DNA from: Centroscyllium fabricii
Taxonomy: Eukaryota
NCBI GenBank assembly: GCA_051313645.2
Contig: JBNRSN020000013.1
Coordinates: 50,592,001-50,656,000, forward strand
DNA length: 64,000 nucleotides
Direction of reading: 5' to 3'
A model generated the notes under the pieces. That model was not told the origin of the DNA. It searched no databases and was given only the letters and a program-made list of their open reading frames with translations. A program made the translations under genes and the position numbers. Within the stretch, counting starts at the first letter, position 1. Each line of letters begins with the position of its first letter. Shown one piece after another: positions 1-64,000 of this stretch.

Positions 1-1808
1 ACGCTATATACTGGATATTTACAATACACGCTATATACTGGATACTTACAATACATGCTAATTACTGGATACTTCCAATACACACTATATACTGGACACT
101 TACAACACATGCTATATACTGGATACTTACAATACATGCTATATACTGGATACTTACAATACACACTATATACTGGATACTTTTTATACACGCTATATGC
201 TGGATACTTACAATACATGCTATATACTGGATACTTATAATACACGCTATATGCTGGATACTTACAATACACGCTATATACTGGATACTTACAATACACG
301 CTATATACTGGATACTTACAATACACGCTATATACTGGATACTTACAATACACGCTATATGCTGGATACTTACAATACACGCTATATGCTGGATACTTAC
401 AATACACGCTATATACTGGATACTTAGAATACACGCTATATACTGGATACTTACAATACACACTATGGATACCTACAATACACGCTATATACTGGATACC
501 TACAATACACGCTATATACTGGATACTTACAATACACACTATATACTGGATAGTTACAATACATACTATATACTGGATACTTACAATACATGCTATATAC
601 TGGATACTTACAATACACGCTATATACTGGATACTTACAATACACGCTATATACTGGATACTTACAATACACGCTATATACTGGATACTTACAATACACG
701 CTATATACTGGATACTTACAATACACGCTATATACTGGATACTTACAATACACGCTATATACTGGATACTTACAATACACGCTATATGCTGGATACTTAC
801 AATACACGCTATATGCTGGATACTTACAATACACGTTATATACTGGATACTTAGAATACACGCTATATACTGGATACTTACAATACACACTATGGATACC
901 TACAATACACGCTATATACTGGATACCTACAATACACGCTATATACTGGATACTTACAATACACACTATATGCTGGATAGTTACAATACACACTATATAC
1001 TGGATACTTACAATACACGCTATATACTGGATACTTACAATACACGCTATATACTGGATACTTACAATACACACTATATACTGGATACTTACAATACACG
1101 CTATATACTGGATACTTACAATACACGCTATATACTGGATACTTACAATACACGCTATATACTGGATACTTACAATACACGCTATATACTGGATACTTAC
1201 AATACACGCTATATGCTGGATACTTACAATACACGCTATATGCTGGATACTTACAATACACGTTATATACTGGATACTTAGAATACACGCTATATACTGG
1301 ATACTTACAATACACACTATGGATACCTACAATACACGCTATATACTGGATACCTACAATACACGCTATATACTGGATACTTACAATACACACTATATAC
1401 TGGATAGTTACAATACACACTATATACTGGATACTTACAATACACGCTATATACTGGATACTTACAATACACGCTATATACTGGATACTTACAATACACA
1501 CTATATACTGGATACTTACAATACACGCTATATACTGGATACTTACAATACACGCTATATACTGGATACCTACAATACACGCTAAATACTGGATACTTAC
1601 AATACACACTATATACTGGATAGTTACAATACACACTATATACTGGATACTTACAATACACGCTATATACTGGATACTTACAATACACGCAATATACTGG
1701 ATACTTACAATACACGCTATATACTGGATACTTACAATACACGCTGTATACTAGATACTTACAATACACGCTATACACTGGATACTTACAATACTCGCTA
1801 TATATACT
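1..1808. repeat. 27-bp minisatellite (ACGCTATATACTGGATACTTACAATAC)n with 427-bp higher-order repeat; runs off the left edge
   Basis: The unit is directly visible. Variant units (5-bp-deleted CTATGGAT, TAGAATAC, GATAGTT) recur at 427-bp spacing (about 463/890/1317). Confidence 0.97.
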
Positions 1809-2039
1809 GCAATTAACCACTATTTCTTTCAAAGTAGTGTTGTGCAGTTGTCGCATAGAGAGTGGTATTCACTATGAAGCCCTTTTTTTGGTGTGTGCAC
1901 TGCTGTTATCAATTTGGGAAAGTTTCTGCTGACAGCAATCCAGAGGTGGCTCTGCACTGTCCTGGTCAAGCAAGTTGAGTTCCGTTCATATATATTTGCA
2001 CATGTGTATGTTTGCACTTATGTATCTTTGTACATATTT

Positions 2040-2258
2040 TTTACGCAGCGAGTGGTTAGGATCTGTAATTCACTGCCTGAAAGTGTGGTGGAGGCAGACT
2101 CAATCGTGGCTTTGAAAAGGGAGTTGGATAAGTATCTGAAGGAAAACAATTTGCCGGGCTCCGAGGAAAGGACGGGGGTGTGGGACTACCTGAAGTGCAC
2201 TTTCAGAGAGCCAGCATGGGCTCAACAGGCCGAATGACCTCATTCTATGATTCTATGT
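2040..2258 (+). mobile_element. CR1/HER1-type LINE 3' fragment
   Basis: FFTQRVVRICNSLPESVVEADSIVALKRELDKYL is the CR1 ORF2 C-terminus; ends in a (TTCTATGA)n-type tail. Confidence 0.85.
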
Positions 2259-2559
2259 ATCTTTGCACATATGTATGTTTGCACACATGTATGTTTGCAC
2301 ACATGCACTGCCTTCTATTGTTTTAACATATGTTCTGGTGACTCTTTGTTAAAAATTAAGCTTAAAAATTTCCCAGGCAGCCCAGCATACTGTTTGAGCA
2401 TTTAGTAATGTCTCTAATAGAACAGATTTTGATTGGCATTGTTCTTTCTAAGAACTTAAGGCATAATTCAGTGGATAATTTACAGCAAGCTTTTATTTTA
2501 GATGTTAAGATAACCCCCAGCTTCTCTTCGCCACTACAAACTGCCTTCTTAAACCCCTC

Positions 2560-3825
2560 TTCCTGCCCCCTCCACCCTCACCTCCAACAACAAGTGCGAG
2601 GAGCTCATGTAGCTCTATGTCACGAAGATTGAGACCATCCATTCAGCTGCCTCTGCCGCTTCCCTCCCTTCCCCTAGCCCACTAAGCCATACTTCCTCTA
2701 AGGTTCCCTTGCCCTAGCCCAGAACTTGCATCTTTCTCTAGTTTCTCTCCTATCTCCCCTCATGCCCTCTCCGAGCTCAATTTTTCCATAAGACCCACCT
2801 CCTGCTCCCTCGAACCCATTCCCACCAAACTTCTGACCTCCCAAAATCCCTTACTGGCCCCATGTTAGCTGATATTATTAATGGTTCTCTCTCCTCAGGC
2901 ATTGTCTCCCTCCCCTTCAAGTCTGCCATCATCACCCCTCTCCTCAAAAAACACACCCTTGACTCCTCCATCCTTGCAAACTACTGCCCTGTCTCCAAAC
3001 TCCCTTTCCTCTACAAAGTCCTTGAATGTGTTGTCACTTCCCAAATCCATGCCCATCTTTCCTGCAACTCCATGTCTGATTCCCTCCAATCAAGTCTCTG
3101 CCCCTGCCAAAGCACTGAAATGGTTCTTAATAAAGTCATAAATGACATCCCATGTGACTGTGATCATGGTAAACTATCCCTCCTCAGCCTTCTCAACCTG
3201 TCTGCAGCTTTTGACATGATTGACCACACCATCCTCCTCCAATGCCTCTCCTCCATCATCCAGCTGGCTGGGACTGTCCTCACCTGGTTCCATTCTTATC
3301 TGTCCAGTCATAGCCAGAGAATCCCCTGCACCGGCTTCTCTTCCTGCTCCGGCACTTTTACCTCTAAATTCCCCAAGAATCTATCCTGGGCCCCCTCTTA
3401 TTCTTCATCTACATGGTGCCAGTCGACGATATCGTCCGAAAACACGTCAAGTTCCACATGTGCACTGATGATATCCAGCTCTACCCCACCACCACCTCTC
3501 TCGGCCCCTCCACTGCCCCTGTTTTGTCACGCTGCTTGTCCCACATCCAGCATTGAATAAGCAGAAATTTCCTCCAACTAAATATTTGGAAGACTGAAAC
3601 CAATTTGGTCCCCACCAAAAACGTCATTCCCTAAACCTCTCCATCTCTTTACCTCCCTCTCCTTTAAAATGCTCCTTAAAACTTGACTCTTTGACCAAGC
3701 TTTTGGTCACCTGTCCTAATGTCTCCTTATGTGGCTCGGTGTCAAATTGTGTTTGATAATCGCTCCTGTGAAGCACATTGGGACATTTTACAAACCTGGC
3801 GCTATATGAATGCAAGTTGTTGTTC
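2560..3825 (+). mobile_element. Degenerate L2-clade LINE (RT region plus 3' tail)
   Basis: ORF 2862-3560 has PLLKK..LD....NYCPVSKLPFL and LLNLSAAFDMIDH RT motifs; tail GGCGCTATATGAATGCAAGTTGTTG. Confidence 0.85.
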
Positions 3826-3970
3826 TTGTTAAACTTTTATCAGTAAAAATGTTATAAATTATGTGAAGTAATTAGAAATCCCTACCTGAATCATGTCTAT
3901 GTAGAAGTAATCGTACCCAATATTGCTCGGATCATACAGATGTTATAGTGACCAACAATAGTTGGGGACA

Positions 3971-4340
3971 ACACGGTGGCACAGTGGTTAGCACTGCTGC
4001 CTCGCAATAAGGAGCTCCTGGGTTCGAATCCTGCTTGGCCCGGGACCTCTGCGTGGAGTTTGCATGTTCTCCCCCTGTTCGTGTGGGTTTTCTCCGGGTA
4101 CTCCGGTTTCCTCCCCCCACCCAAAGCCATGCAGGTTAGGTGAATTGGAGATGCTAAAAAAAATTGCCCGTGAGTATGTGTGTGGGATATAGTTCTTAGA
4201 GTTGGGGGTGTCGGGGGATATGGGGAGAGGGTAGGAGGGTGGGTGCTGGGTTTGGATGATCAGCCATGATTGCATTGAATGGCGGAGCAGGCTCGAAGGG
4301 CCGAATGGCCTACTCCTGCTCCTATCTTCTGTGTTTCTGT
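3971..4340 (+). mobile_element. HE1-like tRNA-derived V-SINE with CR1/HER1 tail
   Basis: A box TGGCACAGTGG, B box GGTTCGAATCC, V-domain GTGGAGTTTGCATGTTCTCCCC, tail GGCCGAATGGCCTACTCCTGCTCCTAT. Confidence 0.9.
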
Positions 4341-4379
4341 GCCTCCAGTTTCATTCTTGCTGGGTTTCATCTATTAATT

Positions 4380-4700
4380 AAATAAAAACAGAAAATGCTG
4401 CAAATAGATGGTGAGTCAGTCAGCAGTCTCTCTCTGTCCACCTGACGAAGGGGCAGACGTTCCGAAAGCTTGTGATTTAAAATAAAACCGTTGTACTATA
4501 ATCTGGTGTTGTGTGACTTCTTGCATTTGTCCACCCCAGTCCAACACCGGCACCTCCACATTAAAGCATAAAGAGCAGCAGACACACACAAAACTTCATT
4601 CCTTGTCTTTTATCCATACATATCTGGCTGAGCTGCTGCGCATTGCCAGCATTTTCCGTTTTTATTTTATATGTCCAGCATTTGCAGTATTTCCTGTTTA
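4380..4700. mobile_element. Penelope-like element terminal-repeat fragments containing a minimal hammerhead motif (4438-4474)
   Basis: CAC-CTGACGA-AGGGGCAGACGTTCC-GAAA-GCTT-GTG; the same repeat occurs at 9458-9707, 25022-25140, 27975-28054 and 55878-56075. Confidence 0.7.
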
Positions 4701-4718
4701 ATTCGGCCATTAATGTTT

Positions 4719-4737
4719 CGGCCACCAGATGGAGCCA
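4719..4737 (+). promoter_or_regulatory. Candidate CTCF site
   Basis: CGGCCACCAGATGGAGCCA closely matches the CTCF core CCACCAGRKGGCRC; motif match only. Confidence 0.45.
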
Positions 4738-5989
4738 TCCCATTGAAGACGGTCGGATTCGGGGTGCCCTGAGCGGCTTGTTTCCCCAGCACTTTATTCT
4801 TCATGTTGCATCTTCGCAAGAGAAGGGGAAAAAAAGTTCCTTTTCCAGAGCCGCATTCAGACCATGTCGCATCGTAAATAAACTGAAACCGTACTTCAAA
4901 ACTGACGACAAAATTGTATTTTTTCATTTGATAAGAAAATAAATTTGTCCTTCTCTGTTACATATAGAATATATATATATACAGCAACACCACATCCATG
5001 CCTAGGAAAAGAGAACTGGCTCTTGGTGCAGATGATTCTCCTTTCGCATTTTCCGCTTTCAGTTTTAAATAGGTCAATTTATTATGTTAATTAAATGTGA
5101 TTAGCAAGTTTTGTTATTTGAACTTTGTTTTGATTGCCCAACGCTTGTGTGAGTATAATTCTGTGACTGACTCTTCGTTACTTCACCACTCCAAGCAATC
5201 TGTTCAATGTTTAACGCTAGTTTTAGTTTAACAATAAGCTGAGTATCTGCACCCATCGCTGGACCGACGTCGGAAACAATCTGGGCTGAGGTGCAGTGTT
5301 TTCGGTTTTCTACAGTTTAAATAATCGTTGTGAATACAATCGGAAAATAAATGTGTTGTATGTTAACTGCTCAGTTTGCTTGCCGCGCCTGGGGTGGTCA
5401 GTGGGATGATATTCCCATTCCCGGTGTGTTTTATGTCCCTGTGTGACCCTGTGTGAAGCCATGCTTGAATTTTCAGCAAAGACTTTCCCTGTCCTGGAAG
5501 TTCAGTCGCCGCCATCAACCTGTGTACCTGGGCACAGACACCACTTCAAACTCTAGCTGATCGGCCCTAAACCCTGGGATTGAGCTGTGAGCGCTCCTAC
5601 ATATACTTCAATGGGGTTGGCTGGAGTTAGGGTTCAAACAGTCCGTCGGAAATTCATACTTGTTTACGGGTGAAGCGGAGTCATCCATGGAAACAATTGT
5701 TAACTGTGACACTATCAAAAGGCCCAGACAGGGAATGCACAAAATGTAAACATCATTTAATTGACAGCAATCGAAGCACTAACACTGGGGGTTTCAAACG
5801 CTCTCTAGAAACCCCTCTGCTCAGTGGCAAAGGACCGTAAATAAATACTGTACTTTTCGCTCTTGTCGCATTAATGTCCCTGAGATTTTGTGCTTTGTTC
5901 TAGTCGATGTGATAAATGGGCCCGGGTACATGTTTTAGAGAGACTACTGAACGGGTTTACCTAGGGGGGTGGGTGAAAATATTTCAAAT

Positions 5990-7500
5990 TGGAGGCATTG
6001 ATGACAAATAGGTATTCGCTGAAGACAGATGAGAAATCAATTGTTCCCCTCTCACTGCCCCTAAACAGAGGGCATTCCCAAATAGCAGGTAAAATATCCC
6101 GTGTACCTGCATTAATCCAAATGTTATATAGTTTGTTTATACAAACAGCTCCTCATATAAATGCATTTATATAGGAAACTATATATATGGCGTTTGAAAA
6201 ACAGGCCGCCAACAGCCAGTCCATGTCGAATGAACTCCCAGGTTCGGAGAGTTATTCCACTTGCTTTGTGAAACGTCTTTTAGTTCAGGATTAATTCGGA
6301 AACACAAGTGGCGCAGAAGTGAAACGAGATTAGTGGAGTTGTGTGAATTTTTCGTGCAATTTATAATGATGCCATCGGTACATAAAATGAACCCCCAGCC
6401 TGATCGGGAGCCCCACCCCGCCGGCCTGTTATTAATGATTGTTTCAGTGACCGTGCGGGAAACTCAGCGGCCTTGCCACATCTCAACTTTCTAAATACAT
6501 TCCTCGTCCTCCACACACTCTATTTTTATTACTTAACTCCTGACAATTTCGATCCATATTAATCGCGACCGGTTTCATTATTAAAACAAATTAATTCTCC
6601 CTTTTTTTTACCAGTTGCTTCGTAATGATAAACTGCACCCCGTCCATGTGTTCGCAATAAGTGGTTCCATTGCGCTGTCCTTCCCGTCTGCTCATGTCAG
6701 TTTTTACAACAGTCAAGAAAGTGTATTTGGAATCGTACTTAAGAGTGGGACTGAAATGGAGTGAATTTATTGGGACAGAGGCGATTGGCGATTGAGACAA
6801 TCTGATCAGAGTGGCTGGGGAGCTCGCCCCTTGCTTGATAGTGCAGCTTCAAGCCGGCTGTGTTTGAGATATTCCTGGAAATATCTGTTTGAGATATAAC
6901 TGTCTGTAAACAGGCGGAGATGCAAACACACTGCTGAAGACGGAGCTGAGTAGAGGTGGCAAAGAACTGTTGACTAAATATTCCAACAGCAATGGTTATC
7001 AGCCACAACATATGTTCCTGGCACTTATCCTCGAAGGAATTTAGCTCTTTAAAAAAAAAAGATTTTCAAGATGGCATAATAATCAAACAATCAGCACCCA
7101 TTGGTTCCAGCGTCATTAGCTTGTATCTGCCTTTACTTGTGTTGTGTAAGACTGACACATTCGATTACAAGCGAGGAGTTAATTATGAGTGTTAATAACG
7201 CACTTTGCATTAACATATCTGGCACTTTTAATCGCCGAGACGGTGCATTTACGTCAATTTTATTCGTTTACAAAAAGGAGCATTCACAGCTCACGGAGTA
7301 GCACAACCCCAGCATCGTGTTCCCCCACTTCTTTCTCGGGCAAATACGCACGCATATTCAAACCGCTTGGTCCCTGTAAATAATCGAACATTAAGCCTTT
7401 TAATTGTGTTTTACTAATTGGGATGCGAGACGTTGCCGAGCTCCCGGGACGGTGCGCTGGGATGTCACCCAGCCGATTAACACACCTTCTCCTCCGCTCC
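5990..7500. promoter_or_regulatory. Candidate conserved non-coding elements upstream of ARX
   Basis: Repeat-free, CpG-retaining, dense in TAAT/ATTA homeodomain cores. Inferred from composition and position only; no alignment available. Confidence 0.4.
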
Positions 7501-8479
7501 CCATCCAGCTCCTGTCTGACCTGAATGTTCAGTCATCTTCCCAACAAACAGAATGATCAACCTGTGAAAGCACTAAAGCCTGGTAACGTTGATTTCAGGC
7601 AGTGCGAGATGCTCTTGTTTAGTTCACGACCAGTAATCCATATTTTCAGCCGCACAAAACGTCCTGAATATGATTTTTTTTAAATAAATCGCATCTTGCT
7701 GGGGGGAAAAAAACAGTTCCGCCTGCCTTTGGTCAAAAGCAGTTGATTTTTGCATCTTGAAGCGCCAGACGATGAAACAGATCAGATATTTATCTGGTTT
7801 TTATTTTAATGTTTGTTAAAATACATGGATAAAGTATGAATCTACGTGTCTCGTCTTTTTTTAAAAAATTAACGTTTTGTTGATCATTTCATTGACCTTT
7901 ATAATTATAATTTTCCTTTTTTTTTTCTTTTCGAGATTTAGTTGGTACAGCGTTGCGAATCTGTATCTGCTCAAGCGAATATATCCTGCAAGAGCGTTCT
8001 GTATTTACTAGATTGAACAGCCTGTCCTCCCCCCGCCGCTGTGGTTTCGCAGGTCTGTTGTCTGATGTGTTGGGGAGACAGGGAGAGAGACAGATACATG
8101 TTCACAGTCCAGCTTCCCTCTCTGGCTGATGAGTGTGGCATGTCCCCAGTCTAACTCTCTCTCTCTCTCTCTCTGAGATGTGTTTTCCTCTAACAACAAC
8201 TGCCCGAAGTCTGGACAGAAATTCGACTTCGGGATTATTTATCTGCAGGTGTACTAGTTCACAAAAGTTACATTTTTTAAAAACTGACGGTATTTAATGA
8301 GACGAACCCCGAATGAAAACTGAGTCGAAAGCACATGCTGTTAGGGACTCGAATGCTGATATCAGCTGTGTAATTAAATTTAGATCTGCGCTGGAAAAGA
8401 CAAAACGTTTCAGGCTCTCCCCCCGCCCCAGGAAGTCACGCAATGCGCCTTTTTAGCCGGGGAGTGCTATTATATAGAT

Positions 8480-8870
8480 ATGGCATTAAGTTCTCCGCTG
8501 CGAAATATCGGCAATACGCCATTTACAAGGGATTTTATGAGAATAAACGCAGTTTCTAATCAAGTTAATTTTCACACAAAATCCAGTTTCTGTTTTGGGG
8601 CAATTTGGCCGGTCCGTGTGACTTATTATATTCCATAAAAAGGCTTCGCAAGATCCGTTTATGAAATGATTATTAATCTCAACAGTGATCAACTGTGCAG
8701 TCCAAATCACATTCCTGCCAGCTTATATCACGTTCATTGACGAGATCCATATCTTAAAAAAATCACCACAATCGGTATTATTGTAAAACACATTTAGCCA
8801 GGAATACGAACGTTTAATATATCACATTACAAGTTAATCTATCCCTTAATTTGATGGGTGAAGAGGGGGT
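8480..8870. promoter_or_regulatory. Candidate ARX upstream conserved element
   Basis: Repeat-free, TAAT-rich block about 1.5 kb upstream of the ATG; inference. Confidence 0.35.
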
Positions 8871-9457
8871 AGTTACGAAGTCCTGTTGCGGACTCTTTGG
8901 CCTTTGCGGGATTACAGGCTGAAATTCTTCAAATTGTTTCAAAAAATCTCTAAATCAGCTGGGCGTTCCATTGAATTCACCTTCCGACAACAAATGTCGC
9001 TTCATACCGACTGGCTATAATGTGTAACCAGACAGTGAATAATAGTGACCCAATTATAGTTCATTCATTCGCAATATTTAACTGATGGAGTTATAATTGT
9101 TTGAGTTAGAATTCGACAGTTAAAGATTAGATCCTGAAATATATTACTTTCCAAATTGAGTATATCATATTGACGCAAACACTTTGGTGTGAACGATATA
9201 AAGTCAGCACTTTCGCTTATGTTGTAACTCATAAATGTTAGCTACAGAGAGCTTAACGAGTTGTTACAATATATATGGAACGCACAATAGCAAAATACAG
9301 CAGGTGCTGGAAATCCGAAATAACAACAGAAAATGCTGCAAAAACTCAGCAGGCCAGGCAGCATGTTGCTTAGCCTGCTGAGTTTTCCCAGCATTTTCTG
9401 TTATATATGGGACGTACCCTGACCTACAAGGTCGAGCTATCTTACTTTATTTTTCCA

Positions 9458-9707
9458 TGATGTGGAGGTGCCGGTGTTGGACTGGGGTGGACAAATCCAA
9501 GAAGTCACACAACACCAGGTTATAGTCCAAGGTTTTATTTTAAATCACAAGCTTTCGGAGCGTCTGCCCCTTCGTCAGGCGAAAGAGAAGCTGACTTAAA
9601 GAACGCAGCTTCTCTTTCGCCTGACGAAGGGGCAGACGCTCCGAAAGCTTGTGATTTAAAATAAAACTGTTGGACTGTAACCTGGTGTTGTGTGACTTCT
9701 TGCATTT
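9458..9707. mobile_element. Penelope-like inverted terminal repeats forming a palindrome with arms of about 95 bp and hammerhead motifs on both strands
   Basis: 9499-9593 is the reverse complement of 9606-9701; CTGACGA...GAAAGCTT core in each arm. Confidence 0.75.
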
Positions 9708-10019
9708 ATTTTTCCAGAGAGTGATTCCGAATGCCAGAACGTTTTCCAAAACTTAAGCATTGAAAAGTCAGTTAAGGTGCGCACAGGTCAGCTGGAAGTT
9801 GCCAGGTGAGCTCTGCAGGTTACTGTACCTATCTGCTCGGGTAAGTGGGTCTGTTCAGCCTCTCTGCCATCTCCAAGAGTCGGGCGCTCGGTGCAACTCA
9901 ACCAAGAGGAGCCGCTCTCTTCACCGAGGTTCACTCCTCCAAGCTCCAGATCGGGTTTTCCTCTTCGCCCAAACTTCGTGTTGGAGGAAAGTAAAAAAAA
10001 GCGGCTCGACAGCCCTCCC

Positions 10020-10100
10020 TGAGCCAATCACAGGGTCCTCAGCACGTGCATTGGAGAATCCAGAGGAAAGCGATTACAGCCCAATACAAATGTCATTAGT
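10020..10100 (+). promoter_or_regulatory. ARX: ARX proximal promoter (CCAAT boxes, E-box)
   Basis: CCAAT 10024-28, CACGTG 10043-48, ATTGG 10050-54 and CCAAT 10081-85, 95-155 bp upstream of the ATG. Confidence 0.55.
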
Positions 10101-10178
10101 GCCTGGATCAGAGCAAGAACGATCGCTGTACAAGTGGGGCAGTCGCAGCCTCCGGCACCCAGAACCCAGGCTCCAACC

Positions 10179-10365
10179 ATGACAACTCAATACAAGGAGG
10201 AGATCTGCGAGAGATCCGAGTGCAAAAGTAAATCGCCAACTTTGCTCTCTTCTTACTGCATCGACAGTATTCTGGGCCGGAGGAGCCCCTGTAAGATCCG
10301 CTGTATTGGAGCCCAAGCGTTGCCGCTTCTCGCAGCCAGGAATGAGCCGGACACAGTCAGTGAAG
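10179..10365 (+). CDS. ARX: ARX exon 1 (MTTQYKEE..., eh1/octapeptide SYCIDSILG)
   Basis: [29 protein letters not shown] is the ARX N-terminus; CAACCATG start; donor GTAAGG at 10366, phase 1. Confidence 0.96.
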
Positions 10366-11965
10366 GTAAGGATTTATTTACAGGGGAATGGGGGGGGGGG
10401 GGGGGGGGAACTTCAATCGATCACAGCACCGAAGATCCAGACAGCACTTTTAAGCACAAAAAAAATAACCGCGTTTCTCTACAAAGGGTTGGAAGTGTTG
10501 ACACTATAGCACTCCAGTGTGCATCGCATCGGTGCCTTGTTTGCAAATCTGCATAGTATTGTTTGAGAGACGTGTACTGTGTAAAATCTGTCTTAAAACA
10601 CTTGGTAATTTTGCAGTAATCCAAGTACTTTCTAGTTCAGGCTAGGGATACCTGACTAGTGCAGAAAATGTTGAAGATTATATTACCGATTCGTGTACCA
10701 CAACAGTTGTTTTAAATTTTGTATTTATATAAAACCTTGGACTTTTGTTTACAATGATTAATGTGCCTTGATAGAGATGGCGTATATAACATTGGTTACT
10801 TTCCAAATGTGCTGTCGAAAAACACACCAATATCAAATTGCGCCTTTTCCGTTAAATACGCTTCGAAAAAAGGAACCCCGATTCTAACTTTCACCCCGTC
10901 TCTGCTGATCTCTATCGTCATCTTCGTTGATACAACTTTTAAATAGCAATGGATGGAGACTTGCATGAAACGTTTAGGAATGATTCGGGATTTTAAAAAG
11001 ACATTTAATTTTAAATACAAAGAATGATTCCGTGAAATCAAGTTTCTCAGTTAAGATTTCCAGAAGGAAAGTAGATTCAAATAGATTAAAGTCGATGAAG
11101 GTTTCTGATGGAATGGCAATGAGGCAGGGCGGCGAATGTTCAATCGCCATTCTATATCTACAGTAAAATCAAAGGCTGTAAAAAGAACCGCATGTGTGTC
11201 ATACGAGCTGCAAATGGGAATAAATGGTTTAAAATCTCCAGACATTGGTGTCACTCGCAGCGCGCTGTTTGAGTGGTAATATTCCGATATAAAGGAGCTT
11301 GACTAACAATGAAGTGATGATGTGAGGTGGCGCGGCTCTGCGGAGTTTGCAGGAGTTGGTGCACTTTACATTGTGAACCAGAGTCCTTCCAAACTACACA
11401 AGGCACGCTCCGAAAACAAACTGACCATTTCTTTAAAGGTGATTCTTTGATTCTTTCCGGAGTGTCACTGTTCTCTGGGAAATTGGGGGGGGGGGGGGGG
11501 AGGAATAACAACTTATACTGTTGTCGCCCGCTACACTGACCCCCCGATTCCCGCGGCCTGGTCTGGTGCTATCTCCTCCCTTATTAATTAAAAGACACTG
11601 TTGTGGGGAGGGGTGGGGTGGGGGGCGCAGTTTGCATTCATTTTACACGTAAAGTAGTTGCTCTCTCCAGATTCTCAAACTTCAGTAAATGGAGCACTTG
11701 CTAAACGTTGGCCAAAGTCTCTGCCAACATTTCGCTCTTACTTATGACTTTGCCTGGCAGATGAATCGGTCGGTGTCAGTGTGTGTTCCAGCACAATGTG
11801 TCCGGTCCAGACCCGCGGCCAGTTGGCATCTGTTAAAATACAGGATTTCAGGAAACGCTGTAAAATGTGGCTAATTAGTCAATAGTCTTGGTGAGAGGAG
11901 CAGACTGTGGTTTTTACACCCCCTCTAAATGAGTGATTTACGGATGCCTGTGTTTTTATATATAG

Positions 11966-12524
11966 GATCACCCAAGGAAAACATGTCCTTTGACTCTGAG
12001 CTCCATCTCCCCCCGAAATTCCGAAGGCTGTACGGCCAGGGCGGGAAAATCTTAGACTCCCGGGGATTTAACGAGATTGGTAACGAGAAACTGGAAAGAG
12101 ACAGGCCCTCCGAACCGTTCCGAAACGCCGATCTGAAAATCAGCCAGGCTCCTCAAGTCAGCATCAGCCGCAGTAAATCGTACAAAGAAAACTTCAGCTT
12201 AGGCAAAACGCAAGGAGACAGCGCGCCCAACTTGTCCGAGTCGCCAGATTTAGCTTCGGTGGAGCCGATCGACAAGTCATTGGAGGGAGACACGAAAGAA
12301 GACGCGGCTGAAGATGACTTGTCCCCTAAACTGGTGGAGGAGCCTCAGACGGACGTGGATGTGAAGGATGGGGAGGACAGTCTGTGCTTATCAGCCGGCA
12401 GTGACTCTGAAGAAGGCATGTTAAAAAGAAAACAGCGGCGGTATAGGACTACATTCACCAGCTACCAGCTAGAAGAACTCGAGAGAGCTTTTCAGAAAAC
12501 ACACTACCCAGATGTCTTCACCAG
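11966..12524 (+). CDS. ARX: ARX exon 2 (GSPKEN...[13 protein letters not shown]...[33 protein letters not shown])
   Basis: Acceptor TAG ends at 11965; start of a paired-like homeodomain; donor GT at 12525, phase 2. Confidence 0.97.
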
Positions 12525-13682
12525 GTATCTGTATACATGAAATAACTCCGATAAAACTCCCAAAAACAAGAATCCAGACATTAACGGTAATTGATCCAGG
12601 CTGGAATTGTTTCTGACTGGATTTGGACTCAAATTTCAATTTTAAAAACTTTATTGGCATGACAGGATACATCCCTATGTTGCCAAAGTATAAAACATAA
12701 CATACATAGTTAAAATGCATAGATACAGATACAGATACAGGTATACAATGTATGGGCAGATATGCCCCTGTACATATGTATATATATACACACAATACAT
12801 CTGTAACCTTTTATCGGTTGCTACACGTTCGTGCAGACTCGCGGGTTTGTATTTTCAGGGGCTAAACCAATACACCCACAACCACAGCAAATGGACAAAT
12901 GATAGGGCCATCATCTATCGGAGGGTGATAGCTTTCCGGTGCTGCACTCGCCAGTGTCCCCTTTATCAAAGTAATGACCGCCCAGGTTAACATGCAGTGC
13001 TCCCAACACAGCGCTCCACACCCGCCTGTTCCGTTTTCCCATCGTCTTCTACACATTGCTCCACCCAATAGATTTAACAACATTAGCCCCTTGATCGTTG
13101 AAGAAAATGCAGTCTCTATTTTTTGAGAGTCCGTGTGACTAATTCTGCTGGCATGCAGCTTCAGCCCATTGACTGTCAGGACACGGATGCGCCCCGAATT
13201 TTTTTCAAAGCCACTCCAGGACACAGTACAAGTGTAATTATGTGACATAAATGGAACAGTCTTTATGTTCTCAGGTGTGTTATCGACAGGAATGGGGAAA
13301 CATTCATTAACGAGTGTAATCTTTTTGACGACTTTCAATGAATTGTCAATGCAATCGACTTTCCAGATTTAAAAAAAAATCCTTTCCTTTTAAGATTGAA
13401 TTGGGCGCTTTTCTAAATCAAATAATGGCTGTAACGGTTCCTACATTTTTGACAATGTCGCTTGACTTGCTCGATGTTTGCATACTTTGGCCCTTTTTTA
13501 TGGCTCAAGTAAACAGGAAAGCTTGGAGTGCGCCTGTAAATAGCTGCTAGGTTATGTCTAATCCTCATTTAGCACGTTTAATATTTACTGCTGCTGACAT
13601 AAATATTAGCTTTCCAAAACAGGTACTGCGAAACACGGGAGTGTATAAAGTGTCTTTTCACCTCTTTCTGTGTGTTGTACAG

Positions 13683-13728
13683 GGAGGAACTAGCGATGCG
13701 ACTGGATTTAACAGAAGCACGCGTGCAA
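13683..13728 (+). CDS. ARX: ARX exon 3 (46 bp, R-EELAMRLDLTEARVQ)
   Basis: CAG acceptor and GTAAGT donor; restores homeodomain helix 2/3 in frame. Confidence 0.97.
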
Positions 13729-13964
13729 GTAAGTTACAACTGACGTCTGTCGACAGATCGGTGCCCGGCGAATTAACTTTGCTGTTTCCACATAAAGTTG
13801 TAGGGTTTTTTTTCTTAACATAATTTAATACCTACCTTAAAAAAAAAACAAAGTATGCGGGCAGATAGCCCCGGATGTGTAATCGCAGCCCAGTCTGGAG
13901 TGTGCCAGACACAATGTACTGCTCCATGTCAGACTTTCTGTAGATGTGAGTGTGTGCAAATATG

Positions 13965-14640
13965 AATAATGGGAATGCGTTTGCGCCACGGCAACCGGGA
14001 GCATTAAAACAGTGAGCTAGGATTTAATTTCCTTCGCTTTTAGTGAACAAATGTAAGGGCTGCATAAGTGAAGTGCTGTTAAAGTTGATAGGGCCCATAC
14101 CACAGTGCATTTTCTCTCGAAGTCTCATAACCAAAGCGACGATAAACATTATGATTGATGCCTTATTGCGAACACGAGGAACATTAAACATATGTTGGTG
14201 GGTAAAGGCCGAGTAAATCACTTTACAGTTACAATCGAGCGCTGATAAGACCTAATAAATTCCATATGGCTCATTTAATACACAACAGCTTCTTGCATTA
14301 AAGGGGCTAATGATGAGATTCTCCCTCGTGTTGTTGACACATTGTTCTATTGTCAAATACCCAACGTGACAGGCAGCCAGCAATGATTATTTTCCGCTCA
14401 GGCAGTCGTGGGAAAGTTAAATAACTTTTTTTTTTCTCTCCTTCTTTACAAAAGCCCGTTTGGACTCAATAAAACTTGCGAGACATTCTAGTAAAATTAA
14501 TTGTAACGCATTATGTTCATCATTAGTTCACTGTCCCTTTTTTCTCTATTAAGCGCAAACTATCGAAATTATTTAAGGCCAATTTAGTGACGATTACATA
14601 AAATGTGAAGATGCAGTCGGTTACTATTTAAAGCGCCAAC
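13965..14640. promoter_or_regulatory. Candidate conserved enhancer in ARX intron 3
   Basis: Repeat-free block rich in TAAT and GATA motifs; mammalian Arx has a known intronic enhancer. Orthology is inferred, not aligned. Confidence 0.4.
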
Positions 14641-15080
14641 TCGATGACTGAAATCGGCAGTCTGGTGCGGTACCGACACATTCTCTGAGAACTTGCGAGG
14701 GGTGTTTGATGTAATTATATAATTTTTAACCCAACATTTGATCGCTTCACTATTTTTATAGGAATATGTGTGCAGTTGGCGTGGGTTGATGTCTAAATTA
14801 AAAAGAGTGTTAATTTATCTAATGAATGTGTGCGATGGGGGTTTGTGCCTCGCCCACATGATCTGGACATTTGAGATTCTAATAATTCCTGAACATTGAT
14901 ACCTGGTGTCAACAACACCGCAGATTTTTTTTTACATCGCGATATAGAAGTGGTATCACTACAAACATTGAAATCGCGAGTTTTAAAAATGATAAAACTG
15001 TTATAAAGGTGTATTGTTCCATTGTAATTATTGCTGAACTTTGATTTGACAGTTATTTTGTGCACACTAGCCTTCAGTGT

Positions 15081-15311
15081 CATTTGTGTAGCTGGATGTG
15101 ATTTCATATTTTGTGTAGCTGGATGTGATTTCACATTGTGTGTGAAAGTGATTTCACATTTTGTGTAGCTGGATGTGATTTCACATTTTGTGTGAAAGTG
15201 ATTTCACATTTTGTGTAGCTGGATGTGATTTCACATTTTGTGTGAAAGTGATTTCACATTTTGTGTAGCTGGATGTGATTTCACATTTTGTGTGAAAGTG
15301 ATTTCACATTT
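15081..15311. repeat. Compound minisatellite with 50-bp period (27+23-bp subunits)
   Basis: GGATGTGATT recurs at 15121/15171/15221/15271. Confidence 0.95.
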
Positions 15312-15404
15312 CCTGCGCACTTTTTTTTCGTTTATTTCTTTCGACAAGAGTTTTGGAAAGTTTTTTTTTAATTGTTTAATTTGAATTTGATTTTTTTTTT
15401 GCAG

Positions 15405-15736
15405 GTTTGGTTTCAGAACCGCAGAGCCAAGTGGCGGAAGCGAGAGAAAGCCGGAGCCCAGAGCCACCCAGGCGGCCTGCCCTTCGCCAGTCCCCTGGGA
15501 GCGGGCCACCCGCTGGGCCCTTACCTGGACGGCAGTCCCTTCGGACACCACCCGAGCCTCGAGTCCGCCTGGTCGGCCGCCGCTGCTGCCGCCGCCGCCG
15601 CCGCTGCCGCCTTCCCCGGGCTGCCACCTCCACCAGGCACCGCGGCTCTGTCCCCCAGCGGGGCCCCGCTAGGCCTCGGCACCTTCCTGGGAGCGGCCAT
15701 GTTCAGACATCCTTTCATCACACCGCACTTCGGCAG
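15405..15736 (+). CDS. ARX: ARX exon 4 ([15 protein letters not shown]..., 12-Ala tract)
   Basis: Poly-T/GCAG acceptor; Q50 homeodomain helix 3; donor GTAAGA at 15737, phase 2. Confidence 0.97.
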
Positions 15737-18700
15737 GTAAGAGCTTCGGCCAGAGCCCCTCCCGCCCCCTCCTCCAGGAGCTGCTGCCGCAGGACAAGCA
15801 GGAGTACAAGAGAACCAGACTCACTCAGTCAGCAGACACAGTCAACAAGGGAAAGAAAACAAGGCAACTCATTCACAACCATCAGCTAAAACTCAACTGT
15901 AAAGGAACAAGCTACAAACCAACAGCAAACAGAATAGGCTAATCCCCAAATTGTAAATAAATATTTTAAAACATAATAGCAACAGTAACATACCTAAAAT
16001 GTTAAAAGTCAACAAGGTAATAGGGAAAACTGAGCTCAATCCGTGTAATAACTAACCTCACAGGAAATGTAACAACAAATTCAGCCACAGACTGTCTTCA
16101 AAATCCACTGCCTATTTAACAGCAGCCAGTCCGGTACCAAAAACAGCACACTAAACAATCGTTTAGTAACATCATCAATGAGGGTAAAAATATTTTATAA
16201 CAAACCGCAAAAATAGCCAAACAACTGCGAGCAGTGTGTGTGTGTGAGTGTGTGTGAAGGGGAGAAATCAAGCACATTTTTCAAACACCCGTGATAATTA
16301 AGACATCCCAATGACTTATGGTACATATGAAACAACTAAATGGCAAGGGCTACGGCGAGAAGCCACAGCAGTTATTGCAAACCCCAGATCTACCTGTGCG
16401 GGGGAATGCTGCAAAAACTCCGAGTTACACATGGGGAGCCTGGCACCAAGACAGCAGTTTACCTCATGCCACAGTATTTCTGGAGGTATTTCTCAAATGG
16501 AAAGCACGGCTTGGGAATAGATCGGAGCAGACCAGATTTTTATTCGAAAACTACTTTTATTCTACAGTTCATGCGTAGAATAGCAACGCGTTCGACATCA
16601 CAAAACAAAGTTAGAAATTCTGTCCTTTCCAGCAACATGTCCTTTCTCATACATTTGCTTTGAACTATTCGAATACTGTTTCTTCATTAGCTGTCAGTGT
16701 AAGGCATAAGCATTTAGATCGTGGGATTTATCCCTATCTTATCAGAGCGTTGTGTTTTGATTTTGAACGAGTTGTTCACTTAATGTCGGGTTCAGCAAAA
16801 TGAAGAAATCTGGAAGGTTGACTCGTTATTGATTTCTATAAAGTGAAGCTGACAAGTGGCGGCCCGGTAACGATGGACTGAGGAGGGGCGGGAGAAAGAA
16901 GCGGGGGAATAAAACAACTCTGATCATTCCAACTATGTTTGTTTTACCTTCCAAGATTTCTAATTTGGTCGCTTACCCTGACGTGAAAGTTATTTGGCAT
17001 GGCCGCCCGAAATAATGTGCTTGAAAAGTTATTCAGCGCGGCATAATTTTATGTCAGCCGCACCATTTCCAAACGCACACAAATCCGTTGCAGCTTGTTT
17101 GGGACACAGGTCGTGTAGAGCGTGAAGGGGAAAGCAGTACTGTAGCAATGCGCAAGAACCCACCGACATATTCCGAAGATCCCACTACTTACTATTATAT
17201 CAGACATATGTGTAATGTTTGAGTCGTTTATTCTTACAAAAGTTCTGGGGTGTAATCTCTACCCTGCACCTTGCTCCCATGCCCAGCTGCACAGGTGCCT
17301 GACTATCCCCCACTATTTCGGAGTTTCAATTTTTTCCCCCGTCAGCCAGGAATCTGGCATGGCAGAAACCCATCGCCACGTTTAAGCGTTTCCAAACCAA
17401 ATGAGTCGTTTCCATTTGCCTAATATGGAGTGCACATTCTCTCCACTTCAGGACCCCTCCCCTCACTTATCTAAGTCCAAAGAATTTAGGACAGGTTGGC
17501 AGAAGCCAAGGCTTGGACAATCATAATTGTGCATAAGGGTTTACCAATCTAAAACGACATGACTTACCGGTATCCCAGTGGAACCAACCCCAACCCACCG
17601 TGACAGCCCAATTCCTGAAGGTTCCGCTAATGAGCAGGTTTGGCTGACTGATCATCAACAGCGCCGTGGACGGCAGTGGACCTGGCTGGCCAGAGTATTG
17701 GATTACCAAGTCTGCCACAGGGAAGTGACTGGGCTCCAATCTCCCTCCCCACACGTGTGGACTTGGACCCAACTCAAAGTCAATGAGACTCTGCCCATTG
17801 CCTTCCACCCCCTAGTCAAAGTGTTGGTCAAACATTGGATTGAGCTGCTGTCAGGTGGATAGCAGCTATTCTCCAGCAGTATGGTGAGCAGCGCAACTCA
17901 ACATAAAATGTCTTGAGTTCGTCCTTACCAGCCGACTGACGGCAGCATGAAAACCCACCACCCCCCATTGGCTCTGCCAGCTGAGGGGTGCGGAGCTTCA
18001 AGGTAGGCCCCAAGCCATGGTTACATATGTGTGCTCACACACCTGCCTTCCAGCACCTGTCATTCCGAGCCTCATCCTTCCTCAACAGCCATGTCAGAAC
18101 ATCTACCTTCACCGCGGTCGAAGGACCGCCTGGGTTGTGCTCAACACTGCGGTATTTTAGACATCCAAGTCCAATACGTAACAGTAATTGAGGGAAGTCA
18201 CAATAAACACAAGTTTCAAGCGGAGAGAGCGGGGGGCGGTAAATCCATCGAGTATGTTCACCAAAGAAACTTTACAAATTATGCATGTTATTCTTGATTT
18301 TATTAAAACGTCCTTTTATATTATTCATAAAGTAGCTTATCTGGTTTCAATAAATCATTCAGATATGAACTATAAAGTACTAATTATTTCAGTCAAGTTG
18401 GAAAACTATTAGCAGCGTGTGCTGAAAGTTGTCCCTTGTTTTTGGAATAACATCTATTGCGCAAGAAGGCAAGAGGATGGTTGGTTGGTCCGCTGTCAGC
18501 AGGAACGGACAGAATGTGTACATTTTAACACTCCCAAATACGTATGTTTACTCAGGCAAAACACGGGCTAATTTCGCAATGCCTTGTTCCCTCGGCAATG
18601 CTTATGGTGGAGGTCATGGTGGCTGTTAAACATGATTCGTCGAGTAACGTAACAACAACTTGTGATCAATTAAAAAACTGTAGCGTGTGGTCCAAAGTTG

Positions 18701-19419
18701 TGACAGTTCAGCCAGCTCGACTAATATGAAGAGGGACAGCATTTCAGAACCCTGGCTGAAAGATGTCACGGTACATTTGTCGTGTCGAGCTCTGTGCCAA
18801 ATGCTCGGGGTGTGTGCAAGAAATTCCGAATGGGTCTCATTGACTCCTATCTCTGGCCGTTGATGCGGCGGCAGTGAGTCGTGAGCAATTCTGTACATTA
18901 TACGATAGCCCAACGTTATTCCACGCTAGCACAACATCTAAATACAAAATAGCGGTAACGCTGGCGGGGATTGTGACGGATTATCAACTTTTACGCCCGG
19001 ACTTCAGACAGCACCAAACTGTAGTTGTCCAAGTAATATTGCTGTTCAGTTGTGATCTATCAGTATCCCTGCAGTATTAATGCTAGCAGTCGTACAACTT
19101 CATTACACGCAAAGTTTACAGACTGACAACACAGGCAAACTCGAGCGACGAACTGATACTTTTAAAGCAAATTCTTACCCCATTTGTAACCAACCCTGCT
19201 TTCTCGTTCCATAGTAATTAATTATAGTCAGACCTGTGATATGCAAGTCTGGTTATATGTGAGTCCTGTGCTACTTGACGCAATGCGTAGGTCAATATTG
19301 CCCTGAATAATTCAGCTGTTCTACTCAGTAGTATCCCTCCAATCACCAAACTAGCTGATCACATTTGATTTTAAAACGCTTTCCCGTATTATAATGTCGA
19401 AAATCCTTGTCTGTTGCAG

Positions 19420-19657
19420 GCTCTTCTCGACAGTAGCTCCGCTGACAGGCGCCTCTGGCCCTGCCCTGCTGAGACAGTCGGCCCCGGGGGTAGAAGGGGG
19501 AGTGCAAGCCGGCGCCCTCTCAGACCCGGCGGTAGCAGCAGCAGACAGACGAGCGTCCAGTATCGCAGCACTCAGACTCAAAGCCAAGGAACATGCCGCC
19601 CAACTCACACAACTCAACATCCTCCCCGCACCCTCCACCGGCAAGGAAGTGTGCTGA
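19420..19657 (+). CDS. ARX: ARX exon 5 (OAR/aristaless domain [16 protein letters not shown]...GKEVC*)
   Basis: TGCAG acceptor, OAR motif, TGA stop. Exons total 187+559+46+332+238=1362 nt, i.e. 453 aa. Confidence 0.97.
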
Positions 19658-20586
19658 GTACATAGCAAGGAGCTTGGGGTGTGTGCAAGGAACATGTTGC
19701 TGATCAAGACCAAATTCAAAAAGAGGACCAGTGACTCCGCGTGGATTGGGTTCTCAGACTGTGCATGCCCGTAGAGTCAGTATCCCTTTCATCACATCAA
19801 CAGGACACACTTAAAAACAGCAAAACTAAAAAAAACAATGACACTCTCTACATATAAGATTTGTGACGTCCCTACCATTCATATTTCTCTATGAGAGAGG
19901 GAGGGACAAAGTAAGAGTGGAGCCTTATTAAGAATATACCTGATGTGACCACTGAGACAAACTTTCTTTAACACAGTAGAGTTGGATCTAATCAGGGCAG
20001 TTTTGAAAAAAGGATGAAATGTATTCATAACACACGCATGTAGATTTGCCGATTGATAGTTTCCTATTTCTAGTCTTGGTGGCCCGATATAAGAGATACT
20101 GTTTCTGAATGAAATAAGTTTGACTTTCTGCGGCGGACCAGTTCTATAGCACACATGTGGATAAACGCGTTGGTTACGTCTGGATTTTTTTGATATATAC
20201 GTCAGTGTAGCCAACCAGCGGTTCGCCACTAAACCAAAGGAACAAAATACTGCCAATCCGAGTGGACTGCTTGTGTCACTAAACTGTGATTGATTTCTGT
20301 ACATAATGGTCGTTCTTCAGAATTTCCAAGGAAAATAATTGTACATTTAAAAAAAAAATGAAAATTTGCACTCAGCGTGTTGTGAAAGTTTATTCTCTAG
20401 AATTACCCGACAGTTCTTATACAGTGTTGTGGATGTATTAGGTTCGTAGAGTAATTATTTATGGACAAGCATTTTATTTAACTTATTAACTATAGAGGTT
20501 TCGAAAACCTTATAAAAAGCAAGTTGCTATATTACGTGTACTGTTGTAACTTCTTGATATGGGCGAGAAGAGTGGCGACACTCTAA

Positions 20587-20592
20587 AATAAA
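20587..20592 (+). terminator. ARX: Likely ARX polyadenylation signal
   Basis: AATAAA about 930 nt after the stop, following an AU-rich 3'UTR. Confidence 0.6.
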
Positions 20593-21769
20593 ATGTTATG
20601 CTTAACAAGCTAATTGGAGAAAGCGCTTATTCTAAACCCCGAGTATTTTTTTAAAGATTATTGAGCGTTTATCAACCGCAGACAAACGTCCGATTTGCCA
20701 GTACAGTGCCATCTACGCAAAATTACAACCAGAAATAACTCTTTGTCAGGTCCCAGTTTTGTTTCCGGCCCAGTATAGGTGTAGTCAGATTCTAAACATT
20801 GATTTGCCAGCCCCATCCACCGTATACGGTCGGACCGTGGCGTGTTTGTGTCTTTGGCGGTAAAGTGACACAAACTCTACAACAGGAAGGCCTTTCCAAC
20901 CAGCCACTCCTCCCTTTCAGGTTAGCATTCATTCACAAATCACGCTTGCATGTGTGTGTGTACGTGCTGGCTAATTTCAAAGTGCGACAGTTAATAAGCA
21001 CAACATTACGACGCAATTGAAATATCCCTCTTGTTAATTTAGAGGAAAAATAATTGTAACAAAACAACAAATATTCAACTGGAGCGCACTGTTCTTCAGA
21101 CCCAGATTCCAACTGGGGCTATTGCAGCAATACTGGGACTTTCTCAACAATGACAAGTAATCCCTACACTGGGTTAGGATTACTTAAACCTTGTTGGCGC
21201 ATTCCTCCAACACTATTGTTTAATGAATATTGGCAGAATGCTGCCAGGAATATTCACTGTCTTATGTGCTGACACGACCAATAACGTTGATGTCCCATAA
21301 ACCGCATGAACTTTATTCAGCGGGACCGGTGTAAGCAAAAAGGGGGAGTTTTATTTTGTCTATCATTTCGAGTATCTGAATACATCCTTGATAGATGACG
21401 TTAAATATCCCTTTGAAATGAGAACATTGACCAACCCCCCCTCCCCCCATAAACTGCTGTCAGCTTGTTGGGGTTGCTTTGCTGCCCTATATTTCTGTAT
21501 CTGTGATACTGAGTCTCCTAGGTTACTGGACCATGGTGGTTAACGATTTTGCCATGACGCGCCTTGGTGACGGTGCCTCTATTTACCGCCTTCTGCGTTG
21601 GTTGACAATCGGCGCCGACTTGTCCAATTAGCAGCCAACCCAGACCCAAGTAATGCGAGTTCCGCCGAGGGGTGAGCTGGCACTGGGCCGCTTCAATGGA
21701 TGATTCGATGGGTTAGGTTGACAGGGTAATCTGCTTCCTGGAGTGGAGGCTCTGCAGAATGTGGCCACG

Positions 21770-22030
21770 CGAATTCAACTCATCTTACCAATGGTCTACT
21801 GCAAGTACAAACAACACCAATATTAAAACCCACCGACATCATATTGCAAATAACACGATACGGCATAGTCCAAGCACTAATCCACCGCGAAAGCTTCATC
21901 TTCGAGTATGTGAGGCTAAAATACAAGAGTATAAAGTTTAAAAACAAAATAAGCGCTCTGGTGAATGATAAAGCGGTAACTCCTGACGTTGACACAGATA
22001 ATCAACTTATATTACAGCCTTTAGAAAAGA
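21770..22030. promoter_or_regulatory. Candidate conserved element 3' of ARX
   Basis: Unique, repeat-free block where mammalian ARX 3' enhancers lie; inference. Confidence 0.35.
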
Positions 22031-22049
22031 AGATCTAACAATTTGGTAA

Positions 22050-23030
22050 CGGCAGAAAACGCTGGGAATACTCAGCAGGCCAGGTGGAGAGAGAAATAAT
22101 GTTAACGTTTCAGGTCGATGACCCTTCGCTGATCTTTCCTTTGTTGTTTCAGCCCCCACCCCCCTTTCCCCAGCCCCTGCAAGCTTTAAAATCTACCCCC
22201 CCCCCCCCCACCCCCACTTTCCCGGCTGCTCCAGTTCTGAAGAAAGGTCTTTGACCTGAAACGTTAACTCTGTTTCTCTCCACCGATGCTGCCTGGCCTG
22301 CTGAGTTTCTCCAGCGTTTTCTGTCGTTATTTCGGATTTCCAGCATCCGCAGTATTTTACTGTCACAATTTGATTACGGCGTTAAACTGGCAAAATACAG
22401 TCTCTGAATTCTGTGCTAACCAGGTATTACCCCGCCCCCTTCCCCGCTTAGATTTTAACAGTACACTTCAACGAAAGTGTTCACCGCTAGTGTTGCTAAA
22501 TTAATTTACCCCCAATTTCAATAATTTCGTGATTTTTATTCAATAACGGGAGTGTAAATGCTGTTAAAATATTTTCCTTTGGATGTAACCATTATACCAA
22601 ACAGACCAGACACCGAAAAATGGCAATGCGAGTAAAAAGCCTACAATTTCTGAAGTAGGTACGACTGCATATCTTGAAAACCCTTTACTGTTCCCGATTC
22701 TAAATATCACAGACACCTGAGTTCTGATGCCTGGATCGACCGATTCTAGTTATGTTGTACTCAGTTCATTAAGAGTTTTTGATCAGGTAACCTGTCCAAC
22801 ACCAGATAACAAAATACTACAGGTGCTGGAAATCCGAAATAACAAACAGAAAACGCTGGGAATACTCAGCAGGTCAGACAGCGTCGGTGGAGAAAGAAAT
22901 TGAGTCGACGTTTCGGGTCGGGACCCTTTATCGAGACAGCTTTGATAAAGTCTTGATAAAGGGTCCCGACCCGAAACATTGACTCTATTTCTCTGCCTGG
23001 CCTGCTGAGTATTTCCAGCGTTTTCTGTTG
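22050..23030. mobile_element. Penelope-like repeat fragments (second family) in inverted pairs, with hammerhead-like CTGAAGA..GAAACGTT at about 22237-22266
   Basis: CAGAAAACGCTGGGAATACTCAGCAGG and its reverse complement recur here and at 9285-9402. Confidence 0.6.
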
Positions 23031-23099
23031 TTAACACGAGATACCGTCTAATGGGGTGACATACACTCTGATAAAGTGGTTGTCATCATACCAGGACCT

Positions 23100-23620
23100 G
23101 CGCCATTATTTCAGTTAATGAACGCTTTTTAAAGTCATTTTTTTCTCATTTGACCCCACTCTATGGTACTAAATCAGATTGCGTGAAATTACCTGCCGGA
23201 TTAAAGTTCTTATGATCGAATGAAAGCAGCTCCCTCTCCCTCGCCTCGCTTTACAACTAATCTCACCTCACAGTGATGGTGCAAACATGGAGATCTCAGA
23301 CTATTCTTTCATGTTTCGCAGCTGGTAAAGCAACCATTCTTTGCTAAATATTCACCATAAATATCACACGTTAACGGCCGATGACTCCCATCAAGTCTAT
23401 ATTAAACATTTGACATGTCACGCATGATAAACTCTGAGTGTCTTTGAAAAAAAAAGGCATTAGCAAAGAAACCAATTTCTCCTCATCTAAACCTCCCCAA
23501 GTGTTGAATGATTCCGTTTGAAAGAGGCAGTGAAGCGTATTTAGAGGGTTTTATGAGATTTTCCAGAATGATTTAATCTTATTGTGAACATTATTAATGA
23601 ATAGCAACCCAATTTGGCCC
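23100..23620. promoter_or_regulatory. Candidate ultraconserved-type enhancer between ARX and POLA1
   Basis: TE-free, motif-dense block at a syntenic position; inference. Confidence 0.45.
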
Positions 23621-24329
23621 TAATATCTGGGAATTCTTGCTACAAAACACGACGACTGTGACCCCCAACCTTAAGCAAACCTCCCCGGTGTTTTGTACTG
23701 CCTTCAGCCTCCAGTAACTCTCTAACGCGGCATTGCACGGGAGCCAGTTTTCAGCACGATCACACAAATCCAACTCTCCCCCCATTCACTGCCAAGCTTC
23801 CCACCATCTGTTCCCAAAACCAGCTTCCAGATTTGGAAATATTTCAAGGAGCGTGACGACAAGTAGTATATATAAACGTGTACATTTGCATGCATGTGTA
23901 TAGCTAGAAAATACTGTTGTATATATGTATACATGTAAAAATTGTATTGGTTAATGTGGGAAGGAATATATGATTCAGATACAAGTTAGTTTTTTTATGC
24001 GCAGACCTCTTCAAAACAAAATCTTAAAAGTTTAACATATGGATGAATAATATATTGTATGTATTGATGAACTCATGTATGAATAATGTACGTATAGTGA
24101 AAACGCATTTAAGTGTTGTCTTGTTTTGCATCTTTCTATCCTTACCTTTAGACACAACACAATAAAATATATTTTAAACCTCAGGTTAATTTTGCAGTAT
24201 AGTCTCTCAAATGCCAAATATGCGTGTTCCATTTAACTGTTTTAACGCACGTACAAAACTCAGTCTTTTTTTTTGGGGAGGGGGGTAAAGGTTCTGCCGC
24301 CTTTGGAACTGTTGAAGTTGTGAAAGAAA

Positions 24330-24620
24330 GCTTGAAGAAAGCAGCATTGGAAACTGGTAGCACGATCTCCTTCGGATCCACTAATTCCCATCTCTGTGCT
24401 CTCATCCAATTAGTGCCGTGTATTAAGCGGTTTATCATCTCATACTCAGCTGTACAAAGAAACAAGGCGAACACTTTGCAATAGACTCTGTTCTCCTTTT
24501 ACACCCTCAGGTACTTACATATTCTAGTGTGCTATGAATAATAGGGGAATAATAGGGTGTTAATTCCCTCATCAAAGGATGCCTTGTCTGCGCTTTGGTG
24601 AAAACACTATTCCGATAAAA
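24330..24620. promoter_or_regulatory. Candidate ultraconserved-type enhancer between ARX and POLA1
   Basis: TE-free block with CTAATT/CAATTA (Dlx-type) cores; inference. Confidence 0.45.
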
Positions 24621-27412
24621 GAAAGCCATAAAGCTTAGCATAACAAAACGAAACCTACTTATTAGCTTAGTAGTAAATTAATGCAAAACCACTGGTATTC
24701 ACCCAGGTTTGAAAACAGCCTCCCGCAACTTTATAATGCTTTATTGCTGAAGGAATCCAGACTTGAAATTTGAATCGGACAGATGAGTTAATCTGGTAAA
24801 TTCCAATAAACGTGTTTTCAGACGGCTGCTGTGATTTAAAGCTATTTATCCCACACGGAATGGGATAAATGACACAAAGCGATGTCCGACGGCAGCAGGG
24901 CCTGGAAATAAACGGCAAGTTCGACATTACTCAGGAAAGTCCAACTGATTCTGCGAGTACTTATGTATGAATTTGGAGTGTAAACGCATCGTTATGAACT
25001 GTTCCTTGCCATTCCTTCCATAAATGCAAGAAGTCACACACCAGGTTACAGTCCAACAGTTTTATTTTAAATCACAAGCTTTCGGAGCGTCTGCTTCTTG
25101 CATTTGTCCACCCCAGTCCAACACCGGCACCTCCACATCATTCCTTCCACAGGCTGTGAATTATTTATGCTAATCTTTTATATGTATTTATAATAAAAAT
25201 AGGAAATGGTGGACATACAGAGAGAAAAAGGCAGATTAATATGTGGGAAAACATTAACACACACTTTTCACTTTGAGATGCTGCTGTGTGTCAGCAACAT
25301 TTGCTGTATTTATTTCAGATTTTCAGCATGAACAGTTTCTTTTACCTTTTTTATGTATATTAGGTACAATACATAAACGATACACAAAGAGGAAATGCAG
25401 GCGAGGGCAAAGCAACTAAATTGCTTACAAGAATGACGCATCTTGTATTGGAATGCCAAAGATTGGGTTGGCTGCAGAGATGCTTTTCGGACCCTCATTG
25501 AATTATATTCTGACTAAAAGCTGCAGTTGTTCAATGTTTCAGTACACCCAATTAGGGCTCACAGGTGCATATTTCACTCACCATTACTGTCAACGTGAAG
25601 TGAGTTCACAGACAATAGTAAAACAGAGGATATTGCCTGATGAAGCTGCGAACTATATTTATTCCACAGTGGGAGGAGAATTGTACATCATTGGTGAGGG
25701 GCAGAGCTGGTAGTTACTTGGGTCTCCTTCAGGACTGCACGGGCTTCCTGTCCAGTATTCTTCTTATATAATGTAACAACAGTATTCTCATTCATTTATG
25801 TGACACAGTTCTGTGTTATGCAGTTATAATTACAATAGATTTACTTTCCGGCAGTGGAGCATTGGTCTGGTATAATGATCTTTTTTCTCGCCACTGTAGA
25901 ATACAATGAAGGATTGGCCCTGAGCAGTTCTCATTGCAGTGCATGTGATGACATCAGTTGGCGAGAGTTTATCATGAAGAAGTGCCTGTATGCTTCTCGT
26001 TAGACTATTCTCTGGGTGGGTAGGTTTGTTTCACTTTATGTTATTTAGGTGCTGGTTTTCTAATTCTCAGGTGTTTATTTTTTTCAAATTTCGAGCCAAG
26101 TGTCAACCAGTTTTGCTTTGCGCCACAAACGTCCCAGATTCACTGGTGCCAGTTGTTGGAATGGAGCCACTACAGTTACAGATAGTGTTCTTTGTTGGTT
26201 TAAACCCAGAGTTTATTTTTTAATAACTGGCATTGCTAATGCAGGAAAATAGTTCTGGCGTGGTCACATATTGAGATTCTGTACTTCATGTATGTGAGAT
26301 AACATTCATCCCAGTAAGTTCTGTGCCACGCACCTTTCCTCAAACCCAGTCTCAGAGTTTGGACGCACAGTATCCTGAAGGCTGTCTGTACAACATGAGT
26401 GAGGAGTCCGATTCAGGTGAAGATATTCTTACAAAATGTGCTAACATATTGATTGACAACCAATCACCCATTCAGTGTATCAATTGGATACTGTTTCAGT
26501 CCAGGCAGCAAGTTTTGTAAGTAGCTGAAGATGTAAAAACATAGTGGCTGAAGTTGCAGCACAATTTGTAACTGCGTGCTAATAATAGACTTTATACTGT
26601 ATGCGAATTAAGTATAAGCAAGTTAATCTGAAGGACAAGGCTATGGGTCCAATCCTTTAATGACTACTATTCTTAATTTCCCAGCACAGTGTAGTCAAAG
26701 TATATTATTACTTCATCATTACACCTTCTGGATATCGTCTCAAAATGGATTTATCAAGGGATACAAAAGTAACCGAGGCTGTTTTCCTTCATTGTAGCAC
26801 TCTCCACATACCATATAATTGAGGCCAGATTGTCAATTGGGAAAATTATTAGGGACTTTAAGATATTTTGATGTAAACTATATCATAACATACGGATATT
26901 TATTACCCACCTAACCTCCCTTTCCCACTCGTAAAAACATCCCTCCCCAACCTAACTCGCCCATTTTTACTTGTCTGCATGAAGATTCCTACCTGGCTGT
27001 TCCACACTTCAAATTTGTTTCAAAGTATTTTCTAATACGTTTTAAAACACACTAATAACAAGTTTTACCAGTTTAACAATTTTAACTTGGTTTTATATTC
27101 AATAAAGTAAAATAAATTCTAATAGGAATGTAATCCCACAGCTTAAGTCTTAAATGCTGTTCAAAGTGCTCAAAAACCTTGCTGATTGGCACAGAGTGTG
27201 GCTGAAGTGTTTTGCATTGAAGTGTGATATGCAGGCATGTCAGACCTGCTTCAAATTCTCATCTAGATCCAAACAAAAAGCATCTTCAACATAGGAAAAG
27301 GATCACAAAGGAATGCACCAACCAGAAGATTTGAGCTCAAAATGTCAGGTGAGTGAGTGTCAGGGCACTAGACCTTTTCTACAAAGGGATGATGTTATGA
27401 AGGAAGATCCAT

Positions 27413-27975
27413 TTCAATTCAATTCAATTCAAGTTTTATTGTCATTGCAGAGTACTAGTACAATACAACGAGACGAAGACTCGACTCTCCCGAGAGTAGT
27501 GCAAATAAATTACATGCAAATTGCATACAGTAAAGTACATTATCAGGCGTGCAGGTACCGGAGTTCATTTTTAGAGTTCAGGAGGCTGACAGCCCTGGGG
27601 AAGAAGCTGTTCTGAAATCTAGTCGTGCGGGTGCGAATTGCTCTGTAGCATCTCCCGGAGGGCAGGGGGGCGAACAGACTGTGGCTGGGGTGTGTGGGGT
27701 CTTTAATAATGTTCAGAGACCTCCGTAAGCAGCGTTTGAGGTAGATGCTTTCTATTCGTTGAGCAGTTTTGACTACCCGCTGCAGGGTTTTCCGGTCCGA
27801 GATAGTGCAATTCCCATACCAGACAGTGATGCAGCTTGTCAGTATGCTTTCTATTGTGCAGCGGTAGAAGTTGGAGAGGATGCCGGATGACAGCCTGGCT
27901 TTCTTCAGCTTCCTTAGGAAGTACAGGCGCTGTTGGGCCTTCTTAACCAGAGAGGAGGTGTTTAGTGACCAGGAG
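27413..27975 (-). mobile_element. Rex1/Babar LINE 3' fragment
   Basis: WSLNTSSLVKKAQQRLYFLRKLKK...FYRCTIESILTSCITVWYG...FFPRAVSLLN; (TTGAA)n tail; a second copy at about 60093-60400. Confidence 0.88.
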
Positions 27976-29959
27976 TAAGAAGTCACACAACACCAGGTTA
28001 TAGTCCAACAGTTTTATTTGTCTACCCCAGTCCAACACCGGCACCTCCACATCATTTCATCAATGGCACTGATTGAGGTCAACTTTGTGCACTTTGGCAG
28101 ATTTTGATCAGTCTTACATGGCACTAGCTAGTTTGCACCCAGGAATCAGTACTAACTAACTCTAGTGATGTTGCTGATTCTAGTTGGGGTCCCCAGTGCT
28201 GGTTGGTACCGAGAGGCTTCTAAGACACTTTTCTGAAAGTGTCATGCTTAACACCTAAGGGAAAGAAGCATTCTTAATCCTTTGCTATTGTATTAACTCC
28301 TACTTTATGGATGTTTCAAGCAAGCCCTCAGACACTCTTCATTTCGAAGTTTGAGACTATGGATCACCAACTAGAAGTTTATGGAACACAGTTCTATCTT
28401 GGGCAACAATTCTATCTAGAAGCTGACAGGGAACATTGTCCTCTTCATCTCAGTTGTCAAGAGCTTCACCAAAATAAACTTCTAAGTGAGGACACGTTCA
28501 AAACAGCCTGCTTCAAATTATTCAACCATCTGCTCAGGAGATTGGTTTACTGCCAGCAACCTCAGGGATGCTTACTTTCACATGGCAATCGCCCTTGAGC
28601 GTTGCAAGTTTCTGAGGTTTTCCATTTGAATTACCATTGCAACATGGTCCCCTTCAGCCGTAACTCTGCTCCCAAAGTATTTTCTGTTGCTGCAACCATC
28701 TACGTTTGAAGCACTACCACTTTTATCCCTAGTTAGTTGGTTCATCAGAAATGCTTACAAGAATACTACTCAAGCCATAGTTCAGTAGATTTTTTTCTAT
28801 GTTCTGGAAGTTCAGATTTATTGTCAACTATGATAAATCCCAGTTGCAGCCAATACAGGCTGTGATGTTCATAATGGATCACAAACCTTTGGTATGTTAA
28901 CTTGAAAACCAAACACAGGTCAGTATTGTCCTGAAAACAAATATGATCCCTCTATTTTCTCTGATTCCTAAAGCATTCCACACAATAAAAATGGAGATTG
29001 CAATGATAATTTTGATAACCCAGCATTGACCACAAAAGTTGTGATTCTCAGACATTCTGAGTAGTGTTCTGCAACATATGAGGAACCTATCGCCCCAATT
29101 ATTTGGTTAGATTCTTCATCCGATGCCAGCAGGCTTCTCCTTAACCTGCTGGCTATTAAAATGGAATAGTCCCCAGTAAAAGGATCTCTTCTTATGTTTT
29201 GGTGGCTTTCAGAAAACCTCCCATTAATAAAGCTTCGAATGCAAAATGGAAGAAATTAAGTATGTAGTGTTGTACCAAGAACCTGGGTCTACTGTCATAT
29301 AAGACTGCTCACATTTTAAATGACCATTATAATTCATTAACTGAACCTTGAAGCTAACATCCATTAATTCTATCTTGTAGGCATTGCAACCTTTCATTAT
29401 TTTCACAGGAGGGGCACTGGTGGGCTGAGGTTGGGGTAGAGTTGGAGGGGTTGGTTGAAGTTCTGTGACACTGCTACTGTGCTCTAAAGAGGAGAAACCT
29501 GCTCCAATGTTCTTGTTTATAAATCACTCTGCAGGCTCTCCTCCCTACCTTAGTGATCTCCTCCTGCCTTACATCACTGTGCTCAACCCGACTCCTCTGA
29601 AACCAGATTCTTCCATTATGCTCCTGCTCGCTGGAATTCTAAACCAAGTTCCCAATCCATGGCTCTCCATTGTTCTTCCAGTTACCCACACTTCATGACC
29701 ACTATCTCTACTTCTTCCGTTTTGTAAAGCACTCAAAGGCATCTTCTACACATGAAGAGTGCTATATAAGTGCAAGTTGTTAGTGTTATTGAAAGAACAA
29801 ATAAGTTTTGCAAATTTCAGAAACTGTCCTTTAAGACTTACGTACAGGTACCTGGTAATAGTGCTTTTAGTGAACATTAGTATGCATCATTATCATTTAA
29901 TTGGTAAGAAACCCTTAGGTGAAGTTCATGAGCATTTGATGAAATGCTGTTACTTTGTG

Positions 29960-30740
29960 AGCTACAATAACAACTTGTATTCATATAACACCTTTAACAT
30001 AAAGAACACCCAGGGGAAAACAGGAAGAGCAAGATGTGGGCCAATAGTTGAAGACATAGGATTTGAGCAGATTTTTTAAAAGGAGGAGAGGGAGATGGAG
30101 CGGTAACAGAGGTTTAGGGAGGGAATTCTAGTGAGTAGAACCCAAAAAGCTAAAGGCTTTGCTGGGATGAAGGGAGAGAGTGTAAGCCAGTCAGAGGAAC
30201 AAAGTGTGCAGGGGTGGGTGGAGGGGGAAAGGGAAGGGAAGAAAGAGTGGGGGAGATTGCAGATTTATGGTAGGGCAACGCCACTGAGGGATTTAAAGAC
30301 AAAGGGAAACAATAACATTTAATGTGCTGGGGATTAAAGAGTTTTTGTAGAAATGCTATATGGAGTATACATTACTACTACAACAACAACAACTTACATT
30401 TAAAGGGCCTCTTTAATGTAGAACGATGTCCCAAGGCACTTTGCAGCAGCATAAAGAAAACAAACGCCAAGCCAAAGAAGGAGAAATTAAGAGGAGTGAC
30501 CAAAATCTTGGTCATTGAGGTGGGTTTTCTGTGAGGGTCTTAAAGGAGGAGAGGGCTTTAGAGAGCTAATTCCAGAATTGGATCTAGTCGGCTGAAGACA
30601 CGGTTGCCAATAGTAGGACGAGGAAGGGAAGGATACACAGGAGACTGGAGGCAGGGAATGGAGATTACAGTGATAGGGAGGGGCAAGGTAATTGAATGAT
30701 TTAAACACAAGGATAAAAATGTTAAAATGAGGTGTTGACA
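29960..30740 (-). mobile_element. Degenerate L2 LINE 3' fragments (two)
   Basis: (AAC)n tail and reverse complement of the L2 3' end seen at 3640-3825. Confidence 0.6.
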
Positions 30741-31598
30741 TTGTTTTACTATACTTGCATTTATTGACCAAGGCCAACCAGAGTTCAGTAGGCCTGTTTT
30801 GGCTGTAGGTGTTTCAACTAATCCACGAGGATCTCTTTCCTCCCTTTTCTAGGAAATACATAGTCAGTCAGTCACCTAAAGTATACGGATGGAAGAAGAA
30901 AGCTAGGTTTCATACCATGCAATGTCTTCACCTTTCAACTGGCATTGGGAACATCTTTCATTTTTAAAATGGGAAGATCCACCCTATTGGCCTCCACGTT
31001 CCTTCTTGCTGGAAGTACTTGGTAAACACTTATGAAACTTTGATTCTTGGTCAGTGTTTATGTTGAGTTATTCTCCCACTTCTGTTTCCTGTTTAGAAGC
31101 TCAAGTGAGTAATTGCTTTAGATTGCATGAAGAAAAAGTCTGTGGGTGATTTCTTGATAGTCAAAATCAAAAACATCTTCAGAGGCTGATGTCCCTCTTA
31201 AATTTCCTTTGAACACCTGTTTTTTTCTTTCCTTTTGCAAAGGCACTGACTTTTTGGGGGTAAATTGGGATACATTGCTGCCAGCAGTCTATGTGCCTAA
31301 CACAATTGGCCATTCTTCATGTGTGGCACTCAGGTCTGACTGGCTATTTGACCATTTAAGCCATGACAGCAAGCCAATGCCTGTTCTGAACTGATTTCCA
31401 CACATGCATGATTTCTATCAGGGGTTATTAGATAGCAACCAGGAGTAGGTAGGAACCCTGACTGATTTAACACTCTCTAACCACAGGGATTCATAGGTCA
31501 ATTGTAGCACTCTAACAGAGACCAGTTAATTCAGCAGACCAAGGATCAAACTTGGGACCTTTGGATTTGCATATCTTAACACCACCTCACACAGGAGT

Positions 31599-31850
31599 TA
31601 ACATAAGAAATAGGAGCAGGAGTAGACCAATCGGCCCCTCGAGCCTGCTGCACCATTCAATAAGATCATGGATGATCTGATCTTAGCCTCAACTCTACTT
31701 TCACTTTCCATCCCACCCAAAACCATGTGATCTCCTGGGAGAGGCGAAAAACCAGGTAAAATACCCAGGCCAACTTGGGGAAAAAATCTGGGAAATTCCT
31801 CAACAACCCATCTAGGTGATCGAAACTTGTCCAGGAGATCACTCTGACCC
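31599..31850 (-). mobile_element. CR1/HER1 3' end carrying a double U-rich internal-loop (dENE-like) module
   Basis: AACATAAGAAATAGGAGCAGGAGTAG tail; perfect 12-bp inverted repeat at 31727-38 and 31831-42. Confidence 0.75.
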
Positions 31851-32440
31851 TGAGTTTCCTGCAGAACCTACCTTCTGCAAGAGGCGATCTCCACCCCAGC
31901 CAGGAACAGGCCCAATTTACTCTTGAGTTGGAGAAATAACAATCTGGTTCTAATCCCACAATATGTGGAAGATGCTTCCATTCAAAAACTGAAGATTACT
32001 ATATAGGTAGGTGGTGGGGCTGCCAGTTCGGATTCATATCTGTGACACCAAGACAGATATTTAGCAGTTATTTGGAAAGCTACAGTTACCACTGCACTTA
32101 CTGAGTGAGTCACCTACTGGTATTTTGAATCCGGTTACATTCAGATATTGTTTCAAGATAACCTGTTCCTGCAGAAGAAGAATTCTCTCGTCATACCAAA
32201 TTACTAGTGTTTCACAACCCAGGATTATCATTGTGATTTTTTTTGCAGGAGTGCAAGAATGCCTGCACCATATCCCCAGTGAGTCATTTCATTTATTCTG
32301 TGGAAATGAACCACCTATTAAAATGCAGCAAGCCTTTTATATTCTAGGATGCTGCACTAACATTGCAACTGGTTAAGGGTTGGTTCTTAAAATAAATTAT
32401 AATTTCTTATTTTTTGTATATCAATGGGCAGTGACCATAA

Positions 32441-33126
32441 TGGGCCGGATATTCTGACCCCCACGGGTGCGTACAAGGTGTGTACGCACCTGTAGGGGCC
32501 TCGCAAGTGCCGGTTTCAGGCATGCGAAGTGCATGTGCTAAAACCCGGCACTTGCACTCTGTCAAGAATTCATCCGTCTGCCCCGGAAAAGGGACTCTGC
32601 TAAAGCCTTTAAAAATCTTGCGCCTGGCCTGCTTTTACCAGCCTGAGTTTTTAAAATAAAAAAAAATAAAAAAAAAATTCCCACTCATTTATAATTTAAA
32701 AATACTTTCAAAAAAGCGAAGTTTATTTCTAGCCCTGTAAAAAACTTTAATTATTTTTTTAAAAAATTACATTTTTGCTTAAAATGTCATTTAATGTAAT
32801 TTTAACTGATTTTAAATACGTGATTTAAATTTTTTTAAATTTAATGTTTAACTGTTTTTAAAATGATCCCCATTCATACTTTTGACAGATCCGTGCAGTG
32901 AGACCTGTCAGAAGTGTGAAGGGGGATTCCCTTCTTTGATTGGTTCCCCATGGCCCACATGATCCCAGGGACGCTTGTGAACCGCCTGCGCCCCTGGGAT
33001 ACCTGGACCTCTGCGCGCGCACCAGGAGAGGCCCAGGATCGGAAGTCTCGGGACCTACAGAGCCAACAGGTAAGTGCGTAGAGTTTTTCCGATCAGAGGC
33101 ATCCGCCCGTAGGAAAATCTGGCCCA
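32441..33126. mobile_element. Non-autonomous DNA transposon (MITE) with GGGCC(G/A)GA termini
   Basis: TGGGCCGGATATTC...GAAAATCTGGCCCA; a related copy lies in opposite orientation at 51252-52319. Confidence 0.75.
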
Positions 33127-33651
33127 GCTATCTACCTTAATATGATAAATTTCAAGTATGAATTAAATTAAAATTAATTTAACAGGCTCGTGTGGAGCAT
33201 AAACACTGGCATGGACCTGTTGGATCAACTGGCCTGTCACTATGCTGTAAATACTATCTAGTAAATACCATAACAGTGGTGCTTTCTGTGCTGGGGGATG
33301 GGAGAGATGGACAGAGTCATATGCCAAATGCTTTCCCACAGAAAGAGAATGAAAATCAGAGACAACACTTGCTGCAGCAAAAGCCTGGGAGCGGTTAAGC
33401 TGCCTGCACTCTTAGAGTTTAGTGTACATGTATCTAGAAAGGGAATAAGTCAAAATAAGCAAAATACACACTAAGGTCAATCAGGTGCGCCATTGTTTAA
33501 GTTTTATGTAATTTGGCTTAAAGTGTAAAGAGGTGCTCACCAGTGAGAAACTCTGGTGAGTTTTCATGATTTGAAGGGTCTCTTCCACAGAAATAACATT
33601 GCAAAAAAAACCAACTTTTAGTTGTAACCATCACTTTAATCTAAGGTTATA

Positions 33652-33975
33652 CAGGTACACAATCCTTTATCCGAAAACCTTGGGACCGGACGGTTCTCGG
33701 ATAATTTCGGTTTTTGGAATGGTCGCATTAACATACGTTTTTCTGCAGCGAATCTTGTAAATATTCAGTAAAGTGGGTCACGCTGCTGCTCTTTTAGGCA
33801 TTTTTCAAAAAAAATAACGGCGCAGATTCGCAAAAATATCGGAGATCAGCGGTCAGATACTAACGCCTCTGACCTGCGTGGGTCACGTCGGGTCATTTTT
33901 CGCGCGCAACTCGGGTCATTTGAAATTTCCTTTTTTGGAGGTTTTCGGAGTCGCGGATAAAGGATTGTGTACCTG
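33652..33975. mobile_element. Tigger/pogo-like MITE
   Basis: TIR CAGGTACACAATCCTTTATCCG / CGGATAAAGGATTGTGTACCTG; TA on the left, CA on the right. Confidence 0.85.
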
Positions 33976-35010
33976 CACTCCATATACCATAAGGTACAAC
34001 CTGAAGTATAATATTTCTGTTGATCCTCCATTACATTCTCCACACCCACTAAATACTGGACTATAAATATAACCTTGTGCAACCTGCATCAGCATCTTAT
34101 TTCTAAAGCATCCAGGAACAAGTTATTTTGAAACAATATATGAATGTAACCAGATTCAAAATACCAGTAGGTGACTCACAGAGTAAGTGCATTGGTAAGT
34201 AAGTGAGCTTTCCAAATAATTGTTAAATACCTGCCTTTGTGTCTCAGATATGAATCTGAACAAACAGCTGATTTGTGGTATTTACCCAGATCGAGACCAA
34301 GAAATTCTGCATTGGAGACTGGAAATGTCTCATGTGCTGCTCTGCATTCTAAACTAGTTGATATGGCAGATGAACATGTACTTGGGATTTTCTTAGTTCT
34401 ACCGGTCATCAGATCAATTTCCCAGCCAACAAAGCACGCATAAGCTGTAATGGTGGAAGAGAAAGAGATTTACAATGCACTCCTACACCAAGATAATTTG
34501 GTTTATTCATCATCTTCAGGCTTTTGGAGGGAAGCTGGATTCATATCTGCAGCTGCAAGGGAGAACATTGTGGAGATTAATCAGCAGATTGAGTAGTTTA
34601 AGTCTTAAAAAATCATGCTAATGCTACATATATGGTTACTTCCATCAACCTGGTAGATCTAAGCATAATATATATCTTATTGGGTGGACCTGTATGTCTG
34701 TTACGCCCTTCAGAACCCAATACTTGGAAGAAGTCGCAACTAAATGGCATATTTGAGCTTGGCTTTAATTCATAGGTAGTCTACATGAAAATGTGAAACA
34801 ACTTTATTTTGCCTGTAACATATCCAGAAGTGGATGTATAGGTTGAGCACCATTAATCCGGCACCCTCTGGACCAGGCCGGTGCCGGATTACTGAAAATT
34901 CCGGACCACTGAAGGTTCGGGGGAGCGCGTGGTAGAACACGCCCCTGGTCCAGGAGCGCACGGTAGAACATTCCCCGGGAGGGAGCCCGGGGATAGAACA
35001 CTGTCCAGCA

Positions 35011-35095
35011 GTGGTGGCGTAGTGGTTATATCACTAGACTAGTAAGCCAGAGGCTCAGTCAAATGCTCTGAGGATATGGGTTCAAATCCCACCAC
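35011..35095 (+). promoter_or_regulatory. tRNA-derived internal Pol III promoter at the LINE 5' end
   Basis: A box TGGCGTAGTGG 35015-25; B box GGTTCAAATCC 35079-89; GTGGTG/CACCAC complementary ends; anticodon-like loop CTAGTAA. Confidence 0.8.
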
Positions 35096-35344
35096 GGCAG
35101 CTGGTGGAATTTAAATTCAATGCAATTTAATTCTGGAATTAAATGTTAGTCTTAGTGATGGCGACCATGATACCATTGTCGATTGTTGCAAAAACCCATC
35201 TGGTTCACTAATATCCTTTAGGGAAGGAAATCTGCCGTCCTTACCTGGTCTGGCCTACATGTGACTCCAGACCCACAGCAATGTGGTTGACTCTTAATGC
35301 CCTCTGAAATGGCCTAGCAAGCCACTCAGTTGTAAACAACCGCT

Positions 35345-38300
35345 ATGAAAAACAATAAGAATAAAACCGGACGGACCACCCGGCATCGACCTCGGCACCG
35401 GAAACGACAACGTCAACGGCAAACCCGGCCCTGTCGACCCTGCAAAGTCCTCCTCACAAACATCTGGGGACTTGTGCCAAAATTGGGAGAGCTGTCCCAC
35501 AGACTAGTCAAGCAACAGCCTGACATAGTCATACTCACAGAATTATACCTTACAGCCAATGTCCCAGACACCAGCATCACCATTCCTGGGTATGTCCTGT
35601 CCCACCGTCAGGACAGACCCACCAGAGGTGGTGGCACTGTGATATACAGTCGGGAGGGAGTAGCCCTGGGTGTCCTCAACATTGACTCAGGATCCCATGA
35701 GGTCTCATGGCATCAAGTCAAACATGGGCAAGAAAAAATCCTACTAATTACCACCTACCGCCCTCCCTCAGCTGATGAATCAGTACTCCTCCATGTTGAA
35801 CATCAATTGGAAGAAGCACTGAGAGTAGCAAGGGCACAAAATGTCCTCTGGGTGGGGGACTTCAATGTCCATCACCAAGAGTGGCTCGATAGCACCACAA
35901 CTGACCGAGCTGGCCGAGTCCTAAAGGACATAGCTGCCAGACTGGGTCTGCGACAGGTGGTGAGGGAACCAACAAGAGGGAAAAACCTACTTGATCTCGT
36001 CCTCACCAATCTACCTGTTGCAGATGCATCTGTCCATGACAGCATTGGTGGAAGTGACCACCGCACAGTCCTTGTGGAGACGAAGTCCCGTCTTCATGTT
36101 GAGGATACCCTCCACCGTGTTGTGTGGCACTACCACAGTGCTAAATGGGACAGATTTCGAACAGATCTGGCAACTCAAAACTGGGCATCCATGAGGCGCT
36201 GTGGGCCATCAGCAGCAGCAGAATTGTATTCAACCACAATCTGTGACCTCATGGCCTGGCATATCCCTCACTCTACCATTACCGTCAAGCCGGGAGATCA
36301 ACCCTGGTTTAATGAAGAGTGCAGGAGAGCATGCCGGGAACAGCACCAGGCATACCGAAAAATGAGGTGTCAACCTGGCGAGGCTACAACACAGGACTAC
36401 TTGCATGCCAAACAACAGAAGCAACATGCGATAGACAGAGCTAAGCGATCTCATAACCATCGGATCAAATCAAAGCTCTGCAGTCCTGCCACATCCAGTC
36501 GTGAGTGGTGTTGGACTATTAAACAGTTAACAGGAGGAGGAGGCTCCAAAAATATCCCCATCCTCAACGATGGTGGAGCCCAGCACGTGAGTGCAAAAGA
36601 TAAGGCTGAAGCATTTGCTACTATCTTCAGCCAGAAATGCCGAGTGGATGATCCATCTTGGCCTCCTCCTGAGGTCCCCAGCATCACAGATGCCAGACTT
36701 CAGCCCATCAATTCACTCCACGTGATGTTAAGAAACGGCTGAAGACACTGGATACTGCAAAGGCTATGGGCCCTGACAACATTCCGGCAATAGTACTGAA
36801 GACTTGTGCTCCAGAACTAGCTGCGCCCCTAGCCAAGCTGTTCCAGTACAGCTACAACACTGGCATCTACCCAGCAATGTGGAAAATTGCCCAAGTATGT
36901 CCTGTCTACAAAAAGCAGGACAAATCCAACCCGGCCAATTACCGTCCCATCAGTCTACTCTCAATCATCAGCAAAGTGATGGAAGGTGTCGTCGACAGTG
37001 CTATCAAGCGGCACTTACTCAGCAATAACCTGCTAACTGACGCCCAGTTTGGGTTCCGCCAGGGCCACTCAGCTCCTGACCTCATCACAGCCTTGGTCCA
37101 AACATGGACAAAAGAGCTGAACTCAAGAGGAGAGGTGAGAGTGACTGCCCTTGACATCAAGGCAGCATTTGATCGAGTGTGGCATCAAGGAGCCCTGGCA
37201 AAGCTGAAGTCAATGGGAATCAAGGGGAAAACTCTCCCTTGGTTGGAATCATACTTAGCACAAAGGAAGTTGGCTGTGGTTGTTGGAGGTCATTCATCTC
37301 AACCACAGGATATCACTGCAGGAGTTCCTCAGGGCAGTGTCCTAGGCCCAACCATCTTCAGCTGTTTCATCAATGACCTTCCCTCCATCATGTCAGAAGT
37401 GGGGATGTTTGCTGATGATTGCACACTGTTCAGCACCATTCGAGACTCGGCAGATACTGACGCAGTCCGTGTCCATATGCAGCAAGATCTGGACAACATT
37501 CAGACTTGGGCTGACAAGTGGCAAGTGACATTCGCACCACACAAGTGCCAGGCAATGACCATCTCCAACAAGCGAGACTCTAACCATCTCCCCTTGACAT
37601 TCAATGGCATTATCATCGCTGAATCCCCCACTATCAACATCCTGGGAGTTACCATTAAAGAACATAAGAACATAAGAAATAGGAGCAGGAGTAGGCCAAT
37701 CGGCCCCTCGAGCCTGCTCCGCCATTCAATAAGATCATGGCTGATCTGATCCCAACCTCAATTTTATTTTAACTCTCCACCCGACCCAAACACATGTGAT
37801 CACCCGGGAGAGGCGAAAAACCAGATAAAAAACCCAGTAGCCAATTTGGGAGAAAAAATCTGGGAAATTCCTCTCCGACCCATCTAGGCGATCGAAAACT
37901 GGTCCAGGAGATCACATGTCCGATCTGAACCTATCCTCACGTCCACTTGCCTGCCCGCTCACCATAACCCCCAATTCCCTTTTCTTCCAGGAAACTGTCT
38001 ATCTCTGTTTTAAAATTATTCAAAGTAGTAGCTTCCACAGCTCTCTGGGGCAGAGAATTCCACAGCCCCACCACCCTCTGGCTGAAGAAATTCCTCCTCA
38101 TCTCTGTCCTAAATGAGTCACCCCTTATCCTTAGACTATGACCCCTGGTTCTGGACTCTCCTACCATCGGGAACATTCTTCCTGCATCAAGTCTGTCCAG
38201 ACCAGTTAGAATTTTATACGTTTCGATGAGATCCCCTCTCAATCTTCTAAACTCCAGAGAGTACAAACCCAGTCTACCCAGTCTCTCCCCATACATCAAT

Positions 38301-39150
38301 TCTGCCATCCCAGGTATCAGCTTGGTGAATCTCCTCTGCACTCCCTCCATTGCTAGAACGTCCTTCCTTAGATAAGGACACCAAAACTGCACACAGTACT
38401 CAAGGCTTGGTCTCACCAAGGCCCTGTACAACTGCCGCAAGACCTCCCTATTCCTGTACTCAAAACCTCTCGCTATGAAGGCCAACATACCATTTGCCTT
38501 CTTAACCGCCTGCTGCACCTGCATGCTCACCCTTAGCGACCGGTGCACCAGGACACCCAGGTCTCATTGATCGGAAACTGAACTGGACCAGCCATATAAA
38601 TACTGTGGCTACAAGAGCAGGCCAGAGGCTGGGAATTCTGCGGCGAGTGTCTCACCTCCTGACTCCCCAAAGCCTTTCCACCATCTACAAGGCACAAGTC
38701 AGGAGTGTGATGGAATACTCTCCACTTGCCTGGATGAGTGCAGCTCCAACAACACTCAAGAAGCTCGACACCATTCAGGATAAAGCAGGCCGCTTGATTG
38801 GCACTCCATCCACCACCTTCAACATTAACTCCCTCCACCACCGGCGTACTGTGGCTGCAGTGTGTACCATCTACAAGATGCACTGCAGCAACTCGCCAAA
38901 GCTCCTTCAACAGCACCTTCCAAACCCGCGACCTCTACCACTTAGAAGGACAAGGGCAGCAGACGCATGGGAACAGCACCACCTACAAGCCACACACCAT
39001 CCTGACTTGGTCCTGTATCGCCGCTCCTTCACTGTCACTGGGCCAAAATCCTGGAACTCCCTTCCTAACAACATTGTGGGTGTACCTACACCATATGGAC
39101 TGCAGCGGTTCAAGAAGGTGGCTCACCACCATCTTCTCAAGGGCAATTAG
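35345..39150 (+). pseudogene. Disrupted LINE endonuclease-reverse transcriptase ORF (about 964 aa reconstructed)
   Basis: APE motifs DIVILTE, YRPP, GDFNVHH, LDLVLTN, SDH; RT motifs GPDNIP, NYRPISLL, QFGFR, LDIKAAFDRVWH, GVPQGSVLGP, FADD. One frameshift at about 36710 and a CR1 insertion at 37657-38564; the frame resumes at 38569. Confidence 0.92.
37657..38564 (-). mobile_element. 5'-truncated CR1/HER1 LINE inserted in the tRNA-headed LINE
   Basis: ORF 37937-38548 (QVQQAVKKANGMLAFIARG...RLRGDLIETYKI...WNSLP); (TTCTTATG)n tail; CATT at both junctions (37653-56, 38565-68). Confidence 0.93.
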
Positions 39151-39439
39151 GGATGGGCACTAAATGCAGGCCTAGCCAGCCAGCGACGCCCACATCCCAT
39201 CAATGAATAAAAAATTTAAAAAACGCCCGACCACCCTTCGTGCGAACCGGCGGCGCCGCTGAGCGGCTGCGCCACAAACTGAAGGCTACCGGTTCCGAAC
39301 CACTGAAGTTGCCGGACCATTGGGTGCCGGATTAATGGTGCTCAACCTGTATTGAAGTCTTTAAAAACACACGGGTGCACAACGTCTGTATAGACACAAA
39401 TATAAGCACTACTCCTGCTGGCAACTCCTCAGAGTGAGA

Positions 39440-40560
39440 GCAGAAATTTATTTATTGCAGAACTTTGATATCCACTACTTGGAACACAAGGAAATACTTA
39501 GGGGACCTCCTTCTTGATGGCAGAGACTGCCTGGCTGGCAGATGCTATCAAAGTAAGCTTGAGGTTTTGCAGTGTATCTTGTACATAGTACACACTGCAG
39601 CCAGTGTGCAAGTGGTGCAGTTAGGAAACGGAGTCCTGAAGCAGGGGCACTGAAAGTTGACTGTTCTGTCTAGGATGGTGTGGAGCTGAGTATTCCAGCA
39701 CACTCTTGACTTGAGGTTTGAAGATAGTGGAGAAGGTTTGAGAGGTTGCCACAGGCGAGTCACCGGTTATAGATTAATCTCTGGCCTGCTCTTGTAATTA
39801 TGTTATGGCTGGTCCAATTATGCTTCTGGTCAATGGTGACCTCTAGGATATTGACTTAGCAATAGTGGTTCCATTGGAGGTCAGTAGGAGATAGTTGGGC
39901 TTTTACTTGTTCAGGATGGTCATTGTCTGACAATCGTGGCATGAATGTTACATACCACTTGTCCACTTGTTAGCCCAAGCTTGAAACATAGAAGATAGGA
40001 GCAGGAGTAAGCCATTCGGCCCTTCGAGCCTGCTCCGCCATTCAATGAGATCATGGCTGATCATCCAAACTCAGTACCCTGTCCCTGCCTTGTCCCCATA
40101 TCCCTCGATCCCTATCGAGCCTGCACCAACACATATCCCACCATATCCCCGTAACCCCACATATTCAATCCCCCCAACACTAAGGGTCAATTTATCATGG
40201 CCAATCAACCTAACCCGCACATCTTTGGACTGTGGGAGGAAACCGGAGCACCCAGAGGAAACCCACGCAGACACGGGGAGAATGTGCAAACTCCACACAG
40301 ATAGTACCCGAGGCTGGATTTGAACCCGGGTCTCTAGTGCTGTAAGGCAACAGTGCTAACCACTATGCCACCGTGCCGCTTGGATGCTGTCCAAGTCCCG
40401 TTGGAGGTTGACATGGGCTACTTCATTATCAGAGGGACTGTGAAAAGTGAACACTGTAAAATCATTATTAAACAGCTCTACTTCTGACCTTAAGATGGAG
40501 GGAAGTTCATTGAGGAAAGAACTGAGGATGTCTGAATGAAAGATACTGCCCGTAGGAATT
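39440..40560 (-). mobile_element. Old, diverged relative of the same LINE family, inverted, interrupted by an HE1 SINE
   Basis: TLAAVCTMYKIHCKTSS matches TVAAVCTIYKMHCSNS of the 38605 ORF; nucleotide similarity to the RT region. Confidence 0.7.
39984..40377 (-). mobile_element. HE1-like V-SINE
   Basis: Reverse complement of the GGCACGGTGGCATAGTGGTTAGCACTG head, V-domain and CR1 tail; GCTTG at both ends. Confidence 0.9.
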
Positions 40561-41074
40561 CCCAGAGCACCACTGCCCTGTATTTGTTGAGAACTTGCAA
40601 TGGCTCAACTGAAACAATTTTTTTTCTTCCTCTTAAAGGCATCACCCATTTTTGAGCTACAGTTCCATAGGCACCAGTTACCCTCTAGTACCCAAGTGCC
40701 CTTTATTCATGTCCTGGTATCAGTGGATTGCTAAGCCACAGAATTCATCCCTGTTTTTACCTTCTGTAGGGCAGGGATGCTGAAGCACCACCAACTTGCT
40801 TCAACACAGACCAAGATCAAATCTGGGATTTTTCTGGTTTGTATGACACCATACCAGACCAGGAGAATTATTTACCAACTTGGCACTCTTTGTCCTTTTG
40901 ATCAGTTTTCTCCTGTTCCTCCGCCTCCTCTCCTGAAGACAGACTCATTGTTGGGGCAATGAAGAATCAAGGTTGACATTCCTGAAAATAGGATTTCTTT
41001 CCAGTAGAAAAACAATTGAGATCAGACCCGTTTACCAAATTTGGATGGAGATCATGGAGGATTCATGACCAAAA

Positions 41075-41480
41075 GCCGTGGCTTCGTGGCAGAACTCTTG
41101 CTTCTGATTCAGAAGGTTGTGGGTTCAAGTCCCACTGCAGAGACTTGAGCACAAAATCTAGGCTTACACTCCAGTGCAGTCTTGAACTATTGGAGGTGCC
41201 ATCTTTCAGATGAGATTTTAAACCAAGGTCCATTCGGCCCTCCCAGGTAGACGTAAAGGATCCGGTGATACAATTAGAAGAACAAGTTCTTCCTGATGCC
41301 TTTGCTAATATTTATCCCTCAACCAATATCACTAAAACAGATTACCTGATCATTTATCACATTGTAATGTAGGAAATGCGGCAGCCAATCAGTGACTACT
41401 CTTCAAAAGTACTTCATTGGCCGTAAAGCGCTTTGGGCAGTCCCAGGGTCAGGATATGTCAGTGCAAGTCAGTCTTTCTT
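41075..41480 (+). mobile_element. Deu-domain SINE (SacSINE1/AmnSINE-like)
   Basis: GGTTCAAGTCC B box, GATGAGA..AACC.AGG Deu core and L2-type tail; further copies at 53845-54125 and 57525-57875. Confidence 0.7.
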
Positions 41481-42765
41481 TTATTCGATATAGATCTTGA
41501 AACCAGGAGCAGGCCTCGACGACAGCGGAAGATCATTCAACCAGAGCAGATATGTGTGAAACCGGCATTGGCAGCCCAATACTCTGGGGCGCAAAGCACC
41601 AATTTTGAGTTATTCAACTTTGTAAAAATCAAAAGAAAAGGAAAACTTAGCACTTATGGAACTTCTGACCAATGAAACTACTTACACGAATTCAGAAAAC
41701 AACAATTGCTGAAAATGAACCTTTTATTGTTCACTTGGGCAAATGGAGACTATTGCTGAGGTTGGGAAGAGAAAGAGCTGAAGGTGTGGTTTGGAAAGAC
41801 GTTTTGTATGCAACAGAACAGGCAAGACTATCTGATGAAAGTGATTGAACAAGGACAGAAAACTCTTAAAAGGGACAATCTAATCCCTTCTGTGTGGAGC
41901 TTGAATGAAAGGACATCCTTAATTGGTTTAAAAAATAATGATATATGATTTAGAGAAAAAAATTGTATTAATTCTAATTGTGGGAACTACAGGACAAATT
42001 CAGGATCAATTAACACAATTGTTTCTTCAAAATTATAACCAGGTACCTGAAAAGTAATATCCGAACAAACTTACCACATCCAGTACTGATCTGCAATAAA
42101 CCTCTAATTAGGTTACTAATGGAAAGCTTGTTGCTTCCAATATATTTCAAAGTCTACAGTAAAATCAATGTTTAGTCAACATGACAAGCTGTTCTATGAA
42201 TATATGCTGTGTGCTCTATTAGACCTCAAACTTTCAATGACGCTCTATAATTCCTTCTGAAGTCGCAATGTCATTAAAAAAAGGCAACATCCAACCTTTG
42301 AGGTAGATCTTAATTTCAAATTTTAATTCATACTTTATACTGTTAAAACAATCAAAACTTTAATAATCTATTGATTTGCAATATGCTCGGCAAGTCAATA
42401 ATCCATCATGACTAAATGGACTCAAAGGGTACACTACTGTAGCTGCTTAAAAGTCTTCCATGATTTTTCTCTATCTACTTAATAAAACAAGTTTACAGAT
42501 AACGTTGTTTAATTGTAGTCTATTAGTGAGGTCTTCGACTGCAACATTACTGACTCCAACTTCTGACTTTCAAGCATATGTTCATTGTGTGTTAATTCTA
42601 CCACTATGCAAATTTCAAATATATTTGGATTGATTTTCCAAATGTGGGCGAGGCTCCCTGCTGGTAACATGCATTTGTGAAATTGGTACCTTTGCATATT
42701 ATACCATGAGTCACTTAAATCTAGACAAAAAAACCAACAGAATTACAATGACTATTGCTACGTGA

Positions 42766-42814
42766 ATATATATATATATATATATATATATTTATTTGAT
42801 AGATAGATAGATAG

Positions 42815-42846
<32 letters not shown>
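42766..42846. repeat. Compound (TA)n/(GATA)n microsatellite
   Basis: Directly visible. Confidence 0.95.
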
Positions 42847-43173
42847 TTTTTAAGGCTATCCCTACCATTTCAAATTGACCAGCAGCTTGCCTATAGAGGC
42901 ATATAATGCTGCGGCACAGAAATAGGCCATTCAGGACTGGTCTGTGCTGCGGGTTCTCCTCCCCCCGCGCCCCCCCCCCCCCCGATTCTAACCATCCTGT
43001 GTGTAAAGAAAGCCTTTTCGTTATAGCAAATTGAGAAAAATGATACAAAATGTTAGTTGTTTATAATCTTTCAGATAAAAGGATGTGTCGCCTGAGAGCA
43101 AGAATCAACAATGGTGCTGTCATTTATGAATGTAAGGCATATAGATTTACAAATGGAAAAACTTTCAGTAAAT

Positions 43174-43179
43174 TTTATT
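43174..43179 (-). terminator. POLA1: Candidate POLA1 polyadenylation signal
   Basis: AATAAA on - about 820 nt past the stop; alternatives at 43206-11 and overlapping the stop at 43999-44004. Confidence 0.35.
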
Positions 43180-43999
43180 GGAATATTTTAAAGAGATAAT
43201 GGTCATTTATTTAAACATTAATCACGTGTCACAAACAGTTTCAGAAACAATGCACAGTTGATCTTATTCAAAACATGGTAACATTGTATGTGTAAAAAGC
43301 TTTCTTACATAAAAACTTATGGATATCATCGGTTTCTAAAAAGATAGGAAGGAGTTTGTGTAGAAATCTTGAACAGAGTACTGAAGTTTGAAGTAACTCG
43401 ACCAGATATTGCTGTATTTGCTTCATTCGTTGTCAGCTGCCTATTTAAAGACTGGTTGTGTTTGCCTGTTAGTTCTCCAATCCAAAGTACTTCAGTCACT
43501 TCAATAGATTGTTCAGATCTTGGTAAATGAGACCCGTTGTTCCACTCTCCAGTAAGTGTACTCCACAGTGATCCCAACCATTCTCATTGCCTAGTCCTCT
43601 GGCTCCACAGATCACTCTTAAAAACTACCATCAATCCCAACACTCTTCCCCCCCCCCCAAGCCAGCTTTTAATAAACGGCTTTCATCTCTTTATAGGTTT
43701 AATTGGTGTTTTGATAGAAAAGTAGACGAAGGATGACAACACAAACATTAACGAGGCCATGTAACGACACCGTTGAGCCCTTTTTAAATATCTTTGTTCT
43801 AACTTCCACCAAGTAGCCTGGGTCAAATTCCAAGACTACTCACATTATCATGCATCAGGTTTAAAGAGCGATCTCCCTACAGACAGCTTCACAAATCCCC
43901 AAAAAGCATTAATTGTAACGTTTTTGTTATCGTTCTGCCATCCGCACAATAGTCCATCGAGCCTCAAAGAGGAGCGAGAAGAGTCAGGGTCTCCTTCAT

Positions 44000-44142
44000 T
44001 TATTGACTGTACTGAAAGAGTTTGCCGAGATTCACCTCAGAGTAGCTGCTGGAAGCCAGTGCGTCATCTGCGACTCCCTTTAGGCTCTTAAACACAAAAC
44101 AGTAATCCTGATCTTTAACACCAAAGCATTTCTTCACGATTT
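44000..44142 (-). CDS. POLA1: POLA1 (DNA polymerase alpha catalytic subunit) last coding exon
   Basis: IVKKCFGVKDQDYCFVFKSLKGVADDALASSSYSEVNLGKLFQYSQ* carries the Pol alpha C-terminal primase-binding motif YSEVNLxKLF. Pyrimidine-rich CCAG acceptor at 44143-44; convergent synteny with ARX. No upstream exon was found in the window. Confidence 0.92.
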
Positions 44143-44358
44143 CTGGAAAAAAGAGAGAGAAATTACATCCAGGAATACATTTCAATAGAGTAGCTTCATT
44201 CCATGTTTGCTGAAGATCTCTCAATGTCCACCCACCTTTGGAAACAAAACTCCACGCTAGTTTGTTACCGACCACCAGACAGAAAAGAAAATGCCGGTCC
44301 GATCCATCGAAACACATGGAGGCAAGAAACTAAATAAAATAAGCGGTTTGAAAACTAC

Positions 44359-45135
44359 GGGCCGGAATTTGCAGCGAGTAATGACAGCGAATGATCAGCA
44401 TTCGCTGTTATTACCCCTTTGAAACTGACCGCAACTTCCAGGTGTGGTGCATGAGCATCCTAACGTGGAAATCCTGAAGTTGTGGTCAGTCATTCACTGC
44501 GCCGACACTGGCTGTGCTGTGGGCGCTCTCCTCCCCCCCCCGCCAATCAGTATAATCAGGGAAATCGGGGAAACTGTAGAAAACGTTGGTTTTTCCGCAG
44601 TAATATTGCTGTTAAATATCCCATTAAAAGTTAAAACCCCTATTTACACCTAATCCAAAATGGTCTAACAGCGTATTGACTGCTAAACAAACGTTATGGC
44701 CCTGAAAAACGAATGATAATTTTGTGGAGTGTCAAATTTATCCATTTTAACAAAAATTCCAATTTTTAAGAAACTTTAAATTTTTTAAAACTTTTTTTTT
44801 TATATAAACGTTTAATCATCTTTATTTCAGGTTACTTTTTCCTCATGCGAGAGCCCCAATCTCTGTTTTTCTCTCTATAACATAGAATAAAAGGAATTCT
44901 TTCATTTCCTGGATCCCAGGCTGTGAGAATTCTGCACTGTGATTGGTTTCTTTGACAGCTTGTTGACATCACAGCAGCTCGCATTAGAGATTCCCCATTA
45001 ACTTGCACTGATTTCAACTGAACATCAGAAAAGCTGGACCTCCTCGCCACAGCGATCACAAGAGCTTTGTGGGAAGCTTACTTCGAGGCCAGCGGCGAAC
45101 ACCTTTGCTTTGCCGCTGACTGCAAATTAGGATCC
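44359..45135. mobile_element. MITE with GGGCCGGAATTTGC termini
   Basis: Imperfect TIRs GGGCCGGAATTTGCAG / CTGCAAATTAGGATCC; a related end at 59279. Confidence 0.65.
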
Positions 45136-45164
45136 TTATATCTAAACTATAAATTTGCATAATA

Positions 45165-45597
45165 GAAACATAGAAGATAGGAGCAGGAGTAGGCCATTCG
45201 GCCCTTTGAGCCTGCTCCGCCATTCAAGTAGATCATGGCTGATCATCCAAATTCAGTACACTGTCCCTGCCTTCTCCCTATATCCCTTGATCCCTTCAGC
45301 CTGAAGAAATATATCCAACTCCTTCTTGAATATATTTAATGAACCGGCCTCCACCGCCCTCTGTGGCAGAGAATTCCACAGGTTCACCACTCTCTGGGTG
45401 AAGAAATTCCACCTCATCTCAGTCCTAAATGGCTTTCCCCTAATCGTTAGACTATGGCCCCTGGTTCTGGACTCCCCTTTCATTGGAAACATCCTTCCTG
45501 CATCCAGTCTGTCCAGGCCTGCAAGAATTTTATAGGTTTCGATGAGATCCCCTCTCAATCGTCTGAACTCCAGTGAGTATAAGCCCAATCGACTCAA
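45165..45597 (-). mobile_element. CR1/HER1 LINE 3' fragment
   Basis: RLGLYSLEFRRLRGDLIETYKIL...WNSLPQRAVEA plus tail. Confidence 0.92.
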
Positions 45598-45834
45598 TAA
45601 TGTGTTGGTCAGATCCATGCGGAGTATGGCATACATTTCTGGTCGCCGAACTATAGCAAGGATATTATTCGCCTTAATATGATACAGAGCTGAGCAACGG
45701 AGATGTTTCCAGGTATCAGGAATTTTAGTTGAGCAAAGGATTTAAGCTGAGCATGGATAAAGGATTTTTTTTCCTTTTGGAAACCCGAGGTTATTTTAAG
45801 ATTATGAAGGGAATTGAGAAAATTGATCCAACAA

Positions 45835-47192
45835 ATAACCACTTCTATTAATAGAGCACATTTAACGTAGTAAAACATTCTAATGCGCTTCATAGGAGTG
45901 TTATGAAACAAATTTGACGCCAAGCCACATAAGGATATATTTGGGCAGATGTAGGTTTTAAGGAGTGTCTTAAAGGAGGAAAGAGAGGCAAAGAGGTTTA
46001 GGGAGAGACTTCCAGAGCTTAGGGCCTTGGCAGCTGAAGGAATGGCCTCCAATGGTGGCATGATTAAAATTGGGGATTCTCAAGAGGCCAGAATTGGAGG
46101 AGTGCAGATATCCGAGAGTGTTGTAGGGCTGGAGGAGATTAGAGAGACAGGGGAGGGCGAAGCCCTGGAGGGATTTGAAAAAAAGGAGAATTTTAAAATT
46201 GAGTCATTGCTTAACTGGGAGCCAATGTAGGTCAGTGAGCACAGGGGTGATGGGTGAACAAAATTTGGTGCAAGTTAGGGCACGAGCAGCAGTTTTGGAT
46301 GACCTTAACGTACAGAGGGTAGAACGTTGGAGGCTGGCCAGGAGTGCATTGGAATAGTCAAGTCTAGAGGTACAAATGGCATGGATGAGGGAGGGGCAGA
46401 GTCAGTGGAAATAGGTGGTCTTAGTAATAGCGCAGATAGGAGGTTGTAAGCTCATCTCGGGTTCAAATATCAAGTTTATGTTTATTGTCACATGTATTAA
46501 ATACAATCCAGACAGTGAAATGCTTACTGCTACCCGAATGCACCGCGCAACAAGGACATTAAGCTGCCCGGCACGCATGAGCCCGCAAGACGTCAGCCAT
46601 TCTCCGGCGCCATCATCGTGGGTCCCGTTCCTGCTCCGGCCTCTCAGTACGATGTTAATTGTCCTCTACCACTCTGTCAACTTGCTCTGCCGCTGTTTCT
46701 TCCGATGTTACTCTTGACTTGACTCCTTTCGGCCCGACACCATGCTGGCTCCGCCGAATCCACGGATCTCCGAACTTCAGGAGCAGCGTCCTGGGGCCTG
46801 GCTCTCGTCCAGGCGCCATCCCGGCACCCCCGAGCTCCGAACTTCGGGCTTGAGGCCTAGTCCAGCACCCTCCGAGCCTGGGGCCTAGCCAGCACTCTCC
46901 GGCTCCGCCGAAACCTGGGGCCTGGCACTCAGCCCGACGACATCCCGGATCTCCCAGAGTCCTCCGAGCTCCCCGCTCTCACTCCCGTCGGCCGATCGGC
47001 GCCCTGCATCTTGCAGCCTTCCTCCCTCCCGGTGCCGCCGATGGCGGCCGATTCAAGCAGTTTGACTTCGCCTCGAGGAGCGGCCGCAATAGTTCAGGCT
47101 CAGACAGCTGCCAGGGGGAGGGATGGAGTAGGTGGCTCAGGAACAGAGTTTGCGGTGGGAACTGAAGACAATGGCTTCAGTCTCCCCAATAT
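45835..47192 (-). mobile_element. L2 fragment interrupted at about 46471-47088 by a GC-rich element with a Rex1-type tail
   Basis: Reverse complement of the L2 sequence at 53015-53602; the insert starts AAGTTTATGTTTATTGTCAC, like the Rex1 tail at about 27430. Confidence 0.6.
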
Positions 47193-47919
47193 TGCCAGCA
47201 GACTAAAGTTAATAATTAGGAAATTAGAAGGGAAGGCAGGAGATTTTTATTCATCAAAATGATAACAGAGTTGTATAATACACGGCCAGGAATGGCCAGA
47301 GAAGTAGACAGTATAAATGGATATAATGGACAATTGGAAAAGGATCTGGACAAAGAAAAGATTGAGTGATATGGTGAGAAGGTGGCTAAAATGGTGTTGA
47401 TTTATGAAAAAAGGACAGACTGGTTTGAGTCTAGTGGTATTTCCTTGTTCATATTTACGTTGAACTGAAATGGTTAAACTTTATTTCAGATATATTTCTG
47501 AATTTATACTTGTAAAGATTAGCCCACTTGGCATTTAAAATGCTTGCTTTTTTGTCAGATTATGAAAAGTGTAAATTTTAATGTTAAATGTATGTGCCGT
47601 GGAATTCCAATTACAGTACACCCACAATATAAAACAGAAAAGTGACAGGCCTGTATATTCAACATTCGCTCTTGTAACACCACAAAACATTTCTACTGTG
47701 CAAGACGCTCTAAACTGCAAAAGTACAATTTCAACTCTGCAAAACATGATTTATGACGACTTATACCGACTATAGCATTAATGGAACATCCTACACCCGC
47801 TATGTTTTACCAATTTATACACATACTTGGTGCTATTGCAGTACAGACCCTTAGATTTGTAGCTTAAATGCTAAAACATGATTTGTTAATACTTATTTTC
47901 TTCAACACAGAAACCTTTC

Positions 47920-48200
47920 CAATGGACTCATCAAATCTCAGCAAGGGAATAAAATTTGTTTAAAACCGTTCTTTAGAGCAGAAATCATTTGAGAAATTAG
48001 AAAATTAAACCGGGTGGAATGAGCTCCCCTGTATGTTAACCTGCCCTTTTGATGGGATATTGACTTTTCCCACCAGGCTAGTTGGGTAAGGGAGTATTTG
48101 GTCACTGACAGAACGGTATTGCTGATGACTAGCAGCACTTTCTTGCATTTCCTTGTAAGATTATTTGAATCCAATAGACAATACATTACACAACCATTAG
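47920..48200. promoter_or_regulatory. Candidate conserved element in the last POLA1 intron
   Basis: Unique, TE-free block; inference. Confidence 0.3.
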
Positions 48201-48766
48201 TATTAGAGCATTGGAAAGATCTTGGTGCCTTTTACAAATATGTACTCCCTTTCCTGTATATATCATTGTGCTAGGATCTCACACCAGAAATGACATTACT
48301 TCAGTTTACAGGAGAAATTTTAGTTAAGCTGGGGGGGGCGGAGAAGAGAGAAGGGAAATCTTAATCAAAAGATTTCAAAATGCCAACATCTGGATTTGCT
48401 CAATACTAAATATCCTAAATTGTCTAAATCAACAGAAAGTAGGATTTGCTCAATTAAGAGGGGACATCTGGACAGTCCACCTGTTAATAATCCACTTTAA
48501 AAAATAAAACGGCAAAATCCCCCAAATCATGAGCAATATTCCAAGTCATGTCTCTCACATAACATCGGTAACTGTTGCATAATCAAGTTGATTTACACAG
48601 CAATTTTCAAGTTATTGAAGATATTTGCAAAGGCTGCAACTCTCCAGTATTTTCTGGCAATACACGTGAGAAAAAAATCATGGTATTAAAAACTACAACT
48701 AGCAAGAAAAAAAATTAAATCCAACTAGTCTTCAGTACTGCACTGAAGAATTAATTTGATTAAATA

Positions 48767-49846
48767 CAGGAAACTCTTGTTTAACCGGCACCTAAATATC
48801 AGAAATTCTCGAATAACCGGCAAAATTCTCATCCGAAAACAACACCTCAATAACCAGCAATGTTGCCGAGTCCGAGTCTCCTGTGGTGGCTGAGTTCATC
48901 AGTGGGGGTAATTCTCCAAACTGCCACTACTCGGCTTCTTGGCACTGTTGGGAGTCAGAACACCTCAATAACTCAGTAAAGGCCCTGTCACACCTAGACG
49001 TTTTAGCCAGCGTATGCAAATTTGGCTAAAACGCTGAACTTTTGACCTTTTCTTTCCAGTTTTGGGCGTATAATAGCGTATTCATAACGTATTGGACGTA
49101 TGCATAACGTATTAGTAACGTACACAGAGCGTATCAATAACTTACAGATAACTTATACCAACGAATGCTTAGCGTTCACAACTTATGCCCAACGATAGTC
49201 TAACGTATGCATAGCGCGCGGCAGCGTATCGCCGACGTTTTAGATAAATTTTGATAAATTGGAAAACGCTAGCTTAAATCGTCAAGGTGTGACAGGGCAT
49301 GACAGGGGCAAGGTAATGTGTGTTCAACGATCGCCTAACGTGCCTACAACGTATGGCCAGCGTATGTGGAACGTAGAAATTGTAACATTGATACGTCGTG
49401 ATTTTTTGTGCATGCACAAAAAAATCACGACTTAAACGACGTATACAACCTATGGCCAGCGTATGCCAAAGTGCTCTTAACGTCTGCATAACGTACCCAT
49501 AACGTATCCGACGTAACCCGGCGTATGAGCCAAATTTGCATACGCTGGCTTAATCGTCTAGGTGTGACAGGGCCTTAACAGGCTCTCCTGACCCACGCTG
49601 CTGGTAGTCATTGCATTACATTACCCTCAACTGGCAGCACTGTACTTAATCAAGCATCTTCCACCATCCATTTAACACAACATTCTGTAGGTGAGTACCC
49701 AATTACTGTATACTGCACATTTCTTGATTTTTAAATTTTTCTTTGTTAAAAATAGCCTCGGTAGATAACCCTCTCTGTCATCTGGAATTTTTGATCAAGC
49801 GGCAACATGCCGGACCCGTCGGTGCCGGATACCAAAGAGTTTCCTG
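48767..49846. mobile_element. Tigger-like MITE hosting a nested Harbinger-like MITE
   Basis: TA-CAGGAAACTCTT...AAGAGTTTCCTG-TA. Confidence 0.85.
48980..49575. mobile_element. PIF/Harbinger-like MITE with TIRs of about 48 bp and TAA TSD
   Basis: TAA-AGGCCCTGTCACACCTAGACG...CGTCTAGGTGTGACAGGGCCT-TAA. Confidence 0.88.
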
Positions 49847-49874
49847 TATATTGGTCATGACAGAGTTCTCTCTA

Positions 49875-50533
49875 ATGCCCCGCTTTCACTGGAGGCTACG
49901 AATTCCCGATTTCTCCCGAATCTGAAATTTGTCCGATTCGTGGGTAATTCTTGCAATTCGTAAACGATTCGTGGTTGATTCGTAGAGTTCGCGTAATTTC
50001 TTTGATTTTTCAAGAAAGTTTTTGTTTGTCAAAAAATTTCGTGGGAGGGTTAACGAATGTCCAATTCGTGATAGATTCCTAAACAATTCGTGACCCTTTC
50101 TTATCGTTCTTAACCCTTTCTTATCCTTCTTAACCGTTTCTTAATCGCTTCTTCTGCATTCTTGTCTATTCTTGGGCATTCTTGACTCCCTCAAATTCGT
50201 GGACCCACGCCGAATACATCACGAAACAGGCACGAATGTCCACGAATCAGGTACGAATCAAGTACGAATCGGTCGTAGTGGATTCGTACAGTAATTCGGC
50301 ACATTCGTAAGTGAGTTCGTTAAATTCTTACCTGATTCTTTGAATTCGTACTTGTTTCTTAAACCATTCTTGACATTCGGCACGAATAATTCGTAATCAA
50401 TTCGTAGTGGATTCGTAGCTCCTCCCGAATCCACCACGAATTTTCACATTTTTTTGCCGTATCGCCACGAATTTCGATACGTGACGATTCTTGATATTCT
50501 TGATATTCTTAGCCTCCAGTGAAAGCGGGGCAT
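49875..50533. mobile_element. MITE with perfect 24-bp TIRs (Harbinger-like; TA or TWA target)
   Basis: ATGCCCCGCTTTCACTGGAGGCTA ... TAGCCTCCAGTGAAAGCGGGGCAT. Confidence 0.88.
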
Positions 50534-51251
50534 TACCACAGACTTGTAAGTAGTTTGTTTGAGGTTACTCAGCATCTAAAATATCTTGACGAGTATTCCT
50601 CACTTGTAACTGCAATAAAGTTTTCTTTTCAGTGTTTTAATTTTCCAAGTTTTTAAATATATACATATGGCAGTTTTGGATTTTTGCTGGAAGTTATTTA
50701 GGCTAGAAGCTCAGGCATGAGAGGAGATACGGAACGAAGCAAGACTAAACTAAATGATATCAGAACAAGGAGGAAGGGTCAAACTTAAGTTGGCTGGGCC
50801 CAAAAGAATGGCTAAGCCAACTCAAATATCAAACCACACAGCAATGAAGGGTTCATTTGCCAAGCACACTACCAATCCTCACTATGACCATTAATGGAAT
50901 ATACCATTGGCTTCAGTTCAACTTAATTTGGGACCAGGTCATGTTGGTAGAATTAGATACATGGAATAATTTATGCAGTCCTAAACCATTAGCACATTTT
51001 TAACAATATTTAATCTGGGGTAAAATGAACTTGATGAGGGAATGGAATCTCACATTCAGGAAAAGCTAGTTTCCACCTTGAATCAAGCCTCTCTTTCTGT
51101 GAAGTAAGCCTTCAAGTGGCATTAATAAGCCAGATTGGCTGGTCAATCATTAACAGTGCCCAGAAGTACTGCAGACCTGCAGGTATCCAATTACAATCGA
51201 AATCTGCAATCGAAGATCAACTGGTTTTGAGCTTCCACCATCAAACATAAT

Positions 51252-52319
51252 GGTCCTGAATTTCCGATCGGAGGCTTTGTGCGGGCTGATGCCTCAGATC
51301 GGAAAAAATCTACGACCTTCCCTACTGGCTCCGTAGGTCCCGAGGCTTGCGATCCTGGGCCTCTGCTCTACGGAATGCGCAGAGGCCCAGGGGCGCATGT
51401 GGTTCACAAGTGTCCCTGCGATTACCTGGGCCATGGGGAACCAATCACTCAAAGAAGGGAATCACCCTTCACACTTTTGACAGGTCTGTACTTACAGAAC
51501 TGTCAAAAGTATGAATGGGATCACTTAAAAAACAGTAAAACATTAAATATATTTTTTTTAAATCACATTTAAAATTAATTTTAAAAAAATTTTGGAAAAA
51601 ATAATTCACTTTTTACACTGAGCTAAAAATAAACTTACCTTTTGTAAAAAATATTTTAAAATTATAAATCAGTGAATTTAAATTTTTTTTTTACAACTCT
51701 TATGCTGGTAAAAGCAGGCCTTATGCAAACTTTTACCAGGCGCAAGATTTTTAAAGGCTTTCAGCAGTGTTACTCTGCCCGCAGAGGCCCATCTCCTGAC
51801 ACGGTGGCGCAGTGGTTAGCACTGCTGCCTCGCAATAAGGAGCTCCTGGGTTCGAATCCCGCTTGGCCCGGGACCTCTCTGCGTGGAGTTTGCATGTTCT
51901 CCCCGTGTTCGTGTGGGTTTCCTCCGGGTACTCCGTTTCCTCCCACCACCCAAAGACATGCAGATTAGGTGAATTGAAGATAATAAAAAAAATTTAAAAA
52001 AAAAATTGCCCATGAGTATGTGTGTGAGATATAGTTCTTAGAGTTGGGGGTGTCGGGGGATATGGGGAGAGGGTAGGAGGGGGGTGCTGGGTTCGGATGA
52101 TCAGCCATGATCTCATCAAAAATGGCAGAGCAGGCTCGAAGGGCCGAATGGCCTACTCCTATCTTCTGTGTTTCTGGGGCATGTGTGGGATCTTTCAAGA
52201 GGATTCCTGACAGATTGCAAGCGCTGGGTTTTAGCGCATGCGCTTCGTATGCCTAAACCCAGCACTTGTGCAGCCCCTATGGATGCGTACACATCCGTGG
52301 GGGTCGGAAATTCCGGCCC
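51252..52319. mobile_element. MITE (32441 family) with nested HE1 V-SINE at about 51798-52175 (+)
   Basis: GGTCCTGAATTTCCGA / TCGGAAATTCCGGCCC termini; the SINE closely resembles 3971-4340. Confidence 0.8.
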
Positions 52320-52466
52320 TTTATCATGCAGGCACCTCAGACCCAGAGACCCTGCTTACCTCCTCTTTCCCCACCCCTCCCCTCCCCTCCTGGACAGAAA
52401 ATGCACTGTCCAGTGTGATACCAAACTACAACGAACACATGGGTCCAGTCTGTGCGGAGTTCAGTA

Positions 52467-52862
52467 CAGGTTGAGCACTGTTGATCCGGCACGGCCGGGA
52501 CCAGGCCCGCGCCGGAATACTGAAAAACCCGAACGAGTGAAGGTGTCCCGAGCGCATGCGCGGACCATTCGAAATGGCCGTCGGGACCAGTGCGCATCCG
52601 GGAAAGGCCCCGGGAGGCAGCCCGGTCCAACACTCCATGGGGCCCCGAGCATCACAGACCTTCTTCACGTCAGGTACAGGGTTTTTTGTAAAGCGCGGGA
52701 AGCGTCTAAGAGCGCCGCTGCGCATGCGCAGGCCAGTCGGGGATTGCGGACGACTCGCAACGCTGAGGAGCACCACTGCGCATGCGCCGACCACTCGGGG
52801 ATCTGTGCCGGGCGTCCGAAGCTGCCGGTTTTTCGGGTGCCGGATTAACGGTGCTCAACCTG
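52467..52862. mobile_element. Tigger-like MITE, CpG-rich
   Basis: TA-CAGGTTGAGCAC...GTGCTCAACCTG-TA. Confidence 0.9.
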
Positions 52863-53014
52863 TATCTCAGCCTGGACAGGGATCAGGAACTACCATTGAC
52901 CGTAGTGCTCCAAAGCTAGGGAAGGAAAAAAAAAAGACTTCTGTTCTCACTCTTATCGTTCTTTCAGAGAGGAGGGGGAAAAAAGCTTAATGATTGGTCC
53001 AGCAATGTATTATA

Positions 53015-53602
53015 ACTACTTCCACCTCCACAATATCTCTCGTCTCCGCCCCTGCCTCAGCTCATCTGCTGCTGAAACTCACATCCATGCCTTAGTTACC
53101 TCCAGACTCTATAACTCCAATGCTCTCCTGGCCAGCCGTAAACTTGAGCTCATCCAAAAGCTCTGTTGCCCGTATTCGAACGCGCACTAAGTCCCATTCA
53201 CCCGTCACCTCTGTGCTCGCTGACTCACACTGACTCCCGGTCCAGCAACGCCTCAATTTAAAAACTCTCATCATTGTTTTCAAATCCCTCCATGGCCTCA
53301 CCACGCCCCATCTCTGAAACCTCATTCAGCCGTACAACCCTCCAAGATCTCTGCGCTCCTCCAATTCGGGTCTCTTTCATTGGTGCAACAGCGGCGCCGC
53401 GCTATCAGTTGTCCAGGCCATAAGCGGTGGAATTCCCTTTCTAAACCGCCACTTCTCTATCCTCCTTGAAACCTACCTCTTTGACCAAGCTTTTGGTCAC
53501 CTGTCCTAATACGGCTCAGTGTCAAATTCTGTCCGGTTACACCCCTGTGAAGCACTTTGAGACATTTTAAAGGGGCTATATAAATACAAGTTGCTGTTGT
53601 TG
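53015..53602 (+). mobile_element. L2 LINE 3' fragment
   Basis: YFHLHNISRLRPCLSSSAAETHIHALVTSRLYNSNALL plus L2 tail. Confidence 0.85.
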
Positions 53603-54508
53603 AGGATTTTTGGAGCTTGGGGCACTTTGCCATAAGTGAGGGGCTGAGGCAGAAACCACTGCAACTGGAAAATATTTGAAGCAGAGAAAGATAAAGAGCT
53701 ACAGGGAGAAAGCAGGGCAGTGGGATTAGCTTTGGAATTGTTCTATCAAAGAGCTGGCAGACAGGTTGGGCCAATGGCTTCCTTCCGTGTTGTAAACTTT
53801 TGATTCGATGGATCGCCCTCTGATCTATAGCATTCTATGCTTAGACTTTCGGATGAGATGTTAGACCGAGGCCCTATCTGCCCTCTCAGGTGGACATAAA
53901 AGATCCCACGGCACTGTCCTAGTCAATATTTATCCCTCAACCAATATCACTAAAAATAAATCTGGTCATCGTCACATTGCGGTCTGTGGGGCCTTGCTGT
54001 ACGCAAATTGGCTGCCACATTTTCTTACATTACAACAGTGACTACACTTCATAAAAAGTACTTCATTGGCTGTACAGCGCTTTGAGACGTCCTGAGGTCA
54101 TGAAAGGCGCTATATAAATACAGGGTCTCTTTTTTTTAAGACTGATTTCTGCTGAATATAAATAAGTCGAGCAATGTGAATCACTCTTCAAGGAAAATCC
54201 CTACACGACAGGTGTAGGCTTATACTGGAACATTCTTGTAGCAGTCATTTGCTAGCAAAAGTGAATTGTTTCTGAAGTTGCCTTGGAGTTAAAGAACTGA
54301 TTCATGCAGGCACTGACAAAACCCAGTCCGAGTTTGTTGGGATTCACTTTCATGGTGATGGCATGACATCATAATACAGGTGCACAAAACAGTTACGTTA
54401 ATTTTGGAAGCAATAGAAATATGTTTAACATTATTATCTCCTTGAGGGACAATCAAACTGCGTAACAATTTCAGGTATGATAAATTTAAAAAAAAATCCC
54501 TAACCCGA

Positions 54509-54821
54509 GGGCGGCACGGTGGCATAGTGGTTAGCACTGTTGCCTGACAGCGCTAGGGGCCCGGGTTCAAATCCGGCCTCGGGTACTATCTGTGTGGAGT
54601 TTGCACATTCTCCCCGTGTCTGCGTGGGTTTCCTCCGTGTGCTCCGGTTTCCTCCCACAGTCCAAAGATGTGCGGGTTAGGTTGACTGGCCAGGATAAAT
54701 TGACCCTTAGTGTTAGGGGGATTAAATATGTGGGGTTACGGGGATAGGGTGGGATATGTGTCGGTGCAGGCTCGATGGGCCGAAATGGCCTCTATCTGCA
54801 CTGTAGGGATTCTATGATTCT
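54509..54821 (+). mobile_element. HE1-like V-SINE
   Basis: Full head, V-domain and GGGATTCTATGATTCTA tail; further copies at 58298-58470 (+, partial) and 59425-59726 (-). Confidence 0.9.
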
Positions 54822-55074
54822 AACCCTGCTCAACATTGGGCTTGGGACCTGAATGGCTAAATACCATGTTCACACTAATGTTTGCGATGTGCATTTTGGG
54901 TCTGAAACTATCAGGCGTTAGGGGTTTAACTGTTGGGTCAGCAAATGTTGATGGTCATTGATCCTGTTTATATACCATCTTAAGCAACATGGCAAAGCAG
55001 GAACTCCTTCACCGTGATGCTAAAGATGGTGTGGGAATGCACAATCTTTTGTTTTCCATTATATAAATAATTTG

Positions 55075-55875
55075 GACATGAGCACAAACTGTGAAGAAGA
55101 ATGCAAGAGATTGCAGGAAGACGGTTAGGTTTAATGGACTGGGCAGACAGGCGGCAGATGCAGATCAATGTAGAGAAATGTGAGGTGGTACATTTTAGGA
55201 AAAAGAACAGTGAACAAAAGGGTACCATAAACAGCAAGACTCTTAAGAGTGGGGGGAAACAGAGATATCCATAGATCTTTAAAGCTGTGGGTACAGGTAG
55301 AAAGGGTCATTAAAAAGACAAATAGAATTCTCAGTTTTATCTTCAAGTACACTGAATTTATATAAATCATTGGTTAGGCCACAGCTGGAATGTTTTGTGC
55401 AGTTCTCAGCACCCCATTATAGGAAGCACATCAGGATCACGGGTAGGGTCCAGTAATGAGAGGTTAGTTATTAATGAAGCACACAAATTGGGCTTTTTTG
55501 CTGCGACAGAGAAATTAAAAGGAGAAATGGAATAGTTTTTTTTTTATTATGAAAGGTTTTGAGAGGGAAAATAATGAAAGATTGTTTGCACTGGTTGTTG
55601 AATTGGTGACAAGGGGGCACAAATTGAGGATCATTGAAGGAACAAAAAGTTGAAGTTCAAAGTTTTTCCCCCCCAGACAGAGGTTTATTAGAACATGTCA
55701 TGCTTTACTCCAAGTGGCTATTGAGGCAGAGGCTACAACATAATTCAACAGGGGACTGGATAAATTCTTTGATAAGGCAGAGTATTAAAGTGGAAAGGGC
55801 AGGGAAATAAGATTAGAAGATAGCTCCAGTTCCAGAAACAGCAGACACAATGGGCCTCCTCTGCTGTACATTCTA
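55075..55875 (+). mobile_element. Old CR1 fragment
   Basis: Decayed WADRRQMQINVEKCEVVHF-type motif; further CR1 pieces at 58040-58610 (-) and 59727-60087 (-). Confidence 0.65.
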
Positions 55876-56699
55876 TCATGTGGAGGTGCCGGTGTTGGAC
55901 TGGGGTGGACAAATGCAAGAAGTCACACAACACCAGATTATAGTCCAACAGTTTAATTTTAAATCACAAGCTTTCGGAGTGTCTGCCCCTTCGTCAGATG
56001 AAAGAGTGAAAAGCTTGTGATTTAAAATAAAACTGTTGGACTATAATCTGGTGTTGTGTGACTTCTTGCATTTGTACATTCTATGACCAGTTAGGGTTCG
56101 GAAAGTGCAGGAAAGTGGAGATGAGGTGGAAGATCAGCCATGATCTTATTGAATGGCGGAGCAGGCTCGAGGGGCCAAATGGCTTACTCCTGCTCCTATT
56201 TCTTGTGTTGGTACAGGAGTTAAACCATTACTATTCTGTAGGTGGTGCTATTGAGGCCAACAGCATGGCTACATTGGTTCAAGAGACAACAGTGATTGTG
56301 TATTAATATTGGAACTTTCAGATCAATTTTTAAAGAAAATCAAAACACTTTTTATTTGACCAATAAGCTATAATCTTCCACCTGTTCATCAGCAAGTATT
56401 ACAATCATATAAAATTGTAAGCACATCAGTAAGCCACTGTCCCAACGAGGTGATTCCAGTGTTGCTGCCCAGGAAAGGATTTTTAGCTGGAGCTGCCAGT
56501 CAATAGAAAAATATATTCTACCACATGGTAGATTCTAGCCACTGAACCTCAAAACCACAGCCTGTGTATAGTTATTAAACTGTGCACCAGTTACTCTGGA
56601 TTTATGGCATAGCTGTCTTATTCTGGTAATCTTAATTACCTTGCACGAAGCAGAACTATCACTGCAGGTAATGTAATGAACACTTCAATCACTAGTCAA

Positions 56700-57380
56700 G
56701 CAATATTCCTATTGAGTTAGCAGGATAAAGAAAATGCGAAACGTTGAGTGCATATTTTGCAAAGCAACTTGAACTTTCTAAAATTGTTCTTCCATCTACT
56801 GTAAACAGATGTCAGTTAATAACTTCTCTACCAAAATGCAGCTGAACACTGAGTACAGAACTGTAAAAGCCTGTTTGTACTATAATCTACTTGTCACAAT
56901 CAGGATAAAATATGCAAAAATAGAAGTGAATGAAGGATAGCCTACCTTCCTTTCAATAACGCAATGGAAGCCTGTATCGTCTCAAGAAAGCTTTCCAAAG
57001 TTATCTGATTGCTAAGCTATATATTTATTTCTTAGAACTAATAAATCAAAGAGAAAAAAGAGTCCAATGATTAACGTACTTTTGGACTGTCAAGACCACA
57101 GAGGCTGTACCATTTTGATAATCGGAATCTGACAAACGCTTGTTTTAAACACGAAAAACAGAATTTTATTGCTGAGAGAACTGCATTTATTACATCGGTT
57201 AACAGTCTCTATTTCCACACATTTGAGATAGGAAAAGACATTTGCTGCCATGAGCAAGATCTCTGCAATGGTAAGGCACCAAATGAGCACAACCTTTTTT
57301 AATTTGCTAGCAATTAGCTACTGGCTACTGTAGAATTACCCCATTACCTTTATTGTAATGGCCAATGTCAGAAAACAACA
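56700..57380. promoter_or_regulatory. Candidate ARX long-range (ultraconserved-type) enhancer in the last POLA1 intron
   Basis: About 700-bp TE-free, motif-dense block in a TE-saturated intron; mammalian ARX enhancers lie in this intron. Inference. Confidence 0.45.
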
Positions 57381-58609
57381 CCGGTACAATGGGTTTAAGG
57401 TTAAAATGTTTAACATTTAATATCACTCATACAGCAACTTAAAGAATACTCGCTTTAAACTATTTTAAAGGATAAACTTTCATTTACGTAATCTACACGC
57501 ATTTATCTATACATATCCGCGTGCACAAACTAGGCTGACACTACAGTGCAGTACTCAGGAAGTGCTGCACTGTCAGAGGTATCATCTTTTGGAATAGACA
57601 TTAAACTGAGGTTTCATTTGCCTGCTTATATACAATGCCGTGGAACTTGGGAGTTCTCCCAGTGTCCTGGCCAACATGCCTTCCTCAACCATCACCAACA
57701 AAAACAGATCATCTGGTCACTCATTCATGCCGTTGTTCTTTGTGGGACCTTGGATATATCTGTCGCTATATCTGCTAATATAACAGTGACTGCACTTCAA
57801 AAATAATCCATTAGTTGTTAAATGCTTAAGGAAGTCCTGAAGATGTGAAAGGTGCTTCATAAATGCAAGTTTTTTCTTTAGATCCAGGGTCTGTTGTAGC
57901 GCACAACCTAGTTGTTATAGACGGGACCTGAATTTAACCACAGAAGGGTTCAATTAGGTTCAACAATTGGTTTGTAGCTGCAGAGTTGGATAGGGAAATT
58001 ATTAAGGCCATCTATGAAGTGACCCAAATTCTGGTGCACAAGCCTTAGGAACAGGAGTAGGCCATTTAGCCCCTTGAGCCCATTCAATTAGATCACAGCT
58101 TATCTGTTTCTCAACTCCATCTACCCACCCTGGTTCTGTAACCCATAATACTCTTACCCAACAAAATACTATCAATCTCAGTTCTGAAATTTTCAACTGA
58201 CCTCGCCTCAACAGCTTTTTGGGGGAAAGAGTGTTCCAGATTTCCACTCCCCTTTGTGTGAGGAAGTGCTTCCTGACTTCACCCCTGAATAGCGAAGGTC
58301 TCCCACAGTCCAAAGATGTGCGGGTTAGGTTGATTGGCCAGGATGAATTGACCCTTCGTGTTGGGGAGATTGAATGTGTGGGGTTACGGGGATAGGGTGG
58401 GATATGTGTCGGTGCAGGCTTGATGGGCCGAAATGGCCTCTATCTGCACTGTAGGGATTCTATGATTCTAAGGTTATGCCCCTTGTTCTAGACTTTCCAC
58501 CATAAGAAATAGTTTCTCTATCTACCCTATCAACTCCTTTGATCATCTTTAACACCTCAATTACACCACCCCTAAATTTTTCAATATTCAAGGGAATATA
58601 AAGCCTATG

Positions 58610-59120
58610 TACTAAATGATTGATCAAAGTGTCAACTTGGATCACACTTATAGCCACCACATCCCTTTGAATGATATCTTTTGGAACCTGGCACACAAGA
58701 AAAACTTGTTTTACTGAAGAGCAATTATACGGTTTTATAGTATATGGTTCAATTAGTGAGGAAGCACTTGCCAAAGGACATGCCATGTTACAGTAGTGTG
58801 TTATAGCAGTTACTTTTCTGATCCACCCATCACACAGCTCAATCCTAGTGAACAGTTTTACATTTATGTTCAACAATATTGCACAAAAGTTATCTTGCAC
58901 AGACAGGATGCAGAATTTATCCCACACATCATATTACAGAAATATTTTCCTTGCAGCCAACAACAGTTATGAAAAATAACTGAAATAACTTTGTTCATGT
59001 TCACTAACAATGACTTCAAGCTGTAACCATAGCAATTGTGTCCGTTTAATGGAATCACAAATAAAGAATGCTTGCGCTACAAAGCTATCACGATGTAATC
59101 AGCACCCAAATCCCAGGCTT
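58610..59120. promoter_or_regulatory. Second candidate conserved enhancer block in the last POLA1 intron
   Basis: TE-free block with CAATTA/TAAT cores; inference. Confidence 0.4.
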
Positions 59121-60938
59121 TCAGAATCTGCCAGTGTCTTCTTGCTTGTCATGACACTACTTAAAAGTATTTAAGCTCAAGACCTCGTCTCCATCATATT
59201 GGATCAAAATGACGTTTATTTAAAAGTTTTAATGTTTAATTCTTGCAAATTGTGTACACTTTCATGAACAAAAATTTTGGCCGGAATTTTGCGGTCAGCG
59301 GCGAAAGGACGGCGCTCACCGTTTATTACACTTACAGCTGCCCACAGACTACCTTTCCTTTGAGGAAAACAATCCCAGCTTCTCCAGTCTCACTTTCAAA
59401 GATTTGTGTACATACACCCCTCTTAGAATCCCTACAGTGCAGATAGAGGCCATTTCGGCCCATCGAGCCTGCACCGACACATATCCCCCCCATCCCCGTA
59501 ACCCCACATATTCAATCCCCCTAACACTAAGGGTCAATTTATCCTGGCCAATCAACCTAACCCGCACATCTTTGGACTGTGGGAGGAAACCGGAGCACCC
59601 GGCGGAAACCCACACAGACACGGGGAGAATGTGCAAACTCCACACAGTCACCCGAGGCTGGATTTGAACCCGGGCCCCTGGCACTGTGAGGCAACAGTGC
59701 TAACCACGATGCCACCGTGCCGCCCCCTCTTCCTGCACCATTTAGTTTATGTTGCCTCTCCTCATTCTTCCTACCAAAATGCACCACTTCACACTTCCGT
59801 GTGTTAAATTTCATCTGCCATGTGTCTGCCCATTTCACCAGTCTGTCTATGTTTTCCTGAAGTCTGTTACAATCTTCCTCACTGTTTACTACATTTCTGA
59901 GTTTTGTCTCATCTACAAACTTTGAAATTATGCGCTATATACCCAAGCCCAGGTCGTTAATGTACATCAAAAAGAGCAGTGGTCCTAATACCGACCCCTG
60001 GGAGTTACCACTACACACTTCCCTCCAGTCTGAAAAACAACCATTCACCACTACTCTCTGTTTTCTGTCCCTTAACCAATTTCGGATCCAACTCAATTCA
60101 AGTTTTATTGTCATTGCAGAGTACTAGTACAATACAACGAGATGAAGACTCGCCGCTCCCGAGAGTAGTGCAAATAAATTACATGCAAATTGCATACAGT
60201 AAGTACATTTTCAGGTGTGCAGGTATCGGAGTTTTTTGTTAAGAGTTCAGGAGGCTGAAAGCCCTGGGGAAGAAGCTGTTCTTGAATCTAGTCGTGCGGG
60301 TGCGAATTGATCTGTAGCGTCTCCCGGAGGGCAGGGGGGCGAACAGACTGTGGCTGGGGTGTGTGGGGTCTTTAATAATGTTCAGAAACCTCCGTACGCA
60401 GCCACTGCCCCTTTAATCCCATAGGCTTCAATTTTACTAACATGTTTATGATGTGGTAATTTATCAAATGCCTTTTGACACCAGTCTTTCAATTTTGGGA
60501 GCTGGGTTCATACCCAGCCTGAAATGATAGGATTAACGTCTCCTCCGCCTGTAAGGGGCCCGATGTAAAAATGAGTTTTGGCAGTCTTGATGCAGTTCCT
60601 AGAGGGCTTCAGCCTACAGCACAAGTGACCTGCTAATTTGGCTTTAGTTGACAATGTCATGCAGGCAGGCCGAAGGATTGTTGGTGTGGAGAAATGAAAA
60701 TAAATGTCACATTGGTGCAGCAGGGGTTTGGGTTTCTCTTCTGAGGTTGGGATAAAAATTAAACCTCGTCGTAACGCTATTTTCCTATTGCTCCCAGACC
60801 ATGCGTGGTACAAAAAGGAATGAGAGCGCTTTTCACTTATTTTAGTTTCAAGACAGCTATTGATCTGGAGCACATCTGGTATTTTGTACCCGTGACACAA
60901 TCTGTCTGCATATTAGTCATTTATTTGAAGAACAAATA

Positions 60939-61557
60939 CAGGTTGAACACAGTTAACCCGGCACCCTCGGGACCAGGCCGGTGCCGGACCACTGAAAATT
61001 CCGAACCACTGAAGGTTCGGGGGGAACGTGCGGTAGAACACTCCCCGGGAGGGAGCCTGTGGGGGGGGGATAGGACACTTAGAAGACCTAAAAAGAACAG
61101 CAACCCAAACGCCCGACGCTGTCGGCGCTCACTCACCCTTCGCGGGAAACGGTGGTGCCTCCGAGCGGCTGCTCCGCAAAATGAAGGGCGCCGGTTTCCA
61201 ATCGTGTTGGACACTGAAGCTGCTGGACCACAGAAACAGAAACACAGAAGATAGGAGCAGGAGTAGGCCATTCCGGCCTGCTCCGCCATTTTGAGATGAT
61301 CATGGCTGATCATCCAAACCCAGCACCCCCCTCGTACCCTCTCCCCATATCCCCCGACACACCCAGCTCTAAGAACTATATCTCACACACATACTCATGA
61401 GCAATTTTTTTAGTATCTCCAATTAACCTAACCTGCATGTCTTTGGGTGGTGCGAGGAAACTGGAGTACCCGGAGGAAACCCACACGAACACGGGGAGAA
61501 CATGCAAATTCCACGCAGAGAGGTACATCGGGTGCCGGATTACCGGTGCTCAAACTG
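60939..61557. mobile_element. Tigger-like MITE with nested HE1 SINE fragment (about 61228-61522, -)
   Basis: TA-CAGGTTGAACAC...GTGCTCAAACTG-TA; same family as 34839-39349. Confidence 0.88.
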
Positions 61558-64000
61558 TACTTTCCACTTTGCTTTCATGGAGTTTAATAAAGTTTCCAAA
61601 ACTGGTTACCACCAATCTCTCTTTCTCTCCCCCCAACAATCCAATGATGTTGTCAGACTATAAACTTGTTCCAATACGTTTGGTAGTGCAGCTGGAATTT
61701 TTTTAATGTCCTGCATGCCAGCTAGTGATACAAGCTGCTGTAATGGCTCTCAAACACTCGCACTGTGAAACAGAAACACACAGCGACACCAGTCGAGCAG
61801 ATATGACAGGAAGGTGATCTGCTGCACAGCTATCTGAAGGAAACCTTGCAAGCTGTAATCCAAACTCCAGGCTACTCGGTATGGTGATAGCATTACTGTA
61901 CTGGAAAAAAAAATATGGGCACTGTAACACATTGAAAGCCTGACCCAAGGTCCTTCAACCAAGGGGAAACACCGCAGTTCCAATTTTGGCACAGTCCAAG
62001 CCTCCAAAGACCCACTGAAATCCAATTCTCCTGACAATGCAGGGGTAACAGTACACTGTCGCTCTGTGACCCTGAGGTCATACTGCATAATATTTATCAG
62101 TCAAGTCATCAGTCAGGGATTTTGTCTCTTTTAAATGAAACTTCAACACTCCACACTGATCGCCATTGACGGAATTCAAGTCGTGTTCACTGAACATTTT
62201 AATCCTGAAAGTCTACAGCCCATATTCTGATCGACTCCACCGGCCGAATATCTTCACACAAGTCCGATTGTTATTTAAACAGCAGTTGCAGAAAATGCTT
62301 GAGCGATTCCTGACATTCAGCTCTACAGCTTTATGAAAATCCGGGATATTTACAACATTCAGATGTGCAGGGTTCGAAACAGTTTCAGACTGATGGAAAA
62401 CACAGAAAGCTACTTTAAAAAAAATTGTTGATCTCTCAAAGCTCAACAGTTACAGGTTTCAGCACTTGTTGATAGAGGAAAGGTTAATTATATTAAGAAT
62501 TATTAAAATAAAAACCCAGAATGCTAACAGACATCCAAAAGATCACAACAGATCAACTAATTGGGCCAGTTTATCAACACGATACGTCAGGCAAGGTTAA
62601 AGCAATGCCCATTTAACACACGTACCTGCATCATGCACAGGCTCGGCTTATAATTGAAAAATTGCCATTTGGATGATGTAGCAAAGGCTGCTTGGAACCA
62701 GCAAAAATGTATTTCAGCAAGGAGTCAACATCCTCAGGAGATGGTAGAAAATTGGCAAAAAAAAAATGCATGTTTAAATTGGATTCATATTCAGCTTGCA
62801 GCACACTCAGTAAAGTTACTGCTGTGTGACAAAAAAAAACACTGACCTCTGAAAGAAATAGTATGTTAGGCAGATATTTGTTTTGTTTTCCCCTTAAAAA
62901 AAACAGGACCCAATTTCTTTATGGGAATAAAGTCCTTTGGATGTACCTCACACTCAGGAAAGCCCATCAAAACCTTAACGTGTTTCGAAGTAGAACTGCA
63001 TAACCCAGATCCATGCCACCCATATCTAGGTTTTATAGCATTGATGTAAGACTCCTACAGCACCCTTCAAAGATGCAGCATATATTTTGTTTTTCATGAG
63101 CAGCAGTGCCAAGGATCACATTATTTTACCGATGTCACAAGAGAACCATTACAGCCATCGGGGGCTTGAAGCAATTAAATGAGTTGATGGTTTCCACCCA
63201 TCCAGTCTGTATTTTCAGCAGGCCATGCTTCAAAAAATATATATCTATATAAACCACGTAGCAAATAATACGTCTGTTTTTCGTGCATTTGGCCCTGGTT
63301 TCATTCAGTTTTCTTGGCTACACAGTATGGTAAGCAACGTCTTCCTCTCAACATTCTTCCAGAACGCAAGACCTGTTGGTGCTTCAATTTGAAATGTCTC
63401 CCATCATTTTGAAATGGTACTTCCCGCCTGTTCATTACGTGGGCTCCGATCAACAATAGACTCAAAAGGTTGTTTGTTCACCTCTTAACACAAACCCTCG
63501 CCAATGAATAACTATATGGTAACTGATAATTCATTCCTCAACTACTCCCCGTTACAGTTACACTATATTTTCCCTTCATTATCATCTAGCACCACATCAG
63601 GAGACAAGACTGCCCAGACAAGGAAACTACTGGGAATGAAAATATGAAACACAATCAGCTTTTCAGGGAAATAAATATAAAGCAACTAGATAGCAAGCAA
63701 CATCGCCAGGATATGCTGTATCAGCTTCAATTTTGATTATTTTACATGAAGCATTTTGCATGAAAATGTATCTGGAAAATAAAAACAAAAATGACCAGTT
63801 CAAAAACATCTCCACTGAACCAAATAGAAGGTCCTTTACAATTCCAACCCTCAAATAGAAATACATAAAAGTTGCAACATAGAAGCAGGCTGTTCTGCCC
63901 AACCAGTCCTCGTCAGCAGAAAATAGTTCAAATCACAGTTCCCCACCTTGTTCCCATATCCTTTCAATGCCTTTTCCCTCATCCACCTATCCAATCTGAT

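Follow-up and report, generated by a model that had tools for sequence, protein, structure and literature searches.

The window, i.e., the 64,000-nucleotide stretch of Centroscyllium fabricii DNA analyzed here, contains a copy of an abundant 3.3-kb LINE in which a tRNA-derived, SINE-type head precedes a single endonuclease-reverse transcriptase (RT) ORF. The linkage of head and ORF is a trait of the whole family and no accident of the window copy; the head has been kept through three bursts of spreading, and the ORF is under purifying selection. Judging from the sequence, the element is probably an autonomous LINE whose full-length RNA is a product of RNA polymerase III (Pol III) that is translated uncapped, since the tRNA-like head is kept and both T-runs and a normal start codon are missing. 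LINEs and SINEs are divided by two rules, i.e., LINEs are coding mRNAs made by Pol II, and SINEs are Pol III RNAs, stated to be unable to encode protein (PMC5786205). Both rules would be breached by an autonomous element that has a Pol III promoter; vertebrates would then offer a natural example of a long Pol III transcript that is translated, on which cap- and AUG-independent initiation could be tested.

The window copy belongs to the youngest of the waves and has the following features (strand in parentheses).

34837..35011 (+): left part of a MITE (family at 91-94%)
35013..39222 (+): young-wave copy of the single-ORF 3.3-kb LINE with tRNA-derived head, split by a nested insert
35013..35105 (+): tRNA-derived head; 8 nt of the family 5' end are absent in this copy
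35015..35025 (+): A box by sequence, TGGCGTAGTGG; consensus fit in 26/27 young copies
35079..35089 (+): B box by sequence, GGTTCAAATCC; consensus fit in 24/27 young copies
35205..35344 (+): conserved 5' UTR core, common to all short derivatives too
35333..35335 (+): in-frame TAA bounding the ORF on its 5' side (27/27 young copies)
35336..37657 (+): 5' part of the ORF, with a basic N-terminal stretch, APE endonuclease, and RT
35345..35347 (+): likely start codon other than AUG; the family codon is ACG, and the window copy has ATG
about 35459-36061 (+): APE endonuclease, within the 5' part of the ORF
about 36916-37656 (+): RT domain, within the 5' part of the ORF
37658..38564 (-): nested antisense piece, the 3' fragment of a young CR1-type LINE that is foreign to the family
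38569..39150 (+): 3' part of the ORF, with the stop codon TAG at 39148-39150
39151..39222 (+): 3' UTR and A-rich tail, common to the short derivatives; no T4 built in
39220..39351 (+): right part of the MITE, continuing the left part in 3/5 fetched MITE copies

The original prediction placed the start of the element at 35003; positions 35003-35011 are MITE sequence, and the start is corrected to about 35013. Its tRNA-like head is present with both boxes at the positions given, and its statement that there is no ORF1 agrees with an element of 3.3 kb that has one ORF with 331 nt upstream. The single endonuclease-RT ORF it described exists as the family frame of 972 codons, which in the window copy is interrupted twice, by the loss of 1 nt near 36708 and by the nested insert; a 12-nt deletion lies near 38986. 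Pfam detects the endonuclease (E = 9e-15) and RVT_1 (E = 6e-39) in the window ORF (PF14529, PF03372, PF00078). The window copy is 97.9% identical to an intact copy (L038) over element nt 9-2656 and 96.9% identical over nt 2653-3308. The label "autonomous SINE" does not apply to a protein-coding element longer than the 1 kb below which SINEBase places SINEs (PMC3531059); "LINE with a SINE head" describes it correctly.

The family occupies at least 40 places in the genome, including the window copy, and the same head-ORF junction is found in 39 other copies at 97-98%. An older wave (about 85%) and an ancient wave (about 70%, with the joint in 5 copies) also join head to ORF, each with its own head. 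At loci seeded with the tail, where the head was not selected, 3 of 7 long copies begin at nt 1 and the others have no alternative 5' sequence; the flanks of 22 truncated old copies likewise lack any common sequence. Full-length elements account for 3/29 other copies at tail-seeded loci, the remainder being shortened at the 5' side, and the tails are A-rich. Target-site duplications are clear in 2/34 copies (13 nt and 23 nt), with the rest at chance level. The 972-codon frame is unbroken in two of the 27 uninterrupted copies (L034 and L038), and such naturally intact copies leave the polymerase question open to direct test. An apparent frameshift in the old majority sequence is a projection artefact. 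No headless sister family was found in the C. fabricii genome, where a search with a decayed fragment returned the same waves.

The young and old majority sequences share 9 of 11 nt in the A box and 10 of 11 nt in the B box, with the changes falling at degenerate positions, whereas only 38/53 nt of the spacer are identical. Among decayed old heads, an exact consensus fit is retained by 15/28 A boxes and 16/28 B boxes. Young and old heads are 20-22 nt longer than a tRNA, and ancient heads have no such insert. An old-wave head gives a weak match to Rfam RF00005 at 20 bits (E = 0.12), the gathering threshold being 29, in which the anticodon loop reads AGU and an insert of 22 nt is present; the young head has no tRNA match in Rfam, and ARAGORN finds no tRNA in the 64-kb window. 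Full-length copies of the element have their first nucleotide 10 nt ahead of the A box, which is the position where Pol III would begin.

The 5' UTR core is identical at 137/140 nt between the young and old majorities, at a synonymous divergence of 0.225, and is matched at 71-87% in the ancient short elements. It is a candidate ribosome-loading element, RT-binding element, or Pol II promoter. Neither Rfam, which gives no ribozyme match in the element 5' region, nor the folding of the core, which gives no signal (z = -0.1 to -0.7), supports a ribozyme or stable structure there. The core is the most conserved part of the element, as might be expected of an internal promoter, and it is possible, if unlikely, that this is an ordinary Pol II LINE driven from the core, in which the head is a passenger, captured once and retained through linkage or SINE exchange; Pol II is taken to produce both LINEs and the bipartite elements derived from them (PMC5786205). 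Even decay would be expected of a passenger head, however, and here the boxes held to their consensus through all three waves although the spacer between them changed and grew by 20-22 nt; nor does a passenger account for full-length copies that begin 10 nt ahead of the A box.

TTTT and TVTTT are given as the minimal terminators of Pol III (PMC8466645). As predicted, no run of four or more T occurs on the sense strand in 35007-37656 or 38569-39220, and A-runs are frequent (15 + 2 runs of four or more A in the same pieces); the predicted expectation of 5-6 T-runs is close to the 5.1 obtained by mononucleotide shuffling of the two window pieces, P(0) = 0.0055. Dinucleotide shuffling of an intact copy gives 2.2 expected T4 (P = 0.08). 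The young and old majority sequences both lack sense-strand TTTT (P = 0.13 for the old majority), and the absence of TTTT by itself is weak and only marginally significant (P = 0.007-0.08). Against synonymous-codon shuffles, the control that had been suggested, TTT occurs 7 times versus 15.1 expected and 5 times versus 11.2, and T4-or-weak-terminator motifs occur 2 times versus 11.3 and once versus 7.6, the young and old waves not being independent in these statistics. Runs of A, G, or C, pyrimidine tracts, and polyA signals show no depletion against the same shuffles; avoidance of splice acceptors or polyA signals was rejected as the cause of the T loss, since pyrimidine tracts and AWTAAA are not depleted.

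Comparison with related LINEs, also suggested earlier, gives 1227 T4 in 67 related ORFs versus 1221 expected, with no ORF free of T4; the same-genome CR1 has 7 observed versus 7.7 expected. The TTT z-scores of the family, -3.2 and -2.6, lie at the edge of the 67 controls (minimum, -3.08), not outside them. Weak terminators are also somewhat depleted in the same-genome CR1 (21 versus 30, P = 0.018), the young wave contains one weak terminator, TGTTT, and the TT dinucleotide is depleted as well (87 versus 106), a depletion for which there could be another cause. The several TTTT that the original prediction assigned to the sense strand of the nested CR1 are confirmed as 5 T-runs, but they sit on its non-coding strand because the piece is antisense; the coding strand of the insert has 7 TTTT, and the contrast with the element therefore holds. 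In metagenome relatives (23-37% identity, many without a 5' end), a B-box pattern lies upstream of the ORF in 2/67 loci. A Pol III terminator at the 3' end was considered and rejected, T-blocks being present in 15/79 tails versus 38/306 background A/T stretches (P = 0.14). An ordinary Pol II LINE would owe its T-poverty to LINE strand bias or another constraint, which the marginal T4 statistics would allow; the depletion is nevertheless specific to T and spares pyrimidine tracts, and the missing AUG is a further point against an ordinary LINE.

The ORF has a dN/dS of 0.19 between wave majorities (dS = 0.225, dN = 0.043), with values of 0.13-0.22 across the endonuclease, linker, RT, and C-terminus. 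The 36 codons preceding the endonuclease show no purifying selection (dN/dS = 2.0 on 12 changes between waves). The closest proteins form a clade of endonuclease-RT proteins, mostly 930-1030 aa long and 30-40% identical, apart from the same-genome CR1 in a tree built from unnamed homologs and that CR1. The Phe content of the family ORF, 2.0%, is lower than that of all 56 homologs.

An in-frame AUG before the endonuclease is missing in 26/27 young copies; the first in-frame ATG of the family is codon 286, and 10 ATGs lie upstream of the ORF frame. The closest homologs are annotated with a Met shortly before the endonuclease, these being gene-caller starts. The codon at 35345 is ACG in 25, ACA in one, and ATG in one of the 27 young copies, the ATG being private to the window copy and the ACG-to-ATG change being of the CpG type. 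The same codon is ACG or ACA in old copies and likewise in 4/5 ancient copies, and the bounding TAA is present in most old and ancient copies too, with TAC in a few. From this pattern, ACG at 35345 is likely the start codon. ATG at element nt 305 was rejected as a general start because it is followed by TAG in 23/27 and TAA in 27/27 young copies; its position is GTG in the ancient wave, and an open path from it exists only in a few old copies (L300 and L306). The 3-nt indels after ACG were rejected as proof of translation because they lie within an AAT-like repeat and may be slippage. The earlier reading overlooked both the absent AUG and the head-sharing deletion derivatives described below, which fit the Pol III idea.

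In the preferred model, TFIIIC would bind the A and B boxes, and Pol III would initiate some 10 nt ahead of the A box, transcribe the 3.3 kb, from which selection would exclude T4 and almost all weak terminators, and halt at the first T-run in either tail or flank. Translation of the uncapped RNA would dispense with an AUG, likely beginning at ACG 35345 and possibly aided by the UTR core, and the endonuclease-RT protein would bind the RNA 3' end, with insertion by target-primed reverse transcription. An internal deletion that retains head, core, and tail would yield a ready-made SINE, an event that was likely repeated several times.

Pol III RNAs are normally not translated, which speaks for a division in which Pol III makes the copied RNA while capped Pol II transcripts, from the same copies or from sister copies, supply the protein; host promoters reading through, or a Pol II start inside the element, would give such transcripts. 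As an account of the head and of the T-run pattern, this arrangement does equally well; the ends of several copies at element nt 139-153 could mark a second start, although an AT-rich hairpin precedes them and they may be places where the RT stopped. The purifying selection seen on the ORF is most simply explained if one RNA is both copied and translated, and a capped RNA would meet 10 upstream ATGs and no in-frame ATG, so that unusual initiation would still be needed; we therefore consider such a division rather improbable. In four sequencing runs guessed to be RNA, relatives occur in all 30 bins with head-tail joints at other positions, and none of the listed contig pieces spans the head-ORF junction; these contigs are silent on polymerase, strand, and transcript ends.

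Short SINE-like elements occupy 27/30 head-seeded loci. They are mostly 460-490 nt long (maximum, 650 nt; about 330 nt in the ancient wave) and carry the same 5' ~345 nt as the full LINE. Young classes are distinguished by their junctions (element nt 343/3169, 356/3198, 343/3189, and 354/3010) and have young diagnostic bases in the head (about 32:1) and tail, while an old element (L250) has old ones in both; heads cluster by wave, not by long versus short element. Young and old short elements keep ORF sequence on both sides of the junction, and both of their parts derive from the contemporaneous LINE, as in SIDEs and bipartite elements. Internally deleted LINE copies thus likely became SINEs several times. 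The abundance of SINE-sized elements with this head might suggest that a SINE merely landed upstream of a 5'-truncated LINE in the window, a reading that is ruled out, with hardly any residual probability, by the identical junction in 39 other copies and two older waves and by the ORF sequence flanking the short-element junctions.

The ancient junction, at about 295/3237, is upstream of the ORF start, so that the ancient short element may have originated in either direction. This element may resemble AmnSINE2, a fossil SINE of amniote genomes, and we see an even balance for and against the proposal that the LINE lineage has long run on Pol III with ACG-initiated, cap-independent translation and that its ancient derivative may be AmnSINE2. 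The supplements of PMC5786205, PMC4824008 (all but one file), and PMC7245038 contain no exact match to the core motifs. Even with Pol II involved, the anatomy shows a route by which SINEs can be born, namely deletion within a LINE that already bears the head. It also connects a conserved SINE body with the 5' UTR of a living LINE, a connection relevant to the origin of such bodies.

Judging by its size, the family presumably belongs to Zenon. CR1-Zenon elements are likewise described as CR1-group LINEs of about 3.3 kb with one ORF and an A tail (PMC6740152, PMC4016481; 3,315-3,534 bp in table rows of PMC6740152), and CR1-Zenon-like LINEs are reported for the whale shark (10.1101/443036). The Zenon SIDE Persaeus also arose by internal deletion several independent times, but it is described as lacking both tRNA homology and a Pol III promoter (PMC6740152, PMC4016481), whereas the shark short elements carry the tRNA-derived head. 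The tRNA SINEs, i.e., SINE2 (SINEBase, PMC3531059), SacSINE1 and CmiSINEs (PMC5499810), and the V-SINE HE1 (PMC4824008), are described with a tRNA-like A/B-box head, a conserved body, a LINE tail, and no internal T4. For SINE2, SINEBase asks for a stretch of 60 nt that is 60% or more identical to a tRNA (PMC3531059). Compared by description only, the full element, whose 5' region carries an A box in 26/27 and a B box in 24/27 young copies, differs from SINE2 in its 3.3-kb length and its own enzymes under selection, whereas the short derivatives are of SINE2 size (<1 kb) and non-autonomous. Described shark SINE/LINE pairs have only the 3' tail in common with L2-2_CM (PMC5499810), whereas here head, body, and tail are all common to the LINE and the short elements.

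The bipartite SINEs of RTE/Vingi LINEs have a body of LINE 5' UTR and 3' end, as here (PMC5786205, PMC7245038), but the head is described as added after deletion, onto a non-coding bipartite element (PMC5786205). In the shark family that order is reversed: the head is already on the coding element, deletion alone yields a SINE, and each internal deletion of this SINE factory would yield a new tRNA-SINE family. R2 and L1Tc are single-ORF LINEs with uncapped RNA thought to be translated via an IRES-like 5' structure, and R2 is a precedent for the translation of uncapped LINE RNA; the R2 RNA is co-transcribed by Pol I and then cut by a ribozyme of the HDV-like type, whereas the candidate polymerase of the shark family is Pol III (PMC6765202). 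No published description of a head-bearing coding LINE was found in the papers searched (Repbase and Dfam being outside the search); the match in a Frith preprint concerns "non-protein-coding SINEs", not this arrangement.

The insert at 37658-38564, which we take to be CR1, belongs to its own family at 99% identity and is flanked by a 4-nt duplication, CATT. Of the 39 other copies, 36 extend to the 37658 site, and these lack the insert there, their two pieces being contiguous or nearly so. The split MITE of the original prediction is real, as intact MITE copies pass from the left piece into the right piece, and its terminal inverted repeats (34837-34874 and 39314-39351) are 89% identical. On insertion of the LINE, about 6 nt of the MITE were lost, without a target-site duplication.

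The copy of the LINE family in the window lies inside a MITE, the two flanking pieces of which are contiguous in intact relatives of that MITE. The A and B boxes of the tRNA-derived head, the pieces of the ORF, and the absence of any sense-strand run of four or more T residues (T4) are all as described in the original prediction, and a frameshift is present near position 36708. The copy and the repeats in and around it are as follows.

~35013 to 39222: LINE copy with tRNA-derived head, inside the MITE
37658-38564, antisense: young CR1-type fragment, nested in the LINE copy
39568-40562, minus strand: decayed pieces (67 to 84%) belonging to an older relative of this LINE, beside the MITE
~40170-40380, minus strand: further tRNA-headed repeat, which presumably resembles an HE1-type V-SINE

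The head together with the ORF start was used as a query against the 7.2-Gb genome, and 40 of the 2159 candidates were scored. The proposed link between head and ORF is a family trait: 39 places besides the window match at 97 to 98% across the junction. The 5' ends of all 39 of these young copies fall at element nt 1 to 6, the common 3' end is reached by 34, and the 27 that are uninterrupted differ from the column majority by 1.4%. Because these 39 copies were selected by their heads, other parts of the element were seeded separately. Among 29 other copies seeded from the tail, 7 extend past the 1.5-kb flank, with 5' ends at nt 1 (three copies), at nt 139-140 (two), and within the ORF (two). 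Six of the 30 older copies found with mid-ORF seeds extend to nt 8 to 24. Another 22 end past nt 100, and their upstream flanks are unrelated to each other; thus, no alternative 5' region or ORF1 was seen in these flanks.

The young copies follow two earlier amplifications, an old wave (copy-to-copy identity of ~85%) with a head different from that of the young wave and an ancient wave (~70%) with a head of normal tRNA length. Between the old and young waves, nt 1-95 are 78% identical, versus 92% for the ORF. When an ancient short element was the query, 1 of 20 fetched loci (L330) continues into the endonuclease; in a follow-up search, 4 of 10 loci do so (L341-L344, one with a damaged head), and the remaining 6 are young or old copies.

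Head-only seeds recovered 30 loci, of which 27 skip to the LINE tail and 3 continue into the ORF. In the young junction classes of such short elements (343/3169, 356/3198, 343/3189, and 354/3010), both sides lie within the ORF, and young diagnostic bases occur in both head and tail; the short element L250 has old diagnostic bases in both. A tree of heads, the rows of which are hand-picked examples, groups long and short elements alike by wave. The ancient short element, a SINE of ~330 nt (L320-L339, L205:2590-2920, and L217; matches of 70 to 79% identity to the query copy), has the tRNA-length head and the same conserved 5' UTR core and tail, and it may resemble AmnSINE2. Its junction lies upstream of the ORF start, so that either the long or the short element may have come first at the root. 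The headless Zenon-type relatives suggest that an ancestor may have captured the head. Four runs on other organisms, which are uninformative on the polymerase, gave relatives over the entire element and additional head-tail joints.

The ORF is functional. The young majority sequence has a single frame of 972 codons, which is intact in two copies (L034 and L038), and between waves the ORF as a whole has a dN/dS of 0.19 and its domains 0.13 to 0.22; the first 36 codons give 2.0, on 12 changes. A TAA precedes the open frame in all 27 uninterrupted young copies, and four codons past it stands ACG (25 copies), ACA (one), or ATG (one). ACG or ACA occupies the equivalent position in old copies and in 4 of 5 ancient copies, 3 of the 5 retaining, despite decay stops, the in-frame distance from this site to the endonuclease and an Arg/Lys-rich reading. 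Since this position is kept across waves, the TAA closes the frame upstream, and the earliest in-frame ATG is at codon 286, ACG is the likely start codon. A few old copies (L300, L306, L214, and L223) have TAC instead of the TAA, and two of them, L300 and L306, have an open frame between an ATG at element nt 305 and the ACG, so an AUG start may have served one old sublineage. The LINE protein has a 74% match in Heptranchias perlo, which suggests a cartilaginous fish as the host; in H. perlo, an aldo-keto reductase gene model (P0058) includes ~220 residues of it, probably as a mis-called exon.

The depletion of T-runs is real, T-specific, and moderate. T4 is absent from 19 of the 27 young copies and from both the young and old majority sequences; the one T4 shared by five young copies lies at a TTTCG site, a pattern consistent with post-insertion CpG decay. 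The absence of T4 alone has a P value of 0.007 (mononucleotide), 0.08 (dinucleotide), or 0.02 to 0.04 (synonymous codons) in the young wave and 0.13 in the old wave. TTT is observed 7 times versus 15.1 expected in the young majority and 5 versus 11.2 in the old, and T4 plus interrupted T-runs 2 versus 11.3 and 1 versus 7.6, counts that are not independent because the waves share ancestry. Runs of the other three bases are at expectation, as are pyrimidine tracts and polyA signals. Metagenome controls whose ORF has 450 or more codons (67 of 80 loci) contain 1227 T4 versus 1221 expected, with at least one T4 in each of the 67. Among these controls, the observed/expected ratio falls no lower than 0.64 for TTT and 0.50 for terminator-like motifs, versus 0.46 and 0.13 to 0.18 in the LINE family, which in z-scores is only on a par with the most extreme control. 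A CR1 of the same genome has 7 T4 versus 7.7 expected and 21 terminator-like motifs versus 30.

By anatomy and selection, the LINE family, with its SINE-type Pol III head, is real, old, and abundant, and it is probably transcribed by Pol III. Both boxes still fit the consensus, with 9 of 11 nt (A box) and 10 of 11 nt (B box) common to the young and old majorities, versus 38 of 53 nt in the spacer between them and 137 of 140 nt at nt 201-340. One old-wave head weakly matches a tRNA and has an AGU anticodon loop, and the young head has no tRNA match. The short elements have SINE anatomy and share their 5' 345 nt with the long LINE. Should Pol III transcribe them, it would also initiate on the long LINE, where it would encounter no T4. 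A division of labor, in which the protein is made from a Pol II RNA, and a Pol II LINE carrying the head as a passenger seem improbable to an equal degree. The simplest reading, which we favor with some reserve, is that Pol III would initiate at the head and read through the terminator-free ORF, the RNA then being translated from a non-AUG codon, probably cap independently, and inserted by ordinary target priming. If the polymerase is confirmed as Pol III, the family is a new kind of element.

Several long copies are truncated at near-identical sites, at nt 139-140 in the young L351 and L356 and at nt 150-153 in the old L222, L228, L284, and L348, directly 3' of an AT-rich hairpin (nt 100-140); these ends may reflect RT stopping, processing at this site, or the use of a second start. 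A second insertion of the young CR1-type family occurs at a different site in another LINE copy (L039:2798-3533). A near-identical rearranged LINE piece, between the young and old waves, is found four times on small contigs (L251, L262, L263, and L264) and may belong to a larger repeated unit.

Follow-up and report, generated by a model that had tools for sequence, protein, structure and literature searches.

A structured, U-rich insert with a credibly ENE-like upper domain in the 3'UTR of a cartilaginous-fish CR1 subfamily

The window analysed here, a single 64-kb stretch of Centroscyllium fabricii DNA, contains a CR1-type LINE whose 3'UTR carries a structured insert. This insert is real and subfamily-wide among cartilaginous-fish CR1 elements, and it is predicted to fold into an arm bearing two internal loops, of which the upper belongs to a credibly ENE-like domain and the lower to a weak one. 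Our best reading, to which we give an even chance, is that the insert would serve as an ENE-like poly(A) clamp having one strong and one weak domain. A preliminary description, drawn from the letters alone, had proposed a double-ENE-like module at this site: three helices separated by two opposed U-rich loops, set inside an outer stem, in a CR1 3'UTR about 150 nt from the end of the element.

The elements that concern us, and the parts of the one bearing the intact module (copy A), are as follows.

37657..38564, minus strand: copy A, a 5'-truncated CR1-type LINE consisting of an ORF2 end, a 3'UTR and a terminal 8-nt microsatellite repeat (from sequence, ORF list and protein relatives)
37937..38563, minus strand: C-terminal 208 codons of ORF2, open, with the stop at 37939-37937
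37751..37791, minus strand: variable linker, G-rich and then A-rich, with AATAAA at 37768-37763, a hexamer that a search found absent from copy B
37657..37750, minus strand: 3'-terminal ~90 nt, common by alignment to other CR1/SINE-type ends in the window
31600..31842, minus strand: copy B, a decayed, 3'UTR-only copy with the whole module, 88% identical to copy A over 247 columns
35336..39223, plus strand: the LINE hosting the copy A insertion in the opposite orientation, given for context (Pfam PF14529, PF03372 and PF00078)

Copy A is flanked by a 4-nt duplication (37653-37656 and 38565-38568) and lies within a LINE that possesses an endonuclease, a reverse transcriptase, a C-terminal frame, an AATAAA and an A-rich tail. 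Among the best 120 of 2866 protein matches to its ORF2 end, the best named relatives, 67-77% identical, belong to skate, rays and bamboo shark, and bird reverse-transcriptase proteins are about 50% identical; a Pfam search assigned no family to 37937-38563. Its ORF2 relatives, its 3' microsatellite in place of poly(A) and its 5' truncation are all CR1 features, and on these we take copy A to be a CR1, none of the named relatives listed being called by that name. The module begins 18 nt past the ORF2 stop on the sense strand, so that its placement in the 3'UTR of a CR1 with chondrichthyan relatives is borne out, and 147 nt separate the end of the arm from position 37660 inside the terminal repeat, close to the distance first given. 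Within the 3'-terminal ~90 nt, a stem-loop at 37682-37720 is predicted with stem probabilities of 0.96-0.98 in substituted versions of the UTR. Copy A terminates in the microsatellite and not in poly(A), as would be expected from the available text of PMC13343379, according to which CR1s lack genomic poly(A) and, within the CR1 group, only Zenon carries a poly(A) tail.

The letters and the three helices of the preliminary description are present on the minus strand at 37791-37919, and both the minimum free energy fold and the centroid fold of this segment place the arm inside the outer stem. The parts of the predicted fold are listed here from the 5' side of the sense strand, p denoting pair probability.

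37905..37919, minus strand: outer stem, 5' strand, pairing with 37792-37806 with one U-U mismatch and one U-G pair (p 0.88-1.0)
37877..37904, minus strand: side hairpin interrupting the stem beneath the arm (p 0.66-0.87; register uncertain)
37870..37876, minus strand: basal helix of the arm, 5' strand GGAGAGG, pairing with 37807-37813 (p 0.97-0.98)
37864..37869, minus strand: lower internal loop, 5' side AAUUUC, opposite 37814-37820 (unpaired probability of the U3 1.00)
37858..37863, minus strand: middle helix, 5' strand, 5 bp plus a closing U-A, pairing with 37821-37826 (p 0.99; closing pair 0.94)
37851..37857, minus strand: upper internal loop, 5' U-tract plus CU, U6 if 37858 is counted, opposite 37827-37832 (unpaired)
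37833..37850, minus strand: apical helix CCCA/UGGG with a 10-nt variable loop (p 0.96-0.97)
37827..37832, minus strand: upper internal loop, 3' U6 tract (unpaired probability 1.00)
37814..37820, minus strand: lower internal loop, 3' side, U5 plus CG (unpaired probability 0.98)
37792..37813, minus strand: 3' strand of the basal helix and the outer stem, continuous in the predicted fold

The predicted energy of this fold is -50.6 kcal/mol (z -5.05), a stability equalled by none of 200 shuffles; for the arm alone (37805-37877) the z score is -3.89 and one shuffle in 200 was as stable. In all five sequence contexts examined, from 129 to 746 nt, the arm consists of helices of 7, 5-6 and 4 bp with two internal loops between them, the U-tracts being unpaired and the basal, middle and apical helices having pair probabilities of 0.96-0.99. 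The outer stem comprises 15 bp with one mismatch, and the 28-nt side hairpin at 37877-37904 makes the base of the module a three-way junction. The upper loop sets U5-6 opposite U6, with predicted unpaired probabilities of 0.84-1.00 in copy A, and is bordered by a C-G pair above and, below, by U-A and then A-U before the first G-C. The lower loop, lying between a C-G above and a G-C below, sets AAUUUC opposite U5CG. Thus, of the two opposed U-rich loops originally claimed, the upper stands with its U5-6/U6 but the lower has a 5' side with three U only, in both window copies.

A descriptor for opposed U-tracts, run over both strands of the window, gave one double-domain match, namely this module. 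Applied likewise to both strands of 60 Markov replicates of 64 kb, it gave no double match at order 1 or at order 5 (and five and four single-domain matches, respectively), a chance figure that is flattering since the descriptor was designed after the example was known. An Rfam search of 36500-39500, at E values up to 10, matched no family to the module; its sole match, MIR2275, scored 22.2 bits against a threshold of 60.5 and lies elsewhere.

Double ENEs of plant and fungal transposable elements, that of rice TWIFB1 included, were reportedly described by Tycowski, Shu and Steitz in 2016 and by Torabi et al. in 2021. Like them, the module has two U-rich internal loops with a short duplex between, within one hairpin that follows an ORF; its upper domain is the more regular of the two, and the stem under the lower loop is interrupted. 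The duplex splitting the two ENE-like loops is here a helix of 5-6 bp, the middle duplex of TWIFB1 being longer than this. Unlike the double ENEs of plant and fungal elements, the module is hosted by a vertebrate non-LTR element with a microsatellite end and, unlike those of the TWIFB1 type, it has only U3, preceded by AA, on the 5' side of its lower loop and an entire side hairpin as the interruption. Section 3.4 of PMC7583470 describes the double-domain ENE as an upper, PAN-like loop together with a lower domain in which a bulge of 3-4 nt accompanies a broken A-minor stem; the CG that follows U5 on the 3' side of the module's lower loop, and the side hairpin breaking the stem 7 bp below that loop, recall these two features by resemblance only. 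Most of the activity of TWIFB1, according to the same partial source, comes from the upper domain. Four consecutive U-A-U triples support a triple helix (PMC7583470, in a passage on model triplexes, not a rule for double ENEs), and at least four opposed U pairs in the internal loop of a stem-loop, as in a single-domain ENE, are predicted for the upper loop. An ENE lies on the sense strand near the 3' end of a polyadenylated or A-tract-ended transcript; the module is on the sense strand and in a 3'UTR, but of an element with a microsatellite end and, in one of two window copies, an AATAAA. In outline the predicted module resembles a double ENE: its upper loop fits an ENE and its basal stem has an interruption resembling that of double ENEs, but the lower loop could supply three U-A-U triples at most, short of the four or more of a double ENE, and with the loop pattern present in the upper domain only the module is not assignable as a member. 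Double ENEs have, in addition, a conserved adenosine triad and a pocket for the 3' end of poly(A), as the available text of PMC13541005 relates.

Other known systems offer further points of comparison. For comparison with the KSHV PAN ENE, the upper loop, lying between short helices, opposes U to U at five or six positions, which would suffice for the five U-A-U triples described in PAN (PMC7583470, in part); unlike PAN, the module has a second loop, a long outer stem and a lower border of U-A and A-U pairs before the first G-C. The ENE of the Arabidopsis LTR element Evade (Copia93) resembles it in having four U-tracts, a fold-back and an unusually long spacer after a retroelement ORF (available portion of PMC12501189). 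From the same portion, the 3'UTR ENE of Evade increases RNA stability and transposition, the G-C pairs beside its U-tracts are essential, and the ENE motifs known, about 200, are mostly from plants and fungi. Unlike Evade, an LTR element with polyadenylated RNA and tested function, the module belongs to a CR1 LINE and is known here from sequence. MALAT1 and MEN-beta share with it a vertebrate, U-rich internal-loop hairpin near an RNA 3' end, but theirs is single-domain, with G/C-interrupted tracts matching an encoded A-rich end and RNase P cleavage at a tRNA-like structure (PMC7583470, in part). Of these last features, an A-rich tract is present in one of the two window copies, and a tRNA-like element was rejected, ARAGORN having found no tRNA gene in the window, although it may miss mascRNA-like folds. 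Among the hosts of ENEs, the part of PMC7583470 available to us lists DNA viruses, dicistroviruses, MALAT1/MEN-beta, transposons of plants, fungi and slime moulds, and stickleback retroviruses, LINEs not being among them. The host element itself resembles the HER1 LINE and HE1 SINE of sharks and rays (PMC3747384) and the chondrichthyan CR1s of PMC13343379 in its cartilaginous-fish CR1-type ORF2 end and in a 3' terminus of ~90 nt found in several repeats; the available text of neither source mentions a structured U-rich insert. The accessible parts of PMC5135761, PMC3747384 and PMC11625349 served as background.

The module had been listed on a single element of the window, but copy B carries it as well. 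Copy B retains 29 of the 34 module pairs, with five broken. The fold of lowest energy differs from the two-loop arm; one containing the middle helix lies only 0.3 kcal/mol above, the probability of that helix being 0.34 at 37 C and 0.05 at 20 C. Such a state, as modelled, fits decay after insertion and gives the arm no support. Between the two copies, 12 of 42 columns differ in the linker and 14 of 122 in the module (Fisher p 0.014).

Seven further 3' ends of the window are related to that of copy A, which in alignment with them shows an insert of ~180 columns, only the last ~90 nt being common to all. The ends near 45165 and 58040, already said to lack the module, indeed do so, as do five more; one of the seven (45.2-45.6 kb) has, by DNA similarity, a related ORF2 end, and the others may be SINEs. 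Because these seven ends were copied without it, the module must be dispensable for recognition and copying of this 3' end. The insert is bounded by similar copies of the start of the 3'UTR, 37915-37939 resembling 37736-37760 at 80% over 25 nt, an arrangement that suggests a duplication at its origin. In sequence, each strand of the arm resembles a two-unit tandem repeat.

The stretch, or part of it, was found in 20 of 22 public runs. Four of these, from four organisms, were compared: X1, X5, X11 and X15, with word shares of 0.79, 0.74, 0.29 and 0.25, respectively, X1 or X5 possibly being the window's own source and X11 possibly RNA; the RNA runs X17-X20, with shares of 0.04-0.07, were left out of the comparison and carry no weight here. 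All four cover the module and in each of them single contigs join it to the ORF2 stop (X15 record 21, X11 records 15 and 16, X5 record 30 and X1 record 8, the last extending only into the outer stem). The module is therefore a subfamily trait, carried in several organisms, and it persists in runs sharing only 0.25-0.29 of sampled words with copy A; the subfamily specificity first claimed holds good, with the insert missing from seven window ends and present in all four runs. Read depth, which does not equal copy number, is similar in order for the module and the ORF2 end; the terminal 90 nt have roughly ten times as much. Over the linker the depth amounts to a fraction of that of the module in three of the four runs, a weak measure made at 80% likeness.

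Among the 40 of 105 variant rows listed, 13 fall within 37792-37921, seven at paired sites and six in loops. The conservation of helices and U-tracts, put forward at the outset as a check on the proposal, receives a mixed answer from them: all seven paired-site variants preserve pairing, but no two-sided change was seen in the arm among these same 40 rows of unlinked variants, the only one occurring in the outer stem. The seven comprise a U-U mismatch that becomes a pair, four cases of wobble exchange, and an A-U/C-G swap counted once on each side; this swap concerns the end pair 37919/37792, which copy A has as A-U and all four runs, in their majority letters, as C-G, the variants being unlinked. 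Listed changes to the U-tracts mostly lengthen them, with U added at 37815 (where U replaces C in 41% of X11 depth) and 37852 and through an insertion reaching 17% of depth in X11. One U is dropped in one X15 contig, and position 37855 is interrupted at about 1% in three runs and in one X15 contig. The U3 of the lower loop is extended by none of the listed variants (40 of 105 rows), and the apical-loop position 37839 varies in all four runs. Pairing-neutral variants and the faster divergence of the linker point, weakly, to constraint; the indication is weak because no two-sided arm change was seen and the copies have a common ancestry.

Scans beyond the public runs gave matches at chance level at best. 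A loose pattern returned at least 119 loci from metagenomes, the best among those listed having an E value of 0.004 over 43 nt, which is attributable to chance; with so loose a pattern this does not speak for absence. Viral sequences yielded two chance loci in one scan for the module and none in another, and no confirmed relative of the ORF2 end. A scan of prokaryote genomes gave at least 120 loci, with a 21-nt match the best among those listed and no homologue. Three of four motifs had no match in the first 400 characters, 3' ends excluded, of each shark CR1 consensus in PMC13343379; the match of the fourth was rejected as belonging to an unrelated Rex1 row.

A competing fold appears in certain combinations of letters. 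When the majority letters of each run were placed in the UTR of copy A, the predicted arm probability at 37 C was about 0.4 for X1, 0.7 for X5 and 0.9 for X11 and X15, and at 20 C about 0.05, 0.4, 0.67 and 0.67 for X1, X5, X11 and X15, respectively. Where this was examined, the partner of the G-rich linker (37774-37789) is the 3' strand of the arm (37804-37819), a pairing mutually exclusive with the arm. For the module alone, with majority letters, the arm probability is 0.9 at 37 C, falling to 0.67 at 20 C. Two letters that perfect the outer stem, both mostly in the minority (26-42% and 8-58%), restore the probability to 0.9. The linker-paired fold may be an artefact or a true switch; the former is possible because the sequences tested are chimeras of unlinked, partly known variants. 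In copy A, the one intact real haplotype, the rival fold is absent, and the arm has a predicted probability of 0.96-0.99 at 37 C and of about 0.8 or more at 10-30 C.

If the module is indeed an ENE-like clamp, a chondrichthyan CR1 subfamily would have gained, where its 3'UTR begins, a structured insert that acts like an ENE. An intronless Pol II transcript would receive its poly(A) tail at a site beyond the insertion or, for some lineages, by way of the linker AATAAA; the tail would then double back, five or six U-A-U triples holding it in the upper loop, and the lower loop could add weaker contacts in the form of at most three triples and minor-groove interactions. Deadenylation and nuclear decay would thereby be slowed, leaving more master-element RNA for translation and retrotransposition, while the terminal ~90 nt, common to the module-less ends, would remain the recognition site of the ORF2 protein. 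The dispensability of the module for copying fits such an accessory role in RNA level. Against a clamp, a source of the third strand, a matter that the preliminary description passes over, is lacking in the genomic copies, which have a microsatellite end and, in one of two window copies (copy A), an AATAAA. Also against it are the U3 of the lower loop, the U-A and A-U pairs that border the upper loop below (G-C pairs being essential at the U-tracts of Evade), the lack of a two-sided arm change in the 40 of 105 rows listed, the five broken pairs of copy B and the competing linker fold.

The difficulty of the third strand would not arise if the module were a selected RNA structure with another job, whether as a second ORF2-protein site, in export or localisation, or as a linker-driven switch, its U-loops then being protein sites or hinges. 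Such a role, which we think unlikely though still deserving of weight, would suit a CR1 without encoded poly(A), and in several stringent LINEs the reverse transcriptase binds stem-loops of the 3'UTR that contain internal loops (PMC5135761, in part). It would also accommodate the exclusive linker fold that competes in some letter combinations, and the occurrence of the sole two-sided change seen (40 of 105 rows listed) in the outer stem and not in the arm. The seven ends copied without the module, however, make it unnecessary for 3'-end recognition, copy A does not adopt the rival fold, and two nested opposed-U loops, each with a C-G above, are not known to match any other element as well as the ENE pattern. 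The same two loops weigh upon the distinctly unlikely idea of a neutral passenger, in which a template switch produced the duplication of the 3'UTR start and an inverted repeat, slippage the pyrimidine runs, and a master active for other reasons amplified the result. The similar 3'UTR starts bounding the insert, the tandem-like arm strands and the free decay of copy B would all be in keeping with a passenger and, with few masters behind all copies, sameness across copies and runs is not independent evidence. But an inverted duplication sets A opposite U and does not directly yield two nested loops of opposed U; moreover, the listed paired-site variants uniformly preserve pairing while the adjoining linker diverges faster, and the module is present even in the two runs with the lowest word share.

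An intramolecular, MALAT1-like triplex, in which the A-rich linker of the element itself (37762-37771) supplies the third strand and no poly(A) tail is needed, would make sense of an ENE where the element encodes no tail. Copy A has A4-U-A4 about 20-30 nt below the outer stem, becoming A5-U-A4 where position 37771 is A, as it is in 47-81% of the covering depth in the four runs. We nevertheless regard this as very improbable: the 3'UTR of copy B is without any run of four A, linker depth is only a fraction of module depth in three of the four runs, the ARAGORN result already given offers no tRNA-like partner (mascRNA-like folds being ones it may miss), and the roughly 100 nt downstream, which retrotransposition requires, would preclude a blunt end.

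Returning to the ENE-like clamp, we found no report of an ENE in a LINE in the literature searched, the main ENE survey lying outside that scope and a prior mention there being possible. Searches, mostly of open-access literature, for a triple helix together with LINE and shark, and for the sequence motifs of the module, likewise produced no paper. It is possible, though in our judgement somewhat short of an even chance, that a vertebrate CR1 lineage independently evolved a two-domain, poly(A)-clamping triple helix, the first in a non-LTR retrotransposon, with CR1 RNAs being polyadenylated; a linker/AATAAA switch may add to this. Were this so, CR1 RNAs would be polyadenylated and selected against deadenylation despite DNA copies without poly(A), and the G-rich linker with its optional AATAAA might toggle the RNA between one form that is stabilised and translated and another that serves as template. 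In sharks and rays, CR1-group elements account for 22-34% of the genome (available text of PMC13343379), and a stability element in one CR1 subfamily would exist in very many copies and could affect read-through host transcripts. The module makes testable whether and where microsatellite-ended CR1 RNAs gain poly(A), and whether RNA stability steers the expansion of subfamilies. Sister subfamilies with and without the module provide a natural comparison, and the 70-nt arm is of a size suited to standard ENE assays.

The ENE-like module of copy A, the 5'-truncated CR1-type LINE copy on the minus strand, is not the only fold predicted when other letters of the family are placed in its 3'UTR. In some letter combinations the arm's pyrimidine-rich 3' strand, 37804-37819 (-), can base-pair to the G-rich linker at 37774-37789 (-), and fold prediction indicates that this pairing and the ENE-like fold are mutually exclusive. 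By eye, the outer stem's 3' strand, 37792-37801 (-), is also partially complementary to the small hairpin opening the terminal 90 nt, 37731-37745 (-), since the insert carrying the module duplicates the start of the 3'UTR; this pairing was not favoured among the predicted folds.

At position 37839, in the apical loop (37837-37846, -), the family-majority letter accounts for 57-75% in the four public sequencing runs, and with this letter the loop contains a self-complementary 6-mer, resembling kissing loops in this respect. The decayed second module copy, copy B, keeps only its central four bases. Copy B consists of the module and the 3' end, without ORF2 sequence, because its 5' truncation, at 31842, falls a few bases into the outer stem's 5' strand.

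The plus-strand host LINE interrupted by copy A (35336-39223, +) has frames for endonuclease and reverse transcriptase (Pfam matches) and, at its 3' end, AATAAA (39206-39211) followed by an A-rich tail; ORF1 was not evident within the 240 nt read upstream. Together these features fit the description of Zenon elements in PMC13343379. Self-comparison of the window yielded the following further repeats.

1-1813: tandem array, period ~27 nt, copies ~92% alike
9453-9709: palindromic, MITE-like repeat of ~215-260 nt, present in several copies
4423-4561, 25020-25142, 27977-28056 and 55871-56075: pieces related to this palindromic repeat
3971-4340, 51799-52176 and 61236-61520: three similar repeats of ~300-380 nt

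The last three have the terminal 90 nt in common with CR1 but lack its ORF2 end, and are possibly HE1-type SINEs, the name being taken from a table within PMC3747384.
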